DNA of 64,000 bases from Spirochaetota bacterium (lineage in GTDB: Bacteria; Spirochaetota; UBA4802; UBA5550), in the NCBI GenBank assembly GCA_041753395.1, contig JBGSUQ010000025.1, forward strand, positions 268,189 to 332,188, read 5' to 3'. The notes beneath the pieces are model-generated. The model ran no database searches. It was not told where the DNA came from and saw only the letters and a program-made list of their open reading frames with translations. The position numbers were made by a program, and so were the translations under genes. Below, in pieces: positions 1 through 64,000 of the stretch. Positions within the stretch are counted from its first letter, which is position 1. Every line of letters starts with the position of its first letter.

Positions 1-432
1 CAGCATGGCGTCAAACTCGTCGCTTTCTTTTTTGGTGAGGCAGAGGGAACACTGTATATTGAAGCGGCCGCCGGCAATAAGGTCGCCGGGCAGGATCTCT
101 TGGGGCAGGTAGTTAACCATTACCTCTCTGGTGAACCAGGCGCGGCGCTCCGGGAGGCTCCAGGTCCAGAAGTCAGGGCTTAGCTTCACCTCTCGGGCCG
201 ACAGCTTGAAGGATGAGCGGAGGGTCTGCTGGAGCATGTAGGTCTCTGGCACGATGTAGTAGGTCATCTCGTTGTAAACCGTGTCCCATGCCATGCCGGT
301 GGTCCATGAGGTCTGCTCGTTGGTCCAGGGACGGTCCGCGCCGCGGAAATAGTGTTCCCGGAGCCATTGTATCCTATCGGACAGCCCGCGGGGGGTCTTT
401 ATTTTGAATGCAGTCTGCTCAGCTGGTTGCAT
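1..432 (-). CDS. hypothetical protein, N-terminal ~144 codons; the gene continues beyond the window start
   Basis: ATG at complement(430..432) with a GGAGGA SD 6 nt upstream. Frame is open to position 1 and reads MQPAEQTAFKIKTPRGLSDRIQWLREHYFRG.... No family could be assigned by eye. It is absent from the ORF track because there is no stop inside the window. Confidence 0.5.
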   Translation of the reverse strand, partial: MQPAEQTAFKIKTPRGLSDRIQWLREHYFRGADRPWTNEQTSWTTGMAWDTVYNEMTYYIVPETYMLQQTLRSSFKLSAREVKLSPDFWTWSLPERRAWFTREVMVNYLPQEILPGDLIAGGRFNIQCSLCLTKKESDEFDAML

Positions 433-510
433 AATTAATCCTCCATGCTTTGCCGTGCTCTTGATACAGGTAAATATAGCAGATTTTAGATATTCAGTCA
501 AGCTAACTTC

Positions 511-650
511 ATGTCCCCCTGTCCCCCCGAGGGGGCATGAAGGAATTATTTTTTCCTGGTTATAATAATACTATTTCATTCTAGTGATTGATTTGATTAT
601 CTCTAAATAAAAAGATACGTGCCCCCTCGGGGGGACAGGGGGGTCTGTTA
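511..650. repeat. GC-rich inverted-repeat element, copy 1: ~28-bp terminal inverted repeats (GTCCCCCTGTCCCCCCGAGGGGGCATG / its reverse complement) flanking ~85 bp of AT-rich DNA
   Basis: Left arm 513-539 and right arm 618-648 are near-perfect reverse complements. The same arms recur at 23009-23199 and, degenerate, at 50565-50752. Confidence 0.7.
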
Positions 651-763
651 ACTAGCGCCTAAGACATGGTTTGCCTGATCCGCTGTAAAGTAGTTGAAAT
701 ATTCAATAAATGCTGCAGGGTGGATGGATTGATGTTACATTTACAATGGTAAGGAGGCTTGTA

Positions 764-1306
764 TTGAAACGCTTATTTCTTCTATCGATTATCTGCATGG
801 TTGCCTGTATCTCTTGTAAAAAAGGGGACCAGGCAAATGAACGCATTCTTTCCAAAAGTGAAGTGATCCAGGGGACCACGTTTTCCGCGGGTTCTTCAAT
901 ACGGACAAAAGACAAGGGCCTGCTGGCCTATGTAACCCTGGGAGCCGATCAGACAGTTGCGGATGTCAATTTCAGCAAGGCCTTCCCGTATGTTTTTAAA
1001 AAGGGGACAACGCTGGAATATCAGGACAGCATTGTATTTGAAAAACCAGAGATGCCATCGGTGATTACCATACAGGAAAAACATACCATCATGGGTTTTG
1101 ACCTGCCTGCCGGTACGCGTATTCTGCCGGGTGTAGCGAGCGGAACCTTTGGCGGCCAACCGGTCTATTCAGTTATGTATACTCAGATCCAGCCGGGTGA
1201 TGCTCTCGATATAAAGGGAAAGAAATTCAACGTCGGCGACTATATACAGATTTACCCGAATAACGTTATCAAATATTTCGATAAGGGTGTTGAAAAGAAT
1301 CTTTAG
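764..1306 (+). CDS. hypothetical lipoprotein
   Basis: ORF-track frame 710..1306. The best start is TTG at 764, 6 nt after AAGGAGG (751-757), giving MKRLFLLSIICMVACISC with a lipobox Cys. An ATG at 746 is also possible. No recognisable domain. Confidence 0.6.
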   Translation: MKRLFLLSIICMVACISCKKGDQANERILSKSEVIQGTTFSAGSSIRTKDKGLLAYVTLGADQTVADVNFSKAFPYVFKKGTTLEYQDSIVFEKPEMPSVITIQEKHTIMGFDLPAGTRILPGVASGTFGGQPVYSVMYTQIQPGDALDIKGKKFNVGDYIQIYPNNVIKYFDKGVEKNL

Positions 1307-1330
1307 GCTGTAAAAAAGGGATTCCATAAA

Positions 1331-1375
1331 AGGGGGGCTTTCCTCAAAGCCCCCTGAATCCTCCGAAGGGGGACT
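1331..1375 (+). terminator. tandem GC-rich stem-loops downstream of the lipoprotein gene (putative intrinsic terminator, weak U-tract)
   Basis: GGGGGCTTT-cctc-AAAGCCCCC, then CCCCCT...AGGGGG, starting 25 nt after the stop at 1306. Confidence 0.45.
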
Positions 1376-1412
1376 TTCTGGATTGCAATAAAAAACTAAA
1401 ACGAGGTGAGAG

Positions 1413-1787
1413 ATGAATTCGAAATTAAGAATAATTGGCGCATTTCTCTTTTCCTTCTTGCTGTCAGCATCTTTCGTCGCGGCCCAGGATGCAGCTGAGT
1501 ATCCGGGTACGGTAGTAATAAAAGCAGGCGCTGCAGTGACGATCCGGCTGGATAGTTCATCTGAGCTCAATCCCGGTGCTTCAGTCAGCATCTACAAGTT
1601 TTTCACTAAAAATATCCTGGGCATGCAGACAAGCGGGTGGCTCCACGCGGCGGAGGCGAAGTTGATCAGTCTGAAGGGTTCCGTCGCCACCGTGAGAATT
1701 ACGGAAGAAAAAAGCAAGATGGTGGTCAACAATAAAAAAGTAGAGCACCTTGTAGCCGGGGCGAAAGTGAAGCTGGTCCTCAAATAG
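1413..1787 (+). CDS. small secreted hypothetical protein (N-terminal signal peptide)
   Basis: ATG 1413 preceded by GAGGTGAGAG. MNSKLRIIGAFLFSFLLSASFVAAQD is a signal peptide. 124 aa with no recognisable domain. Confidence 0.55.
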   Translation: MNSKLRIIGAFLFSFLLSASFVAAQDAAEYPGTVVIKAGAAVTIRLDSSSELNPGASVSIYKFFTKNILGMQTSGWLHAAEAKLISLKGSVATVRITEEKSKMVVNNKKVEHLVAGAKVKLVLK

Positions 1788-1799
1788 CAGTGTACAATC

Positions 1800-3695
1800 T
1801 TACCGTCCTTTCCCTGAATGCCATAGCCTGTTTGAGGTTAGCGCCTTCTGGTTGATATAAATATCCTGGAGTCTTTCACGCAGTTCCGTCAGTTCCTTCC
1901 GGCTGCCACGGGCCGCAAGGTTGGTCTCCTCCCGGGGATCGTTTTGTAAATTAAAAAGATATTCTTTCCCAGTTTCTCCGTGTTTCACATATTTAAAAGG
2001 GTACTGGACCACGCCGAGGTACTGGCCGTTGTACGGCTGGACGAGGTATGCTGGTTTTGCAACTGCGCCGGGTGATAGAATCGACTGACCCTGGAAATGA
2101 GTTTTCACGCCGGACACGCCGGCCATGTCCAGGACGGTCGGGGCTATGTCAAGCTGTGAAAAAGGCCCGTTGAGAGCATGGGGGTCGAGGCGGTTGTTCC
2201 AGAGTATGAGAAAGGGAATCCGGAACATTTCCTCGTAAAATCCAATTTCATTGTGGGTTATTCCATGTTCATTGAGGGGAAAGCTGTGGTCTCCGGTTAT
2301 GATCACGACGGTATCGGCAAGATAAGACCGCGCGGCGATGCCCTTGAGCAGTTCCGTCAGGCCTTTGTCGGAGAGATGGATGGAATTGGCATAGTGCTCG
2401 CCAATATCCCGGGGTTCGGGATACATCAGGCATTTATCCTTTGGCACATAATCGAACCACATGTGGTTGGATGTCGTGGCAAAGGTCGCGAAAATCGGCC
2501 TGCTGCCATTCAGCCGGTGAATGGCATCCATGCGGCGGAGGCATATCCGGTAAAAAAGGCCATCTTCAGGCCCCCAGCCCCAGACCTGACTGCTGTCGGC
2601 ACCGGTTAAAAACTCGAAGGCAGAATGAATACTCTTAAACCCGGTCTTTTTCATGAAGGCTTCGGTATTGTCAAAACTGAGGCTGTCGGCAGCCTGCATA
2701 AAGAGCGTCTCATACCCGGCGTCACCGAGAATCGCCGGCAGGGCCCTGAAGGAGAGAGCCGGGAAGGAAGTGAAAATTTTCCCGCGTATGCTCGGTATTA
2801 CCGAAAGAAATGACGCCGCCTGCCCCTTGCAGGTCTGGATGGAATTGCCGTAAAAATGTTCGACGTAGACCCCGCGGCGGATGAGCGAATTGAAGACCGG
2901 GGTGATTTCCTTTCCCCCGGGAGTTATTTTCATGATGACATTAGCGTTGTATGATTCCACCATCACGAGAATGATGTTCGGCATGGCCGCCCCTCTCTTC
3001 AGGGACGGAGTCGGCGTGAAGGTCCGCAGGAAAGGATAGCTCTTTAAAGTGATATGCGACATGGGGTCCTGAAAAGGATAGCGGGCTATTCCCCGCAGCA
3101 GTCCGGTAAATTCATCATAGGTTCTCACCGGCAGGAACAGTATCAATGCGTATAGCATGACAGCCGCGATGGTTTTAACCGCGGGATTGCGGTAATATGC
3201 CGGCGACCAGAGGATTCTTTTTTTTATATGCACGATGAGCAGGATGATGATGAATATGCCGAGACCGGTGAAGAGCGGCCGCGGAAAGACCCCGATAATG
3301 GTATACCAGGATTCCTTGTAGAAGCCTAAGGTGAAATTATCGATGATGAGGGAACAGTCCAGCGGTATGTGCGTTATAAGATGATAGGAATGTATCAAAA
3401 CAAAGAGAATGATGAAGATGAGGGTTAGTACCAGGCGCAGGGGTTTTGTCCGGTACGACGCCAGGCTGATGACCTGTACCGCGATGTTAGCGGTTATGAT
3501 GCTGTAGCAGATGAAGAATGCCGATGAAAATGAGAGGTCGAAGGGCCTGATGCCGTAGCGCCGCTGGAACATAAACAGAAAGTAGGCCATGAGAAGGGTT
3601 GTCAAACCGTTCATGAACCCGAAATCGAACGGCAGCCAGTCGCGGGTAAATTGCCGGCAGCGACGCACATGGCCGGTGATGCTTTTCAGCAGCAA
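1800..3695 (-). CDS. LTA-synthase/phosphoglycerol-transferase family membrane sulfatase (alkaline-phosphatase superfamily)
   Basis: N-terminal polytopic membrane domain followed by a sulfatase-type domain (ESYNAN..., ...ITGDHS...). TTG start at 3695 with a GAGGAGG SD. It sits directly downstream of the phosphoesterase gene. Confidence 0.75.
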   Translation of the reverse strand: MLLKSITGHVRRCRQFTRDWLPFDFGFMNGLTTLLMAYFLFMFQRRYGIRPFDLSFSSAFFICYSIITANIAVQVISLASYRTKPLRLVLTLIFIILFVLIHSYHLITHIPLDCSLIIDNFTLGFYKESWYTIIGVFPRPLFTGLGIFIIILLIVHIKKRILWSPAYYRNPAVKTIAAVMLYALILFLPVRTYDEFTGLLRGIARYPFQDPMSHITLKSYPFLRTFTPTPSLKRGAAMPNIILVMVESYNANVIMKITPGGKEITPVFNSLIRRGVYVEHFYGNSIQTCKGQAASFLSVIPSIRGKIFTSFPALSFRALPAILGDAGYETLFMQAADSLSFDNTEAFMKKTGFKSIHSAFEFLTGADSSQVWGWGPEDGLFYRICLRRMDAIHRLNGSRPIFATFATTSNHMWFDYVPKDKCLMYPEPRDIGEHYANSIHLSDKGLTELLKGIAARSYLADTVVIITGDHSFPLNEHGITHNEIGFYEEMFRIPFLILWNNRLDPHALNGPFSQLDIAPTVLDMAGVSGVKTHFQGQSILSPGAVAKPAYLVQPYNGQYLGVVQYPFKYVKHGETGKEYLFNLQNDPREETNLAARGSRKELTELRERLQDIYINQKALTSNRLWHSGKGR

Positions 3696-3734
3696 GATGG
3701 CGGTCCTCCTCTCTATGAGGATTCAGTGACAGGG

Positions 3735-5411
3735 TTATTTCTTCTTGTCAATACGTTTTACCGGCTCTGCCCCAAGCAGGTTGTGCTCTGTCAATGCACG
3801 GTCATCCAGATACTGCATGTCCCACTGATGCCTGTTCTGGCCGGTGATCCGCATGAATGTATCAAAATCGAGCCATCGGTAATAGGTGACGGACAGGATA
3901 CTGCCGCGCACTTCAACATCAGTAAATCCCCATGAAAGCTCGCCGTAGCGGTGATAGGCATCCGTGTAACGGTCATGCTGGTAGAGACCCAGGGGTGAAT
4001 TCCTGTCATGGCGCCAATCGTGCCAGCGGCGTGTTGAACGGTCCATGATGTACGAATCAAGGGTTGATCCGCCGGTGCCCGCGACAATATAGATGGTCCC
4101 GCCCCAATCGGTTTTCTCGTCAACGTGAAATGAATCGAAGTTGTGATCGTGGCCGGAGATAACCAGGTCGACCTTATGTTTTCTGAATAGCTCGAAATAC
4201 TGGGCCGCGAGCAGTTCATTCACCCCGTAATCGCCAGTTGAGAGGATCGGGGTGTGGATGACGACAATGAGCCACTTCATGCCGGAGCTATGCGCCAGCT
4301 CACGGCGTATCCACCGGTATTGCTCGCTACCGGTGGTGATGGCAGGCCCGTCCAGCGTGGTCCCCGGGCCGTCAAAGGGATGGATGGAAAATATCCGCAC
4401 GTTGCCGTGATCAATGGCGTAATAGTCAGGCTGCCCGAAGAAGTAGCGGAAATTGGCGCCCCGGTCCATCAGGAAATCATGGTTGCCCGGAGTGGCGGCC
4501 ATGGGTACCGCGTCAATCATGTCCAGTGAAGAAAAGAGATTGTGCCAGGCGTCAAGATCGATGCCGGTACGCACCATATCCCCGGCGTGGATCAGGAAGG
4601 CCGGCTGCAGGCCCCGTTCCCGGTATGCGACGCCGGCGGCGTGCATCACGTTTCTGAAGTAAGAGTAGGCATAGCCGCCTTTTCTGGAGCTATCGGTATC
4701 GCCAACGGCAAGGAACCGGAAAGAGTTGGCGGATCCCCGCCCCGGCCCTGTCTGGAACGAGCGGATGGTATCACCACAGGCGGGGACCTGGTAGTAGTAG
4801 CGGGTTGACGGCGAAAGACCCATGAGGTGGAACTCATGGCGCCTTCCGTCGCCGATTGCTTCATTCAATAAAGACATTCTTTCCGGAAGCGGCTCCCTGC
4901 CGAAGCGCAGCACTGGCGGTTCTTCATTCATGATAGGATCAAAGTACCATATAACAATGGACGATGAAGCATCGGTCTGCCGGTCAACAAAAGGACCGAA
5001 CTGGATGATTGGCCCTAAGCGGCCCCAAAAACGATCGCGGGCGGAGGCCTGTCCCGCGTCTGTCGGCAGATGGATCATCCTGAGATATGGATCAGCCATG
5101 TATATAAATATAACCGCCATGGCAAAGGTGACGGCGCCTGCTGCCTGCCGGCTCATGTATCCACTCTTTTTCCTGAGGGCGATTGCGCCCCAGACAGCCA
5201 GCATGATATTTAGGACTATAAAAAAACCGCACAGGGAAATTATAATAAGCGGGTAATAATAGTATGATGTCTGAAGGAAAATTGCTATGATGTCAATGCC
5301 GGCTGTCATAATGGCAGCTATAAGAAACAGCATGGCAATAAGGGCAAAGGACAGGTGCAGTATGATCCAGGGAAGGGGGCGGGAAGTTTTTTGTGAATCG
5401 TGTGTATTCAT
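3735..5411 (-). CDS. membrane-anchored calcineurin-like metallophosphoesterase (purple-acid-phosphatase-like)
   Basis: Several N-terminal TM helices followed by metallophosphoesterase motifs (AVGDTD, GDMV, ATPGNHD, ISGHDH). Confidence 0.75.
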   Translation of the reverse strand: MNTHDSQKTSRPLPWIILHLSFALIAMLFLIAAIMTAGIDIIAIFLQTSYYYYPLIIISLCGFFIVLNIMLAVWGAIALRKKSGYMSRQAAGAVTFAMAVIFIYMADPYLRMIHLPTDAGQASARDRFWGRLGPIIQFGPFVDRQTDASSSIVIWYFDPIMNEEPPVLRFGREPLPERMSLLNEAIGDGRRHEFHLMGLSPSTRYYYQVPACGDTIRSFQTGPGRGSANSFRFLAVGDTDSSRKGGYAYSYFRNVMHAAGVAYRERGLQPAFLIHAGDMVRTGIDLDAWHNLFSSLDMIDAVPMAATPGNHDFLMDRGANFRYFFGQPDYYAIDHGNVRIFSIHPFDGPGTTLDGPAITTGSEQYRWIRRELAHSSGMKWLIVVIHTPILSTGDYGVNELLAAQYFELFRKHKVDLVISGHDHNFDSFHVDEKTDWGGTIYIVAGTGGSTLDSYIMDRSTRRWHDWRHDRNSPLGLYQHDRYTDAYHRYGELSWGFTDVEVRGSILSVTYYRWLDFDTFMRITGQNRHQWDMQYLDDRALTEHNLLGAEPVKRIDKKK

Positions 5412-5573
5412 CGAGATTAACCGACCGTAAAAGTATATTAAATCCCTGTCATTATAGGCGGCAAATCAAGAAAAATTCATTATTCTTAAAAAATATTTGA
5501 TTTATTAGCATGGAATTAATTATTGGTGCATATTTATAATGTAAATAAAGCGGTGTTGTAAAGATTATGCAGC

Positions 5574-5740
5574 CTTCCCCCCGCCGCCGGCGGGGGAAAG
5601 GTATTATTGCTTGGGAATACCAATTTACTTTAAGTATATTTGACTTGTTGCATATCTTATGCTTTTTCCGGGGTTAAGGGGCGAAGCCCCTTAAGAGCCC
5701 CCCGCGGGGGTTTACCTGCAAGCGCGAAACGCAGTTTCGC
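5574..5740. repeat. cluster of GC-rich palindromic hairpins in an AT-rich intergenic region (REP-like)
   Basis: CCTTCCCCCCGCCG/CCGGCGGGGGAAAGG at 5574-5602; TTAAGGGG-cgaa-GCCCCTTAA at 5674-5694; CCCCCCGCGGGGG at 5697-5710; GCGAAAC-gcag-TTTCGC at 5723-5740. Confidence 0.6.
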
Positions 5741-5771
5741 AACAAGTATATTAATTTCAGAGGTTGTAGAT

Positions 5772-5978
5772 ATGGATGACTCAGTTAAGAAGATCTTCTA
5801 TTATGTAGGGATCGTGGCGGCATTATACCTGTTCTTTTTTTATATCCTTCCATTTCTGGTAAAAATGATCGCTTTTATTTTCCAGGCTCTGTTCTATCTG
5901 TTCATATGGGGTGCCGTAGTATTCGTGGTTGTATTCCTGGTGGCCCATCTGGTAAAATTAGTGAGAAAGGAAGCATAA
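5772..5978 (+). CDS. small integral membrane protein (68 aa, two predicted TM helices)
   Basis: ATG 5772 after AGAGGT. MDDSVKKIFYYVGIVAALYLFFFYILPFLVKMIAFIFQALFYLFIWGAVVFVVVFLVAHL. The longer ORF-track frame from 5640 runs through the GC hairpins and is unlikely. Confidence 0.45.
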   Translation: MDDSVKKIFYYVGIVAALYLFFFYILPFLVKMIAFIFQALFYLFIWGAVVFVVVFLVAHLVKLVRKEA

Positions 5979-6176
5979 TCATCCCTTATCGTGTCCTTGA
6001 AAAGGCTGATGACCAGATCGTCCCCCTGTCTTCCTGTATACCTGGCGGGTATAATTTCTTGAAGGGGATGTGTACCAGCATGATCCCGATAAGATTGGAG
6101 AAAAAACCCCCGGTATTGTTATTTTGTTGATTTATATCAGGCAATTTTTAACAATTGGGTTTCAGGAATTGTATCA

Positions 6177-8522
6177 ATGGAAAAAATTGATTTACTCAAG
6201 ATAGAAACATTCGCACTTAAGATTTTCATCGGCCTCTGTGTGCTGGGGGGGCTCATGTTCGGCTACGTCACGGCGGAGATAAAGAATTATTCCGGCATCG
6301 AGAACCTGAAGGCGTTCCAGCCCAGCATTCCCACGCGACTCTACGACGTGAACGGCGAGGTAATTGCCGAGCTGTTTCAGCAGCGCCGCTATCCGGTAGC
6401 CTTTGAAGAACTTCCCCCGTGCCTGGTGAATGCGTTCCTGTCCGCCGAGGACCAGGATTTTTATGACCACTTCGGCATATCCCCACCGGCCATCATGCGG
6501 GCCATGGGAAAAAATGTCATCTCGTCGATAAAAGCGTTCCGTCCGATGATTTCACAGGGCGGATCCACCATCACCCAGCAGCTGGCCAAGCGGCTTTTCA
6601 CCACGGGTGAGCGCACCTTCGGCCGCAAGGCCCTGGAGGCGATCCTGGCGCTCCAGATCGAAAAGCGATTCACAAAAGAAGAAATCCTGGAGATGTATTT
6701 TAACCAGATCTATTTCGGACACGGGTGCCACGGCGTCGCCGCGGCGTCGCGGTTCTTTTTTCAAAAAAATATTAAGTACATTAACGCCATCGAGAGCTCG
6801 GTCCTGGCGGGACTGCCGACACGTCCCAACGGCCTGTCGCCCATCAAGTACCCGCGGCGGGCCATGGCCAAGAACCGGGACACGCTGAACCGCATGGTCG
6901 ACCAGGGCTATCTTGACAGGAAGAGCGCCGACCGGTTGTACGAGACATTCTGGCCCGCCTTCGTCGATTCGATCATCATGGATTACCCGACCAAAACCGC
7001 CCGCTCGAAGTTTCAGGACAAGGCTCCTTACTTCACTGATTACGTACGTCAGATCCTCATCTCGCGCTTTGGGGAGGAAATGGTTTACAACGACGGCCTG
7101 AGCGTATATACGACACTCAACCTGCGCGAGCAGAAGATCGCTGAACGCGTCCTGAAAGACTCATTAAAAAAACAGAACTCAGTTTCAGTGAAAGCCAATA
7201 TGAACAAGACCATGGCCATGGAGATGGGCATGATAGACTCCTTTGAGGGCTTGCGCATGATATTCCCGCTTCCATCGGTTTCCATAAGCCAGAATGGGGA
7301 AAGCATGTTCAAACAGATGATGGCCGATGATCTTCTCGATGCAGCTGAGATACTATCGTTCTTTTCAGAAACTCCGGGGTGCAACAGGGCCCTCGAGGCG
7401 TACCATTCCCAGATCACAGGACTGTCCTCGATCATGAGCGTCGAGGGGGCCATCATAGCAATAGAGCCCTTCAGCAGCTACATCAAGGCAATGGTGGGCG
7501 GTTCGAAATTTGAAGTGCAGAACCAGTACAACCGTGCCGTGCAGGCCAAGCGGCAGCCCGGTTCTTCCTTCAAACCCTTCGTGTACGGGGCGGCAATAGA
7601 GAATAAGCTGGTGACCACGGAGACGCAGCTGCCTGACGCTCCGATCCTGGACATTGACGCGATCGGCAACACCTGGACGCCGGGCAACTACGAGGGCGAA
7701 TACCGGGGCATGGTGCCGGTCAGCAATGCCCTGTCCGCTTCCATTAACGTGATATCAATCAGGCTCTACGACCTCCTGGGGCCCGATAAGATTATAGACT
7801 ATGCCTCGAAGATGACCAAGGTGCCGCCCACGGATTTCGGCGCGAACCCCACCATTGCCCTCGGCACGTCGGAACTGACGCCCTTTGAGATGGCCACCGG
7901 GTATGCCATATATGCAAATCGAGGCAAGGACGTCATACCCTTTGCCGTACGCTACGTCGTGGACAGGGACGGCAATGAAGTGGCGAACATCGAGGGAGAG
8001 GTCGGAGAGATCCTCGCCAGGAAAACCAAGAACGGCACGATCCAGGTCATCAGCGAAGATGTCGCTTGGATCATGACACAGCTCATGATGAAGGTCGTTG
8101 ACAGCGGCACCGCCACGGAAGGGATCCGCATCAAGGGCGGCTATTCTAAAAAGGGCGCCGGCAAGACCGGCTCCACCTCCAACTGGTCAGACGCTTGGTT
8201 CTGCGGGTTTACGCCCGATATAGCCGCTGTCGTGTGGGTGGGCTACGACCAGTCGTTCCTGTCCCTGGGAACGCACCAGGCCGCGTCGGAAGTCGCAGCG
8301 CCGGTTTGGGGTCGGTTTATGGATAGCTTCTATAAAGGGAAACCTGACCCGCAGTTTCCGGACAGGCCCCCCGGGGTATGCCAGATTGGATCAGGCTGGG
8401 GTCTTGAAGGGGCCCAATCCCAGTATTACAGTACTGACGGCAATGATATCATGAAATCGGTGCTTGAGCGCTACATGGAGATAGAAGGTTTCATAGAAGA
8501 GAAGAAGCGGTACGGTAACTGA
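6177..8522 (+). CDS. class A penicillin-binding protein (bifunctional glycosyltransferase/transpeptidase, PBP1A family)
   Basis: N-terminal TM anchor. GT51 motifs (EDxxFYxHxG, GGSTITQQLAK). Transpeptidase SxxK motif (SSFKPF). Confidence 0.9.
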   Translation: MEKIDLLKIETFALKIFIGLCVLGGLMFGYVTAEIKNYSGIENLKAFQPSIPTRLYDVNGEVIAELFQQRRYPVAFEELPPCLVNAFLSAEDQDFYDHFGISPPAIMRAMGKNVISSIKAFRPMISQGGSTITQQLAKRLFTTGERTFGRKALEAILALQIEKRFTKEEILEMYFNQIYFGHGCHGVAAASRFFFQKNIKYINAIESSVLAGLPTRPNGLSPIKYPRRAMAKNRDTLNRMVDQGYLDRKSADRLYETFWPAFVDSIIMDYPTKTARSKFQDKAPYFTDYVRQILISRFGEEMVYNDGLSVYTTLNLREQKIAERVLKDSLKKQNSVSVKANMNKTMAMEMGMIDSFEGLRMIFPLPSVSISQNGESMFKQMMADDLLDAAEILSFFSETPGCNRALEAYHSQITGLSSIMSVEGAIIAIEPFSSYIKAMVGGSKFEVQNQYNRAVQAKRQPGSSFKPFVYGAAIENKLVTTETQLPDAPILDIDAIGNTWTPGNYEGEYRGMVPVSNALSASINVISIRLYDLLGPDKIIDYASKMTKVPPTDFGANPTIALGTSELTPFEMATGYAIYANRGKDVIPFAVRYVVDRDGNEVANIEGEVGEILARKTKNGTIQVISEDVAWIMTQLMMKVVDSGTATEGIRIKGGYSKKGAGKTGSTSNWSDAWFCGFTPDIAAVVWVGYDQSFLSLGTHQAASEVAAPVWGRFMDSFYKGKPDPQFPDRPPGVCQIGSGWGLEGAQSQYYSTDGNDIMKSVLERYMEIEGFIEEKKRYGN

Positions 8523-8909
8523 ACCTATGCCGGGCAGAATGTCCGTGAGCGGCCCTGATTGAGGAGGAAGCATAGATCTGTTATAATACCATGTATAATG
8601 TATCATTTTAAATTTTTCGTTTGATTTTTTACTATATATACATACACTATTAGTTATGCTGTTTCTGCCCTGTTAATTAAAGGGAAGCCGATTTTTGTTA
8701 AATTCTGTACAGGAGGTTGGAACCATATACAAAAACCATCTTAAAAGACGCTGAAAAACAGTGTGATAAGGAGGTACAGGGAATATAATTGATTTTTTAT
8801 TATTTTTTTTTGTATGGTTACCTGTTTTCCGTAGAATTATTCTTGAAATTTTAAAATTTTATGATATAATTCATTAAAAATTTGAGAGGGTGAGGTATAG
8901 GGAATTTAT

Positions 8910-9404
8910 ATGTTCAAGGTCGGTGACAATATTGTCTATCCTATGCATGGCGTGGGAAGAATAGAGGCCATCGAAAAAAAAGTCATTTTAGGTAAGAGAA
9001 GTGAATATTATATTATTACAATCCTGAACAGCGGGATGAAGGTGATGATTCCGGTAAAGAACGCTGAACAAATTGGAATACGGAGTATCATACCCAAAAA
9101 GGACATCAAGAAAGTGCTCGGCGTGCTGATTAAGAATGAAATAAGCTCGGTGGATGATTGGAAAGAACGGTATCAGAACAATATCGATAAAGTGAAAAGT
9201 GGTTCTATCTATGAAGTCTCTGAAGTGGCCAGGGACCTGTACCGCCGGGGACGCGAAAAAGAGCTTTCCATTATGGAACGAAAGCTGTATGAAAACGCGT
9301 ATCAGTTAGTAACGCATGAAGTTGCCCTGTCTAAAAATATCGACCTGGAGGAAGCCGGTAACCTGGTTTCCGAAGCCCTCTCATCTCATCATCCGAAAAA
9401 GTAA
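8910..9404 (+). CDS. cdnL: CarD/CdnL-family RNA-polymerase-binding transcription factor
   Basis: [36 protein letters not shown]...MIPV.. matches the CarD_CdnL_TRCF N-terminal domain. Length 164 aa. Confidence 0.85.
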
Positions 9405-9523
9405 GGGAGTAAATCTCTGTTAAAGGGTTCTCCCTTCCGGGTATGGCGCACAAGTGATCTCTGGTTCAAGCCCCTGCGATATCCCGTTTATCGTATCAGA
9501 TCTCGTTACGCAAGGAGTAAATC

Positions 9524-10522
9524 ATGATTATTATTTTAAGGATATTATTTATTGTTCTATCAATGCTATTTTCATCATTATACTTTGTTGATAAAGCGTT
9601 TTATGTAATTCTGGCCGTTGCGGCGGTGGCCGGCGTTGTTTCTCTTCTCATCCTCATACTGGTGGAATACGTGCTGCATACCTTTTCGGCGCGGACATTC
9701 GCCGCTGCGATTATAGGGCTGATCATCGGCTTCACCCTGGGTCATCTTCTTAATCTCGCTTACGGGGCGCTGCATATCACGGCCCTGGACGAATACTCGC
9801 ATATCATTACTCCCCTCATCTATCACCTGACTGGCTTTTTTGTGATGATGTACTTTGTCATCAATTATGATGAGATAACCTTCCTGGACAAGATTGTTTC
9901 CTCCAGCGAGGAAAGCTCAGATGAAAAAATTGCATACAAGATACTCGATACCAGCGTCATTATCGACGGCAGGATCGCCGACATCTGCGACACCGGTTTT
10001 ATCGAGGGCATTCTGGTCATTCCTAACTTTGTCCTGAACGAGCTCCAGATGATAGCGGATTCGGCGGATTCGATTAAAAGGAATCGCGGCCGCCGCGGCC
10101 TGGACATTCTGAACAAAATGCAGAAAGACCAGTCTATAATGGTGAAGATAACGGACATGGATTTCGCCGACATCAACGAGGTGGATGCTAAGCTCGTGAA
10201 GCTGGCGAAGATCATGAACGCCAAGGTCGTTACCAACGACTTTAACCTGAACAAGGTGGCCGAGTTCCATGGGGTACCGGTCCTTAATATCAATCAGCTC
10301 TCCAACGCCCTGAAGCCGGTGGTACTCCCCGGCGAGGAAATGAGGGTCGCCCTCATCAAGGAGGGGAAAGACCAGAACCAGGCCATAGGATATCTTGATG
10401 ACGGCACCATGGTGGTGGTCGAGAACGGCCGGAGGCGGTTGAATGATGAGGTTGATGTTACAGTCACCTCGGTGCTGCAAACAACCGCAGGGCGGATGAT
10501 ATTCACCAGGCTGAAAGATTAA
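9524..10522 (+). CDS. PIN/TRAM-domain membrane protein (YacL-like)
   Basis: AAGGAG SD. N-terminal TM helices, a central PIN-like domain ([15 protein letters not shown]...) and a C-terminal TRAM-like domain ([20 protein letters not shown]). The conserved cdnL-yacL synteny is present. Confidence 0.7.
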
Positions 10523-10540
10523 TAACAGGGCTTTTCATCC

Positions 10541-11821
10541 ATGCGATTGATCAATGAGATCACGGTCATCATCAGGAAAAAAAGCTTTCCCAGCTTCATC
10601 GATGAGCTGTACAAGCGTGAGTGCGATCTCCTCGAGCTTCAGCATATCGAGGAGTCGGGTGACGGTTACCTTTACACCCTTCGTATCGCATGCGACAACC
10701 TGAAGCGCTTCGAGGAATTCGTTACCATCATAAGCAACGCCGGCGACAAGTACAAGTTCATATCGGTGAAAAATGTTGTTGAAGATCGCATTGTAGGCGG
10801 TCTCCTCTCCGTATCAGGGAAAATACCGCTTGAAAATATAACTGACCTCAACACCTCTGTGCTGGGCGCGGCAGACCTGATGCTTGAAAAGATAAAAAGC
10901 GAAGACGGGAAGCGCTACACCAGCATTTCGCGGAACGTGGCCCTGGTCGCAGGGATCAGGTCAACGGAAGAAGCGGCCCGTGTAAACCTCCTCAAGGAAT
11001 ATGTCGGCGCCGAGCGCGACGCTGTGATACTCAACAGGTTTTCAGGCCTTAACGGTTTCCCCCTGACGGTACGCTTCGAGCACCCAGAGGACGTCATCCA
11101 GGTTCTCAAGAAGATCGAGCATAATTATTCCGCGCTCCGCGTCACCCGCATCGACGAGGCTTCGATCATGCTCTATGACATGCTGTTTTCTGACCTTACT
11201 GTGCCCATTGCCTCGCTGGAGCATGACGATATTCCCCTGTTCCTGCTGGTCCTCGTCATCAAGATTATGATGAAGTACCGGATCAAGGCGGAAGAAACCA
11301 CGGTCGGCTTCATCGGCATTGACCTGAGCGCCGTGCGCCTCACCCGGGTCCTGGACAAGATCGGCTTCCGGAGGATACTCGGCTTCGATCACAACGAAAA
11401 TTCAATGCTGGCCCTGGAAAACCAGGGAGGCCTTGCGACAACAGCAGAGAATATTTTTGGTAACGCTGACATTACCATTCTTTTGAAAAACAACTTCGAT
11501 ATCGAAGAGTACCGGAAAATACGGCCAGGACAGTTTGTCATATCCTTCATGGGCAAGGATGGGCCCGACCTGGAAGAGATATCGGGTAAAGGCGTGCGTG
11601 AGTTCTTAAAACGGGGGTTGTCTGATCTGGCGGTCCTGTACCCGGGCATGCTGCGCGGGATGATCGACGCAAATGTCGGAAATATCAATGATGCGAGGCT
11701 GGTTGAGTATTCGAAAAAGCTGGTGACCCTGCTGTCAGACGCCTTCGAATTTCCCCATCTCTTTGGAGACATCCATGACAAGGTTTATAAAATTGTCTCC
11801 CAGGACAAGGTTAAGCCTTAA
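10541..11821 (+). CDS. ACT-domain protein with a malic-enzyme-like NAD(P)-binding (Malic_M-like) domain
   Basis: C-terminal region FVISFMGKDGPDLEEI...LAVLYPGMLRGMIDANVGNINDARLVEYSKKL parallels the malic-enzyme NAD domain. N-terminal ~80 aa are ACT-like. Confidence 0.5.
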   Translation: MRLINEITVIIRKKSFPSFIDELYKRECDLLELQHIEESGDGYLYTLRIACDNLKRFEEFVTIISNAGDKYKFISVKNVVEDRIVGGLLSVSGKIPLENITDLNTSVLGAADLMLEKIKSEDGKRYTSISRNVALVAGIRSTEEAARVNLLKEYVGAERDAVILNRFSGLNGFPLTVRFEHPEDVIQVLKKIEHNYSALRVTRIDEASIMLYDMLFSDLTVPIASLEHDDIPLFLLVLVIKIMMKYRIKAEETTVGFIGIDLSAVRLTRVLDKIGFRRILGFDHNENSMLALENQGGLATTAENIFGNADITILLKNNFDIEEYRKIRPGQFVISFMGKDGPDLEEISGKGVREFLKRGLSDLAVLYPGMLRGMIDANVGNINDARLVEYSKKLVTLLSDAFEFPHLFGDIHDKVYKIVSQDKVKP

Positions 11822-11844
11822 CCCGGATGCGGGTCACTATTTTA

Positions 11845-12200
11845 GCGAGGGAGACGGCCTCCGCGGCCTTCTCCCTCGCGCTCCCACTTCCCGGTCGCTC
11901 AAACGGCGCGACTGCCTTGGCGATTAACTCGACTGCGTTCGCTTCGCTCTGCGCAGCCTCGGACAACAATCGCCTATCAGTATCCGCCCTCCGGGCGGAT
12001 GTTTTTGGGGATGGTTTATTGGAATAAATTTTGCATTGAATACCTGCGGCATGGATGCCGCAGGCGGCGCGAGTCTGCAGGAGGCTGCATACGAGCGCCG
12101 GGCAGGATTAGGATGTTCATTATTTAAGCCCAGCCCGCCGCAGGCGCGGGGTGATGAAGAGCGCGAGAGGAAGAGGGAAGCCACCCTCTTCCTCTCGCAA
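11845..12200. repeat. GC-rich region of multiple perfect hairpins between convergent genes (REP-like; could be 3'UTR or sRNA)
   Basis: GCGAGGGAGACGGCC-tccgc-GGCCTTCTCCCTCGC at 11850-11886; TGCGGCATGGATGCCGCAG; GCGAGAGGAAGAGGG-aagccacc-CTCTTCCTCTCGC at 12165-12200. Confidence 0.5.
11984..12007 (+). terminator. intrinsic terminator for the plus-strand ACT/malic-enzyme-like gene
   Basis: CCGCC-ctccg-GGCGG followed by ATGTTTTTG. Confidence 0.6.
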
Positions 12201-12224
12201 AAATACCCGCCCGGGACCCGGGCA
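12199..12224 (-). terminator. intrinsic terminator for the minus-strand lipoprotein gene
   Basis: Minus strand reads GCCCGGGTCCCGGGC followed by GGGTATTTTT. Confidence 0.55.
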
Positions 12225-12235
12225 ATAATAAGATA

Positions 12236-13021
12236 TTATTCTGTTATTATGACCCACCGGAGGTTACTGTAATTAAACAGGCGGTATTCAGCACTCCCTC
12301 CCGTTGAACGGGAGAACCGACGCACTGTGAGTTCGCTGCGCGGGGCTGACAGGTCGATACGATCAAAATCGCTGTAGGCGGTATTTATTTTGTTATGATC
12401 TTCGGCGACCTCGTAGGTGCCCATGGGACCGATAATAAATGATTTCTCTCCAACAAGACGCTGGACCTTTTCCATGTCCACCATGAGGATGAATATCCCT
12501 GGCATGGTGCCGGGAGCACTTATTTCAGATGATACCGCTATGTAATACCCGTCCCAGTAGAGGGGTTCTGAGGACATGCTGGTAATGAAGGGTTTTATTT
12601 CCCTGTTGGCATAGCATCGGCCGAGGGCTGTTTTGCCCAGGGTGGTTCTGACGTTTCTGGCGAAGATCCCGTCGTTTTTCATGGTATAGACCACCGTGCC
12701 TTCCCTGTTTATCAGAACAAAATCGGAATACACGCCCCCGGTGACAGATTTGATCATTGAGGTTATTCCATCCCTCTCCAGCAGGTAATACTTGTCGCCG
12801 CCGCCGTCCATCCGCTGCAGGTGGGTCAGCATTTTTATCAGGTCGCGCTCGATGATAACTTTTTTCGCTTTTTCCAGGTCAGCTTTGCACAGTTCAAATA
12901 AGCTTTTAAGAGGGGTTGTATTGACCGATCCGGGGGAAGGCAAGGATGTGCAGGAGGCGGCTAGAAACGCACCTGTGAGAATAGCAAAAAACTTGTTCAG
13001 TATTTTTGTATTTGGATACAT
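12236..13021 (-). CDS. hypothetical lipoprotein (possible Cache-like periplasmic sensor fold)
   Basis: MYPNTKILNKFFAILTGAFLAASC gives a signal peptide with a lipobox. No catalytic motif recognised. Confidence 0.55.
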   Translation of the reverse strand: MYPNTKILNKFFAILTGAFLAASCTSLPSPGSVNTTPLKSLFELCKADLEKAKKVIIERDLIKMLTHLQRMDGGGDKYYLLERDGITSMIKSVTGGVYSDFVLINREGTVVYTMKNDGIFARNVRTTLGKTALGRCYANREIKPFITSMSSEPLYWDGYYIAVSSEISAPGTMPGIFILMVDMEKVQRLVGEKSFIIGPMGTYEVAEDHNKINTAYSDFDRIDLSAPRSELTVRRFSRSTGGSAEYRLFNYSNLRWVIITE

Positions 13022-13170
13022 TGTTTGTTATAATTTTCGGCTTGAAAGTGGATGGTGGTAAGCAATTTATGGTCGATAATTGATTTCGTTGACCATACTG
13101 TATAATAGATTTGAATCATATATAGAATTGTCGAGTAAAGAAACAAGTCGAATAGTATTACATTTTTTGA

Positions 13171-13992
13171 ATGAAGCATATGAAAAGATATACAATTTTC
13201 GCAATTATGTTGATCCTATTTATTGTACTGATTACTATAAAAGCCAGGGCTGGATTCGTGAATAATCAGCATAATGATACAGCAGTAGATACCATAGCAG
13301 TTAATGCTGACGAGATGCATACCTCTGATGATTCTTTTGATAAAAACAATATAAAACCTGACGACCTGCAGATAGAGGAACCGGAGAAGATAAAAAAGAC
13401 CGGGGTAGATGTTATTCAAGAAAACAACAGGGGTAAATCCAGGAAGAATACATTCGCTTTTTTCGACCCCTCCGGCAGGGAGTACGTCGCCCTCTTTATA
13501 GGCTACGGCGGCTATGTTCCTGTTGCCGACTATGGAGAGGGATACAAACCGGGACATCTTGTTTCATTCATCGCCGGCATTTATTACATAAATTTCCTGG
13601 GCCTGTCGCCGGAGATCCATGTACGGTACGCAGCCATGGATTACAAAGATGACCCGCTTCGGTACAAGGCCAGCCTCTCCCAGATGCAGGTGTATCCGGC
13701 AATTGTATACCGCTACCCGATCAGGCTGCCGCGGAACACCCTCACCGTGTACGGACGCGTCTGGGACGGCCTGTCCATGATTCATTACAAATCCCGGGAT
13801 CCTTACTTTCCTGTTGTCGGCAGGAATATCACGGAGAACCTCAATGTCTTCGGCCTTTCCGCCGGCTGCTACTACGACGTGTGGCGGGGATTATTGGTAG
13901 GTATTGATTTCAGCTACAGCATCGTCTCGACCGCGCAAAAGCTGCTGCAGGCGGTGTCCCTCAAGGTGAACGTTGGGTGGCGGATACTGTAG
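13171..13992 (+). CDS. hypothetical secreted protein (signal peptide; possibly beta-barrel outer-membrane protein)
   Basis: MKHMKRYTIFAIMLILFIVLITIKARA is a signal peptide. Alternating hydrophobic pattern toward the C-terminus. Divergent from the neighbouring lipoprotein gene. Confidence 0.5.
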   Translation: MKHMKRYTIFAIMLILFIVLITIKARAGFVNNQHNDTAVDTIAVNADEMHTSDDSFDKNNIKPDDLQIEEPEKIKKTGVDVIQENNRGKSRKNTFAFFDPSGREYVALFIGYGGYVPVADYGEGYKPGHLVSFIAGIYYINFLGLSPEIHVRYAAMDYKDDPLRYKASLSQMQVYPAIVYRYPIRLPRNTLTVYGRVWDGLSMIHYKSRDPYFPVVGRNITENLNVFGLSAGCYYDVWRGLLVGIDFSYSIVSTAQKLLQAVSLKVNVGWRIL

Positions 13993-14174
13993 CGGGCCTA
14001 TTCTGATCCGCCGAATCGATAGTTGATTATCAAGGGATGTGCATTCTCGCGAGATCAAGCATTGAAGATGATATGAACTTCATCTATAATGATAATTTTT
14101 TAATTCATTTCCTAAAAAATTGTTTTCATTTATCGATCCATGTATCTTCTATGATACATGGATCGATGCCGATC

Positions 14175-15707
14175 ATGAGAAAGCAATTAATAATCAATCT
14201 TATCTCAAATTTATTGTCGCTGGGGATATCTACATTAATTTCCCTCTGGCTTGTGCCATTCATGATAAATCATCTCGGCGCGGACGCCTACGGATATGTC
14301 CCCCTTACTCAGCAGTTAATCAACTACCTGACCGTGGTGACCATTGCCCTGAATTCGATGATAGCGAGGTTCTTTACTGTTGCCATGGAACGGGGAGATA
14401 AAGACGGCGCCGAAAAATATTTCAATACCTCGTTATATTCAAACATTATGATTTCCCTCCTTCTCATGGTGCCGCTGGTAATCGGCACGGTTTTCCTTGA
14501 CAGGCTCATTAAAATCCCGCCGCACCTGGTCTTTGACGTCCAGCTCTCGTTTATTCTCTTCGGGCTCGTGTTTGTAATTTCGACCATCAGCTCAACGTTC
14601 TCCGTCGCGACATTTTACACCAATAAATTATACCTGAGCAGTGTCAGCAACGCGGCATCCACCATTGTACGGGCAATTGCCATCCTGTTGCTGTTCTATG
14701 TCATATCCCCGATGATCTGGCAGGTGGGATTCAGCTCCCTCGCTTCTATGATCGTTTTGTTCGCCCTGAGTTACTGGATCTTCAGAAAAATCCTGCCCGA
14801 CATCAAAGTGTCATTCAGGCAGTTTGACAGGAAGAAATTCACCGACATCACCTTTTCCGGTCTCTGGATGTCACTCAACTGGAGCGGCGCGATACTTTTT
14901 TTGTATGTCGATCTCCTGGTAGCGAACCGGGTCCTTGGACCGAGGATCTCCGGCGAATACGCGGCGGTACTGCAATGGTCCAACATGTTGAGGGTCTTCT
15001 GCGGAAGCATCACCGGCGTTTTCGGTCCGGCCATCATTTCTCTTTACGCCCAGCATAAAATCGCCGAAATGGTCAGATACACGAACCAGTCCGTTAAATT
15101 GACCGGCCTCATGATCGCCTTGCCCATAGGCCTGATCTGCGGGCTTGCCGGACCGCTGCTTTCCCTGTGGATAAATCCGGAATTCAAAAAGTATGAATGG
15201 CTCCTGTTTCTCACTGTCATACATCTTTCTATAAACCTTGCGGTCCAGCCAATGTTCATTATTCAAACTGCCATCAACAAGGTCAAAATTCCGGCCATAG
15301 TTACCCTGGTGATGGGGGCGGCCAATGTGCTGCTGGCAATTATCCTGGCAGGTCCCGCCGGAATGGGTGTGTATGGAATCGCCCTTGCCGGCTGTATCCT
15401 CCTGACGGCAAAAAATATATTTTTCACGCCCATCTATAACGCCCATATCACCGGTGAACCGATTTTTGCTTTTTGCAAGAGTTTCTTCCAGCCCATAGCC
15501 GCATCGACAGTAATCGCGGCAATCGGCATAGCACTCCAGCATTTTTTCAGCATAAACAGCCTCGCGTCTCTTTTTGTCGTTCTCTGCGTGATAAGTCTTT
15601 TTTACTGCGCAGTGGTGTATTTCGTTTTTCTCACGGCAGATGAGCGCAGATATTTTCATGACATGATTGCGCCTGCACTGAAATACCTGCGAGGCACAAG
15701 CGAATGA
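14175..15707 (+). CDS. polysaccharide/O-antigen flippase (Wzx-like, MOP superfamily)
   Basis: About 12 predicted TM helices. N-terminal MRKQLIINLISNLLSLGISTLISLWLVPFMINHLGADAYGY is typical of Wzx. Start chosen at ATG 14175; the ORF-track frame opens at 14037. Confidence 0.7.
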   Translation: MRKQLIINLISNLLSLGISTLISLWLVPFMINHLGADAYGYVPLTQQLINYLTVVTIALNSMIARFFTVAMERGDKDGAEKYFNTSLYSNIMISLLLMVPLVIGTVFLDRLIKIPPHLVFDVQLSFILFGLVFVISTISSTFSVATFYTNKLYLSSVSNAASTIVRAIAILLLFYVISPMIWQVGFSSLASMIVLFALSYWIFRKILPDIKVSFRQFDRKKFTDITFSGLWMSLNWSGAILFLYVDLLVANRVLGPRISGEYAAVLQWSNMLRVFCGSITGVFGPAIISLYAQHKIAEMVRYTNQSVKLTGLMIALPIGLICGLAGPLLSLWINPEFKKYEWLLFLTVIHLSINLAVQPMFIIQTAINKVKIPAIVTLVMGAANVLLAIILAGPAGMGVYGIALAGCILLTAKNIFFTPIYNAHITGEPIFAFCKSFFQPIAASTVIAAIGIALQHFFSINSLASLFVVLCVISLFYCAVVYFVFLTADERRYFHDMIAPALKYLRGTSE

Positions 15708-17068
15708 ATACCATAAAGCAATATCTGAAAACAGATCTCTGTTCGGGCTGCGGCATGTGCAGCGGCATATGCCCCGCGGGTCATATCGTTATTGCCGACA
15801 ACACGTTCGGCGAGTACCGTCCCGTTGCCGGTGAGCTGGCGTGTACGGAGTGCGGACTGTGTCTGCGCGTCTGCCCGTTCATCGAGGACACGACAAACAA
15901 TGAGGAAGCCATCGGGGCAGGGCTCTTCGGAGTCGTCCCCGGTATCAGGAAAAATCCGTTCTGCGGATACTATCTCGCTTCGTATGTCGGATACTCTCCC
16001 GGGCACCGGATGAAGAGCGCCTCGGGCGGTTGTGCCACCTGGTTTCTGGAACGACTGCTAGAGAAAGGCATCGTCGATGCGGTCCTGTGCGTCGGCCATG
16101 GCTCCGGCCCTGACCGGTTATTTGATTATCGTGTGGCATCTACGCCCGAAATGCTGCGCGAGTGTTCCAAATCAGCATATTACCCGGTTGAGATGTCGCG
16201 CATTATCAAAATGTTGCGAGAGGACAGGAGAAAATTTGCCATCATCGGGCTCCCCTGCTTCATTAAAGCCGTTCAGAGGGCGCGTGAAGCCAGCCCCCGT
16301 CTCAAAGAAAGATTAGTGATCACCGCCGGCATTACCTGCGGTCACCTGCCGGCAAAGTCGATGACGCAGGAGGTGGCTATTTCCATCGGCCGGAATCCCC
16401 GCGAAATTACCAGGGTAACATTCAGGGTCAAATCGGATGATACAAAAGCCACTCAGTACTGCACCGAGTATACCCTGAAAAACTGTGAAACGGCCCGGGC
16501 ATATACGGAGCTGGAGAAAAGCTTTTTCAGTCGTCTATTCACGCAGCGGTCATGTGATTTCTGTGACGACATTTTTGCCGAATGCGCTGATGTGTCATTC
16601 ATGGATGCATGGCTGCCGGAATATGCGGATGAACGGAGAGGCATGTCGCTGGTCATTGCTCGTTCGGAGCTATGCACCTCTGTTTTCACCGACGCGCCTT
16701 CAGCCATACAGCCGATAGCTATTGACCGTGTGGTGGAATCTCAAACATCCGTAGGGCTCATTCGATATAAGCGTGAGGCGATCTATGCAAGGATAAAGGC
16801 CGCGCGACTATGCCGTCGCGAGGTTCCTCAAAAACGAGCGATACGGCAGCCACTCCGCAGGATGCCGCTTCTCCTTGCTGAGGCCGCATGCGATTCGCTG
16901 GCGCGCAGGTCGATTCGCCGATGGTGGCCGTCTGTGATGGGGAATTACTCTTTGATTACAAAAATGAAGCGTCATGCAAATTTCTGGTTAAACAGTAAAA
17001 AAAATATTTCAAATATCTACAGCTTGCCGTTCAGGATCATAGATATCATAAAAGGATCCCGGCGATAA
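15704..17068 (+). CDS. coenzyme F420 hydrogenase/dehydrogenase beta-subunit-like Fe-S flavoprotein (FrhB/FdhB family, polysaccharide-cluster type)
   Basis: Two N-terminal 4Fe-4S motifs (CSGCGMCSGICP, CTECGLCLRVCP) then an FrhB-like domain. ATGA overlap with the flippase stop. It precedes a pyruvyl transferase, as in known pyruvylated-polysaccharide loci. Confidence 0.7.
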   Translation: MNTIKQYLKTDLCSGCGMCSGICPAGHIVIADNTFGEYRPVAGELACTECGLCLRVCPFIEDTTNNEEAIGAGLFGVVPGIRKNPFCGYYLASYVGYSPGHRMKSASGGCATWFLERLLEKGIVDAVLCVGHGSGPDRLFDYRVASTPEMLRECSKSAYYPVEMSRIIKMLREDRRKFAIIGLPCFIKAVQRAREASPRLKERLVITAGITCGHLPAKSMTQEVAISIGRNPREITRVTFRVKSDDTKATQYCTEYTLKNCETARAYTELEKSFFSRLFTQRSCDFCDDIFAECADVSFMDAWLPEYADERRGMSLVIARSELCTSVFTDAPSAIQPIAIDRVVESQTSVGLIRYKREAIYARIKAARLCRREVPQKRAIRQPLRRMPLLLAEAACDSLARRSIRRWWPSVMGNYSLITKMKRHANFWLNSKKNISNIYSLPFRIIDIIKGSRR

Positions 17069-17204
17069 AAAAACAGGCGGGTTTTGTAAAATAGTTGCCT
17101 TCTATTAAGCAGCAACAGAGAATAGCAGCTACCATGACAGTGAATGATCGATCACTATCATTTACGCTTGTTTAAATGGCGAATAGACAAGGAGATCATG
17201 AATA

Positions 17205-18215
17205 ATGAAAATAGGGATTCTGACCCTTTATAATGCAATTAATGCCGGGGCTTTTCTCCAGGCGTATGCTTTGCAAAAGTTACTAATAAGCATGGGACAC
17301 GCCCCGGAGTTCATCAATTTTACTACGCCCCGATATATCTATAAAAAATACAGGCCCTATATTACGACGCAGCCCGGTTATATTATATTCAGCATCGTCC
17401 TGATCGCGAAATTCATGAAGGCTTGGAGAAAACTGAACCTGGCCGGGATCCTGGCACGAAGCAAAAAATATGACGCGGTCATCATCGGGAGCGACGAAGT
17501 GTGGAATCTCACCAACGAGACCTTTGATCACATCCCTCAATTTTTTGGCAACGCCCTGAAGTCGGATCGTATAATCGCCTATGCGCCGAGTTGCGGACTG
17601 ACATCCTTCGAAGACATAGCCAATCATGCCGGCGCGGTTGAAGGCATTAAAAGAATGCACGCGGTATCAGGCAGGGATGACAATACGGCCGGCCTTCTCC
17701 GTACAATTACCGGGCGCCCTGCGCCTATGGTGCTTGATCCAACGCTCCTGGTCGATTTTTCCGATGATGAAATCAGCCAGGCAGACCGTAATTATATTCT
17801 GGTGTATGCCGTTGGCCTTCAAAATCATCAGATTTCGCGGATCAAGGCATTTGCGGAAAAATTGAAAAAGCCCCTCATTTCCCCCTGCTTTTACAATACA
17901 TGGTGCGATAAATCCATCGCAGCTTCTCCCGGTGAATTTCTCGGTTTGATCCGAAATGCCGATTACGTCATTACGAATACATTTCATGGAACCCTCCTTT
18001 CTCTCTGTTACCACCGGCAATTTGGCACATTTGTCGAAAAAAGCCACAAGATTAAATCGGTGCTCAAGTACCTGGACATCGAAGACAGAAACATAAGCGA
18101 TATGCCTGAATTGGATACCGTGGTACTCAGACCTGTTGACTTTAAAGCAATAGACAAAAAAATTTCTGAAGAACGAGGCAAGTCTCTCAAGTTTATCAAG
18201 GATTCGCTTGCATAA
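17205..18215 (+). CDS. polysaccharide pyruvyl transferase (CsaB/WcaK family)
   Basis: AAGGAG SD. MKIGILTLYNAINAGAFLQAYALQKLL and overall PS_pyruv_trans-like architecture. Confidence 0.75.
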   Translation: MKIGILTLYNAINAGAFLQAYALQKLLISMGHAPEFINFTTPRYIYKKYRPYITTQPGYIIFSIVLIAKFMKAWRKLNLAGILARSKKYDAVIIGSDEVWNLTNETFDHIPQFFGNALKSDRIIAYAPSCGLTSFEDIANHAGAVEGIKRMHAVSGRDDNTAGLLRTITGRPAPMVLDPTLLVDFSDDEISQADRNYILVYAVGLQNHQISRIKAFAEKLKKPLISPCFYNTWCDKSIAASPGEFLGLIRNADYVITNTFHGTLLSLCYHRQFGTFVEKSHKIKSVLKYLDIEDRNISDMPELDTVVLRPVDFKAIDKKISEERGKSLKFIKDSLA

Positions 18216-18355
18216 TTCAATAATACATCAATGGATGAGATGGCATATGCCTGCTATTCCGGGTAGTAGGGAATCGGGCGGCGAACATGAAATACAGCTG
18301 ACATAGTTGTTATTATCAGAAAACAAATATCGGGTAACATATAATAAGTAATCCA

Positions 18356-19393
18356 ATGAAAAGTTCAATCCTGCACCACACAATACGTGGAAATGATTCG
18401 AGTGATATTCCTCTCGTTTCGGCGGTTATGCCGGTTTATAATTCTGAAAAATACCTGGCCCAAACCCTTGACAGCGTGTGCGCGCAGACATATCGGAACC
18501 TCGAGATTGTTATCGTGGATGATGGCAGCTTCGATTCCAGCCGGGACATCATCAAGAGAAAAATGCCGGAATACCCAAATATTGTATATATCCGCCAGGA
18601 AAATGCGGGAGTTTCCGCCGCGCGTAACCGCGGCATCAGGGAATCAAGAGGAGCCTATATTGCTTTCATAGACAGCGACGACCTGTGGGATCCGACGAAG
18701 ATCGAGCGGCAGGTGGAGGCAATGCGGGAGACCGGCATGAAGGCCTGTTACTGTGGCCAGAGAAACCTGTTCGACCACAATGGGGCATGCGTAGTTGACA
18801 AATTCCGGAGGATCACCGGCGATATTCTGGTCCCGTTTCTAAGGAATGAGGTCTGGCCCATGACGAGTACCTGGATCGTCAGCCGCTCTCTCATCGATGA
18901 ACATGATATCTGGTTTCACAAGGGCACCAGCTGGGGGGAGGACGGGGAATATTTTATCAAGGTCGCGGCGCTCGCACAGGTGTGTGCCGTTGTATCAAAC
19001 CTGACGACGTACCGCATCCGGAAAGAATCGCTTTCGGGATATAAAATCGAGCACCGGAACCTTGTTGATGTCTGGGTCCGCACTAGAGACTGGCTTCGCG
19101 ATTGTTCCGGCCGGGCGGACGCAGTTTATTGCGCCCGGATCATTGATGAATTCAGAATACCTTCGGTCATCATCCAGTGTCTGTACGAAGAAAAAAAACA
19201 GGGGCTCCGCGGGGTTAAAGACCATTTTATTCAGAGTGGGATCGATTCAAGCCGGGTGGAGGTGGCAGGGATTATCCGTTACTGCAATTTTTATTTGGAC
19301 TCGGTGAAGCTTGTAATAATGAAACTTGCTGCGACCAATGAATTGTTCTACCAGCTGGTGCGTTTTACTGGTGACATCCTATACGGGAGATAG
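18356..19393 (+). CDS. family 2 glycosyltransferase
   Basis: VSAVMPVYNSEKYLAQTLDSVCAQTY...IVIVDDGS...AARNRGI...FIDSDD are GT2 (GT-A) motifs. Confidence 0.85.
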   Translation: MKSSILHHTIRGNDSSDIPLVSAVMPVYNSEKYLAQTLDSVCAQTYRNLEIVIVDDGSFDSSRDIIKRKMPEYPNIVYIRQENAGVSAARNRGIRESRGAYIAFIDSDDLWDPTKIERQVEAMRETGMKACYCGQRNLFDHNGACVVDKFRRITGDILVPFLRNEVWPMTSTWIVSRSLIDEHDIWFHKGTSWGEDGEYFIKVAALAQVCAVVSNLTTYRIRKESLSGYKIEHRNLVDVWVRTRDWLRDCSGRADAVYCARIIDEFRIPSVIIQCLYEEKKQGLRGVKDHFIQSGIDSSRVEVAGIIRYCNFYLDSVKLVIMKLAATNELFYQLVRFTGDILYGR

Positions 19394-19496
19394 TGGCCGT
19401 CCGCCCGGGCGTATGTTTGCAAAGAGTCCTGTAGAGCGGGTGAGACGTATTGCGCCCGCAGGCTGTCGTGCCGTATGAGCGACAGGGGTCCTGTCG

Positions 19497-21752
19497 CTAC
19501 TCCGCCTTCTCCAGGGGGGTGTACTTTTCGAGAAAGGTCTTGCTCGACCTGCCGAAGAGGATGGTAAGCTTTACGTTGTCGCCGGAGCCCTCGATGCTGA
19601 GGACGCGGCCGATCCCATACTTCGGATGCATCACGCTGTCCCTGACCCTGAACTTCGAATCGCTGCGTCCGACCGGAGAGGCTTGATCATCTGCATCCTC
19701 CGCCAGGCTGGTGTCATCCTCTACTACATCGGCAAAGTGGGATTCCGTATAGGTCTTCTTCACGCCGAATGGATTACGAAAAGTAGCGCCGTTCTGGTAG
19801 TTGCTTGAAAAGAATTCCTGCACCTCAAGAAGGTCTGTGGGGATCTCAAAGATAAACCGCGACGGTTCCTTGTGGAATATCTCATGGAAGGTTCTCCGCA
19901 GCTCCGCGCAGGTGATGTAGACGCGTTCCATGGCCCGCGTTATGCCCACGTAACAGAGGCGTCGTTCCTCCTCGATTCCCTCTTCCGTATCGGAGGAAAG
20001 CCGGTGCGGGAAAATGTCCTCCTCCATGCCGGTGAGAAACACCACCGGGTACTCAAGCCCCTTGGCGTTGTGCACGGTCATCAGGGTCACCATGGTGTTC
20101 CTGCTGTCGGGATCATCCTCCGGGTTCTCCTCGGATGTGTACAGGGAGATATCCTGCAAGAACTGGTCGAGAGTTGCCTCCGGATACGCCTGTTCGTAAT
20201 CATAGACGCTGTTCATGAGTTCGCTTATGTTCTCCAGGCGGGAACGGCTCTCCATGGTGTCCTCATCTTCGAGGCTCTTCACGTATCCCGATAACTCCAG
20301 GACCCTGCTCACGAAATCGGATAGCTTTATCTTTGGTATCTCTCCGGCCGTTTCATGACATTTTATGATCATATCACGGAATTCGACGAGCCCCTTGGGG
20401 AGCTTCTCGCCGAGGCGGTTTTCCCTGATCACGGTCCATTCAGGCTCGCTGCCCCGCACGGCGTGATCGCGGATCTTGTCAATGGTCACGCGGCCGATAC
20501 CCCGGGACGGGGTGTTTATTATCCGGAGCATGGAAACCAGGTCAAGGGGATTGGCGATGAATTTCAGGTAGGCCAGGACGTCCTTGATTTCCTTCCGCTC
20601 GTAGAACTTCATACCCCCCACGAGACGGTAGGAGATGTTTTCCTTCCTGAGACGGTCTTCGAACACGCGGGACTGGGCGTTGGTGCGGTAGAAAATAGCG
20701 AAATCGCTGTTACCGAGGTTTTCCTTGTGTTTCAGCGACATGATCGTATTCACCACGAACTCCGCCTCGCCGTATTCGTTGTTTGTTTTACACCACACCA
20801 CCGGCTCGCCTTCGCCTTTGTGGGCGTTCAGGTTCTTTTCCTTCCTGTTCAAGTTGTTCCGTATCACAGACGAGGCGGCGGTCAGAATCGGCTGGCGGGA
20901 ACGGTAGTTCCTGTCCAGAGTGATGACCGCGGCGCCCAGGTAGTCCTTTTCGAAATTCAGGATGTTGCGGATATCGGCGCCGCGCCATGAGTAGATCGAC
21001 TGGTCGTCGTCGCCCACAACACAGATGTTCTTGCTGGCTGAGGCGAGGTATTTCGCGATCAGGTATTGAGCGTAGTTGGTGTCCTGGTACTCGTCAATCA
21101 TGAAGTAGGACCACTGGCGCTGGAGCCTTTGCAGGGCATCAGCATCGGAGCGGAGGAGCTGCACGGTCTTGATGAGGAGATCGTTAAAGTCAAGGGCGTT
21201 GTTCTTCAACATCAGCCGGTGGTATTCGTCATAGATTTCCTGGAAGTCGTAGAAATGTGTCTTCTGAGTCAGTTGTTCAGGGTCAACACCGTCGATCAGC
21301 TCAGCCTTGTCCTTTACTTCAGATATTTTTGAAACGATCGACTCCGGACGGATTTTTTTCGGGTCAAGGCGCATCTGGAGGAGTATCTCCTTTATCAGCG
21401 TTGCCTGGTCAGAGGTATCATAAATTGAAAACGAAGAAGGGATGCCGATACGCTCGCCGTACCGGCGCAGGATGTAGACTGACGCCGCATGGAAGGTCTT
21501 GATGAAGACACTGGAGCCTTGTGGGCCGATAAGCTTGATGATGCGGTTCTTCATCTCTTCGGTCGCTTTATTCGTGAAGGTGACGGCGAATATGCTAGAT
21601 GGGGGAATGCGCTTCTCTCCTACCAGGTAGGCGATGCGGTGGGTAATGACCCGGGTCTTACCTGAGCCTGCTCCGGCCAGTATGAGTAGGGGGCCTTCGG
21701 TGTGTATAACGGCTTTTTTCTGATTTTCGTTAAGGTTATCGAGAATGGACAT
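19497..21752 (-). CDS. pcrA: ATP-dependent DNA helicase, UvrD/PcrA/Rep family
   Basis: MSILDNLNENQKKAVIHTEGPLLILAGAGSGKTRVITHRIAYL (Walker A) plus helicase motifs throughout. 751 aa. Confidence 0.9.
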   Translation of the reverse strand: MSILDNLNENQKKAVIHTEGPLLILAGAGSGKTRVITHRIAYLVGEKRIPPSSIFAVTFTNKATEEMKNRIIKLIGPQGSSVFIKTFHAASVYILRRYGERIGIPSSFSIYDTSDQATLIKEILLQMRLDPKKIRPESIVSKISEVKDKAELIDGVDPEQLTQKTHFYDFQEIYDEYHRLMLKNNALDFNDLLIKTVQLLRSDADALQRLQRQWSYFMIDEYQDTNYAQYLIAKYLASASKNICVVGDDDQSIYSWRGADIRNILNFEKDYLGAAVITLDRNYRSRQPILTAASSVIRNNLNRKEKNLNAHKGEGEPVVWCKTNNEYGEAEFVVNTIMSLKHKENLGNSDFAIFYRTNAQSRVFEDRLRKENISYRLVGGMKFYERKEIKDVLAYLKFIANPLDLVSMLRIINTPSRGIGRVTIDKIRDHAVRGSEPEWTVIRENRLGEKLPKGLVEFRDMIIKCHETAGEIPKIKLSDFVSRVLELSGYVKSLEDEDTMESRSRLENISELMNSVYDYEQAYPEATLDQFLQDISLYTSEENPEDDPDSRNTMVTLMTVHNAKGLEYPVVFLTGMEEDIFPHRLSSDTEEGIEEERRLCYVGITRAMERVYITCAELRRTFHEIFHKEPSRFIFEIPTDLLEVQEFFSSNYQNGATFRNPFGVKKTYTESHFADVVEDDTSLAEDADDQASPVGRSDSKFRVRDSVMHPKYGIGRVLSIEGSGDNVKLTILFGRSSKTFLEKYTPLEKAE

Positions 21753-22086
21753 TATTTTTCCTTTATTGATTATATAGCAGATTCATCCTACGTCGGTATT
21801 GTGGCAAGTAGAAAAATCGGGATTGCTTAAAATTTGCCTATACGGATGCAGCTGAGGGCCTGGGTGTGCCTCTGTTGAAAATCCCTGCATTGATATATAT
21901 AATATATATAATTTTTAGGTTATCTCCTAATAAGTTATACGAAAAGCGATTAAATTAATGAAAAAAATATCCTTTTACTATTTGACAAAGGTGGTGTAAA
22001 ACTAAAAGTTGTGAGCGATCCGCCGTGGAAAATCCCCGTCAGCTTTCCAGGCATGGCTGTTATATGTCAGGAGGAACAAGAGAAAC

Positions 22087-22989
22087 GTGGCTGAAAAGGT
22101 TTTAGTAGTCGATGACTCACGAATCGATACCACAATCATCAAGAAACTCCTCGATGATTACTCCGTTTTAAGCGCCTCCTGTGGCGATGAGATGTGGCAT
22201 GTCCTGAAGCATGAAGTACCGTCGATCATCCTGCTGGACGTGGTAATGCCCGGCGAAGACGGTTTCCAGATCGCAAAAAAATTATCGCATATCGAGAAAT
22301 TCGCGGATATTCCCATTATTTTCATAACCTCCAAGGACACCGGCAAGGACGTGGAAAAGGGGTTCGACTCAGGCGGCGTCGATTATATAAAAAAGCCGTA
22401 TAACGAGATTGAGCTTCGTGCCCGCATCCGGTCGGCCCTGCTGAAGAAGAAGCAGGAGCTGGATCTGCGCGAAAAGACCATCACCGATCCCCTGACCGGG
22501 GTTCACAACCGGCGCTATTTCTTCGAATACCTGGATAAAACCGTGGAGCATGGCCGGCGTAACACGCGGAAATCTTTTTCTATTGCCCTGATTGATATTG
22601 ATCACTTTAAAAATGTCAACGATACCATGGGACACCAGGCTGGAGATTTCATCCTGAAACAGCTCGCCGACTTCTTTAAAAAAAGCATACGCCCTTACGA
22701 CCTGGTAGCCCGATACGGCGGTGAGGAATTCATCATCCTCTTCAAGGACTGCAGCAGGAAGGATTCCTTCGAGATTCTCCAGAGGATCAGAGATTCTATT
22801 GACCGGGAGCGGTACCAGTTCCAGGACTCACTGATCCATGTCACCTTCAGCGGCGGTATTGCCGATAACCGGGAGCTGGAGCAGGGTGCGCCTGCAGCCG
22901 CAGATCTGATTAAAATCGCCGATGAGCGCCTGTACAAGGCAAAAGAGACCGGCCGTAACAGGATTGTCATTGAGTCAGTGAAGCAGTAA
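22087..22989 (+). CDS. response regulator with GGDEF output (receiver domain + diguanylate cyclase)
   Basis: Receiver domain (VLVVDDSRID...LLDVVMPGEDGF...ITSKD) followed by a GGDEF domain (RYGGEEFIILF). GTG start 22087 after AGGAGG. No cognate kinase is adjacent. Confidence 0.85.
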   Translation: MAEKVLVVDDSRIDTTIIKKLLDDYSVLSASCGDEMWHVLKHEVPSIILLDVVMPGEDGFQIAKKLSHIEKFADIPIIFITSKDTGKDVEKGFDSGGVDYIKKPYNEIELRARIRSALLKKKQELDLREKTITDPLTGVHNRRYFFEYLDKTVEHGRRNTRKSFSIALIDIDHFKNVNDTMGHQAGDFILKQLADFFKKSIRPYDLVARYGGEEFIILFKDCSRKDSFEILQRIRDSIDRERYQFQDSLIHVTFSGGIADNRELEQGAPAAADLIKIADERLYKAKETGRNRIVIESVKQ

Positions 22990-23008
22990 TCATCTAACAA
23001 GCCTGTTG

Positions 23009-23199
23009 TACCCCCCCCCGGTTCCCCTGAGGGGGCACGAGAAATATTTTCTGCAACGCGGCAAATCAATGCACCGTTAAAGTATTCACCAATTTATTAA
23101 ACTGAATTTTGATTTATTGTAATTATACAAATGCTAAACTTTTATCATTAGACCGGATGATTAATCTCAATTGCCCCTTCAGGGGGGCAGGGGGGTCAA
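23009..23199. repeat. GC-rich inverted-repeat element, copy 2 (same family as 511-650)
   Basis: Left arm TACCCCCCCCCGGTTCCCCTGAGGGGGCACG at 23009-23039. Right arm TTGCCCCTTCAGGGGGGCAGGGGGGTCAA at 23171-23199. ~130 bp of AT-rich core. Sits immediately 3' of the GGDEF gene stop. Confidence 0.7.
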
Positions 23200-23334
23200 T
23201 AAAAACCAGCTTCTATATAGGTTCACATCTGGCGCCTGTCATTACGTGACTGTTGCGCCGGCAAAAAAAGCTTGCATTCTATATGGCTATGATTGATAGT
23301 GGTTCAGTTAAGATGATGTTTTTTTGATGAGCGA

Positions 23335-23372
23335 TTGACAAGAGAGTGGGCCACCCACTCTCTTTTACTATG
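23335..23372 (+). promoter_or_regulatory. TTGACA hexamer followed by a perfect 10-bp-stem hairpin and T-tract just upstream of rimP (attenuator or terminator-like element)
   Basis: TTGACA at 23335-23340. AGAGAGTGGG-cca-CCCACTCTCT at 23341-23363, then TTTTACTAT. Confidence 0.4.
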
Positions 23373-23401
23373 GATATATAGCCGTGCATATTAAAGAGAG
23401 A

Positions 23402-23824
23402 ATGTTGGAGCTTATCGAGGATACCGCCGGCAAGCTAGGCTACCTTATTTACGAATCTTCAATCCTTTATAAAGGAGAGAATTCCCAGATTCACGTGAAA
23501 ATTGACAGCCCTGCGGGTATTTCACACCTCGATTGCGAGAAATTTTCGCGGGAGCTGTCTGAAAGGCTTGATGCCGAGGACGCCCTGCCGAACTACTCCG
23601 TTGAAGTGTCATCGCCGGGCCTTAACCGGCTTCTTCGCAACAGCTCTGAGTTCATGCGGTTCCCCGGTGCCCCGGTGAAGGTTGTATACGAAGTGGGCGG
23701 TGATCGCAAGGTTATCAAGGGCGCCATTGGAGAAATGACCGATACCGAGATGACGGTTTCAACTGAAAAGGGAGATGTCGTAATCTCCTTCGATACGATT
23801 ATCAATGCTAATCTTGATTATTAA
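23402..23824 (+). CDS. rimP: ribosome maturation factor RimP
   Basis: MLELIEDTAGKLGYLIYESS...VEVSSPGLNRLL matches the RimP/DUF150 signature. It sits upstream of nusA-infB. ATG 23402 is preferred over the ORF-track GTG 23384. Confidence 0.85.
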   Translation: MLELIEDTAGKLGYLIYESSILYKGENSQIHVKIDSPAGISHLDCEKFSRELSERLDAEDALPNYSVEVSSPGLNRLLRNSSEFMRFPGAPVKVVYEVGGDRKVIKGAIGEMTDTEMTVSTEKGDVVISFDTIINANLDY

Positions 23825-23838
23825 AAGGTGCAGGAGCC

Positions 23839-25314
23839 ATGAGCAAGAATTTTTTTGAGGCATTACATGAAATAGCGACCGACAAGGGGATCCCCCGGGA
23901 ATATATCGAGCAGATTGTCGAATCGGCAATGCTGTCCGCATTCAAGAAGCAGTACGGTATAATCGACAACGTGAAGGTCGTTTTCGACCGGGACAATAAC
24001 AGCGTCAAGGTCGTGTCCAAGAAGATGGTCGTGAAGACAGCCCGGAACAGGGCCGAGGAGATACCGTTTACCGAGGCGGTCAAGATCGCACCGAACGCCC
24101 AGCTGGGGGACGATGTCGAAGTCGAAGAGAACCCGCTTGAATCTTTTGGAAGGATTGCGGCCCAGACCGCGAAACAGGTCATCATCCAGAAAATAAAGGA
24201 AGCTGAAAAGAACATCATATACGGCGAGTTTGTCGACAAGGAGGGAGAGCTCATCAACGGCTTCCTCCAGCGCAAGACCAAGGACGCCATCTACATCGAC
24301 CTGGGCCGCACCGAGGGAATACTCCCGGCGCGGGAGCAGAACCCGCTCGAGCACTATAAAGTGGGAGACCGGGTGAAGGCGCTCATCCTTGCTGTTCAGA
24401 AGAACTCCAAGGGGCCCAGTATCATCCTGTCCCGCACACACCCCACCTTCATTGAAAAGCTCTTTGAAATGGAGATACCCGAGATATACGACGGTGTCGT
24501 GAGAATCATCAAGGTCGTGCGCGAACCGGGCATGCGCACCAAGGTGGCGGTCACCAGCGAGCGCGATGATGTTGATTCCGTCGGCGCCTGCGTCGGCATG
24601 AAGGGCATCCGCATCCAGTCCATCGTCCGGGAACTGGAGGGCGAAAAGATCGATGTCGTTGAATGGTTCGAGGACCGGAAGATCATGGCGGGCAATTCCC
24701 TAACCCCCGCGAAGGTGCATGAAATCGTCGAGAAGTCGGACGGTGGCGTCATAGCCGTGGTTGACAACGACCAGAAGCACCTGGCCCTGGGGAAGGCGGG
24801 CCATAACGTCCGCCTTGCGTCGAAGCTCTGCGGCTTCGATATCGATATCAAGACCGAAGACCAGTACCGTGATTTCCTCTCCTCGAGCGAGTCGCGGGCC
24901 ATCGTGGAACAGCTTTTCTCGAAGGTCAACGAAGACGAGACGCCGCTTTCCGAGCTGCCCGGACTTGAGACGCGCACCATCAAACTCCTGGAAAACGGCG
25001 GCGTCTTCTCCGTTGAGGACCTTGTGGAGAAATCGCTGGAAGAGCTCATGGCCATTGACGGCATCGGCGAGAAAACCGCTAAAAAAATACTTGAGATTAT
25101 CACCGAGAGCGTTGATTTTGATGAGTCAGAAGAAGGATCAAAGGAAGAATTAAAAGAAGAAGCAAAAGAAGATACAAAAGAAGATACAAAAGAAGATACA
25201 AAGGAAGGATCAGGGGAGGATTCAGGCACAGAAAAAATTTCTGAAGAAGGCACAGAGACATCCGGTGAAAAAGCGGAGACAGAAGAGCAGGACAAACCGA
25301 AGCAGGATGAATAA
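23839..25314 (+). CDS. nusA: transcription termination/antitermination factor NusA
   Basis: N-terminal NusA domain, S1, two KH domains and a C-terminal acidic repeat region. An in-frame KEDT x3 repeat comes from a 15-bp tandem DNA repeat at ~25150-25200. Confidence 0.95.
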   Translation: MSKNFFEALHEIATDKGIPREYIEQIVESAMLSAFKKQYGIIDNVKVVFDRDNNSVKVVSKKMVVKTARNRAEEIPFTEAVKIAPNAQLGDDVEVEENPLESFGRIAAQTAKQVIIQKIKEAEKNIIYGEFVDKEGELINGFLQRKTKDAIYIDLGRTEGILPAREQNPLEHYKVGDRVKALILAVQKNSKGPSIILSRTHPTFIEKLFEMEIPEIYDGVVRIIKVVREPGMRTKVAVTSERDDVDSVGACVGMKGIRIQSIVRELEGEKIDVVEWFEDRKIMAGNSLTPAKVHEIVEKSDGGVIAVVDNDQKHLALGKAGHNVRLASKLCGFDIDIKTEDQYRDFLSSSESRAIVEQLFSKVNEDETPLSELPGLETRTIKLLENGGVFSVEDLVEKSLEELMAIDGIGEKTAKKILEIITESVDFDESEEGSKEELKEEAKEDTKEDTKEDTKEGSGEDSGTEKISEEGTETSGEKAETEEQDKPKQDE

Positions 25315-25320
25315 GCTCCT

Positions 25321-25342
25321 GAGCGGGGCCGCTCGGGTTTTT
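25321..25342 (+). terminator. hairpin plus U-tract between nusA and infB (partial terminator or attenuator)
   Basis: GAGCGG-ggc-CGCTC followed by GGGTTTTT. Confidence 0.5.
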
Positions 25343-25409
25343 CGCGCGAGAGCGCTTGTGGGAATTCGGTTCCCCGTAATTAAAAAAGCCAAGGAAGAAA
25401 AACTGATAC

Positions 25410-27815
25410 ATGAAAGCCATTGAAATAGCCAGAAGAAATCATATCTCGATGGAGGATATGATGGAAGTGTGCCGGGAACTGGAAATTGCGTGCGAGACCG
25501 AAGAATCTGATCTTCAGGAAAAAAATATATTTCTCATCGAGAAAAAAATTGAGGCCATCAAGAAGCGGAAGGCGCAGCAGATCGAGGACAGCAAGAAGGG
25601 CAAGAAGATAAAGCTGAAGCGTAAGGTGCAGGTCCCGAAAGAAGGGAAAGAAGCAGCCGAAGCCGCAGAAGAACCGGCAAAGAAGGAAGAGCCCAAAAAG
25701 CCCGAACGCGAAGCAGCCCGACCGACAGCGGAACGTCGGGGCCCCGGTTCCGGCGTCCGTCCGCAGGGCCAGCGCGGACCCGGCGCCCGCCCGCAGGGCC
25801 AGGGCGGTCCCAGAAGGGAAGGGGGTCCTGGAGGGGCTCGTCCCCCCAGAAGAGACGGCGGACCTCAACGGCCTGGCGGGCCGGGAGGGGCTGCAGGTGC
25901 CGGTGATAAACCGGCTGCAGCCATCGGAGAAGGCAAAGATAAGAAAAGGAAGAAAACCAAAGAGAAAGAAAAAGATAAAAGAAAATATAAAAAGGAACAG
26001 GAAGAAAAGGAAATTACCCTCCGGAAGAAAACCGCCGAAGAAAGGCGGCGTGAGGCCCAAGCACCCGGAGAGATCCATATAACCGAAAGTATTTCGGTAG
26101 GCGAGCTGGCGAAGAAACTGAACATCAAGGCGGCGGATGTTATCGCCAAATTGATGCATCTGGGCGTCATGGCGACCATCAATCAGGTCATCGATGCCGA
26201 GACGGCCGAAATCCTCGCTTCCGAGTACGGCACCAACGTGAAGGTGGTCTCTCTCTACGACGAGACGGTTATCAAGCACGTGGAACAGGACCTGCCTGAA
26301 GACAACCTGACGCGCCCGCCTGTCGTAACGGTCATGGGCCATGTCGACCATGGTAAGACCAAGCTTCTGGATGCCATCAGGAAGACCAATATCATTGACC
26401 AGGAGTTCGGCGGCATCACCCAGCACATCGGAGCCTACAGCGTGAAGATAGGCGAAAAGATGATTACCTTCCTTGACACGCCAGGCCACGAGGCCTTCAC
26501 CACCATGCGGGCCCGCGGCGCCAAGATAACGGACATCGTTATCCTCGTCGTTGCGGCGAATGACGGCGTCATGCCCCAGACCATCGAGGCGATCAACCAC
26601 GCCAAGGACGCCGGTGTGCCCATCATTGTCGCCATAAACAAGGTCGACCTCCCGGAAGCGAATCCTGACAAGGTTAAGCATGAGCTCGCGAAGTATGACC
26701 TGGTCCAGGAATCATGGGGCGGCCATACGCTCTTCGCAGAGATCAGCGCGAAATTCCTGAAGAACATAGACACGCTGCTGGAGCTTATCCTCATCCAGGC
26801 GGAAATGCTGGAGCTGAAGGCAAATGCGAAACTACTGGCCAAGGGCACAGTCATAGAATCGAAGCTTGACATGGGCCGCGGCGCCGTTTCAACGGTACTG
26901 ATACAGAACGGATCACTCCATGTGGGGGATCCTTTCGTTATTGGCGTATTTTCAGGAAAGGTACGCGCCATGTTTGATGACCTCGGCAAGCCGCTCGAAG
27001 TGGCGGGGCCTGCGACACCGGTCGAGGTCCTGGGAATTTCGGGAGTGCCGTCAGCCGGAGACCCCTTCGAAGGTGTCGAGTCGGACAAGACGGCGAAGCA
27101 GATCTCGCAGAAGCGCCTGGAGTTCAAGCGGGCCGAGTCGGCCAAGAAGGTCAAGAAGGTCACGCTGGAATCGCTGAACGAGATGATCCGCGAGGGTGAG
27201 GTGCAGGAGCTCCGGATCATAGTCAAGGCCGACGTCGACGGCTCCTGCCAGGCCCTGAAGGAGTCCCTGGAAAAGCTGTCAATCGGCGAGGTGCGGGTCA
27301 AGGTTATTCACACGGGGACCGGCGGGATCAACGAATCGGATGTTATGCTGGCATCGGCGTCAAACGCCGTTATCATAGGCTATCACGTGCGGCCGACCGG
27401 CAAGGTGACGGAAATCGCCGAGCGTGAAAATGTATCGATTAAATTCTACAACGTTATATTTGAGGTTACGGATTCCATTAAGCTGGCCATGGAGGGGATG
27501 CTCTCCCCGGAAATCAGGGAAGAGGTCACCGGTTCAGGCGACGTGAAGCAGGTCTTCAAAATATCCAAGATCGGGACCATTGCCGGGGCCTTTTTGAATT
27601 CCGGGAAGATAGAGCGGAGCTGCAAGGTGCGGCTCGTCCGGGACGGCGTGGTTGTGTTCGACGGCGCCCTCAAGTCCCTCAAACGATACAAGGATGACGT
27701 GTCTGAGGTCCCCACGGGGCAGGAATTCGGCTTCGCTCTGGACGGCTTCAATGACGTGAAGGAGGGCGACAGCTTCGAGGCCTACAAGCTGGTTGAGATC
27801 GCCAAGACGATTTGA
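25410..27815 (+). CDS. infB: translation initiation factor IF-2
   Basis: GTPase motifs ([21 protein letters not shown]). Low-complexity Pro/Gly/Arg/Gln-rich N-terminal region with ~30-bp tandem repeats. Confidence 0.95.
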
Positions 27816-28005
27816 CGCGGCGAGTCGGCTGTCATCGCGTGCAGCGAAGCGATCTGTAATTTGGCAGGTTTACCTTTTTAAAATATAGTGCATAGTTACC
27901 ATGTTCAAGATTGCTTCGTCGCCCTCATGAAAAATGAGGGCTCCTCGCAATGACAATCAGGACAGCCCCGGCGAATCCCGGAATAAATAATACGACAGAT
28001 CAACC

Positions 28006-28410
28006 ATGAGTTACAGAAGAGAAAAGCTAGAAGAGCAGATAAAGAGGATTGTGTCAGAATTGCTGATACGGGAGATCAAGGATCCCCGCATTGGTTTTGC
28101 CACTGTGACCGGTGTTGAGCTTGCCAAGGACTATTCCACGGCGAAAATCGGCATATCGGTCCTGGGGGATCCCCGCGATATCAGAAAAACACTGGAAGGA
28201 CTCCAGTCGGCGACGGCCTATATTCAGCACCGGGTCGGCAAGAGTCTCAGCATCAGGGTCACCCCGAGGATATCATTCTTCCTCGATTCATCCCTCGTAG
28301 AGGGGGTAAACATGGTAAATCTCCTGAACACGCTTGAGGAATCCGAGAAAAGGCATGATGGGCAGCAAGAATCCGGAGAGGACCATGATGATAAACCTGA
28401 TGACGAGTGA
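28006..28410 (+). CDS. rbfA: ribosome-binding factor A
   Basis: MSYRREKLEEQIKRIVSELL...DPRIGFATVTGVELAKDYSTAKI matches the RbfA family. Canonical infB-rbfA-truB synteny. Confidence 0.9.
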   Translation: MSYRREKLEEQIKRIVSELLIREIKDPRIGFATVTGVELAKDYSTAKIGISVLGDPRDIRKTLEGLQSATAYIQHRVGKSLSIRVTPRISFFLDSSLVEGVNMVNLLNTLEESEKRHDGQQESGEDHDDKPDDE

Positions 28411-29359
28411 GCGGGAGCTGATCCAATCCGGCGGCTTTGGCGATCGTGATCTGAGGAACGAGATACTCCTCATCGACAAACCTGAGGGGATAACATCCTA
28501 TGATACAATCAACCGGGTGCAGCGTATCACCGGTGCCGCCAGGACAGGTCACGCGGGAACCCTCGACCTTTTCGCGTCGGGGCTTCTCGTCGTGTGTAAC
28601 GGACGGGCGACGAAGCTGACCCGGTTTCTCCTCGAGGACGATAAGAGCTATACCGGCACCGTCAGGCTCGGGGTGAGCACCGATACGGATGACCGGGAGG
28701 GAACCGTGATCGGGGAGCGGCCGACCGGCGGTATAACCCGTGAAGATATACTGGCATGCGCTGCGAAGCTCACGGGCGAGCAACAGCAGCAGCCGCCCCT
28801 CTACTCGGCGCTGAAGATAAACGGCCGAAGGGCATCGGACCGGGCCCGGGCCGGCGAGAAAATCGAGCTATCGCCGCGGAAGATCAGGGTCCATGATTTC
28901 GAGGTGTTCGAGACAGACCTGGCATCTGCGCGTTTTACGTTCCGCGTTCACTGTACCAAGGGGACCTACGTGCGCTCCCTGGCCCGGGACCTGGGTGAAA
29001 TGCTCGGAACCGGGGCCCATCTGGAGAGCCTGCGGAGAACGGGGGCGGGGATTTTCAGCATTGACAATGCCGTCACCGTTGAAGAGCTTGATGCGTATGT
29101 CCAGGGTAGCGGGCCAGACCGGCCATTCAGAGTGCGCCCGGCAGAGGCGTTGGCGAATTACGGCAGGATTGTCGCGGGAAAAGACGCCCGGGAGAGAATC
29201 TTGAACGGATCCGCTTTTTCCAGGGAAGGAACCGTGATGATCGATGAACGGGGCGGAAAAACATTCATTATTATGGATGAAAATGAAAATCTTATTGCAA
29301 TTGCTGATGTGGATATCCAAAAATGGCATATTAAATATTTAAATGTGTTCAATTCCTGA
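28385..29359 (+). CDS. truB: tRNA pseudouridine(55) synthase TruB (with C-terminal extension/PUA-like region)
   Basis: LLIDKPEGITSYD...GHAGTLDLFASGLLVVCNGRATK is the TruB catalytic-Asp motif. The start overlaps the rbfA 3' end. Confidence 0.9.
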   Translation: MMINLMTSERELIQSGGFGDRDLRNEILLIDKPEGITSYDTINRVQRITGAARTGHAGTLDLFASGLLVVCNGRATKLTRFLLEDDKSYTGTVRLGVSTDTDDREGTVIGERPTGGITREDILACAAKLTGEQQQQPPLYSALKINGRRASDRARAGEKIELSPRKIRVHDFEVFETDLASARFTFRVHCTKGTYVRSLARDLGEMLGTGAHLESLRRTGAGIFSIDNAVTVEELDAYVQGSGPDRPFRVRPAEALANYGRIVAGKDARERILNGSAFSREGTVMIDERGGKTFIIMDENENLIAIADVDIQKWHIKYLNVFNS

Positions 29360-29463
29360 AAAGGGACATAATATAATTCCTCTTCCTCAGTGGGAGGGGT
29401 TAGGGGAGAGCGTACTATCACGCACTCACCCGAAACAAACTTATAGGGAGGATAGTAGCAAAG

Positions 29464-29721
29464 ATGAATCAGAAGAAAGAGATCATCGAAAAATTCAAGA
29501 CTCATGACAAGGACACCGGTTCTCCAGAGGTCCAGATTGCCCTTCTGACTGACCGCATCAATCAGTTGACGGAGCATTTCAAGGTCCACGCAAAGGATTT
29601 TCATTCCCGGAGAGGCCTGCTGAAACTCGTTGGTCAGAGAAGACGGCTCCTTGACTATCTTAAAAAGAAAAACCTTGACCGCTATCGCGGTCTTATCAAG
29701 GAACTGGGTATCCGGAGATAA
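29464..29721 (+). CDS. rpsO: 30S ribosomal protein S15
   Basis: 85 aa. ...[39 protein letters not shown] is the S15 signature. Confidence 0.95.
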
Positions 29722-29784
29722 CCGGGCCTGGATCAACGCTCCACGGAGATGTTCGGTATCCGCTGAAGGTGCTTGTGCAGGAAG

Positions 29785-29851
29785 TCCGGAATATAGGAGC
29801 CAGACAGCGTCATAACCGCGGTTAGGGCACTCTCTGACCTCTATATTCTGG
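29785..29851 (+). promoter_or_regulatory. long-range stem in the rpsO-pnp intergenic leader (candidate RNase III/autoregulatory hairpin for pnp)
   Basis: TCCGGAATATAGGAG at 29785-29799 pairs with CCTCTATATTCTGG at 29838-29851 (14 bp with two G-U pairs and one mismatch), enclosing ~38 nt. Confidence 0.4.
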
Positions 29852-29910
29852 CGTAATCATTTTCACGGACAACATCCCGCTGGAGCTAATAATGTTAAGA
29901 GGTAATGCGT

Positions 29911-31983
29911 ATGTCTATTGAAATGAATGTAGAGGTTGGAAGAGAGAAGCTGAACTTCAACACCGGGTACCTGGCAAAACAGGCAGACGGGTCGGTTGTC
30001 GTATCATACGGCGAAGTGGTCGTATTCGCTTCAGCGGTCGTATCGAGAGAGATCAAAGAGGGGCAGGATTTTTTCCCTCTTACGGTTGATTATCGCGAAA
30101 AGGCGTATGCCGCAGGAAAATTTCCGGGCGGTTTCATAAAGAGGGAATCACGGCCCAGCGACAAAGAGGTGCTGACAAGCCGGCTCACGGACAGGCCCAT
30201 CCGGCCGCTGTTCCCGGGCGATTTCATCAACGAAGTACAGATCATCATTTACGTGTTCTCCGCGGACCGGAAAAACCAGCATGATATACTGGCCATCAAC
30301 GCTGCATCCGCCGCGCTGTCCGTGTCCGGAATCCCGTTCCTCGGGCCCGTGGGTGCGGTGCGCGTGGGGCGGTTGAAGGGAGAGTGGGTCGTTAATCCCA
30401 CCTTCGCTGAGGATAAGGAGAGCGATATCGACGTTGTCGTTGCGGGAACAAAAACCGCCGTGACTATGATCGAAGGGTCGGCTAAAAATATTTCTGAAGC
30501 CGATATGATCGCTGCCGTTGAGTTCGCCCATGAGCAGATCAAGAAGATCTGCGCAACGCAGGAAGAGCTTGCCAGGGCAGTGAACAAAAAGCCCTTCAAA
30601 TATACCCCCTACATACCTGATGGAAAGCTGAAGGAAGAAATCGCAAAACGATATTCCGGCGATGTTGAAAAATTATCGAACTACAAGTTGAAATTTGAGC
30701 GGGAAGACGCCAAGACCGAGATCATCGAAAGGGCGAAAAAAGAACTCGCAGAGCTCTACCCGGAAACAATCGGCCAGGCGGCCGGCGCCATCGACGATCT
30801 GGACGGCACGTTTGTGCGGAAGGGCATTCTCGAGAAGGGAGAGCGCGCCGATGGCCGCGGCCTGAAGCTGATCAGGCCCATCGATATCATGATGGGGATC
30901 CTGCCGCGGGCCCACGGTTCCGCGGTGTTCACCCGGGGCGAAACACAGAGTCTGGGCATAACGACCTTGGGATCGGTGGATGATGTCCAGCGGATGGACG
31001 ATATTGAAGGCGAGGGAGAGAAAAGCTTCATGCTCCACTACCACTTTCCCCCCTTCTCCGTCGGGGAGACGGGACGTCACGGCGGCGTCGGCCGCAGGGA
31101 AATCGGTCACGGCATGCTGGCGGAGCGCGCCCTTGAATACGCGATCCCCGACAAGTCAGTGTTCCCGTATACCATACGGCAGGTGTCGGAGATACTTGAA
31201 TCAAACGGCTCGTCTTCAATGGCATCTGTATGCTCCGCGTCACTGTCGATGTTCAATGCCGGTGTTCCTCTCAAGGCGGCCGTGGCGGGCATCGCCATGG
31301 GGCTGGTCATGGAAGGTGACAAGTATGCGATCCTGAGCGACATCATCGGCCTGGAAGACCACCTGGGCGACATGGACTTTAAAGTCACCGGCACCGACAC
31401 GGGCGTCACCGCCTTCCAGATGGACATCAAGATCCAGGGGATCACGCCCGAAATCATGAAGGTCGCCCTCGAACAGGCAAAAGAGGGACGGCTCCATATA
31501 CTCGGCATAATGAACCAGATCATGCCGAAACCAGAGAAGAAACTTTCACCTTACGCTCCGCTTATCAAAACCATCATGATCAATCCCGAGAAGATCGGTG
31601 CGGTCATAGGACCGGGCGGCAAGGTGATCAGACAGATTATAGAAGAAACCGGCACGGACATCAATGTCGAGGACGACGGATCGGTGACCCTTACCGGCCC
31701 TGACCAGGAATCGGTCGCCAAAGCGGAAGATTTCATAATGGGCCTTACCGAAGAGGTCGATGTAGACAAGGTGTATGAGGGGACCGTGCGGCGGATATTC
31801 GAATTCGGCGCCATGGTGGAGATCATGCCGGGCAAGGAAGGGCTCATCCATATTTCCAAGCTGGATAATAAGCGGGTCAACAAGGTCGAGGACGTTGTGA
31901 ATATCGGCGACCGGGTCAAGGTCAAGGTCATCAAGGTCGATGACCGGGGCCGGATCGACCTGAGTAGAAAAGACGCGATGTGA
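29911..31983 (+). CDS. pnp: polyribonucleotide nucleotidyltransferase (PNPase)
   Basis: FFPLTVDYREKAYAAGKFPGGFIKRE, two RNase PH domains, then KH and S1 domains. AAGAGG SD before ATG 29911. Confidence 0.95.
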   Translation: MSIEMNVEVGREKLNFNTGYLAKQADGSVVVSYGEVVVFASAVVSREIKEGQDFFPLTVDYREKAYAAGKFPGGFIKRESRPSDKEVLTSRLTDRPIRPLFPGDFINEVQIIIYVFSADRKNQHDILAINAASAALSVSGIPFLGPVGAVRVGRLKGEWVVNPTFAEDKESDIDVVVAGTKTAVTMIEGSAKNISEADMIAAVEFAHEQIKKICATQEELARAVNKKPFKYTPYIPDGKLKEEIAKRYSGDVEKLSNYKLKFEREDAKTEIIERAKKELAELYPETIGQAAGAIDDLDGTFVRKGILEKGERADGRGLKLIRPIDIMMGILPRAHGSAVFTRGETQSLGITTLGSVDDVQRMDDIEGEGEKSFMLHYHFPPFSVGETGRHGGVGRREIGHGMLAERALEYAIPDKSVFPYTIRQVSEILESNGSSSMASVCSASLSMFNAGVPLKAAVAGIAMGLVMEGDKYAILSDIIGLEDHLGDMDFKVTGTDTGVTAFQMDIKIQGITPEIMKVALEQAKEGRLHILGIMNQIMPKPEKKLSPYAPLIKTIMINPEKIGAVIGPGGKVIRQIIEETGTDINVEDDGSVTLTGPDQESVAKAEDFIMGLTEEVDVDKVYEGTVRRIFEFGAMVEIMPGKEGLIHISKLDNKRVNKVEDVVNIGDRVKVKVIKVDDRGRIDLSRKDAM

Positions 31984-31999
31984 TTGAACCGGTCAGTTG

Positions 32000-33259
32000 A
32001 TGGTATACAGGTACAAACAGGATAACGGATTATCCGTGCTTTTCGAGCCGATCGAGGGCGTGGTTTCGGTCTCGGTGGGCCTCTGGATCAAGTCAGGGTC
32101 CCGGAACGAGAGCGAGGATCAGCACGGGTACGCCCACTTCATCGAGCACATGCTCTTCAAGGGCACCAAGAATTATTCAGCACGGGACATTGCCCGGATC
32201 GTGGACCGCGTCGGCGGTCAGCACAACGCGGCCACGAACCGGGAATATACCTGCTACTATATCAATGTCGTGTCGGACTATATCGAGCTGGCCATGCAGC
32301 TCCTCGCCGAGACCTTTTACGATTCCCTCTTCGATTCCACAGAACTTGATAAAGAGAAGAACGTGGTCATGGAAGAGATCAGGATGTACGAGGACGCGCC
32401 CGATGAGCTCATCCATGACATGTTCATGGAAAACATGCTCAAGGGGCACCCCCTGAGCCATCCCATACTCGGGACCCACGAGAGCATACGCGGGACAACA
32501 CGGGCGAAGCTCGTTGATTTTTTCCAGGGCCAGTACCGCAATGACAATGTCATTCTGGCCATAGCAGGAAATTTTAACCGGGAAGAAGCCGAGCGGCTCA
32601 CGGCTAAATATTTTTCCCGGACCAACGGCAAGGACCCGGCAGGCTCTGAAAAACCCGGCAACCCCAGCCGTGTCGATTACTTCCACCAGGAAAAGGAGCT
32701 TGAACAGGTTCATTTCTGTCTCGGCACCGACGGGATCCGACGTGACGACGATGACCGGTGGGGGCTCTATATTATGAGCACGGTCCTCGGCGGAAGCATG
32801 TCATCGAGGCTCTTCCAGAACATCCGCGAAAAGGAAGGAATCAGTTATTCCATCTACTCGTTTCATTCATCATACAGTGACAGTGGTATATTCGGCATCT
32901 ACTGCGCGACTCTGCCGGAAAATTATGTCAGGGCCGTCGATCTGATCGCGGCCGAATGCAGTGATCTTGTTGCGAAGGGTATCACCGACGAGGAGCTCCA
33001 GGACGCAAAAGATTTTATGAAAGGCAACCTTGCACTGAGTCTCGAAAGCGTAGAGGTCCGGATGGGACAGCTCGCGAAGGACGAGATAACGTTCAAACGG
33101 AGCTTCAGTTTCAATGAGGTCGTTGATTCAATCAGCAGGGTCACCATGGACGATTTCAGGAGGATATGCGACCGGATATTCGGTAAGAAAAAATTATCGG
33201 TGGTATCTGTGGGCCAGCTGGCAGACCTGAAGATCCCTGAAACATGCATTTTGTTTTAA
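32000..33259 (+). CDS. M16-family zinc peptidase (pitrilysin/insulinase-like)
   Basis: The HxxEH zinc motif is present in HFIEHMLFKGT. ~420 aa. Confidence 0.85.
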   Translation: MVYRYKQDNGLSVLFEPIEGVVSVSVGLWIKSGSRNESEDQHGYAHFIEHMLFKGTKNYSARDIARIVDRVGGQHNAATNREYTCYYINVVSDYIELAMQLLAETFYDSLFDSTELDKEKNVVMEEIRMYEDAPDELIHDMFMENMLKGHPLSHPILGTHESIRGTTRAKLVDFFQGQYRNDNVILAIAGNFNREEAERLTAKYFSRTNGKDPAGSEKPGNPSRVDYFHQEKELEQVHFCLGTDGIRRDDDDRWGLYIMSTVLGGSMSSRLFQNIREKEGISYSIYSFHSSYSDSGIFGIYCATLPENYVRAVDLIAAECSDLVAKGITDEELQDAKDFMKGNLALSLESVEVRMGQLAKDEITFKRSFSFNEVVDSISRVTMDDFRRICDRIFGKKKLSVVSVGQLADLKIPETCILF

Positions 33260-33520
33260 GGAAACAAGTAACAACCCATCCGTGCGGGACTCTTATACAG
33301 GACTGGTTAAAAAAATTTATCATTACCTATTTTTTGCTTTACTTTGTTTTGAGGTCCTTTTAGTAAAATAAAGGCACAAATAAAACTGCTTATGTTATTT
33401 TGAAAGAGCTTACAAAACGCAGTTTTTACTTTAAAAGTGCGCTCAAGGAAACATTCTGGAAAGGTCTTTCGAAGTTTCCTTAACAAGTTCAATTCCTATA
33501 CTGGCATGTGGAGTAATGAT

Positions 33521-33949
33521 ATGGCGTCGAAAAATGATGGCATGAACAGCACCATCGGAGAAGGTTCAGTCTTCGAAGGTAAATTTTATATCAGCGGGTC
33601 ACTCCGGATCGACGGTAAGTTCGAGGGTGAGATCAAGACCGATGAGGAGCTTGTCGTGGGGGAGTCCGGTAAGGTCAAGACCGATATAGTCGCCAAGTCT
33701 GTTGTCATTGCCGGTACGGTCATTGGCAATATATCGGCCCGTAACGAAGTGCGATTGCTGGAGACCGGTAAAATACTTGGCGATATCAATGCACCCTCTG
33801 TAATACTGCAGAAGGGGGTCGTCGTTTCCGGAAATTTTAATATTACCGGAGGGCATAAAAAAGACGCTAAGAAAGTCATAGAGGAATCCTTTAACGGCGG
33901 CTCTTCACAGGGCGATACCTCAGAAGTCAGGAATATCGGTTCCCGATAA
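33521..33949 (+). CDS. bactofilin (polymer-forming cytoskeletal protein, DUF583)
   Basis: GGAG SD before ATG 33521. Repetitive beta-helix segments GKFEGEIKTDEELVVGESGKVKTDIVAKSVVIAGTVIGNISARNEVRLLETGKILGDINAPSVILQKG. Confidence 0.8.
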   Translation: MASKNDGMNSTIGEGSVFEGKFYISGSLRIDGKFEGEIKTDEELVVGESGKVKTDIVAKSVVIAGTVIGNISARNEVRLLETGKILGDINAPSVILQKGVVVSGNFNITGGHKKDAKKVIEESFNGGSSQGDTSEVRNIGSR

Positions 33950-34338
33950 AACGGGCCGGGGATCCGGCGTCATGGTCAGCTACAATCACTTTATTGAACC
34001 GCTGATGCCGCTCATGATTTGCATACCGATACTATTAAACATATAATTAAAATTATCGAATCTGCCGAATATAAAATGAGAAGGCGTTTCCCGTCTTTTT
34101 GAAAAATCAGTTTTGCGATGTTATGAAAAAAATATTTTCGAAAACGATTAAATTCAGTAAATTCACAATTTCGATTTTTTCAAACGAAATCGTCGTCGTA
34201 TATATCGGGGATAAAAAAATATTCATCAAGACCATAAGGATGAAAGTCCCTAAGATAAACCTGTTTCACCGGAGAGCTCCGCGGATCAGAAAACCCCGAT
34301 TTACAATGCCGCGGTTAGCCATCCTCACCCATCCAAAA

Positions 34339-35241
34339 ATGACGGCGCACCGGAAAAAGCTGGCCGTGGCCCTCGGGTTTGCCTTGGTTGCAATTATTTT
34401 TACTTTTTCCCTGTATCCTTCCAAACATAAAGAGGCAGTTGAGGCCGATGATGAAATGATCAAGAAAAACCTGCTCCAGTCAAAGCAGACCGATTATTCA
34501 TCCCCCGAACAATCACAAAAACTCGTGATCAGCGAACACCGCATACGAAAAGGTGAGTCCCTGCAGAAAATAGCCAAGAAATTCGGTGTGTCAGTAGATA
34601 CTATCCGGGGTACCAACAATCTAACGACGGACAGCGTCCTGAAAGACGGCATGGTGCTGAAAATCCCCAACAAGGACGGTCTGCTGCTGAAGATGCAGAA
34701 AGGTGGCGAGCTGGTTTCCATTGCCCGCAGGTACAGGGTTTCCCTGAAGAAAATAATTGAAGAGAACAATATCAGGAATCCGGATTTTGTTGCCTCGAAC
34801 ACGGTCCTCTTTATTCCCGACGCAAAACCGCTGAACGTATTTTCAGGATTCCTGTGGCCCGCTTATGGAAGGTTCATCACCTGCGGATACGGATGGCGAC
34901 GAGATCCGTATGACCCGAGTCATACGGAATTCCATCCTGGCCTTGATATCCGCTGTATTTTTCAGCCGGTTCGAGCTTCGAAGTACGGAAAGGTCGCCTA
35001 TACGGGATGGCTTGGCGGCTACGGCAAGGCCGTGATAATTGCCCACCCCGATGGATGGAAAACGCTCTATGCCCACCTTTCACGGATCATGGTCAGGGGC
35101 GGCCAGTACGTAAAGCAGGGCCAGAGCATAGCCATCAGCGGCAACACGGGCCGTTCCACCGGCGCCCACCTCCACTTTGAGATCATCAAAGGCGGCAGGA
35201 ACATCAATCCCTATATTTATTTCCGGAAGAAGAAAGGCTGA
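34339..35241 (+). CDS. LysM-domain M23 (LytM-type) metallopeptidase, membrane-anchored
   Basis: TM anchor then two LysM repeats (HRIRKGESLQKIAKKFGV..., MQKGGELVSIARRYRV...) and an M23 domain (HPGLDI...HLHFEI). The ORF is open upstream to 34099 through AT-rich sequence; conservative start used. Confidence 0.75.
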   Translation: MTAHRKKLAVALGFALVAIIFTFSLYPSKHKEAVEADDEMIKKNLLQSKQTDYSSPEQSQKLVISEHRIRKGESLQKIAKKFGVSVDTIRGTNNLTTDSVLKDGMVLKIPNKDGLLLKMQKGGELVSIARRYRVSLKKIIEENNIRNPDFVASNTVLFIPDAKPLNVFSGFLWPAYGRFITCGYGWRRDPYDPSHTEFHPGLDIRCIFQPVRASKYGKVAYTGWLGGYGKAVIIAHPDGWKTLYAHLSRIMVRGGQYVKQGQSIAISGNTGRSTGAHLHFEIIKGGRNINPYIYFRKKKG

Positions 35242-35413
35242 TACACGTTCAGGCACTATCCGGCTCCATTCAATGCAGCGATACTACCTGTCTTAAAAAA
35301 TGAATTGACTCATTTTCCCACCGGCCTCCTTTTATACACAGACATTAGTGTATGCGCCTGTACCGGGTATGCTGCCCGGCGTGCCGATATAATCTTGCAC
35401 CGGAGTGAGTTAC

Positions 35414-37492
35414 ATGCTGAAGGACGCTAATTTTTTACTGGAGCTGGGCACGGAGGAGATCCCTGCCGGGTACATCCCGCCCGCGATCGAAGCCGTGAAA
35501 AAAGTGTTCGTCGAGAACCTGGGCGGCAACCGGATAGATTTCGACTCCATCGAGGTTTTTGCCACACCCCGGCGGACCGCGGTGCTTATATCGAAACTCG
35601 CTGCGTCACAGCGCGAAGAGGAGGTGGAGCTGAAGGGCCCCTCCGTGAAAGCAGCCTATGACGCATCGGGGAAGCCCACAAAGGCCCTCGAAGGCTTCAT
35701 CAAGGGGAACGGCATCACCGCCGGTGATGTCTTCACCAGAGACTCTGACAAGGGTTCCTATGTGTTCGCGAAGAAAAAGCTGGACGCGAAAAAAACCAAG
35801 GTGCTCCTTCCCGCCATCATCACCCAGATTATCAGCGCCATTCCTTTTCCCAAACGGATGCGATGGAGCGATAAAAGCGTGACCTTTCCCCGTCCCATCC
35901 GCTATTTCGTGATACTTTTCAACAACATGGTCATACCCTTTGAGATTGACGGCATTGCTTCATCGAACATGACGCGGGGCCATTATATACAGAATAACCA
36001 CATGGTCGAGATTAAAAATATCAGCACGTATGATGATCTTTTAAAAAAGAACGGCGTCATTTTGGACCAGGCTGAACGGAAAGAGATGATACGGAAAGAG
36101 CTTGCTGCAGCGGCAAAAAAGGCCGGCGGGAAGCTCCTCGACGACGAGAGTCTTCTGGAAACCGTGACCTACCTGGTGGAGCGCCCCTACATCTGCGAAT
36201 GTCGCTTCGACCGCCAGTTCCTGGCACTCCCCGACATCGTCCTTATCGCGGAGATGCGGGAGCACCAGAAATATTTTTCCGTCGTTGACGGTGCCGGGAA
36301 GCTTACTGACGCTTTCCTGGTTGTGTCGAACAATCCCCCGACGGATAACATCAGGGCGGGGAATGAGCGCGTCATATCGGCGCGTTTCAACGACGCGCGC
36401 TTCTTCTATAACGAGGACCGAAAGATGAAACTCGCGGACCGCGTCGGGTCCCTCAAGACTGTCCTGTTCCACAAGGAACTGGGATCGATATATGACAAGG
36501 TCGCGAGGATGCAGGAGATCGCCGCCTATATCGCGGAGCGTTTGAAGCTGGACGTGGCGCTCCGGGAGCGCATTGACCGCGCCGTGAACCTGTGCAAGAC
36601 CGACCTGATGACAGCGGTCGTGTTCGAGTTTCCCTCGTTGCAGGGCCACATCGGTAAAATCTACGCCTTGGAGGACGGCGAGGCGGCAGATGTGGCGGAC
36701 GCCATCGAGGACCATTATAAGCCGCGCTTCAGCGGAGAGGCGCTGTCGTCAGCCATGGTCTCCATCGTCCTTTCCCTGGCGGAGAAGATCGACAATATCT
36801 TCGGCTCCTTTTCCGTCGGAAATATCCCGAAGGGGTCGGCTGACCCCTATGCCCTCCGGAGGCAGTCCAACGCAATTGTGGAGCTGCTTATCAGAAATGA
36901 AATTAACCTGGCTTTAAAAGATCTACTGGATTCAGTGGCGGGCAACTACCGCGGCGGCAAGGAGCTTGTCACCAAGATCGTCGAGTTCGTCGCGGTCCGT
37001 GCAAAGACAATATACTCCGAAAGCGGTCTCTCTCATGACGAGATCGACGCGTGTCTGTCGACCGGCGCGAGCGATTACCTGGAACTTTACCGGAGGGCGA
37101 AGAGCATCAACGAGTTCAGGAAGAACGATAATTTTTCCCGCATGCTCCTCAGCTTCAAGCGGATGAATAATATCGTGTCTGCCTTCCGGAAGGAGAACGC
37201 AGGCCACGCACTTTCCTTAAACCAGTCGCTCTTCCAGTGCGATGAGGAAAAGGAGCTGCACCGGTTTTTTGATTCCCGGGCCGAAGCGATCGACGCGCGA
37301 ATCGCGTCGAGCAATTACATTGAACTGTTTGAACTCCTGATCGAGGGAAAACCGATCATCGACAGGTTTTTCGACAAGGTCCTGGTCATGGACAAGGATG
37401 TGAAGCTCAGGGACAACAGGCTTGCCGTACTGGAAAACATTTTGAATCATTTTACGACGCTTATGGATTTTTCGAGAATTGAAGACCGGTGA
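35414..37492 (+). CDS. glyS: glycine--tRNA ligase beta subunit
   Basis: MLKDANFLLELGTEEIPAGYIPPA is the canonical GlyS N-terminus. ~690 aa. glyQ is not adjacent. Confidence 0.9.
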   Translation: MLKDANFLLELGTEEIPAGYIPPAIEAVKKVFVENLGGNRIDFDSIEVFATPRRTAVLISKLAASQREEEVELKGPSVKAAYDASGKPTKALEGFIKGNGITAGDVFTRDSDKGSYVFAKKKLDAKKTKVLLPAIITQIISAIPFPKRMRWSDKSVTFPRPIRYFVILFNNMVIPFEIDGIASSNMTRGHYIQNNHMVEIKNISTYDDLLKKNGVILDQAERKEMIRKELAAAAKKAGGKLLDDESLLETVTYLVERPYICECRFDRQFLALPDIVLIAEMREHQKYFSVVDGAGKLTDAFLVVSNNPPTDNIRAGNERVISARFNDARFFYNEDRKMKLADRVGSLKTVLFHKELGSIYDKVARMQEIAAYIAERLKLDVALRERIDRAVNLCKTDLMTAVVFEFPSLQGHIGKIYALEDGEAADVADAIEDHYKPRFSGEALSSAMVSIVLSLAEKIDNIFGSFSVGNIPKGSADPYALRRQSNAIVELLIRNEINLALKDLLDSVAGNYRGGKELVTKIVEFVAVRAKTIYSESGLSHDEIDACLSTGASDYLELYRRAKSINEFRKNDNFSRMLLSFKRMNNIVSAFRKENAGHALSLNQSLFQCDEEKELHRFFDSRAEAIDARIASSNYIELFELLIEGKPIIDRFFDKVLVMDKDVKLRDNRLAVLENILNHFTTLMDFSRIEDR

Positions 37493-37576
37493 CACCGTAT
37501 ATTCCCGAAACTCCGCTGAAATAATTGATGACTAAGCCCGGGCGCCCGCGGCGCATCTCTGGTGCAGGTGTAAGCC

Positions 37577-38254
37577 ATGTTTGATACTGACGCAAAGAAG
37601 AGTGTATTTACATATATAAAATCGTTTCTTTATTTTGCCCGCTCGTTTTTTTACTACCAGCTCTCCTTCAAGAAGAAGTTCAAGCATATCGGCGCGGTCC
37701 CCAACGTGTGGGGGATCTGGAACGTTGTCGTCTATGGCCCCAATATCAGCATTGGGAAGGGTGTGGTCATCGTCGCCGCCAACGGCTACCGTACAAACCT
37801 TTCCACAATCAAGATGGGTGATATCGAGGGGAGGATAACCATTGGCGACAGCGTCCTGGTCATGAACGGCGTGCGGGTCAGTTCGGCGTCGTCCATCACC
37901 ATCGGCGACGGATGCATGCTGGGAAATTTCTGCTACCTGTCCGATTCTGACTGGCACGACATCCATGACAGGACCTGCATGCCCGGCGGGAGCGCCCCCA
38001 TCGTGCTGGAGCGGGGAGCGTGGATAGGCGACTCGGCCATCGTATTAAAAGGGGTCCGCATCGGCGAGAACTCCATCGTCGGCGCCGGCGCGGTGGTGAC
38101 CAAGGACGTGCCGCCCAATGTCATCGTAGCCGGGAATCCTGCCCGGGTGGTGAAGAAGCTCGACCCGGAAAAGGTGATCCTCCAGGGCGAGTGGGAACGG
38201 AAAAAGCAGATGCAGCAGCCGCCGATAACTATCCGGCGCGGGACGCGGCAATGA
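37577..38254 (+). CDS. hexapeptide-repeat (left-handed beta-helix) acetyltransferase, sugar O-acetyltransferase-like
   Basis: Repeated [LIV]-G-x-x-x-x hexads (IGDSAIVLKGVRIGENSIVGAGAVVTKDVPPNVIVAGNPARV). Confidence 0.8.
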   Translation: MFDTDAKKSVFTYIKSFLYFARSFFYYQLSFKKKFKHIGAVPNVWGIWNVVVYGPNISIGKGVVIVAANGYRTNLSTIKMGDIEGRITIGDSVLVMNGVRVSSASSITIGDGCMLGNFCYLSDSDWHDIHDRTCMPGGSAPIVLERGAWIGDSAIVLKGVRIGENSIVGAGAVVTKDVPPNVIVAGNPARVVKKLDPEKVILQGEWERKKQMQQPPITIRRGTRQ

Positions 38255-39489
38255 AAACGGAGCGTCCTCTTAAGATATGCCTCCTCTGCTACAGGGGGAA
38301 CCCCTATTCGGGCGGGCAGGGAATCTATCTCAAGTATATTGCCGACGAGATGGTGCGCCAGGGCCACGAGGTCCATGCCATCGTGGGCCCGCCCTATCCG
38401 TTCCCGATGAAGGGCGTTGTGCTCCACCAGATCCACAATAACCAGTATTTCGTACGGAAAAAATGTAATATTATCGAGACGGACAACCCCTTCGCGATAT
38501 TACAGCCCGTCAATTTCTATGAATACCTGGCCAGCAGGACCGGCGCGTTTTCCGAGATCAGCACCTTCGGGTGGCGCGCCTACATGCTTCTCCGGAAGCT
38601 CCACGATCGGCATTCCTTTGACGTCATCCATGACAACCAGTCGGTCGGATACGGACTTCTCATGATGAAATATTTCGGGATACCGGTGATCGCCACGATC
38701 CATCATCCACTTTCGATCGACCTGGTGAACGTGCTTGAGCGCACCCAGAAGTTCAAGAACAAGGCGAAGACCGTGATGTTCTATCCCACGCTGATGCAGT
38801 CGATCGTGGCAAAGCGTCTCGATCACATCATAACCGTGTCCGAAGACTCCAAAAAGATGATCCGCCGCGATTTCGGCGTCCCCCTGGAAAACCAGACCGT
38901 TGTTTACAATGGAATCGACCGGAACGTGTTCCGGCCCCTGCCCGGGGTGAAGAAGAAAAAAGGAAAGGTCATCTTTGTCGGCAATATAGAGGACGGGAAG
39001 AAGGGCTTTGCTTATCTCCTCAAGGCGCTGCCCCGCATCAACCGGCAAGTGACCATCACCGCGGTGGAGGGTGGCGCGCCCCACCATAAGGTCACGGACC
39101 GCCTCATGGAGAAGTTCGGCCTTCGGGATCGTGTCGAATTCACCGGCAAGGCCACCACTGAAGATCTGGTGCGCCACTACAGCGAGTCGGAGCTGGCCAT
39201 CGTGCCCTCAGTGTACGAGGGTTTCGGCCTCCCCGCCGCGGAGGCCATGGCCTGCGGCGTGCCCGTCGTGTCCAGCGATGGCGGCGCTCTCCCCGAGGTT
39301 GTGGGCGACGCCGGCGTGGTTGTCCCGGTGCGCGATGAGCACGCCCTGGCCGACGCTGTGAACAGCCTCATCAACGACCCGAAGCGGATGCACGACCTGG
39401 GCGGGGCCGGAATCGAGCGGGTGAAACAGCACTTCAACTGGGAAAAGGCCGTGCGGGAGATTGTCGCCGTATACACCCGGTTCCTCTGA
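38251..39489 (+). CDS. family 4 glycosyltransferase (GT-B, glycosyl transferase group 1)
   Basis: ATGA overlap with the acetyltransferase stop. C-terminal EGFGLPAAEAMACGVPVVSSDGGALPEVV motif. The ORF-track frame opens at 38020 but the true start is ATG 38251. Confidence 0.85.
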   Translation: MKTERPLKICLLCYRGNPYSGGQGIYLKYIADEMVRQGHEVHAIVGPPYPFPMKGVVLHQIHNNQYFVRKKCNIIETDNPFAILQPVNFYEYLASRTGAFSEISTFGWRAYMLLRKLHDRHSFDVIHDNQSVGYGLLMMKYFGIPVIATIHHPLSIDLVNVLERTQKFKNKAKTVMFYPTLMQSIVAKRLDHIITVSEDSKKMIRRDFGVPLENQTVVYNGIDRNVFRPLPGVKKKKGKVIFVGNIEDGKKGFAYLLKALPRINRQVTITAVEGGAPHHKVTDRLMEKFGLRDRVEFTGKATTEDLVRHYSESELAIVPSVYEGFGLPAAEAMACGVPVVSSDGGALPEVVGDAGVVVPVRDEHALADAVNSLINDPKRMHDLGGAGIERVKQHFNWEKAVREIVAVYTRFL

Positions 39490-39636
39490 ATGATTATGTC
39501 CTATTGTATTAATTGCCGCATCACAACCTCTTCATCTTGACAGAATGCTGTTGTTCTGGTATGCTTAATTCGCAGTGTATTGATTACTGTCCAATAGAGA
39601 ATCTGGAACAATGAGCATATTCCATGGAGGTGTCTC

Positions 39637-41211
39637 ATGGGCTTCGGGATAAACACCATACTGGATAGGTATGACCCAAAATCGTATGATCTTCGCGGGA
39701 GGGTCAGGGTAATCTGGTATTTCTTTTTGATAATAATTCCTATTCTTTTACTGTTCATTGTTATCATGAACATTCTTATACCCCGGGGATTGTTCCAGGC
39801 GCTGAATGTGATCGTTTTCACTATCATCATGATATTGCTGGGCAGCATGGTTTTTATATCACGCGGATACTACAATACCGCGGTGACCATCATGGCTTTC
39901 GGGGTGCTGGGCAGTCTGATTTTCAACCTCAAGGGAACCGAAATATCCGGTTCGGCGCAGCGCTTCATTGCCAGCGAGTTTTCCTTAATGATGCCCATAA
40001 TGTTTTCATTGCTTTTCTGTCGAAAGTGGGTCCTTGTTACGGTTTCCGTCATTGCGGAGGCAACGCTTCTATTCACAGTACTCTCATCGGAGATCGTCGA
40101 CCCGGCCGTGCGCTATGTCATCACGGCCTCCATGAGCATCACCATTATAATATCTGTCATCCTTGCCATGATGATGAGCACCATTACCGAGACGGCAAAG
40201 CGGCTCCGTGCCGAGGACGCGGAACGGGAACACCGTGCGCAGCGGGAAATCAATGAAAAGCTGATGGAGTCGATGCGGAGCGTGTCCGCACGGCTCGATG
40301 ACTCTTCGCAGGGCCTGTCGGGTGACGCGCTGCATTTTGCCGAAAACATCCAGGGACAGGCCTCCTCGATCGAGGAGATCACCGCCACGATGGAACAGAT
40401 CTCGTCCGGAGCCGAGGAGGTAAGCGTCAGCGCCCAGCGCCAGTCGGAACTGATGGTCACCCTCATGAAGCGCATGAACGACCTGGTGGGGTTGGCCCGG
40501 GACATGGAGGCCCGCATAGCATCGACCCTCAAGAGGACGGACGCCATTGCCGCAACGGCCCGGACCGGCGAGGGTTATATCGGGCGGATGGACGCAAGCA
40601 TGAGCGAGATCGGGTCAACATCGAAGGAAATGACGGGAATACTGGGCATCATAAACGACATATCGGACCGCATCAATCTTCTCTCCCTGAATGCCTCGAT
40701 CGAGGCCGCCCGCGCCGGGGATTACGGCCGGGGCTTCGCCGTTGTCGCCGACGAGATCGCCAAGCTCGCGGACCAGACCTCTTCCAGCGTAAAGGATATC
40801 GCCGTGCTCATCGCCAAGAGCGAGACCGAGGTTGGCAAGGGAGCCGCCGCGGTACAGGACACGGTAAAGATCATGCGTGAAATACTATCAGGCGTGGAGG
40901 AGTCAAACCGGATGATGGAAGCGATCAACGCCGCCATGGATACTTCCATTGAAAATACGGGCGAGGCGCACGGCGCCGTCAACACGGTGAAAGAGCGCTC
41001 CGAGGAGATAACGACAGCGTCAGTTGAACAGAAGACCGCCGCCCTTGAGGTGATGAGCACCATCACGGACATCAACCAGCTGTCGCAGACCAATGCGTCC
41101 CGCGCCGAGGACATCACCGGCCATTCCCGGGACATTGCCGCCATGGCAAAGGACCTCCGGGAAAAGATAACATCTCTGAAGGAAGAGACGCCGTTCGAAG
41201 AAAAAGTGTGA
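39637..41211 (+). CDS. methyl-accepting chemotaxis protein with polytopic membrane sensor region
   Basis: About 6 N-terminal TM helices. Highly conserved MCP signalling domain (LSLNASIEAARAGDYGRGFAVVADEIAKLADQT). Confidence 0.85.
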   Translation: MGFGINTILDRYDPKSYDLRGRVRVIWYFFLIIIPILLLFIVIMNILIPRGLFQALNVIVFTIIMILLGSMVFISRGYYNTAVTIMAFGVLGSLIFNLKGTEISGSAQRFIASEFSLMMPIMFSLLFCRKWVLVTVSVIAEATLLFTVLSSEIVDPAVRYVITASMSITIIISVILAMMMSTITETAKRLRAEDAEREHRAQREINEKLMESMRSVSARLDDSSQGLSGDALHFAENIQGQASSIEEITATMEQISSGAEEVSVSAQRQSELMVTLMKRMNDLVGLARDMEARIASTLKRTDAIAATARTGEGYIGRMDASMSEIGSTSKEMTGILGIINDISDRINLLSLNASIEAARAGDYGRGFAVVADEIAKLADQTSSSVKDIAVLIAKSETEVGKGAAAVQDTVKIMREILSGVEESNRMMEAINAAMDTSIENTGEAHGAVNTVKERSEEITTASVEQKTAALEVMSTITDINQLSQTNASRAEDITGHSRDIAAMAKDLREKITSLKEETPFEEKV

Positions 41212-41311
41212 TTATTCAGTATTTCAAGGGCTCGGTTTCTGTCGAGGTGAAAACCTGGACTCTGGGCCGCATCGAAATTAAGAAGGCGAAATTGTGATTG
41301 GCCGGGGCGCG

Positions 41312-42415
41312 TCAGGGGCAGATTACGATACCCTTGGCCCAGAGACATTCGCCGCAGGGTGTCTGGTTCCCGTAGCAGTCGGAAGCTTCAACGGTGCGCT
41401 TGTAGCACATGTCGGGCCGGTAACAATACGCGCAGTCCGGGTAATCATAATAGAGGAAATTATTTCTTAATTCCACGAATGTTCTTTTGTTCCACACCTC
41501 CTCCAGCGTGTCGGCCTTTATGTTTCCCAGTATAAACTTCTCGTGCATCCTTTGCATCCCGGAATAAAAGGCCGGATGGGTATAGGCCAGCTCCGGGCAG
41601 GGGGCGATATCTCCTTCGGCAGTGATAAACATGGTTCCCCGTTCCATGAAGGGACATGTCCGGTTGCCGTGCATTTCCTGGTTTGCCACCCTGAGCGGGT
41701 ATTTCTTCATCTCCCGGCGGAGCAGCCTGCGCAGGTCCGTGTTTTTCCCGAATCCGGTATCGTACAGGATCTCCGATGTCATTGACTTCGTGTATGGATA
41801 CAGGTTGGAAACAATGAATTGATTTATGCCGATCGACCGGCCGTATTCGATCGACCCGGGTATGTGTTGATAGTTTACCCTGGTCGCGACTATCTGCATT
41901 CCTATCATCGGGAGGCTGTTTCCAGAGGCGGCTTTTATTCCGGCCAGTGTCTCTATATTGCTTCTAAATATATCGGCCCTGGCACCGCGACGGATATTCA
42001 AATCAGTTCCGAATATATCATCATCCCATGAAACATGCAATTCGTCAAGAGGGAGGCTGACAAGGTATTCAGACATTTCCCTGGTGAGAAAAGAGGCGTT
42101 CGATACAAGTACGATCTTCGTGTCCAGTTTGCGCAATGACTTCAGGTTCTCCCTGATATGGGGGCTGCTGAGTGCCTCGCCGAAGCCCAGGAGTACGATT
42201 CTCTCCGGACTGGGGGCCTCCAGCATCGGCATCAGTTTTCGCATTAGCCGGGGTGTGAAATGGCATTTCCTGAAATCAACTATCGATTGTCTGATACAGC
42301 TCCGGCACGACAGGTTACAATGCGTTGTAAGCTCTATGTATACCTGCCTGATGCAAGGGGATACCGTCTGCGTTTCAGACCTGAAAACGAGGGAAAAATT
42401 TTCTTTTTTGCTCAT
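41312..42415 (-). CDS. radical SAM enzyme with C-terminal SPASM/twitch Cys-rich domain
   Basis: CNLSCRSC is the CxxxCxxC motif. C-terminal CPFM...CPEL...CAYCYRPDMC...CGECLWAKGIVICP. ATGA overlap with arsC (42412-42415). Last gene of the hgc/ars operon. Confidence 0.8.
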   Translation of the reverse strand: MSKKENFSLVFRSETQTVSPCIRQVYIELTTHCNLSCRSCIRQSIVDFRKCHFTPRLMRKLMPMLEAPSPERIVLLGFGEALSSPHIRENLKSLRKLDTKIVLVSNASFLTREMSEYLVSLPLDELHVSWDDDIFGTDLNIRRGARADIFRSNIETLAGIKAASGNSLPMIGMQIVATRVNYQHIPGSIEYGRSIGINQFIVSNLYPYTKSMTSEILYDTGFGKNTDLRRLLRREMKKYPLRVANQEMHGNRTCPFMERGTMFITAEGDIAPCPELAYTHPAFYSGMQRMHEKFILGNIKADTLEEVWNKRTFVELRNNFLYYDYPDCAYCYRPDMCYKRTVEASDCYGNQTPCGECLWAKGIVICP

Positions 42416-42867
42416 GGATTGTTAATGTCAGGATTTATCAGCGATTGCGGGATTGCTTCAATGAATGCGCGTATCTCGTTACGGACCCGACGGTAGTGCG
42501 CCAGCGCCTCATTTTCGCCGGTGGCGTTTTGTGCCAGAGCGGGCGGATCGTCGAAGCCCTTGTGTATAAATTTCGCCTTGCCGCGGAAGAAGGGGCAGGT
42601 TTCGGACACGCCCCCGCACAGGGTGATGACGTAATCGAATTTCAAACCGGCGAATTCATCCACGTGTTTCGAACGCTGGACCGATATGTCGATGCCGATC
42701 TCGGCCATGACAGTGACTGCGCGCGGGTCAAGGCCTTTTGGCTCAGTCCCGGCCGAATGCGCATCAATGAGATCGCTTTTCAGATGCCGGGCCAGTCCCT
42801 CGGCCATTTGGCTCCGGCAGGAGTTCCCGGTGCAAAGGAAGAGTATTTTTATTTTATCGGAAGGCAT
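42412..42867 (-). CDS. arsC: arsenate reductase, thioredoxin-coupled LMW-PTPase type
   Basis: ILFLCTGNSCRSQMAEG...VITLCGGVSETCP holds the three catalytic Cys of Bacillus-type ArsC. Strong full-length similarity. Confidence 0.9.
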   Translation of the reverse strand: MPSDKIKILFLCTGNSCRSQMAEGLARHLKSDLIDAHSAGTEPKGLDPRAVTVMAEIGIDISVQRSKHVDEFAGLKFDYVITLCGGVSETCPFFRGKAKFIHKGFDDPPALAQNATGENEALAHYRRVRNEIRAFIEAIPQSLINPDINNP

Positions 42868-42876
42868 ATAATTCTC

Positions 42877-43557
42877 CTATTTTCCATTCATGTTTTTTTG
42901 TCTGAGCCGTTCCATTAAATCCTTTGCTTTCTGCATGGCGTCCTGCTCGGATTTATCACTGGCGGCAAGCCAGGGCTGTGTTACCTGCCAGGTCAATTTT
43001 CCCGAATAGGGAGGTTCGGGATACGCGCCGGGATCAAGCAGGGTATTCCCCATGAATTCAACCGGATTTTCCTGAAAACACGACCAAACTGCTTTTCGAA
43101 TTATTTCCGGGTCGCCCTGGAACTGAAGGTCGATGAGACTCACCTGCTCCCTGAACCGTTTAATGAATTCGACAGGGATATTGTACAGATAAGGATGAAG
43201 GGCATCAGTGCCGATTATCTTTTTCTTCTCATCCACGCCATTGGCCATGAGGGCCTTCAGGGCGGAGCCGGTCTGGCGACCGTCCGATTCGGGACCGCCG
43301 AGAATCAAATACCTGATGTTGGGATTGGCTACGAAATTGCAGATCATTTTTTCAAAGCCGATGTTAGGGGTCTGCACCGTGCCGGACAGGGCCGCTCCGG
43401 TTTCCGCGCCGGCGCGAACCAGAAGTTCGATTTCGGGAGGAATCTTGTCCTCGTCAGTTTTGAGAATAATTGCCACTGCGACCGGGGAAAAGTCATTTCC
43501 CCGTATGTAGCGTCCCGGTTCGCAGGGGTAATCCGGATGTGGCGGTACTTTCAGCAT
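42877..43557 (-). CDS. MtrA-like protein (homolog of tetrahydromethanopterin S-methyltransferase subunit A, a corrinoid-binding fold)
   Basis: The stretch NPNIRYLILGGPESDGRQTGSALKALMANGVDEKKKIIGTDALHPYLYNIPVEFIKRFREQVSLIDL aligns by eye with archaeal MtrA (NPNIRYLLV..GHITGQS..NGV....I.GA.GAIPYVENL..EAIARFQEQV..VNL). The position of the MtrA His ligand appears to be Arg. Confidence 0.65.
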   Translation of the reverse strand: MLKVPPHPDYPCEPGRYIRGNDFSPVAVAIILKTDEDKIPPEIELLVRAGAETGAALSGTVQTPNIGFEKMICNFVANPNIRYLILGGPESDGRQTGSALKALMANGVDEKKKIIGTDALHPYLYNIPVEFIKRFREQVSLIDLQFQGDPEIIRKAVWSCFQENPVEFMGNTLLDPGAYPEPPYSGKLTWQVTQPWLAASDKSEQDAMQKAKDLMERLRQKNMNGK

Positions 43558-43614
43558 GTTGTAGTGCTCTCTGGTAGTATGATTTTCAAAATCATACTAC
43601 CGTTTCTTCTCCTA

Positions 43615-44655
43615 TTAAAAATACTTTTTTTTGAAAAATAGTGCCACATTTACAAGGCCGATCATGACCGGAACCTCGACAAGCGGTCCGATAACTGCCG
43701 CAAAAGCGGCCCCTGAATTGATGCCGAAAACAGCGACCGCGACCGCTATGGCGAGCTCAAAATTATTGCTCGCCGCCGTGAACGAGAGGGTCGTCGCAAC
43801 CGGGTATCCGGCGCCAATCTTTTTGCTCATGTAGAAACTAACCAGAAACATGACAATAAAGTAGATCAGCAGCGGTATCGCGATTCGAACGACGTCCATC
43901 GGTATTTTTACAATGTACTCACCCTTCAGGCTGAACATGACCAGTATGGTAAAGAGGAGAGCGATGAGCGTAATGGGACTGATTTTCGGAATGAATTTTG
44001 TCTGGTACCATTCCTTGTTTTTCAGCTTGATAAGCGCGAAGCGTGTGATTATCCCCGCAATAAAGGGAATGCCAAGGTAAATAAATACACTTTTTGCGAT
44101 CTGTCCTATGGTGATGTCAACAATGCTTCCGCTGAGACCGAACAGCGGAGGTAGAATGGTGATAAAAAACCACGCATACACACTGAAGAACAGGACCTGG
44201 AAAATGCTGTTGAAGGCCACGAGCCCGGCAGCGTATTCAGCGTCACCCCTGGCAAGGTCGTTCCACACTATTACCATGGCAATGCAGCGCGCCAGGCCAA
44301 TCATGATGAGACCGACCATGTACTCCGGATAACCGCTCAGGAATGCAAGGGCAAGAAAAAACATCAACACTGGTCCGATGATCCAGTTCTGTACGAGCGA
44401 AAGACCGAGCACTTTCCAGTTTTTGAATACATCGCCCAGCTCCTCGTATTTGACTTTCGCCAGTGGAGGGTACATCATGAGTATAAGACCAATCGCGATG
44501 GGGATGTTCGTGGTTCCTGTCTGGAATTGGCTCCAGAATGCCGCTGTCGAGGGGACAAAATATCCCAGGCCAACGCCGATGGCCATAGCGGCGAAGATCC
44601 ATAGGGTTAAATAGCGGTCGACAAAAGAAAGTTTTTTTGTTATTCCTTCAGTCAT
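43615..44655 (-). CDS. arsB: arsenite efflux transporter, ACR3 family
   Basis: [33 protein letters not shown] is the ACR3 N-terminus. 10 TM helices. AGGGAGAA SD. The ORF-track frame extends to 44757 but ATG 44655 is the likely start. Confidence 0.85.
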
Positions 44656-44669
44656 TATCGTTCTCCCTG

Positions 44670-45368
44670 TTACATTAATTGTATCCTGAAAATATAGAGA
44701 ATGCAGAAATATATGCCAATCATGATGAATAAAATACCGGTGATGCGGCGTCCCCACAATTCAAGCTTCGTGACCGCGTTAAATACGCCTGATAGGTGCC
44801 GGGCGCCAAAGGCTGCCAGGAGCGCGAAGGCCATTACCGGGAGCGCCGTGCCGGCTCCGTAGAGGGCCGGCATGAGCAGGGCCGATTGGTGCCGCACCGC
44901 CAGGGGAATGAGGCTGCCGAAAAAGAGCGCAGCAGATACAGGGCAAAAGGCCAGAGCGAAAACAATTCCCATGACGAACGAAGCAGCAAATATGTTTTTT
45001 TCGGCAAGTCGCTGAAGTGTTGACGTGTCGGTCCCGCTGCCGGCGGGGAGATGTATCAGCTCCAGGAGGAACATACCGGCAACGATGAGAACCGGGCCCA
45101 GGGCTCTGTTCATGTAGCGCTGCAAAAAATCCGACACTGTGGGGATTGACAGAAGGCTTGCGACTAACAGTGCCGCAAGCGCAGTGTAGGCGGTCACCCT
45201 TCCCAGCAGATATAATGCTCCGGTGATAACTACCTTTTTTGTTTCAGCCGCGTTTTTTCCGATATATGACACAGCCGCGATGTTGGTCGCCAGGGGGCAG
45301 GGACTGATGGAGGTGAGAATGCCCAGCCAGATGGCGGCGATGATGCCGGTAGTCAGTTCTCCGTTCAT
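44670..45368 (-). CDS. ccdA: CcdA/DsbD-family transmembrane thiol-disulfide electron transporter
   Basis: [21 protein letters not shown] is the conserved SPCPL motif. ~6 TM helices. ATGA overlap with the upstream gene. Confidence 0.8.
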
Positions 45369-45871
45369 ATGGTTTTCAAATATAATGTTATTTCGTTTTT
45401 GATATAACCGGTGAAAGCCGTTTCGTCCCGGACCAGCTCCCATATCCGGTCGAGGTTTTTCCACCGTACCTGCTTTCCCTTCACGGTATCGACAATTACC
45501 ACGGACTTGGTGAAAAGCTTGAAGTCATCGGCGAAGTGCCTGTTTTCCGGAAATTCAATATTGACCGGCTTCCATGCGATCCGTTGTGTCGCCAATTCCC
45601 TGGAAAAAAAGTTCTTAACGGTTGATTCGGTGAGAGACTCGATCTTCCGGCAGGTGGGGCACCGGAAGGTCGTGTGGAAATAGTAGACCGTCAAGGCACG
45701 CTCCTTTACGGGGATGCTGGTATCCGGCGCGTCCTTATCACTTTTTTGCTGTGTATCAGACGCGGTAATTTCGTCCTTTGCCGGCTTCCGGACTTCCGTT
45801 GCGATCAGGTACATTACGCTGGCCGCGACAAAAATAGACAAAACAATGGTGGCAATTCTTCGTATCTTCAT
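45365..45871 (-). CDS. membrane-anchored thioredoxin-fold protein with CPTC motif (paralog A; uncharacterised family)
   Basis: N-terminal TM helix and a charged linker. The domain VYYFHTTFRCPTCRKIE...WKPVNIEFPENRHFADDFKLFTKSVVIVDT...VRWKNLD...FTGYIKNEI is paralogous to 47921..48502. Confidence 0.6.
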   Translation of the reverse strand: MKIRRIATIVLSIFVAASVMYLIATEVRKPAKDEITASDTQQKSDKDAPDTSIPVKERALTVYYFHTTFRCPTCRKIESLTESTVKNFFSRELATQRIAWKPVNIEFPENRHFADDFKLFTKSVVIVDTVKGKQVRWKNLDRIWELVRDETAFTGYIKNEITLYLKTI

Positions 45872-45901
45872 CAGGTTTTCCTCTATAATAATAGTATCGT
45901 A

Positions 45902-46309
45902 TCAGCAAATTCCGCCGCAGGAACAGCCTGAAGATTTTACTCCGGACGCTGTCGGTTCATTCCTCATAATACGGTCGCTTAGGGAATTAATGATTTCTTC
46001 TGAAGGCAGCGTCTTCCCTTTCTCAATGCCGAAATCGGTCAGGATATAGGAAAGGGGCGTAACGCCGATGCGCTCCAGGGTCTTCTTTGCACATTGGACG
46101 GGGCACCCGTCTATGGTGATATTTACATCAGCCCCTTTTGCCGATTCGACGAACCCGGAAAGGTCCGCCCCGATACCGGCGAGGCAGGTCATGCGCGCGA
46201 ATGCCCGGTCGCGGAGTTTCCGCGACACACCATCAGCGATCTGACCCACGTCGGCAGCGCCGGAACATGAATATAAGAGTTTAACTCCTCCAGTGCAGCA
46301 ATCAGCCAT
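45902..46309 (-). CDS. DGC-domain Cys-rich protein (putative zinc-binding)
   Basis: ITIDGCPVQC is the DGC signature. N-terminal CC, C-terminal CSCGGIC. 135 aa. Confidence 0.65.
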   Translation of the reverse strand: MADCCTGGVKLLYSCSGAADVGQIADGVSRKLRDRAFARMTCLAGIGADLSGFVESAKGADVNITIDGCPVQCAKKTLERIGVTPLSYILTDFGIEKGKTLPSEEIINSLSDRIMRNEPTASGVKSSGCSCGGIC

Positions 46310-46320
46310 GACATTTGCTC

Positions 46321-46551
46321 CTATGATAATAATTTTTTAATCTCATCCAGGGACGGTATTTTTCCGGCCACCTTGACGATGCCGTCCTTCACCAGGGCAG
46401 GCGTCATCATGACGCCGTAGTTGGTGATGGCGTTGATGTCCTTTACGTGATTGATCTGTGCGTCAAGGCCCATCTCCTTCACGGCCTGCCGTGTCAGTTC
46501 TTCAAGCTTCTGGCATTTGAAACAGCCGGTACCCAGTATTTCTAAAAGCAT
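46321..46551 (-). CDS. small thioredoxin-family protein (redox-active disulfide protein 2 / Thioredoxin_3 type)
   Basis: MLLEILGTGCFKCQKLEE...YGVMMTPALVKDGIVKVAGKIPSLDEIKKLL is the characteristic GTGC-K-C family. GGAGAT SD. It sits next to the DUF318 permease, its usual partner. Confidence 0.8.
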   Translation of the reverse strand: MLLEILGTGCFKCQKLEELTRQAVKEMGLDAQINHVKDINAITNYGVMMTPALVKDGIVKVAGKIPSLDEIKKLLS

Positions 46552-46573
46552 GATCAATCTCCTTGTTAAGTTC

Positions 46574-47872
46574 TTAAAATAGAGCTCCAAAAATCATACC
46601 TGATATAGTTGACATAATAACCACGAGGGAGCAGTATACTATGGTCTTTTGTGTACCCAGGTAGCTGCGGATCACCAGCATGCTTGGCAGCGAGAGGGCC
46701 GGACCTGCAAGAAGCAGCGCCAGCGCCGGGCCCTTACCCATGCCGCTGCCGATAAGGCCCTGCACAATGGGGACCTCGGTAAGGGTGGCGAAGTACATGA
46801 AGGCGCCCACTATGGCGGCAAAGAAATTCGCCCGGAGGGAGTTGCCGCCCACCGCTGTCTGTACCCAATCTGACGGAATGATACCCTCATGGCCCGGTCT
46901 TCCCAGGAGGAACCCGGATACCAGCACGCCTACCAGGAGGAGCGGCGTAATCTGCTTGGCAAAGTCCCATGTCGCGGTGAACCATGTGCCGGATTCGCCC
47001 TTATCGGGACCGGTGATTATGGCGAGGCCAATCGCTCCGGCAGCGAAAGGGATTATGGGATACTCGATGAAGAAAATACCAAGGATGATGACAGCCAGCC
47101 CAACCAGTGCGACTTTCCACCATTTTAATTCAAACCAGAAAACCAGGACAATGGCAAACACCGCTGCCGACACCGCGGTTATTATCCATTTGTAGGTGAA
47201 TATAAAATAGAAGATTCCGTCTGCCTCATCCGGCCTGCCCCAGTTGGCGAAAACAAGAATGGCCACCATTGAGGCGAAATAGACCGCGTCTTTCCAGAGG
47301 GGCCTCTTTGTTTCCGGCACCGGCATGTTCATGGCCGCGTTGACCTTGGCTATTTCCTCCTTACGGTAGATGAAGTGCATGATGCCGCCTATGATCACGC
47401 TGAAGGAAACAGCGCCGACGGCCCGGGCGATACCGATATCGGCCCCCAGAATCCGCGCCGTTAGTATGATCGCGAGGACATTGATGGCCGGTCCTGAGTA
47501 GAGGAAGGCGATAGCCGGTCCCAGGCCCGCGCCCATGCGGTAGATGCCGGAGAAGAGGGGAAGCACCGTACAGGAGCAGACCGCCAGGACAGACCCTGAA
47601 ACCGAACCCACACCATAGGCGAGGGCTTTGTTGGCCGTGGGTCCCAGATATTTCATGACCGATTCCTGCCGGACAAATGTCCCTATGGCCCCGGCGATAA
47701 AGAAGGCCGGGATGAGGCAGAGGACCACGTGCTCCCGGGCGTACCACTGGGCGAGGCGCAGGGCTTCAAACACAGCGTTGTCGAATCTCGATGTGCCCAC
47801 GGGCATGTAATAGAGCGCCAGGAAAAATCCGGCGATCCACAGCAAAGGTTTCCATTCGTTTTTCCAGTTCAT
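46574..47872 (-). CDS. DUF318/COG0701 permease (ArsP-like, CSC motif)
   Basis: ~10-12 TM helices with an intramembrane VLAVCSCTVLP (compare the ArsP TPFcSCS motif). Paired with the Thioredoxin_3 protein. Confidence 0.75.
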   Translation of the reverse strand: MNWKNEWKPLLWIAGFFLALYYMPVGTSRFDNAVFEALRLAQWYAREHVVLCLIPAFFIAGAIGTFVRQESVMKYLGPTANKALAYGVGSVSGSVLAVCSCTVLPLFSGIYRMGAGLGPAIAFLYSGPAINVLAIILTARILGADIGIARAVGAVSFSVIIGGIMHFIYRKEEIAKVNAAMNMPVPETKRPLWKDAVYFASMVAILVFANWGRPDEADGIFYFIFTYKWIITAVSAAVFAIVLVFWFELKWWKVALVGLAVIILGIFFIEYPIIPFAAGAIGLAIITGPDKGESGTWFTATWDFAKQITPLLLVGVLVSGFLLGRPGHEGIIPSDWVQTAVGGNSLRANFFAAIVGAFMYFATLTEVPIVQGLIGSGMGKGPALALLLAGPALSLPSMLVIRSYLGTQKTIVYCSLVVIMSTISGMIFGALF

Positions 47873-47920
47873 TCTTTCATGTCTCCGCTAAAGTGTAATC
47901 AAACGCACCGGCAATATATA

Positions 47921-48502
47921 TCAGAGATATGACGCAACTTCTGCCTGAATATACTTCATAAACCCGGCTCTGTCGCCGGCCAGGTTCTCAGCATTGTCGA
48001 GGACCTTCCACTGGATTTTCCTGTTTACCGCCGGAGTAACGATGACGATGGACCTTTTTTTTAGTTTAAAATCATCGGCAAAGTGTTTGTTCCAGGGCTC
48101 ATCCATGTTCACGGATCTCCAGATCAGCTTTCCAGATGCCATCTGGTTTCTGAAACAGGTGTAGAGCGATTGTATCGTGAGACGCTCGAATCTGCGGCAT
48201 GCGGCGTCACGGTCGGTATAATGAAAATAATAGACGATTGATTTGAGATATTCTTTCTGGATTGTTTGCCGGGAATTATCCCGTTTCTCCCCCCTGTCCG
48301 TTTTGGCTTTTTTTTCATCGGCCCCGGTTTTGGGAGGGGAAGATTTTTCATTCCTTGTCTCATCCATCTGCGCTGATTTCTGAGCCGGGGAAGTTTCTTT
48401 TTCCGGCAAGCCCACCCGGCCCATCAGGAAATACAGGGAACCGACGATGATGCAGAGGAGCAGAATGATAATTATTATATTTCTTTTTTTTGTGGTGCTC
48501 AA
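47921..48502 (-). CDS. membrane-anchored thioredoxin-fold-like protein lacking the first active-site Cys (paralog B)
   Basis: IVYYFHYTDRDAACRRFE...WRSVNMDEPWNKHFADDFKLKKRSIVIVTP...IQWKVLD...FMKYIQAEV is paralogous to 45365..45871. Confidence 0.6.
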   Translation of the reverse strand: MSTTKKRNIIIIILLLCIIVGSLYFLMGRVGLPEKETSPAQKSAQMDETRNEKSSPPKTGADEKKAKTDRGEKRDNSRQTIQKEYLKSIVYYFHYTDRDAACRRFERLTIQSLYTCFRNQMASGKLIWRSVNMDEPWNKHFADDFKLKKRSIVIVTPAVNRKIQWKVLDNAENLAGDRAGFMKYIQAEVASYL

Positions 48503-48565
48503 TGTTTACCTGTCTGTTCGAACAGCGGCAAAGCGCTGGATGGACTAATATCCTTGTAAGGGATC

Positions 48566-57015: not shown

Positions 57016-58815
57016 TTAATTAGTATACATCCCATCAATGGTTTTCTTAAATTTTTCGGTTATGACATTCTTTTTTAGCTTCAATGTCGGCGTTGCGGTT
57101 CCGTTATCAATGGTGAATTCCGGGACAATGGTGTGCCGCTTGATGCTTTCAAAGCTTGCAAGCTGGGAATTCACTTTTCCCATTTCACGCTCAATCAATT
57201 CGATGATTCCCGGATGGGCGGTAAGCTCCCCGAAATCGGAGAAGGATATGGCGTTTACTTTTGCAAATTCGGCGATATTGTCCATCTCCAGGGTTATTAG
57301 CGCAGTGAGATACTTACGGTTGTCGCCGATGACACAGGCCTGGTTAATGTATTTCGATGATGTGATCATGTATTCCAACGGCGCAGGCGCGATGTTCTTT
57401 CCGCCCGATGTGATAATAAGTTCTTTTTTACGGCCCGTTATCATGAGATTGCCCTCGGGATCGGTTACACCCAGGTCGCCGGTATAGAGCCACCCTTTTT
57501 TTAACACATCTGCCGTCTCTTTCGGCATTTTATAATAGCCTTTCATGACATTCCTGCCCCGGTATAAAATCTCACCGTCATCGGCGATTTTCTGTTCCAC
57601 GCCCGGCGCGGGATGTCCCACTGTGCCAAACTTCAGATTATCAAGGGTGGTTACGTTGGTGAAGGAGCAGTTCTCGGTCATGCCATAGCCTTCCAGGATG
57701 GTGATCCCGGCGGCATGAAAGAACCTGGCCACGGTCGGGTTTAATGGGGCCGCCCCGCTGACGCAGAATCGAACCCTGCCGCCCAGGGCCTCCTTGAGTT
57801 TGCTGAAGATAAGCATTGACATGAGATTGTATTTTTTTTGCAGAAAATACGGGATCGGCTTCTTCTGCAGTACGAGATCGCTGTACCGGTAACCGATGGC
57901 GAAGGCCTTGTTGAAAAGGAAAAGAGCCAGCCCCCCCTTGGACTCCGCTCCCGCGAGTACCCTGGCGTAAACCTTGTCGAAAACCCTTGGCACGCAGGGA
58001 AACCAGTGCGGTTTTACAATTTTGAAGTCATTTATGACGGTCTCCATGCTCCGGCTGAAGGTCAGTGTGATATTGCTGATAATTGTCGCGTAGATATCAA
58101 CCCGTGCAAAAACATGGGCGAGGGGGAGGAAGAGGAGTGTTTCATCCGATTCATCGATCGGCACGCAGTTTCGGACCGATTGACTGCTGAAAATAATATT
58201 GTCATGGGTGATCATGGCGCCTTTGGGTACGCCCGTGGTTCCCGAGGTGTATACAATGGTCGCGACATCGGAGGGCTTGACTTTTTTTATGGCAAGGGAA
58301 ACTTTCCTGGGGGTGACAGCGGCCCCCAGCCGTAAAAATTCATCAAAGGAGAGCACCCCTTTCTTCAAGGGGCCTTTATAACTATCGTCCATTACTACCA
58401 GGTGTTTTACGGATGTGATCCGTTTTTTAATTGAGAGGATTTTTTGCAGCTGCTTTTCATCTTCGACAAAGAGCACCTTCGAACCCGAATGTCTGACAAT
58501 GTATTCAGTTTCTTTTACTGTATTTGAATGATATAGCCCGATGGAACAGGCGCCGATGGTCACGGTCCCAAAATCGCACATGACCCATTTGTAATTGGTA
58601 TAACTGAGGATGCTGACGCGATCGCCTTTTTTTATCCCGAGTTTCATTAAACTTCTGGAAACAGCAAGCACCTGTTCGTAAAATTCGCGCCAGGTGACCG
58701 AACCGGTCTCGCCTTTGTCATTAAGTATCCAGCGGTAGGCGGTTTTTTGAGGGTTTTTGTCAATGGTGACTTTCACCATATCGTGAATGTTCTTAAAATT
58801 AATTATATTTTTCAT
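57016..58815 (-). CDS. long-chain fatty-acid--CoA ligase (AMP-forming)
   Basis: AGGAGGAT SD before ATG 58815. AMP-binding motif TSGTTGVPKGAMITH. C-terminal ...GDLG...GRKKELII. Confidence 0.85.
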   Translation of the reverse strand: MKNIINFKNIHDMVKVTIDKNPQKTAYRWILNDKGETGSVTWREFYEQVLAVSRSLMKLGIKKGDRVSILSYTNYKWVMCDFGTVTIGACSIGLYHSNTVKETEYIVRHSGSKVLFVEDEKQLQKILSIKKRITSVKHLVVMDDSYKGPLKKGVLSFDEFLRLGAAVTPRKVSLAIKKVKPSDVATIVYTSGTTGVPKGAMITHDNIIFSSQSVRNCVPIDESDETLLFLPLAHVFARVDIYATIISNITLTFSRSMETVINDFKIVKPHWFPCVPRVFDKVYARVLAGAESKGGLALFLFNKAFAIGYRYSDLVLQKKPIPYFLQKKYNLMSMLIFSKLKEALGGRVRFCVSGAAPLNPTVARFFHAAGITILEGYGMTENCSFTNVTTLDNLKFGTVGHPAPGVEQKIADDGEILYRGRNVMKGYYKMPKETADVLKKGWLYTGDLGVTDPEGNLMITGRKKELIITSGGKNIAPAPLEYMITSSKYINQACVIGDNRKYLTALITLEMDNIAEFAKVNAISFSDFGELTAHPGIIELIEREMGKVNSQLASFESIKRHTIVPEFTIDNGTATPTLKLKKNVITEKFKKTIDGMYTN

Positions 58816-59052
58816 GCATATATCCTCCTGTCTGACTATCTGGTAGCAGCATATCTTACTACAATCATTTGTGGATAAAACAATGTGTCTGATAATCAAT
58901 AAATATCAAGAAAAAAAATATATGCCCGGCAAATAAAAAAGGCATCGCGGACTTACGCCTTGTTCATCTCTGGAATGGGACGAGTCATTGTTATCGTTTG
59001 GTTTCTTCTTATTTCATGAAAGTTGAATAGGGCAACAAGTGCAAAGGATGGT

Positions 59053-59412
59053 TCATTCGTCTCCCTCATAGGGCGTCGAAGTCCAGGGGAAAATATTTTT
59101 TGATTCTTTTAAGGCGTAGTCTTCTATTTTTTTATACCATGTAATATATTTATCATGTAATACTCTTCCCATATCAGATAACTGATAGCCTCCCGGGGTT
59201 TTATCCAATAATTTATAGCCGAGCACTTCTTCTGTTTTTTTAATCCTACCCCAGGCGGCCCGATATGATATGCCCATTTTCTTGGCGGCGTTTTGAAGTG
59301 ACCCGTATTTTTCAATATTCTCTATCAATTTGGCCCTTCCCGGGCCCAGAATCATACCCTGGTCCGATTCTATCCACGCGTGAATCCGGATTACCGCTTT
59401 TAAATCATTCAT
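59053..59412 (-). CDS. ModE-N-terminal-like wHTH regulator (no TOBE domain)
   Basis: GAGGAA SD. LQNAAKKMGISYRAAWGRIKKTEEVLGYKLLD resembles the ModE/LysR-type HTH. 119 aa. Confidence 0.6.
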   Translation of the reverse strand: MNDLKAVIRIHAWIESDQGMILGPGRAKLIENIEKYGSLQNAAKKMGISYRAAWGRIKKTEEVLGYKLLDKTPGGYQLSDMGRVLHDKYITWYKKIEDYALKESKNIFPWTSTPYEGDE

Positions 59413-59450
59413 GATATTCCTCGGAGTTAAAATAATTCCCCCATGCACCA

Positions 59451-60056
59451 TCACCTGGCGTATGGATCGTCGCCTTTGCAAGCAGGACAGAGGGGCCCGT
59501 CCTTGATTTTAAACGCTTCACCGCATGACGCGCAATTCGCGATACGGCTGCCATGCGCGTGACCGGCAATCAATTCAGGCTTGATTTTTATTTTTTTCAT
59601 ACTGCACAGCTCTGCGCCCGCTTCCTTGATCTGCGAAATGAGAAGCGGATAATCCTGCTCCTTTTTGGGTTTGAGCTTATAGAACCAGTTTTTAATTTCT
59701 GGCCATCTTTCAATCTTTGAGGAATCGACAAACACCCTGATCCCCTCGCCGGTGCTTTTTTCATACAGGCTGATCGCAAATCTGCTGAAATTCATGACCC
59801 GCAGCCACCCGTTGCCGATGGTGCAGGGGGTCAGGAGCTGTATCGCGTCAGGAAGGCAGGTTTTCGTTTCCGATATGGCATCGAAGAATTCCCCATCGGG
59901 CAGGTTTTTCAGGGCGAGGTCCACCATGAAACCGCCTATCAGCAGCCCCGGTGCCAGGCTCCCGTGAAATTCTTTCACGATACGGATATAATCTTCCAGG
60001 TTGTATGTATCCATTTTGTTGTCATAGGTCAGTCTTCTGATTGATTTCTGTTCCAT
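59451..60056 (-). CDS. FmdE/FwdE-domain protein with C-terminal zinc ribbon
   Basis: GGAG SD. FmdE-like motif HGSLAPGLLIGGFMVDLAL. C-terminal CASCGEAF...CPAC. It sits in the mod operon, a common context for this family. Confidence 0.65.
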   Translation of the reverse strand: MEQKSIRRLTYDNKMDTYNLEDYIRIVKEFHGSLAPGLLIGGFMVDLALKNLPDGEFFDAISETKTCLPDAIQLLTPCTIGNGWLRVMNFSRFAISLYEKSTGEGIRVFVDSSKIERWPEIKNWFYKLKPKKEQDYPLLISQIKEAGAELCSMKKIKIKPELIAGHAHGSRIANCASCGEAFKIKDGPLCPACKGDDPYAR

Positions 60057-60169
60057 GTTTTTCTCCGTTAAGTTCATTAGTATTGTTGCATTAAAAACAA
60101 TGCACTGCCGTGGCCTTGAATGATATGCATATCTGATTCCCGGCCTTAATGTCAAGTTCGATCATAGTA

Positions 60170-61225
60170 TCACCCCAACCTTCTGAACGCCGTGGCCTTT
60201 ATCGCCGCATAAATTTTTATTCCCTTCTTTATACCAAGATCTTCGGCAGACTGCCTGACAATCTCCGCGATAAGATGTTCTCGCCCGCATTCCAGCTCCA
60301 CGCCCAGCCTGCCTCCTGTTTCGAAAACATCGGACACCCTGCAGTTGAGCAGATTACGGGCGCTTATCGCTTCAGGATGTCGCTTGCAGAGAATAATCTC
60401 CGACGATGAAAGTTCGAAAAGGGCCTCGGGTTGGTCGTCGCCTGCAGAAATAAGCAACTGCTGATCTCCCCATTTGTATACGGGCAGTCCATGGATTCGG
60501 TGGGGGCGTCTGAGCTTGAGGAGGTTAATATAATTGGCCGCGTGATCACCCATGTGGATCCGCGCCAATTCCTCCACTGTCATCAGCCCGGTAATTTGCC
60601 CGCGATCCAGGGTCAGCACTTTCTCTGTCATGATCCTCGTTTCAATCAGTGAATGCGAGATGAAGAGATACGGTATGCCGAATACCTCGCAGGCATTTTT
60701 CAGAAAAGGAATGATCTGGTATTTCAGATTATCATCAAGCCCCGACAGCGGTTCGTCCATTATGAGCAGCCGCGGGTTGGAAAGAACAGCCCGGCCGATG
60801 GCGACTCTCTGGCGCTCGCCGCCGGAGAGGTTCCCTACTCCCCGGTTAAGCAGTTGACCGAGTTGCAGGACCGATATCAAACTGTCCAGTTTTATTGTCC
60901 GATTTTGCTGGGGGCAACGCCGGTAACCGTACAGGAGGTTGCGTTTAACGCTCATATGCGGGAAAAGATGGGGCCGTTGGAAGACCATGCCGATGCGGCG
61001 GTGCGGGACCGCTAGGTTCATCCCGTTCCGGCTATCGAAAATGGTTTCCCCATCAAGAAGGATAACACCCTGATCCGGACGATGTAATCCCGCAAGGACC
61101 CCCATCAGGGTTGATTTCCCGCTCCCCGATGGCCCGAAGAGACCGATACGATTGCCCTCGAGATCAAAATCGGCATCAAGTTGAAATGCGCCGAACTGCT
61201 TATGTATGCCCATGCTCAGTTTCAT
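60170..61225 (-). CDS. modC: molybdate ABC transporter ATP-binding protein with C-terminal TOBE domain(s)
   Basis: Walker A GPSGSGKST, LSGGERQRVAIGRA and a TOBE-like tail. The start is 1 nt after the modB stop. Confidence 0.85.
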   Translation of the reverse strand: MKLSMGIHKQFGAFQLDADFDLEGNRIGLFGPSGSGKSTLMGVLAGLHRPDQGVILLDGETIFDSRNGMNLAVPHRRIGMVFQRPHLFPHMSVKRNLLYGYRRCPQQNRTIKLDSLISVLQLGQLLNRGVGNLSGGERQRVAIGRAVLSNPRLLIMDEPLSGLDDNLKYQIIPFLKNACEVFGIPYLFISHSLIETRIMTEKVLTLDRGQITGLMTVEELARIHMGDHAANYINLLKLRRPHRIHGLPVYKWGDQQLLISAGDDQPEALFELSSSEIILCKRHPEAISARNLLNCRVSDVFETGGRLGVELECGREHLIAEIVRQSAEDLGIKKGIKIYAAIKATAFRRLG

Positions 61226-61226
61226 G

Positions 61227-61913
61227 TCAGACCACCCTTCCCGTGCGTCTGCCGATCCATTCATGGAAAATGAGCACCGCCACGGAGATGGTGATGGACA
61301 CGCTGCACAGCGCAATGGCCATGAAATCGCCACCGGGGGAACTGACATATTCATAGATCGCAAGCGGGATTGTCTGAGTGACACCCGGTATGTTACCGGC
61401 TACAATGATCGTGGCCCCGAATTCACCCAGGCCGCGGGCAAACATGAGCACGGATCCGGCAATGATCCCCCGCAGGGAAAGCGGCAGGATCACCGTTATT
61501 ACGGTATCAAGCCAGCCGGCCCCGAGGGTGCGCGAGGCCTGGATGAGCCCCCGGTCGATCATCTCCATCCCGATGCGCATCGACCTGACCATCAGGGGAA
61601 AGCCCACCACCGCCGTGGCGATCACCGCCGCCTTCCATGTAAAAATAAGTTCGAGGCCCAGGGGCTGGAGTATGGTCCTGCCGATCCACCCGTGCCGGCC
61701 CAATAGCAGCAGGAGGAGATATCCGACCACGACGGGCGGCAGTGTCAGGGGGAGATTGACGATACCGTCCAGGACGATCCTGCCCCGGAATTTATGAAAC
61801 GTCATGAGATAGGCCACGGCAAAACCGAAGGGTAACGACAGCACGGTGGCCGTGGTGGCCACCTTGACTGAAAGCAGTATTGCCGAATAATCGGCTGGAG
61901 TGAAACTGAGCAT
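61227..61913 (-). CDS. modB: molybdate ABC transporter permease
   Basis: ModB/CysTW-like 5-TM permease containing the EAA-loop region (ASRTLGAGWLDTVITVILPL). Confidence 0.85.
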   Translation of the reverse strand: MLSFTPADYSAILLSVKVATTATVLSLPFGFAVAYLMTFHKFRGRIVLDGIVNLPLTLPPVVVGYLLLLLLGRHGWIGRTILQPLGLELIFTWKAAVIATAVVGFPLMVRSMRIGMEMIDRGLIQASRTLGAGWLDTVITVILPLSLRGIIAGSVLMFARGLGEFGATIIVAGNIPGVTQTIPLAIYEYVSSPGGDFMAIALCSVSITISVAVLIFHEWIGRRTGRVV

Positions 61914-61919
61914 ACAGCG

Positions 61920-62669
61920 TTATTTTACCGCAAAGCCATATTTGGATAGAACCTTCTTTGCACGGGCGGATTGCATGAACTTAAAGAAGGCTGCCGCTTC
62001 GTTTTTCTTCGCGCCGGTTACGGTGAGCGCCACAATATACGTTATCCGCGGGTATAACTCCTGCGGCATTATAAAAAGGATCTTTACATTCCTTGCCATG
62101 ATCCCAGCATCAGTCTTATACACAAAAGCGCCGTCGACCTCTCCGCGTTCGGCATACATCAGGCATTCACGGACATCTTTCGCCATCACCAGTTTATCTT
62201 TAAGCTTCTTATCAATATTTGCCTTCTTGAAGGCCTCCATTGCGTATTGGCCGGCGGGCACATTCTTCGGGCTGCCGATAGCTATCTTTTTCAGTTTGAC
62301 CACATCGTCCAGGCTGCCTGACTTCAGCTCCGGCCTGCCTACAAAGACCAGTTCATTGAAGGCGAATGCTGCAATTGCGTTGGCATCAACAATTTTCTTT
62401 TCTTTCAAATAATCAACCCATTCGAAATTGGCAGAGAAGAAAACATCACAGGGAGCGCCGTTTTCTATCTGCTTTGCCAGGGCCCCGGAGCCGCCAAGGT
62501 TTCTCCGGAATGAAACAGTGGTATTCTTTTTAGCAAAGTCATTAGAGAGTGCCGTGACGACCTCCTTCAGGCTGGCCGCAACGGAGAGGTTAACATCAGC
62601 AGCAAAGATTGGTCCGACTGATAGGACGAAGAAAAACAAGCTCAAAATCAGTCTGATGATTTCCTTCAT
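61920..62669 (-). CDS. modA: molybdate (possibly tungstate) ABC transporter periplasmic substrate-binding protein
   Basis: Signal peptide then ModA-fold motifs (VSAASLKEV..., GSGALAKQIENGAPCDVFFSA). AGAGGTGA SD. Confidence 0.8.
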   Translation of the reverse strand: MKEIIRLILSLFFFVLSVGPIFAADVNLSVAASLKEVVTALSNDFAKKNTTVSFRRNLGGSGALAKQIENGAPCDVFFSANFEWVDYLKEKKIVDANAIAAFAFNELVFVGRPELKSGSLDDVVKLKKIAIGSPKNVPAGQYAMEAFKKANIDKKLKDKLVMAKDVRECLMYAERGEVDGAFVYKTDAGIMARNVKILFIMPQELYPRITYIVALTVTGAKKNEAAAFFKFMQSARAKKVLSKYGFAVK

Positions 62670-63184
62670 TGTTGTTTCACCTCTTGACTAGCTAATAACC
62701 ATTCAATACCGATACTCGGACCCGATCCAGAGGTTAAGAGTACGGATCGTATTAGAATCACCCGGGAAGTGTCGGCTCTCAATTAATTACTCATTTCTTT
62801 AGAGATATATGTTTTTTTAAGCATATATAGTGTCAACAAAATTATCGTAATTTATCATATCTTGTAATTATTTAAGATAATTTAAGATTGAAATATTTCC
62901 ATTACTAAACTGAGTGATTTATGTGTTATATTTAACAGGACATATCGATTAAAATGATCGGCTAAAATTAACATATTGCAGTTATTGAATATTAAAAAAA
63001 AACTATTGACCACTGCGTATAATATTTCTTTGTTTGTTACATAGCAAAAAATATCAGCGCAGATTAACCGCTTAGTCGTATAAACAGGCCGTGAGAGGAA
63101 ATTATAGTCCTTAATAATAAATAAACAATCAATAAAAAGCTCCTGAAACGATGTATGTAATGATTGTATAAATAAGGTGGTACA

Positions 63185-64000
63185 ATGAAAAAAGAAGCGA
63201 ATGCCGACATCAAAAAAATAATCGGGGAGTATCCGAAAAAAGAATCTGCTGCTTTACCGGTACTGCAGTATCTCCAAAAGCAAAACCACAACGTTTTAAA
63301 TGATGCGTCCATCGACGTTGCTGCCAGTGCAGTTGGAATTAGTAAAAGCAAAGCCTTTGGCATAGCAACCTACTATACCATGTTCAATACAAAAAAGGTG
63401 GGCAAATACCACCTTCAGGTGGATACCTGCGTTCCAGGTTTTTTGCACGGGGCGGATGAAATAGTTAAGCATCTCAGTAAAAAACTCGGCATACAGGTTG
63501 GTGATACCACTGATGACGGGCTGTTTACTCTTTCAACAGTGCAGGACCTTGCATCCTGCGCCACCGGACCGGTCATCCAGGTAAACGACCGTTATTATGA
63601 AAACATGACCATTGAAAAAACCGACGCCCTCATCAAAGCCCTTAAAAAAGACCAGCAACCAGAAAGCGACACAAGCATGAATGTCGTTTCCGAATGCGGA
63701 ATACTGTTAAATGACCGCTCGAAAAAAGACTGCCGGTCGCTCTCCGCATATAAAAAGATCGGCGGTTATACGGCGTTGAAGAAAGCGCATGCGATGAAGC
63801 CGGAAGATATCGTTAACGAAGTAAAGGAGTCGAAAATCCGGGGACGGGGCGGCGCAGGATTCCCGGCCGGTATGAAATGGTCGTTCCTGCCTAAAAACGA
63901 CCCGAGGCCGTCTTACCTTATATGCAACGCGGACGAGGGTGAACCCGGCACATTTAAAGACAGACAGATAATGGAATTCAACCCGCATCTGCTTATCGAG
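63185..64000 (+). CDS. NuoE-like domain fused to an NuoF-like NADH-binding flavoprotein subunit, 5' part (hydrogenase or formate-dehydrogenase HoxF/HndC/FdhB-type); the gene continues beyond the window
   Basis: AAGGTGG SD. The N-terminal 24-kDa-subunit-like fold keeps only two of the four canonical [2Fe-2S] Cys (DTCVPGF, SCATGP). From residue ~200 come NuoF motifs [15 protein letters not shown] and [10 protein letters not shown]. Confidence 0.8.

Follow-up and report, generated by a model that had tools for sequence, protein, structure and literature searches.

A radical-SAM/SPASM protein clade linked to arsenic resistance operons as a candidate new enzyme for handling arsenic without oxygen

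Introduction

To our knowledge, the known radical-SAM enzymes of arsenic metabolism are ArsS and ArsL, and both of them make C-As bonds. ArsL, the arsinothricin synthase, cleaves SAM in a non-canonical manner to give a 3-amino-3-carboxypropyl radical. Studies on ArsS and ArsL have established that SAM-derived radicals can add to As(III) and thereby form C-As bonds (PMC8552651; bioRxiv 10.1101/2024.02.01.577332). As with the protein described here, their genes lie in arsenic gene clusters.

The C-As lyase ArsI and the organoarsenical oxidase ArsH, both encoded in ars operons, detoxify trivalent organoarsenicals, and their products feed ArsC and ACR3. Both require O2, and they should fail in anoxic soils, sediments and digesters. 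A 2026 preprint still calls the mechanism of anaerobic arsenic demethylation unresolved, and arsI is reported as undetected in methanogenic paddy soil.

The SPASM domain (PF13186/TIGR04085) is defined by the seven-Cys pattern CX9-15GX4C ... CX2CX5CX3C ... C and two auxiliary [4Fe-4S] clusters. Auxiliary clusters of SPASM/twitch enzymes accept an electron from the substrate radical, and the characterised SPASM enzymes are mostly peptide or protein modifiers. Two SPASM families lie closest to the protein described here, which NCBIfam names 'tungsten cofactor oxidoreductase radical SAM maturase' (TIGR04317) and 'radical SAM/SPASM putative metalloenzyme maturase' (TIGR04311). True members of these families are encoded next to Mo/W-pterin enzymes. 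We know of no experimental characterisation of their members, and the 'maturase' in both names is a guess from gene context. Our literature search on TIGR04317-type relatives returned nothing useful.

Results and Discussion

The gene cluster in the window

The window analysed here is a stretch of 64,000 nucleotides from a Spirochaetota bacterium. The features of the cluster and of the radical-SAM/SPASM gene, hereafter rSAM, are as follows.

41312..42415, minus strand: rSAM, a 367-residue open reading frame with Pfam and NCBIfam matches; member of the ars-linked clade
41318..41656, minus strand: SPASM region with nine invariant Cys and the C-terminal signature PCGECLWAKGIVxCP
42167..42169, minus strand: rSAM codon 83, AGC (Ser); 93% of the family has Cys here, the sole family-specific Cys
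42296..42319, minus strand: radical-SAM [4Fe-4S] motif C33x3C37x2C40, invariant in 41 family members and present in 97% of the outgroup
42350..42415, minus strand: N-terminal extension of rSAM (residues 1-22, F.W..R.E.Q.VS), family-specific
42412..42415, minus strand: ATGA, in which the stop of arsC overlaps the start of rSAM (direct reading of the sequence)
42412..42867, minus strand: arsC of the LMW-PTP, thioredoxin-coupled type (PF01451; TIGR02691 126.8 bits, below the cutoff of 174.3)
42877..43557, minus strand: MtrA-like protein, putatively corrinoid-binding by family (PF04208 122 bits; NF002126 188 bits, cutoff 161)
43615..44757, minus strand: ACR3 arsenite efflux permease (TIGR00832 455 bits, residues 43-372)
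44670..48910, minus strand: arsG-like, arsF-like, DGC, arsE-like, arsP, arsF-like and arsR genes (NCBIfam and Pfam matches; ArsR open reading frame)
48922..50429, minus strand: hgcA and hgcB, the head of the cluster (motifs given in the text)

The same-strand order is hgcAB-arsR-arsF-arsP-arsE-DGC-arsF-arsG-acr3-mtrA-like-arsC, with rSAM as the final gene. HgcA (49230..50429, minus strand) carries the NVWCAAGK cap-helix motif and an N-terminal CC, and HgcB (48922..49245, minus strand) carries two ferredoxin motifs and a C-terminal CC. The label of an hgc/ars operon ending in rSAM, as given in the earlier note, is thus borne out by hgcA, hgcB and ten ars or ars-linked genes on the same strand. 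Genes for organoarsenicals are abundant in this operon (arsP, arsE, two arsF, arsG). ArsC contains the CX5R P-loop and both downstream Cys residues, and acr3 probably starts further downstream than the listed GTG. On the 3' side, rSAM is followed by a convergent chemoreceptor gene. When we searched this 3' region for an intrinsic terminator or stable hairpin, none was found (z-score 0.01, without an inverted repeat), and a scan of the arsC/rSAM junction gave only a weak 9/12 match to an internal promoter, the whole scan being not above chance.

The junction on the minus strand reads AAC AAT CC-ATGA-GC, where 42414..42412 form the arsC TGA and 42415..42413 the rSAM ATG, so the shared nucleotides noted earlier are present as described. 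The rSAM start is backed by the family alignment, in which Met1 and the N-terminal 22 residues are conserved. The same ATGA overlap with arsC was observed in locus L001 and in a distant aldolase-fused homologue in L042, indicating that the overlap in the window is no chance feature. As far as gene arrangement goes, this supports translational coupling of rSAM to arsC. The 'stoichiometric co-expression' that had also been read from the overlap goes beyond what an overlap can show.

Domain structure and conserved residues

The window protein is a radical-SAM/SPASM iron-sulfur enzyme. Its CxxxCxxC core, recognised in the earlier note, lies at C33-x3-C37-x2-C40, and G79-E80 is invariant. The Pfam Radical_SAM model (PF04055) scores 29.3 bits, marginally below its cutoff of 29.5, and the AF2 model (pLDDT 86, pTM 0.88) fits radical-SAM structures, resembling the folds of SuiB, BlsE, SkfB, anSME, MoaA and PqqE with Foldseek TM values of 0.5-0.6 (about 0.55-0.6 for SuiB, anSME and MoaA). 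The closest PDB match by sequence is BtrN (E 8e-14, generic motifs only). The overall fold is common to anSME, BtrN, SuiB, SkfB and PqqE, while the sequence likeness is limited to generic motifs, and unlike these enzymes rSAM has neither a recognition domain nor a peptide substrate gene.

The SPASM-like C-terminus proposed earlier was confirmed by PF13186 (residues 254-332, 45.7 bits, cutoff 21.5), but the count of seven Cys was too low, since nine are invariant in the family alignment (C254, C273, C328, C331, C337, C347, C354, C357 and C366). The SPASM pattern is found as C254-x13-G268-x4-C273 ... C328x2C331x5C337-x9-C347 ... C354x2C357 ... C366, which differs from the canonical motif by a spacing of x9 instead of x3 and by two additional Cys. 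All twelve Cys are common to the non-ars outgroup, so rSAM has no set of three thiols specific to arsenic, such as those of ArsR or ArsM. A C-terminal arsenic-binding Cys triad, which we had considered, was rejected on the same ground, all nine C-terminal Cys being equally conserved in non-ars relatives.

About 20 residues, Cys83 included, are specific to the ars-linked clade. Within the N-terminal extension, Q16 and V18 are conserved in at least 96% of the family and missing in the outgroup, and the F.W..R.E.Q.VS motif is retained as a linker in the aldolase fusions described below. Conserved family-specific residues, all polar apart from the one Cys, lie beside the SAM motif and within the SPASM loop (C83, D132, E275, Y278, Y284, H291, R340 and E356). 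Residue 83 is located three residues past the GFGE SAM-binding motif, and the AGC codon in the window is one nucleotide from TGC.

Relationship to named families

When we compared the protein with NCBIfam, the top profile matches were TIGR04317 (252.7 bits, cutoff 380) and TIGR04311 (195.7 bits, cutoff 400), and it is a member of neither. The profile search for a SPASM subfamily suggested earlier thus gave nearest families without a formal assignment, and the proposed resemblance to anSME or PqqE was not upheld, because these nearest families are of the Mo/W-maturase type. The TIGR04317 match is full-length and collinear, whereas the TIGR04311 match is split in two pieces, with an insert of ~60 residues missing from the window protein. 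Both families share with rSAM the CX3CX2C motif, the nine C-terminal Cys and the PCGxCLW...CP signature. In contrast to both, the ars-linked clade is separate, has its own N-terminal extension and is neighboured by ars genes rather than by Mo/W-pterin oxidoreductase genes. The TIGR04317 scores of two family members were 225 (P0066) and 260 (P0082), compared with 387 for the outgroup protein P0084, a true TIGR04317 member that adjoins a molybdopterin oxidoreductase gene.

The difference from ArsS stated in the earlier note was also evident. ArsS (TIGR04167) membership entails at least 300 bits, a Cys-rich C-terminal domain of its own and an arsM neighbour, and the window protein does not fit this description, its match reaching 20.3 bits against the cutoff of 300 over the radical-SAM core only (residues 22-120). 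Among the NCBIfam matches there was no ArsL-named model.

The homology search gave 83 close homologues at 37-76% identity, after which the bit score falls from 274 to 140. In an exhaustive profile search, ~10 representatives at 50% identity scored above 440 bits, compared with 460 for the wider clade. Most members are from Spirochaetota; other carriers are Smithellaceae, Syntrophaceae and Deltaproteobacteria MAGs, with KSB1 and Cytophagia MAGs in a deep branch. We take the lineages of the rSAM-bearing MAGs to be anaerobic. Judged by sequence and gene neighbourhood, rSAM belongs to a small, discrete, ars-operon-linked clade that is previously undescribed, and our literature search found no publication describing it.

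Linkage to arsenic genes across genomes

Same-strand ACR3, ArsC, ArsP, ArsR or ArsE genes neighbour rSAM in 25 of the 33 species-representative loci, and ars linkage was found in 30/44 metagenome loci, which include minimal hgcA-arsR-rSAM and hgcA-arsR-arsC-rSAM operons. The linkage is distributed across the entire family tree, and when an ars-operon gene is defined operationally by same-strand linkage to arsR/arsC/acr3/arsP across lineages, rSAM is such a gene. Because the ars context is conserved throughout the family, assignment to a housekeeping family with an unrelated neighbourhood elsewhere, an outcome raised in the earlier note, does not apply. The arrangements vary (ArsC-rSAM, ACR3-rSAM-ArsC, MtrA-rSAM, ArsE-rSAM, rSAM-ArsR-ACR3), and gaps between rSAM and its neighbours are 0-24 nt in many loci. 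Seven of the 33 genome loci have no ars gene within 10 kb.

The hgcA-arsR synteny is retained in L001, L003, L005, L057 and L060. No protein is a universal partner across the rSAM loci, and no ArsM-like gene was found in them. Of the co-occurrence proposed earlier with arsC and mtrA-like genes, the ars-gene side held, while an MtrA-like gene was present in only 5/34 loci. DGC, Trx-fold, MtrA-like and HgcAB proteins, put forward earlier as partners, do not serve as general ones, HgcAB being confined to one sublineage. A small Cys-rich DUF6951 protein was also dismissed as a partner, since it is confined to L032, L044 and L045.

In the deep branch, rSAM is fused to a degenerate class-II-aldolase domain, and all four contexts examined in this branch (4/4) are ars islands. 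The fused Aldolase_II domain has GVMA in place of the GNxS phosphate motif and NLG or NYG in place of NHG, the third metal-binding His being missing, and no stand-alone aldolase gene was found in the other rSAM loci. We considered the fusion as a Rosetta-stone clue to sugar-phosphate or 5-deoxypentulose chemistry and arsenosugars, and we keep it as a weak hint only.

Possible function and alternative explanations

Based on these observations, we tentatively suggest that the ars-linked clade may have an arsenic-related job, which we regard as quite possible. The most likely candidate function is to act on a trivalent arsenical by radical chemistry that does not need O2. In the proposed mechanism, the [4Fe-4S] cluster at C33/C37/C40 would reductively cleave SAM to the 5'-deoxyadenosyl radical, and the nine C-terminal Cys would ligate two auxiliary [4Fe-4S] clusters through which, as in other SPASM enzymes, the extra electron would pass. 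The co-translated reductase ArsC would provide the substrate, a small trivalent arsenical, and the product, inorganic or modified, would then be handled by ACR3 or ArsP efflux. What we infer in this scheme are the substrate, the direction of the reaction and the number of clusters. The lack of a universal partner, a conserved small ORF or a recognition domain favours a small or ubiquitous substrate. In the version that we favour, the enzyme would oxidise an organoarsenical or cleave it oxidatively, in either case without O2, and would be an anaerobic equivalent of ArsI and ArsH, which depend on O2; this functional analogy is a hypothesis, and the folds of ArsI and ArsH are unrelated to that of rSAM. 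As a second choice, a C-As bond may be formed by radical addition to As(III), as by ArsS and ArsL, a version weakened by the lack of arsM or another biosynthetic gene alongside rSAM. The cleavage version is itself weakened because we know of no radical-SAM C-As lyase. Its specific form, in which the clade is an oxygen-independent organoarsenical degrader, either a C-As lyase or a demethylase, appears unlikely; here ArsC would pass trivalent methyl- or aryl-arsenicals to rSAM and ACR3 would export the released As(III). Against the arsenic reading stand the closest named families, annotated by context only as protein or cofactor maturases, the peptide or protein substrates of most characterised SPASM enzymes, the twelve Cys shared with the non-ars outgroup, the ars-free loci mentioned above, and the Ser of the window protein at the family-specific Cys83.

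A somewhat unlikely alternative is that rSAM is a maturase or repair enzyme, which modifies a protein or a pterin/metal cofactor, as presumed for its TIGR04317 and TIGR04311 relatives. The targets might be ars proteins such as ArsC or ACR3, one of which adjoins rSAM in ~25/34 loci, or a Mo/W-pterin or dithiol cofactor poisoned by arsenite, with ArsR control ensuring that the enzyme is made under arsenic. The top profiles, the nine SPASM Cys common to that clade, the position of P0084 beside a molybdopterin oxidoreductase gene and the prevalence of proteins among the substrates of characterised SPASM enzymes are consistent with this idea. However, the window protein scores below both curated cutoffs and its clade is clearly apart, no Mo/W enzyme gene is recurrent within 10 kb of rSAM in the 33 loci, and there is no universal neighbour. 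ArsC, where it adjoins rSAM in the window, is of the ordinary thioredoxin-type LMW-PTP kind with complete catalytic Cys, a type not known to us to require maturation, and for the relatives, too, the name 'maturase' is a guess from context. It is quite improbable that the linkage is incidental, the gene having a function outside arsenic metabolism and travelling with the ars islands of one bacterial lineage. One phylum does supply most members, and in L016/L017 rSAM lies beside the window's peptidase and chemoreceptor genes yet without ars genes, which together with the ars-free loci points in that direction, but the linkage survives many rearrangements, other groups and the independently fused form, and the arsC overlap recurs in distant members.

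We also considered that rSAM, together with the MtrA-like protein, HgcAB or both, transfers methyl groups to or from arsenic with the help of cobalamin, forming a split analogue of the B12-dependent radical-SAM methylases. The mtrA-like gene is directly upstream of arsC-rSAM in the window and of rSAM in L002, L004 and L005; hgcAB heads the operon in the window and in the five hgcA-arsR loci listed above; the X of ACR3-X-ArsC-rSAM in other loci is a protein with a CFeSP-type [4Fe-4S] domain; and an ArsM-like gene adjoins the MtrA-like gene in L035/L036. This corrinoid partnership nevertheless seems very improbable, because rSAM has no B12-binding domain, hgcAB is limited to one Spirochaete sublineage, and many members are accompanied by arsC and/or acr3 alone. 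The MtrA-like protein, rejected as an obligate partner, occurs in the window, L001, L002, L004 and L005 only, and its family is very large (2850 matches at 1e-15) with many contexts that lack rSAM; among the 120 matches listed of these 2850, homologues at 68-91% identity come from several phyla. Finally, it is hardly credible here that rSAM matures a RiPP or other peptide in the manner of anSME, PqqE or a sactisynthase, with a short precursor peptide encoded nearby, although the SPASM domain and the structural neighbours SuiB, SkfB, anSME and PqqE are in line with it. The CX3CX2C motif begins at residue 33, which leaves no space for an N-terminal recognition domain, and the short gaps to the neighbour genes also argue against it. 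The anSME model is absent among the 25 NCBIfam families matched at E 0.01, and peptide-maturase models score at most ~37 bits. As the search for precursor peptides proposed in the earlier note, we clustered across the loci the 1140 small ORFs lying up to 1.5 kb from rSAM. The only ones that recurred were shadow frames inside the ACR3, ArsC, MtrA and reductase genes, and no conserved precursor was found in this range.

Significance

Returning to the arsenic reading, we suggest that the rSAM clade, as judged from its conserved residues and gene context, is a good candidate for an arsenic-handling enzyme that is new and independent of oxygen. It would represent a third arsenic radical-SAM lineage, of the SPASM type and apparently unrelated to ArsS and ArsL as far as testable, built into the core arsR/arsC/acr3 module by which anaerobic bacteria of several phyla detoxify arsenic. 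Such a lineage within the core ars module suggests an arsenic transformation that is uncounted in ars catalogues and metagenome surveys. If true, the C-As lyase or demethylase reading would explain anaerobic arsenic demethylation, a process that affects arsenic in rice, in habitats where arsI is not detected. Since the family is small, can be recognised by the clear signature GEALCNP ... PCGECLWAKGIVxCP and is easily cloned together with arsC, the question is directly testable. It was also observed that rSAM paralogues stand in tandem in L002, L004 and L047, an arrangement that would fit what is typical of detoxifying enzymes diversifying their substrates.

The radical-SAM/SPASM protein and its junction with arsC

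The window contains an hgc/ars gene cluster ending in a gene for a radical-SAM/SPASM enzyme, here termed rSAM. All cluster genes are on the same strand, in the order hgcA, hgcB, arsR, arsF-like, arsP, arsE-like thioredoxin, DGC-domain protein, arsF-like, arsG/DsbD-like, acr3, mtrA-like, arsC and rSAM, and a convergent chemoreceptor gene lies past rSAM.

41312..42415, minus strand: rSAM ORF, 367 aa
42877..43557, minus strand: MtrA-like protein (putative corrinoid-binding protein)
43573..43601: perfect palindrome of 14+14 nt, GGTAGTATGATTTT c AAAATCATACTACC, between acr3 and mtrA-like
43615..44757, minus strand: ACR3 ORF as listed, GTG start, 88-nt overlap with arsG-like
45365..45871 and 47921..48502, minus strand: two ArsF-like paralogues
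48922..49245, minus strand: HgcB, 107 aa, C-terminal CC
49230..50429, minus strand: HgcA, NVWCAAGK cap-helix motif, N-terminal 'NCCAPP' Cys-Cys

Besides the C33x3C37x2C40 motif, the rSAM protein has a SPASM domain (PF13186, residues 254-332, 45.7 bits) and a SAM-binding motif, GFGE; its Pfam Radical_SAM score was marginally below the cutoff (29.3 versus 29.5). The minus-strand junction reads AAC AAT CC-ATGA-GC, in which three bases belong both to the arsC stop (42414..42412) and to the rSAM start (42415..42413), and rSAM is coupled to arsC. The start call is supported because Met1 and the following 22 residues are conserved across the family. The observations of the earlier note thus held for the enzyme class, the ATGA overlap and the terminal position in the cluster, and its interpretation was borne out in part; its count of seven C-terminal Cys must be replaced by nine, all invariant in the family alignment.

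Family membership and clade-specific residues

The top NCBIfam match of rSAM was TIGR04317, 'tungsten cofactor oxidoreductase radical SAM maturase' (252.7 bits, cutoff 380), followed by TIGR04311 (195.7 bits, cutoff 400), and both matches span the full length. In contrast, the ArsS model (TIGR04167) scored a mere 20 bits, and the 25 NCBIfam families that reached E 0.01 include no anSME model. A search of 5.8 billion proteins revealed 83 homologues with 37-76% identity, predominantly from Spirochaetes MAGs, below which there is an abrupt fall in score (274 to 140 bits). When 1.84 billion representatives were searched exhaustively with a profile, only about 10 proteins reached 440 bits or more; a few lay in between, and about 460 further relatives (E <=1e-30) formed a continuum. 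Among the more distant relatives, which are of the TIGR04317/04311 type, P0084 exceeds the TIGR04317 cutoff (387 bits) and adjoins a molybdopterin oxidoreductase. Because this outgroup has all twelve Cys of rSAM, the nine at the C-terminus and the PCGxCLW...CP tail among them, they are read as Fe-S ligands of ancestral origin rather than as arsenic ligands.

Clade-specific features are a 22-residue N-terminal extension and the residues A81, C83, D132, E275, Y278, A282, Y284, H291, F320, D327, R340 and E356. Cys83, three residues past the GFGE motif, is found in 93% of the clade, including the deepest branch, and is missing from the outgroup; in the window protein, Ser takes its place (AGC, one base away from TGC). 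The AlphaFold model, which is of high confidence (pLDDT 86, pTM 0.88), matched only generic SPASM/twitch enzymes (SuiB, BlsE, SkfB, anSME, MoaA, DesII and PqqE, TM ~0.55-0.6), and the best PDB match by sequence was BtrN (E 8e-14).

No model in Pfam or NCBIfam names this clade, its members are labelled in the sources just 'SPASM domain-containing protein' or generic radical-SAM, and our literature searches turned up nothing on it. It would be a third ars-associated radical-SAM type, apparently unrelated to either ArsS, as judged by profile score, or ArsL. Its function is open to direct testing.

Genomic context

Scanning one genome per GTDB species, we obtained 33 loci (L-numbers denote genome or metagenome loci bearing a homologue), mainly from Spirochaetota and Leptospirales MAGs, and in addition from one Cytophagia MAG and from MAGs that carry the labels Smithellaceae, Syntrophaceae, Desulfobacterales and Deltaproteobacteria. 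Same-strand ars genes adjoin rSAM in 25 of the 33, and 7 of the genome loci have no ars genes within 10 kb. In the neighbour-joining tree, ars contexts occur in every subclade and the ars-free members form a few small branches; rSAM forms an ars-linked clade. Metagenome loci had ars genes at 30 of 44, counts that are not independent since many repeat genome loci, and just two of the other 14 have long flanks. Minimal operons, hgcA-arsR-rSAM and hgcA-arsR-arsC-rSAM, were present among the metagenome loci. In the 25 ars-linked genome loci the following arrangements were observed.

ArsC-rSAM, spacing -4 to +12 nt (the ATGA overlap of the window also in L001)
ACR3-rSAM-ArsC, 0-24 nt from ACR3 to rSAM
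MtrA-rSAM
ArsE-rSAM
rSAM-ArsR-ACR3

Further recurrent neighbours are DsbD with thioredoxin, a universal stress protein, ArsA, VKOR-DsbA, a CoA-disulfide-reductase-like flavoprotein and a CFeSP-type [4Fe-4S] domain protein. The flavoprotein (TIGR03385, 370 bits, cutoff 579; L002-L005, L047-L053, L045, L081) is the immediate neighbour of rSAM in the MtrA sublineage and is seen again in the fusion clade described below; it may be a partner that supplies reductant or handles persulfide. The [4Fe-4S] protein, of 272 aa with a C-terminal CFeSP/RnfB-type domain (PF04060), lies between acr3 and arsC in L009, L011, L014, L058 and L059 and elsewhere in the ars cluster in L031 and L071; in the order ACR3-X-ArsC-rSAM it occupies position X, which MtrA-like occupies in the window. 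Tandem rSAM paralogues of two subclades were also seen (L002 8781..13593; L004 6120..8370; L047; L071), and L002 and L047 contain two intact copies and a third, seemingly split or frameshifted, past the reductase gene.

In a deep branch that includes KSB1 and Cytophagia MAGs (proteins P0093 and P0354-P0361), an N-terminal class-II-aldolase/adducin domain is fused to the rSAM-SPASM unit.

L042/L043, 6001..7656: aldolase-rSAM fusion
L032, 9296..11047: aldolase-rSAM fusion
L044, L045, L046 and L078: aldolase-rSAM fusion

Each of the four fusion contexts that were read is an ars island. In L042, an ATGA overlap links the fusion gene to a gene for an ArsR-ArsC fusion, and in L032, L044 and L045 a small Cys-rich DUF6951 protein is encoded before the aldolase-rSAM fusion. 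The fusion is no more than a weak hint of 5-deoxypentulose-phosphate or arsenosugar chemistry, since its aldolase domain has neither the GNxS phosphate motif nor the third metal-binding His, and no stand-alone aldolase occurs in the other rSAM loci. That the linkage persists through rearrangement, across taxonomic distance and even in a fused form speaks for an rSAM function tied to arsenic.

Proposed function

We tentatively favour O2-independent cleavage or oxidation of organoarsenicals, a reading that is improbable when taken by itself, because the window operon and many other operons hold genes for organoarsenicals (arsP, arsE/F/G), and because the acr3-rSAM-arsC placement fits a pathway yielding inorganic arsenic. 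In addition, radical-SAM enzymes often substitute for O2-dependent enzymes in anaerobes, and anaerobic arsenic demethylation is still without explanation, with arsI not detected. SAM would be cleaved at the C33/C37/C40 cluster, the nine C-terminal Cys would hold two auxiliary clusters that shuttle an electron, and the substrate would be a trivalent arsenical produced by ArsC.

The main rival, that rSAM inherited the role of a maturase or repair enzyme from its TIGR04317-type relatives, is likewise no more than tentative, and it is weakened by the finding that neither a Mo/W enzyme nor a universal target gene recurs near rSAM. C-As bond formation, our second option, is distinctly doubtful: it has chemical precedent in ArsS and ArsL (PMC8552651; 10.1101/2024.02.01.577332), and a SPASM electron sink would be well suited to oxidising an As(IV) radical adduct, but neither arsM nor another downstream gene was found in the rSAM loci. 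A RiPP or peptide maturase is unlikely because the stretch ahead of residue 33 is too short for a recognition domain, and because clustering of 1140 small ORFs around rSAM, which bears on the precursor-peptide ORF raised in the earlier note, gave only shadow frames of neighbouring genes; rSAM has no peptide substrate gene.

A dedicated partnership with MtrA-like or HgcAB was rejected as a general rule, since MtrA-like accompanies rSAM in 5 of 34 loci and hgcAB linkage is restricted to one Spirochaete sublineage. The very large MtrA-like family (2850 matches at 1e-15; several phyla and 68-91% identity to the window protein among the 120 listed) also occurs in contexts other than rSAM loci. In L036, a Deltaproteobacteria MAG, and the matching metagenome contig L035, it lies right behind an ArsM-like methyltransferase with GCGNP and CLGG motifs (L035, 4196..5693; L036, 1696..3193), and in L039 arsR-acr3 lies 2 kb away from it. 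MtrA-like may itself be a corrinoid protein with a link to arsenic methyl chemistry.

Other features of the window

The two ArsF-like paralogues, together with ArsE-like, ArsG-like, ArsP and the DGC-domain protein, make up a full homologue set of nitroaromatic/organoarsenical resistance genes, comparable sets being otherwise known from Shewanella. A complete hgcA-hgcB pair (48922..50429, minus strand), in which hgcB overlaps the hgcA stop by 16 nt, heads the cluster, and hgcA-arsR synteny is also found in L001, L003, L005, L057 and L060. The HgcA Cys-Cys is the non-selenocysteine form of the CU motif treated in bioRxiv 10.1101/2022.07.06.499078.

At 59053..62669 (minus strand), 17 kb from rSAM, lies a putative molybdate/tungstate-uptake set, which we take from ORF translations to be ModA-, ModB- and ModC-like proteins, a ModE-like regulator and an FwdE-like protein. 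No such genes were seen beside rSAM in the other loci, and the set is notable only as the nearest relatives of rSAM are linked to Mo/W enzymes.

Since the TIGR00832 match to ACR3 begins only at residue 43, its true start is probably an internal Met (MTEGITKK...). The palindrome at 43573..43601 coincides in part with a weak promoter-like -10 of the minus strand; its exact sequence is not conserved, but mtrA-like is preceded by ATGAT...ATCAT-type repeats in L002, L004 and L005. The palindrome may be an operator or internal promoter of an mtrA-arsC-rSAM sub-operon.

Follow-up and report, generated by a model that had tools for sequence, protein, structure and literature searches.

A soluble MtrA-like protein family recurring in ars islands, with a private Arg at the cobalt-ligand position of one Spirochaetota copy

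The gene at 42877-43557 of the window (i.e., the whole 64-kb stretch of Spirochaetota DNA analysed here) is best explained as an intact member of a strongly conserved and horizontally spread family of soluble MtrA-type proteins, an accessory of ars islands here and in numerous other anaerobes and a putative methyl carrier, in which the Arg found at the cobalt-ligand position (Arg94) is private to this one copy. We give this explanation a probability of about 0.6. Below, we lay out the evidence for family and fold, for the private nature of Arg94, and for the association with arsenic genes, together with the alternatives that the same evidence bears on.

Results

The window protein is a soluble member of the MtrA fold family

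The gene is as follows.

42877-43557, minus strand: gene for an MtrA-like soluble corrinoid protein of the NCBIfam NF002126 family, 226 aa, assigned by profiles and fold

The ORF starts with an ATG, and the resulting MLKV start is common to homologues. The homology to MtrA, which an earlier note on this DNA had read by eye, is strengthened both by profile scores and by matches in the PDB. The protein scores 122 bits (E 2.5e-35; cutoff 25) against PF04208 in Pfam and 188 bits (cutoff 161), over residues 2-194, against the NCBIfam subfamily NF002126, while its 116 bits against TIGR01111, the equivalog of the true membrane MtrA, fall far under the cutoff of 249. By phmmer, it matches 5LAA, the cytoplasmic MtrA of M. 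fervidus with cobalamin (E 3.4e-31), and 8Q3V_A, the MtrA of M. marburgensis (E 1e-28). The earlier note had also proposed comparing an AlphaFold model with MtrA structures. An AF2 model produced from an input alignment of 121 family sequences has a pLDDT of 84.6 and fits 5LAA_B closely, with a target-normalised TM of 0.93 and an rmsd of 2.8 Å (E 1.6e-16).

The MtrA Rossmann-like domain spans approximately residues 1-170. It is followed by a C-terminal extension that is conserved in the family, DPGAYPEPP..TWxVTQPW (TWQVTQPW in the window protein), and then by a hydrophilic helix (residues 202-224). No transmembrane helix is present in the protein, the C terminus of which is the hydrophilic helix KSEQDAMQKAKDLMERLRQKNMNGK. 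In being soluble and devoid of a transmembrane helix, the protein resembles the cytoplasmic MtrA homologue (PMC4915002). In contrast to the MtrA of the Na+-pumping MtrA-H complex, the window gene encodes no C-terminal membrane anchor and has no mtrB-H genes as neighbours, and its family departs from archaeal MtrA by a 10-residue insertion (residues 42-51) and by the conserved C-terminal extension, which is ~55 residues long.

Together, these findings show that ORF 42877-43557 encodes a real, intact MtrA-family protein. By fold it belongs with MtrA and by profile with NF002126, but it is not a subunit of an Mtr complex. The usual automatic annotation of the family is "tetrahydromethanopterin S-methyltransferase subunit A." In a plasmid collection, there are only distant paralogues ("DUF4346" proteins with 38% identity, on Planococcus plasmids), the context of which is uninformative.

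The cobalamin pocket is conserved in the family

The residues of 5LAA that contact the nucleotide tail and the corrin of cobalamin are listed in PMC4915002 (Tyr18, Thr53, Asn55, Gly57, Val61, and Asn64). Alignment assigns them the following counterparts in the window protein.

5LAA Tyr18: window Y17
5LAA Thr53: window T63
5LAA Asn55: window N65
5LAA Gly57: window G67
5LAA Val61: window M71
5LAA Asn64: window N74

At all six positions, the family shows little or no variation. Taken with the His that the family conserves at the ligand column (see below), these contacts make base-off/His-on corrinoid binding very probable for the NF002126-type family, as far as can be predicted from sequence.

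Other positions around the pocket set the family apart. We followed them in 193 non-redundant family sequences, drawn from database hits and from 77 genes of GTDB species genomes. In the hydrogen-bond relay formed by His84, Glu54, and Ile111 of MtrA, the position of Glu54 is occupied by Pro64 in the window protein, and the column reads E in 141 sequences, P in 51 (the window's clade included), and V in one. The position of Ile111 is His121 in 191/193 sequences, while other MtrA clades have I, T, R, or M there. Two Cys residues are near-invariant, each in 190/193 sequences: Cys73, which is Ala in archaeal MtrA, and Cys160, which is common in canonical MtrA as well. The window protein shares with archaeal and cytoplasmic MtrA the fold, 37-40% identity over about 165 residues, the tail-pocket residues, and, at the family level, the His84 ligand. 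The family differs from archaeal MtrA by its specific Cys73 and His121 and, in the window's clade, by Pro in place of Glu54. The window copy differs further by the Arg at the ligand position.

Arg94 is a single-base private variant

The substitution maps to one codon.

43276-43278, minus strand: codon CGC of Arg94, at the position of the MtrA cobalt ligand His84, from alignment and codon reading

In MtrA, His84 is the lower axial ligand of cobalt (PMC4915002). The segment GGPESDGRQTGSA of the window protein pairs with CGSEVQGHITGQS of 8Q3V_A in an alignment that is locally ungapped, and residue counting places Arg94 opposite His84. The Arg-for-His substitution at the MtrA ligand, as originally described, is therefore genuine in the sequence as deposited. 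A shift in register that would bring a His to the ligand position is ruled out since the alignment has no gap in this region and no His occurs in the loop GGPESDGRQTGSALKAL. The conserved His residues closest to this loop are H7 and H121, the latter matching the relay residue Ile111 and not the ligand.

The substitution is confined to the window. His occupies the ligand column in each of the 120 database homologues nearest to it (68-91% identity), all of which read GPESxGH. Over the 193 family sequences, this column holds His in 192 and Arg in one, the sole Arg being that of the window, and the 90% cluster to which the window protein belongs has seven further members, all with His. An Arg as a family trait is thus ruled out. 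In a collection of 15 billion proteins, the exact Arg-bearing protein corresponds to one record, on one NCBI contig. On the scale of the MtrA superfamily, taken as 720 clusters at 50% identity, His is found in 96/110 aligned representatives, and Tyr, Phe, Arg, or Met occur at the ligand column in the more distant clusters only. This agrees with the description of the His ligand as "mostly conserved" outside methanogens by Wagner et al. (PMC4915002).

The ligand codon in relatives is CAC or CAT. The variant base, at 43277, reads G on the minus strand and thus C on the plus strand, and the 21-mer around the Arg94 codon is identical to that of the nearest relative, L005, save for one A-to-G transition that turns CAC into CGC. 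Since His is present in 192/193 sequences and the residues that bind the cobalamin tail are conserved, the Arg is a single-base private variant, and the earlier proposal that this type of protein is His-off or non-corrinoid does not hold. R94 is also the only private deviation of the window protein at the near-invariant columns of the 193-sequence set. The gene is therefore not decaying, and a pseudogene is ruled out. When seven neighbouring genes were compared with those of relatives, arsC showed one private change at near-invariant columns and the other six showed none. The assembly is therefore not generally error-prone, which leaves the idea of a generally error-ridden assembly without support.

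Loss of the lower axial ligand through H94R means that the window copy is an impaired or His-off allele, or else the product of a base-call error. From the sequence comparison, it would be either a strain-specific allele or such an error. That Arg94 stems from sequencing or assembly, the organism in fact encoding His (CAC) and hence a normal His-on member of the family, deserves to be taken seriously even though we hold it to be unlikely. A single transition in an otherwise unchanged 21-mer, an Arg-bearing sequence restricted to one contig, and a gene with no other private deviation at near-invariant columns are what such an error would leave behind, but the seven neighbouring genes, with at most one private change each, argue against it. 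In any event, the substitution is probably trivial, and Arg94 is not evidence for a new mode of cofactor binding.

The gene lies within an hgcAB-ars cluster

The cluster comprises thirteen co-directional genes with little space between them, the first being hgcA and the last a radical SAM/SPASM gene; the MtrA-like gene is in eleventh place. In the order of the cluster, they are as follows.

49230-50429, minus strand: hgcA (NF040863, 403 bits), at the head of the cluster
48922-49245, minus strand: hgcB (NF040864, 120 bits), at the head of the cluster
48566-48910, minus strand: arsR, profile match
47921-48502, minus strand: second ArsF-family protein (the ArsF-like gene), profile match
46574-47872, minus strand: ArsP_1-family permease, profile match
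46321-46590, minus strand: MTH895/ArsE-type thioredoxin-like protein, profile match
45902-46309, minus strand: DGC-domain protein, profile match
45365-45871, minus strand: ArsF-family protein, profile match
44670-45464, minus strand: ArsG-family permease, profile match
43615-44757, minus strand: ACR3 arsenite efflux permease (TIGR00832, 455 bits)
42877-43557, minus strand: the MtrA-like gene
42412-42867, minus strand: arsC, a thioredoxin-type LMWP arsenate reductase, beginning 9 nt past the MtrA-like stop
41312-42415, minus strand: radical SAM/SPASM protein, the last gene of the cluster, its start overlapping the arsC stop (ATGA)

The profiles of both flanking genes bear out the embedding of the MtrA-like gene between arsC and ACR3, from which it is separated by 9 nt downstream and 57 nt upstream, respectively. 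The ACR3 ORF as listed is probably over-extended at its 5' end because the family match begins at residue 43. The DGC, ArsF, and ArsG genes (44670-46309) form an ArsEFG-like aromatic-arsenical module. As for the radical SAM/SPASM protein, it resembles the TIGR04317 and TIGR04311 maturases, with scores under their cutoffs. The cluster had been said to lack arsM, which is correct and extends to the whole 64-kb window, where tblastn (E<=1e-3) returned no ArsM-like ORF. Scans for promoter and terminator consensus over the cluster gave background levels, so the operon boundaries are drawn from spacing alone. A Spirochaetota MAG (L009) shows synteny with the region at 79-85% nucleotide identity; its genes come in the same order, and it has His at the ligand column.

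One further feature lies in the 57 nt that separate ACR3 from the MtrA-like gene.

43572-43602, no strand assigned: perfect palindrome with 14-bp arms, GGTAGTATGATTTT GAA AAAATCATACTACC

As RNA, the palindrome would fold into a hairpin of -19.7 kcal/mol (z -4.8), and there is no U tail on it. At the same position, L001 and L010 have different hairpins.

Relatives of the gene are recurrently found next to ars genes

To place the cluster in context, one genome per GTDB species was scanned, which yielded 80 loci encoding proteins 65-91% identical to that of the window. They belong to Spirochaetota, Desulfobacterota, Chloroflexota, Actinomycetota, Nitrospirota, Nitrospinaceae, and methanogen MAGs. 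When all ORFs within 5 kb of the MtrA-like gene were clustered, the only neighbour families that recurred across phyla were ars-related: ACR3 (23 loci), ArsR-type (20), ArsP (16), and ArsG (11), as well as DGC, ArsC, ArsF, ArsA, and thioredoxins. In Pfam and NCBIfam scans of 142 immediate neighbours, ACR3 was the commonest. One or more ars-specific genes are found within 5 kb of the MtrA-like gene in 30/81 species-level loci, which represent five phyla or more; 19 of these loci have two or more such genes. The proportion is 20/46 if the count is restricted to loci for which the sequence extends 3 kb or more to each side. By chance, as estimated from genome size and ars copy number, an ars gene would be expected in ~1% of random 10-kb windows. 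The co-occurrence with ars genes in other genomes that the earlier note had asked about is thus apparent. In some cases, the association is reduced to a minimal unit of arsR and the MtrA-like gene (L062, L069, and L082).

The linkage is uneven: it is seen for 11/16 Pro64-type genes as against 15/56 Glu64-type genes, and it drops to 4/35 loci in the largest Desulfobacterota subclade. More than half of the 81 loci have no ars gene nearby. Neighbour clustering and profile scans found no mtr genes in the related loci. Nor did any MtrH-, MtaB-, or MtaA-type methyltransferase, or any corrinoid activase, recur beside the MtrA-like gene among the neighbours scanned. Two fusions were encountered. P0130 joins a 2x[4Fe-4S] ferredoxin to an MtrA-like protein. 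P0144, an apparent ArsC-MtrA-like fusion, resembles a frameshifted gene call and was counted as adjacency only.

A role in arsenic chemistry is the more plausible one

Since ars genes are the sole neighbours that recur across phyla, an arsenic-related role, possibly methyl transfer, is more plausible for the family. The earlier suggestion of an arsenic methylation route independent of ArsM would be consistent with this association. However, arsM directly adjoins the MtrA-like gene in three loci (L015, L018, and L075), so the MtrA-like protein cannot be regarded as a mere substitute for ArsM.

Our best guess, by analogy with characterised MtrA and corrinoid carriers, is that the protein would be a soluble corrinoid protein that carries methyl groups to or from arsenic species. 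The family would bind a cobamide in the base-off/His-on state, and this cobamide would cycle between Co(I) and CH3-Co(III). The methyl group might be passed to As(III) or, conversely, be taken from methylarsenicals, after which the ArsP-family or ACR3 permeases encoded alongside would export the product. The methyl donor and reductive activation would presumably be supplied from elsewhere in the genome. The ferredoxin fusion P0130 fits a redox-activated corrinoid. What counts against this explanation is the lack of a recurrent partner methyltransferase or activase, the majority of loci without ars genes, the weak ars linkage of the largest Desulfobacterota subclade, and the Pro at the position of Glu54. 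A more specific form of this proposal would make NF002126 a dedicated corrinoid methyl carrier of anaerobe arsenic metabolism, either for a methylation of As(III) that depends on a cobamide and not on SAM, or as the methyl acceptor in a demethylation of methylarsenicals that needs no O2. While this would explain why bacterial and archaeal phyla alike have the gene in ars islands together with ArsP and ACR3, we put it forward tentatively, as a possibility with the odds clearly against it.

The family might instead work without methyl transfer, either as a chaperone that would hold As(III) through Cys73 and Cys160, or as a corrinoid-based organoarsenical reductase acting with the ArsEFG-like and thioredoxin genes. 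Both Cys residues are near-invariant and Cys73 is specific to the family; thioredoxin-like, DGC, ArsF, and ArsG genes often adjoin; and P0130 carries a ferredoxin. However, the conserved cobalamin contacts and His ligand would be needless in a pure thiol chaperone, Cys160 is common in canonical MtrA, and the conserved Cys number only two. We therefore regard such a role as improbable.

Slightly less credible still is that Arg94 is a real allele and that the protein works with a His-off cobamide in the manner of CFeSP, in which no protein residue coordinates the cobamide. His121 might then substitute for the missing ligand. The remainder of the protein is free of decay, the tail-binding pocket is intact, His121 is near-universal in the family in contrast to its variable counterparts in other MtrA clades, and distant superfamily clusters do have another residue (Tyr, Phe, Arg, or Met) in place of the ligand. 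Nevertheless, the 192/193 count implies strong selection for His, and a second independent Arg is absent from the 193 family sequences.

The link with hgcAB appears to be indirect

The presence of hgcAB in the same cluster had led to the suggestion that the MtrA-like protein could be the methyl donor or shuttle for HgcA, to be checked by co-occurrence with hgcA. In the local neighbourhoods, hgcAB lie within 10 kb of the MtrA-like gene in only 3/81 loci (L007, L009, and L010), all of which are from Spirochaetota and share one type of island, with the hgcAB-ars-mtrA-like order of the window and hgcAB always heading the island. In related Spirochaetota islands (L001, L005, and L008), the MtrA-like gene is present while hgcAB are absent upstream. 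This distribution argues against a methyl shuttle for HgcA and for an arsenic-related role, and the suggestion is not borne out. The proximity of hgcAB to ars genes has already been documented as general (PMC7438021 Fig. 6; PMC10349881). This, combined with the confinement of hgcAB to one island, suggests that the link between the MtrA-like protein and HgcA would be indirect, through the ars island.

It is thus highly improbable that the type of protein has exchanged its His for Arg, with a His-off cobamide or another role, and serves HgcA as methyl donor or shuttle: the alignment of Arg94 with His84, the position of hgcAB at the head of the same co-directional cluster, and the recurrence of the gene order in three loci would fit, but this reading is already largely refuted by the ligand column, which holds His in the hgcAB-linked L007, L009, and L010 as well, and by the co-occurrence counts, to which must be added the orthologous islands without hgcAB, the about nine ars genes that separate hgcB from the MtrA-like gene, and the hgcAB-ars linkage known from elsewhere.

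Discussion

The explanation that we favour, an intact MtrA-type protein that accompanies ars islands as a putative methyl carrier, invites comparison with several known systems. In contrast to archaeal MtrA, the family is encoded in bacterial ars islands and not in methanogenesis operons. Like HgcA and other CFeSP-type corrinoid proteins, it would carry methyl groups on a corrinoid, and its gene lies in a metal- or metalloid-related cluster of an anaerobe; moreover, the fusion of some relatives to a 2x[4Fe-4S] ferredoxin (P0130) recalls the pairing of HgcA with HgcB. However, the fold and the mode of cobalamin binding are unrelated, HgcA being a member of the CFeSP family. The lower ligand in HgcA is a Cys, while the MtrA-like family is small, soluble, and predicted to be His-on, and its co-occurrence with hgcAB is rare. 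ArsM would be a functional analogue if the MtrA-like family methylates As(III), and both are found in ars clusters with ArsP or ACR3. Yet the two have no relation in sequence or fold, and the cofactor would be a corrinoid instead of SAM. Their adjacency in three loci indicates that they are not mutually exclusive. The proposed Co(I) to CH3-Co(III) carrier cycle is akin to that of MtaC, MttC, and other corrinoid proteins of methylotrophic methyltransferase systems, which operate with MT1/MT2 and RamA-type activases. Here too there are differences, in fold family and cobalamin site, and in that no conserved methyltransferase or activase genes lie beside the MtrA-like gene.

Cobalamin-dependent arsenic methylation is chemistry that has been known since early work on methanogens. 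Corrinoid methyltransferase systems are suspected in the anaerobic demethylation of methylarsenicals (PMC10579292; bioRxiv 10.64898/2026.08.27.747368), the mechanism of which has been stated to be unclear (PMC10579292). Our literature search found no paper tying MtrA homologues to hgcA/hgcAB, acr3, or arsenic resistance. The association of the family with ars genes is therefore a new and testable lead.

The Arg substitution itself is a single-base change in a single genome and is not to be read as a new mode of cobalamin binding, and the idea that genes of hgcAB-adjacent islands point to the methyl donor of HgcA is weakened. What recurs is a soluble MtrA-type corrinoid protein in the ars islands of uncultured anaerobes, among them Spirochaetota, Desulfobacterota, Chloroflexota, Actinomycetota, and methanogens. 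Its sequences remain 65-91% identical between phyla, as is typically seen for resistance functions that are mobile. Should methyl-arsenic chemistry prove to be the task of the family, its gene would become a further marker of arsenic speciation in sediments and paddy soils. If the family is the acceptor in demethylation, it would be the missing anaerobic counterpart of ArsI/ArsH.

Changes around the cobalt ligand in the family

As for the surroundings of the cobalt ligand, which in MtrA is part of the His84-Glu54-Ile111 relay, the non-redundant NF002126-family alignment departs from MtrA at two positions. A histidine, His121 in the numbering of the window protein, occupies the Ile111 position and is kept in 191 of the 193 sequences, while the column of window residue 64, equivalent to Glu54, holds a proline in a quarter of the family. 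Because of these two replacements, the second of which affects only part of the family, the alignment suggests that the second sphere around the ligand has been rewired.

The best 80 species-level genomes carrying the family (L005-L084) are all MAGs or SAGs (80/80), with no cultured isolate among them, which may explain why the family has gone unstudied. Among representatives of the wider MtrA superfamily (P0130, P0124/P0127/P0134, and P0150/P0167/P0179/P0183/P0190), the MtrA domain also occurs in several types of fusion, among them those with a 2x[4Fe-4S] ferredoxin, with TusA and a Cys-rich C-terminal region (~200 aa), and with thymidylate-synthase-like domains (on Planococcus plasmids, the last type is labelled "DUF4346"). 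All of these fusions seem to be uncharacterised so far.

ArsM-like genes beside the MtrA-like gene

In three other loci, an ArsM-like gene adjoins the MtrA-like gene and is the only ars gene present:
L015, 1696-2415
L018, 4766-5485
L075, ~10867-11412

In L015 and L018, the match is restricted to positions 45-267 of the ArsM model. The N-terminus of both ORFs has likely been missed, and a selenocysteine read-through is a possible cause.

Other features of the window island

49230-50429 (-), HgcA ORF, TTG start
47921-48502 (-), second ArsF paralogue (41% identity), adjoining arsR
44670-46309 (-), ArsEFG-like module (DGC protein, ArsF-family protein, ArsG permease)
43572-43602, perfect palindrome with 14-bp arms, in the 57-nt gap between ACR3 and the MtrA-like gene
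41312-42415 (-), radical SAM/SPASM gene, its start overlapping the arsC stop (ATGA)

The HgcA ORF has an N-terminal extension of ~66 residues ahead of the family match, which contains a Cys-Cys motif (..GQNCCAPP..). It represents the CU/CC motif that Haft described for HgcA (bioRxiv 10.1101/2022.07.06.499078), in the version that lacks selenocysteine.

The palindrome, which occurs once in the window, folds as RNA into a hairpin with an energy of -19.7 kcal/mol (z -4.8) that has no U tail. In L001 and L010, this intergenic position is taken by another hairpin, which is rich in GC, and structure rather than sequence may therefore be conserved there.

The radical SAM/SPASM protein resembles TIGR04317 and TIGR04311, which are tungsten-cofactor and "metalloenzyme maturase" families, with scores under both cutoffs. 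The MtrA-like gene also has comparable radical SAM genes nearby in L005, L006, L007, L009, L073, L074, and L084.

The ArsG permease matches NF040495 with 274 bits. Together, the ArsEFG-like module and the second ArsF paralogue suggest that the island also handles aromatic organoarsenicals.

Follow-up and report, generated by a model that had tools for sequence, protein, structure and literature searches.

The region described here, on the minus strand of a 64,000-nucleotide Spirochaetota contig segment (the window, the whole stretch that was analyzed and to which all positions refer), is an arsE-arsF-arsG module together with an ArsP-family permease and a DGC-domain protein, joined to hgcAB. 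The closest relatives point to a probable host in the Spirochaetota. On balance, we lean toward reading this module as a thiol relay that would run from a thioredoxin through ArsG to ArsF, with a second ArsF-like protein, paralog B, acting as a non-redox binding or accessory protein. The triad itself is a common, widespread module of anaerobe ars operons, and the sole unusual part of the locus is this second ArsF copy, which comes from a rare Cys-to-Asp branch of the family.

Thirteen genes form a co-directional string on the minus strand, with every intergenic gap at or below 63 nt. The first genes are hgcA and hgcB (48922 to 50429; hgcA at 49230 to 50429, NF040863, 403 bits; hgcB at 48922 to 49245, NF040864, 120 bits), followed by the gene for an ArsR/SmtB repressor with Cys clusters at its C terminus (48566 to 48910; PF01022 and NF033788) and that for paralog B, a divergent ArsF family member of 193 amino acids with a TTG start (47921 to 48502). 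Next come genes for an ArsP_1-family permease (46574 to 47872; 432 amino acids), a small, ArsE-like thioredoxin (46321 to 46551; 76 amino acids), a Cys-rich DGC-domain protein (45902 to 46309; 135 amino acids; PF08859, 94.5 bits), paralog A, the canonical ArsF (45365 to 45871; 168 amino acids), and ArsG, a CcdA/DsbD-like protein of 232 amino acids (44670 to 45368). The ATG of the ArsG gene overlaps the stop codon of paralog A by 4 nt (ATGA), suggesting translational coupling. The distal part of the string (41312 to 44655) encodes ACR3 (43615 to 44655), an MtrA-like protein (42877 to 43557), a thioredoxin-type ArsC (42412 to 42867), and a radical SAM/SPASM protein (41312 to 42415), a gene order also kept in loci L003 and L006. 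Consensus matches upstream of hgcA (50444 to 50486, minus strand) comprise a promoter-like site, TTGACG-17-TATATT, and an overlapping 13-nt inverted repeat that is a candidate ArsR operator, and the whole string is probably under ArsR control.

Paralogs A and B align without gaps over 104 amino acids at 41% identity (E = 3e-29), far above chance level, and the shared motifs quoted in a first-pass annotation of this DNA (YYFH, W[KR]xVN, NxHFADDFKL, [KR]S[VI]VIV, and WKxLD) were all recovered. As also described there, each protein begins with a single hydrophobic segment (residues 6 to 24 in A and 9 to 27 in B) followed by a K/E/D-rich linker, A carries CPTC where B has lost the first Cys, the genes between them encode an ArsP-like permease with a CSC motif, a Thioredoxin_3 protein, and a DGC protein, and a CcdA-like protein lies directly downstream of A. 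The same annotation had found no named family for the shared domain and suggested that it may be uncharacterized, which was not supported. Both paralogs match the ArsF family model NF040494 (115.6 bits for A and 75.9 bits for B; cutoff, 60) over nearly the full length of its 106 positions, the neighbors belong to the ArsG and ArsE families, and the triad is a common ars operon module that PGAP already annotates. Paralog A had no match in a Pfam profile search.

In the AlphaFold (AF2) model of paralog A, linker residues 28 to 52 appear disordered (pLDDT of <50), and the domain is predicted with a pLDDT of >90 and the element order β-α-β-α-β-β-α (strands at 58 to 66, 98 to 104, 123 to 130, and 133 to 139; helices at 72 to 88, 112 to 116, and 150 to 167). 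The CxxC motif, C71-P-T-C74, falls at the N terminus of helix 1 (72 to 88), and the top Foldseek matches in the PDB are all thioredoxins, with E values of about 2e-4. Paralog A is thus modeled with a thioredoxin fold and its CxxC in the canonical position, as had been expected from sequence, and the motif is retained in all 120 of 120 homologs of A. The cis-Pro that precedes β3 in thioredoxins is absent from ArsF, in which an invariant Ser123 (motif T-K-S) is found instead; this placement comes from a weak hhalign alignment to Escherichia coli TrxA (E = 0.12) that was manually extended, and from where the modeled strand begins. A hydrophobic N-terminal segment occurs in 119 of the 122 ArsF family members compared, lipoboxes in about 9, and cleavable-type signal peptides in others, from which it appears, by hydropathy and signal heuristics used in place of a trained predictor, that the ArsF domain is exported. 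Clustered at 50% identity, the whole family gives about 2,036 clusters.

The ArsG protein scored 273.7 bits against NF040495 (cutoff, 200; model positions 5 to 224 of 225) and 53.6 bits against Pfam DsbD_2 (cutoff, 24.9) and remained below the Pfam DsbD_TM cutoff (21.4 versus 27.1). It has six hydrophobic TM segments, and Cys24 (SPCP, in TM1) and Cys142 (FCP, in TM4), each beside a Pro, are invariant in 80 of 80 sequences. Judged from sequence, these invariant Cys-Pro motifs are the hallmark of CcdA, and the AF2 model, which is of moderate confidence (pLDDT of 69.5), breaks the helix at both. The only sequence relative of ArsG in the PDB is the Thermus CcdA 5VKV, a weak (E = 0.0033) match that spans the full length, and a Foldseek search with the same moderate-confidence model returned no structural match. 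Homologs of ArsG are variously labeled "cytochrome c-type biogenesis protein CcdA" (many, by JGI) and "sulfite exporter TauE/SafE." The two intramembrane Cys residues would equally suit an As(III)-binding permease.

The small thioredoxin matches TIGR00412, the "MTH895/ArsE family" (101.9 bits; cutoff, 62), and Pfam Thioredoxin_3; it has the motif GCFKC, a hydropathy scan gave neither a signal nor a TM segment, and it is predicted to be cytoplasmic. The ArsP_1 permease (PF03773, 232.4 bits; cutoff, 32.3) has a vicinal Cys pair, VCSC, within AVCSCTV. An ArsP-family permease adjoining a small CxxC thioredoxin-like protein resembles the SaoE (ArsP-family efflux) and SaoT (small thioredoxin-like) pair of the SAO system (Haft, bioRxiv 10.1101/2022.07.06.499078). 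Membership in that system was rejected, since the proteins in the window score far below the cutoffs (SaoE, 116.6 versus 325; SaoT, 13.8 versus 65) and selenoproteins, SaoL, SaoB, and SaoC are missing.

Across a sample of 80 ArsF genome loci from many phyla, ArsG lies directly downstream of ArsF in 79, always on one strand with it, and the 80th stops at a contig edge. An ArsE-like thioredoxin is found within 10 kb of ArsF in 74 loci, and these triads usually lie in ars operons: within the same distance, ArsP is present in 63 loci, where its gene usually immediately precedes that of the thioredoxin, and ACR3 and ArsR in 56 each. A DGC gene stands between the thioredoxin and ArsF in 17 of the 80. 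The module is also carried, with PGAP annotation, by a Prevotella plasmid.

The anatomy of the module fits a transmembrane thiol relay. By analogy with thioredoxin-CcdA-ResA/DsbD systems, from which alone thiol transfer among the three proteins is inferred, the cytoplasmic CxxC thioredoxin would reduce the intramembrane Cys24 and Cys142 of ArsG, and ArsG would pass the reduction to the CxxC motif of the exported, membrane-tethered ArsF domain. The outer face of the membrane would thereby be supplied with reducing power in the form of thiols, or with a reduced dithiol able to bind trivalent arsenicals, and such a relay could underlie the function given in the family names, nitro-group reduction of aromatic arsenicals; its native substrate probably lies in a more general problem of arsenic and thiols. 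The CcdA-ResA/CcsX, DsbD-DsbC/CcmG, and ScsB-ScsC relays likewise combine a small cytoplasmic CxxC thioredoxin, a six-TM protein with one Cys-Pro motif each in TM1 and TM4, and an exported, membrane-tethered CxxC protein of thioredoxin fold encoded by an adjoining gene. In contrast to those systems, the similarity of ArsG to CcdA is marginal and its TM4 motif is F-C-P instead of P-C, ArsF has Ser123 and no cis-Pro, and the setting is arsenic resistance rather than cytochrome maturation or disulfide isomerization. The missing cis-Pro, the weak match of ArsG to CcdA, and family names that state other roles run against a relay.

The idea of a thiol relay in ars operons was noted already in 2010, when CcdA, a thioredoxin, and a "redox-active disulfide protein 2" were described together in ars operons in eight instances and proposed to form a redox system, tied to ArsC, that might carry electrons through the membrane (Castillo and Saier 2010, PMC2963123, section 3.9). 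The kinds of genes in that set are those found here; the monothiol variant, with one Cys, was not reported there.

In NCBIfam, the names given to NF040494, NF040495, and TIGR00412 state a different function, in which ArsE and ArsF act jointly as a nitroreductase, turning trivalent nitroaromatic arsenicals (roxarsone and nitarsone) into amino derivatives, and ArsG is an efflux permease that exports these products, with no transmembrane electron relay. Chen, Zhang, and Rosen reportedly assigned these roles in 2019, in the work on which the three family names rest. The permease part of this reading is favored by the TauE/SafE label given to some ArsG homologs and by the fact that DsbD_2 proteins belong to a superfamily that also holds real exporters; against it stand the invariant Cys-Pro motifs that ArsG has in its TM1 and TM4 helices. 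For the nitroreductase part, the apparent export of the ArsF domain and the cytoplasmic location predicted for ArsE make a direct, soluble ArsE-ArsF enzyme topologically awkward, no flavin or metal cofactor domain was detected in ArsF (no Pfam match and a plain thioredoxin fold), and synthetic feed additives do not account for a family of about 2,000 clusters spread over many phyla of environmental anaerobes. We regard this explanation as possible, if rather doubtful. The three window proteins pass the curated NCBIfam cutoffs of the ArsEFG set of Shewanella putrefaciens 200 and share its order of ArsF then ArsG and its ars operon context, a likeness seen at the level of the family models. The present module differs in being joined to hgcAB and in having additional genes for a permease of the ArsP family, for a DGC protein, and for a second ArsF-like protein of the DxxC type, and its anatomy suggests a thiol relay over the nitroreductase plus permease of the family names.

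It is unlikely, in our estimation, that the module is instead a non-redox metal(loid) chaperone or sink. On that reading, the CxxC of ArsF and the Asp/Cys of paralog B would act as periplasmic binding sites for As(III), methyl-As(III), or Hg(II), and the metalloid would be exchanged with the two Cys residues of ArsG or with the CSC motif of the ArsP-like permease. The invariant Ser in place of cis-Pro is consistent with metal binding, since cis-Pro is said, in the work of Su et al. from 2007, to keep thioredoxins from binding metals. The conserved His66, His112, and Arg70, which may lie around the CxxC motif, the ligand-conservative change from Cys to Asp in B, and the vicinal Cys pair of the permease also point that way. 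With hgcAB at the head of the operon, such binding might serve Hg(II) delivery or MeHg removal, and hgcAB is linked in 7 of the 80 loci; apart from this gene linkage, nothing in favor of a role for Hg(II) was found. Set against the 56 loci each with ArsR and ACR3, seven loci imply that any Hg role would be lineage specific, and a periplasmic chaperone would have no obvious benefit for a toxin that has already been exported.

Paralog B does not have the CxxC motif, carrying D-A-A-C in the same columns, and retains just the second, normally buried Cys without the nucleophilic first one. On the aligned sequences, it belongs to a rare, conserved DxxC branch of the ArsF family: the B-type sequences form a monophyletic group on a long stem, and the first-Cys column is Asp in all seven of its sequences (B and homologs P0122 to P0127), compared with about 2,000 clusters in the whole family. 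That B is a functionless, decaying duplicate of A seems highly improbable. The loss of the nucleophilic Cys, a weak RBS ahead of the TTG start codon, and the absence of B from L007, L008, and L015, which are syntenic in other respects, would suit decay, but the domain is 48 to 74% identical among the six homologs, with the Asp, the TM anchor, and the family motifs all intact, the B-type clade is no nearer to the A of this locus than to remote family members, and B-type genes persist in other genomes with neither ArsG nor A nearby. Paralog B lies 2.5 kb from ArsG, and no ArsG was found near the B-type genes of loci L004 and L005. Since B lacks the first Cys, lies away from ArsG, and occurs alone elsewhere, a catalytic partnership with A is not indicated, although the first-pass annotation had suggested a catalytic/resolving or decoy pair; B is probably a periplasmic binding or accessory protein rather than a redox-cycling enzyme.

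That ArsG and ArsF are simply a CcdA and a ResA/CcsX-like thioredoxin for cytochrome c maturation that happen to adjoin ars genes, as the JGI labels and the DsbD_2 match might suggest, is already disfavored and scarcely credible, because 79 of the 80 ArsF-ArsG pairs lie among ars and not ccs/res genes, a mobile ars island carries the pair in Prevotella, and ArsG reaches 273.7 bits on the equivalog model while staying below the DsbD_TM cutoff.

The linkage of hgcAB to ars genes is itself already published. Loci of hgcAB with nearby arsR, acr3, and arsC have been described, as has an arsenic-induced arsR5-arsP-arsE-DGC operon in ND132 (McDaniel et al. 2020, PMC7438021, Fig. 6; Gionfriddo et al., bioRxiv 10.1101/2022.10.17.512643). 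The portions of these two sources considered here contain no mention of ArsF or ArsG beside hgcAB, and relative to the loci described in those portions, the present one is distinguished by having 13 genes in one co-directional string.

Both membrane-anchored paralogs of the window pass the NCBIfam model of the ArsF family (NF040494), paralog A (45365 to 45871) with 115.6 bits and paralog B (47921 to 48502) with 75.9 bits. The DsbD_2 membrane protein encoded downstream of A (44670 to 45368), initially called CcdA, passes the equivalog model of the ArsG family (NF040495, 273.7 bits), and the 76-amino-acid thioredoxin (46321 to 46551; Thioredoxin_3) passes TIGR00412, described as the "MTH895/ArsE family." The first-pass annotation had held that the domain shared by the paralogs could not be placed in a named family, a statement explained by the lack of a Pfam model for it; the NCBIfam model passed by both in the HMM scan overturns this and corrects a likely over-reading, as the domain is no orphan and its family already has a name, one that was derived from experiments. 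The ArsE, ArsF, and ArsG names reportedly go back to Chen, Zhang, and Rosen in 2019. Other parts of the first description were borne out: A and B align without gaps over 104 residues (41% identity, E = 3e-29), every motif quoted for them is present, each has one N-terminal hydrophobic segment and a charged linker (disordered in the model of A), and the first Cys is lost in B, where D-A-A-C aligns with C71-P-T-C74 of A. The locus is very probably an ArsEFG-type module; it joins a known, annotated module, and the family itself is not new.

A scan of one genome per species yielded 189 relatives, of which 80 loci were kept for counts, and neighbors were counted by tblastn of the window proteins against these loci within 10 kb of ArsF. 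ArsG lies directly downstream on the same strand in 79 of the 80 loci, the exception stopping at a contig edge. The ArsE-like thioredoxin was found in 74/80, ArsP in 63/80, ACR3 and ArsR in 56/80 each, ArsC in 30/80, the DGC protein in 17/80, where it separates the thioredoxin from ArsF, and HgcA in 7/80. The loci come from Spirochaetota, Planctomycetota, Acidobacteriota, Desulfobacterota, Chlorobiota, Zixibacteria, Fibrobacterota, Bacillota, and others, and a PGAP-annotated example of the module is found on a plasmid island of Prevotella nigrescens. An exhaustive HMMER search recovered 2,036 cluster representatives at 50% identity, making ArsF a family of about 2,000 clusters in anaerobes of many phyla.

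The ArsF stop codon overlaps the ArsG start (ATGA). ArsG has six hydrophobic segments, and 80/80 orthologs share its Cys24 (S-P-C-P) and Cys142 (F-C-P), which are both located at helix breaks in a moderate-confidence model built with database homologs (pLDDT, 69.5). The sole PDB sequence match of the ArsG profile was Thermus CcdA (5VKV), full length but weak (E = 0.0033), and a Foldseek search with the moderate-confidence model was uninformative. For paralog A, an AlphaFold2 model built from 38 sequences has a domain pLDDT above 90 and the order b1 (58 to 66), CxxC, a1 (72 to 88), b2, a2, b3, b4, a3; Foldseek against the PDB returned thioredoxins only (E of about 2e-4), in agreement with the thioredoxin fold first proposed for it. 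The CxxC is kept in 120/120 homologs of A, as CPTC in 73 of these. A PDB search with the ArsF profile gave only chance-level matches and no sequence relative, which leaves the family without a solved structure. An N-terminal hydrophobic segment was found in 119/122 ArsF members, several of which have classical cleavable signals and about nine of which have lipoboxes, so the domain is probably extracytoplasmic in the family. In a weak hhalign match of A to Escherichia coli TrxA, CPTC falls on CGPC and VNIE on LNID; extending this match places the invariant Ser123 at the cis-Pro76 position, and the family therefore seems to be without the cis-Pro, a residue said to disfavor metal binding by thioredoxins (a finding attributed to Su et al. 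in 2007).

The module thus combines genes for a small CxxC thioredoxin of the cytoplasm, a CcdA-like membrane protein with two Cys, and an exported protein with a thioredoxin fold and CxxC, the same architecture as that of the thioredoxin-CcdA/DsbD-periplasmic reductase relays. On the strength of this analogy, a transmembrane thiol relay ranks as the likeliest mechanism of the ArsEFG module, with about an even chance of being right, and here the first-pass annotation had come to a like view. The idea is not new for ars operons, in which a putative redox system possibly moving electrons across the membrane has been described (Castillo and Saier 2010, PMC2963123). The family names taken literally, with ArsE and ArsF forming a nitroreductase and ArsG acting as a permease, remain a rival that rests on experiments. 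Against this rival, the membrane seems to separate ArsE from the ArsF domain, no cofactor domain can be seen, and synthetic feed arsenicals cannot be the native substrate of so widespread a family. The names fit poorly with an anatomy in which an exported thioredoxin fold with CxxC has an obligate two-Cys CcdA-like membrane partner, and this mismatch is testable. A relay driving a periplasmic reduction would reconcile the two readings. The third rival is non-redox binding and hand-off of As(III) or Hg(II), which would be consistent with the absence of the cis-Pro and the conservation of His66, His112, and Arg70. A role in cytochrome c maturation was rejected because of the gene context.

Only seven sequences of the type of paralog B were found by word-based and exhaustive searches. 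All seven have Asp at the first-Cys column (DxxC) and keep the second Cys, the membrane anchor, and the family motifs, a conservation that led to the rejection of a pseudogene. They form one clade on a long stem branch, next to P0207, another variant without the first Cys; P0161 and P0211 are further one-Cys variants. By distances and tree, B is no nearer to the local A than to far-off members, and a recent tandem copy of A is thereby ruled out. A B gene placed between arsR and arsP is confined to the window and its closest relative, L003 (the same locus as L006); the remaining syntenic loci of Spirochaetota (L007, L008, and L015) lack it. In two further loci, L004 and L005, the B-type genes have no ArsG or other ars transporters nearby. 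In L005, a Chrysiogenales-labeled MAG, an arsR fragment (594 to 731) immediately precedes the B-type gene and matches the window ArsR over its C-terminal 46 residues alone; B-type genes may travel with arsR. The loss of both the nucleophilic Cys and the linkage to ArsG argues that B would not cycle as a reductase. A catalytic/resolving pair is not supported; B is possibly a decoy or binding protein. As a variant, the DxxC branch is new but minor. ArsF has been duplicated in tandem, independently, in an Ignavibacteriaceae MAG (L061, 9446 to 10471) and two Zixibacteria MAGs (L071, 5616 to 6627; L072, 4734 to 5440, where the upstream copy is a C-terminal fragment), and P0128 and P0129 are two-domain fused ArsF proteins. 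Unlike B, every complete copy or domain in these duplicates has CxxC.

Thirteen minus-strand open reading frames, including those of the module, run head to tail from 50429 to 41312 with intergenic gaps of at most 63 nt. HgcA (49230 to 50429; NF040863, 403 bits), HgcB (48922 to 49245; NF040864), and ArsR (48566 to 48910; PF01022 and NF033788) precede paralog B, and an ArsP_1 permease (46574 to 47872; PF03773, 232 bits), the small thioredoxin, and a DGC protein (45902 to 46309; PF08859) separate B from A. ArsG is followed by ACR3 (43615 to 44655; TIGR00832), an MtrA-like protein (42877 to 43557; PF04208; NF002126 subfamily, 188 bits), a thioredoxin-type ArsC (42412 to 42867; TIGR02691, below cutoff at 126.8 versus 174.3), and a radical SAM/SPASM protein (41312 to 42415) with maturase matches all below cutoff. 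The identical string of genes is also present on a public contig. The nearest relatives in the one-genome-per-species scan were uncultured Spirochaetota MAGs; the order hgcAB-arsR-...-arsF-arsG-acr3 is common to Spirochaetota loci L006 to L010 and L015 and is rearranged in L037. A link of mercury methylation to arsenic resistance has already been proposed in print, and hgcAB beside ars genes is reported by McDaniel et al. 2020 (PMC7438021) and Gionfriddo et al. (bioRxiv 10.1101/2022.10.17.512643). This proposed link could be approached in a tractable way through the DxxC branch and the single string of hgcAB and ars genes. A bolder and rather doubtful reading is that ArsE, ArsG, and ArsF would make up a transmembrane thiol relay of the DsbD kind, the mechanism of which is misdescribed by the present names (nitroreductase subunit, efflux permease), with periplasmic thiol chemistry on natural arsenicals as the native job, and that this Spirochaetota lineage would also have gained, right after hgcAB and arsR, the monothiol DxxC protein as a partner that binds metal(loid)s in the periplasm without redox activity; if true, it would join arsenic handling with mercury methylation.

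The MtrA-like and radical SAM genes end the string; L003/L006 retain both, and L009 and L010 retain them in part. MtrA is a subunit that binds a corrinoid, and it is intriguing that an hgcA operon should include a second protein of the corrinoid type. The best matches of the radical SAM protein were a "metalloenzyme maturase" and a maturase of a tungsten-cofactor oxidoreductase. In an N-terminal extension, HgcA carries two adjacent Cys residues (GQNCCAPP; residues 21 and 22; 50364 to 50369, minus strand), and there is no in-frame TGA; most HgcA proteins have a Cys-Sec (CU) or CC motif at this position (Haft, bioRxiv 10.1101/2022.07.06.499078). The DGC protein has, besides the DGC motif, an N-terminal DCC and a Cys-rich C-terminal tail (GCSCGGIC). 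ArsR has C-terminal Cys clusters (RLCCPCVLDFIGC and AQCCG) and not the classic helix-3 CVC site, and its sensing site may therefore be C-terminal. In L003, hgcA and the arsP-like gene are each broken into two frames (8058 to 9255; 10619 to 11915), possibly by assembly indel errors rather than as real pseudogenes. Divergent from hgcA (50922 to 53108) are genes for a hemerythrin, a small ferredoxin, and a flavodiiron-type protein (Lactamase_B plus flavodoxin), and the same three types adjoin hgcA in L003.

An Rfam scan of the window found no RNA family. At 50444 to 50486, just upstream of hgcA, a 13-nt inverted repeat (ATTGAATATTTGG / CCAAATAGCCAAT, 8-nt spacer) overlaps a promoter-like TTGACG-17-TATATT and is a candidate ArsR operator for all 13 genes. 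Between acr3 and the MtrA-like gene, a perfect 14+14 nt palindrome (GGTAGTATGATTTT c AAAATCATACTACC; 43573 to 43601) takes up most of the 57 nt and could be an internal operator, an attenuator, or a processing hairpin. An imperfect G/C-rich 35-nt inverted repeat (74% complementary; 50618 to 50695) lies between hgcA and the divergent hemerythrin gene.
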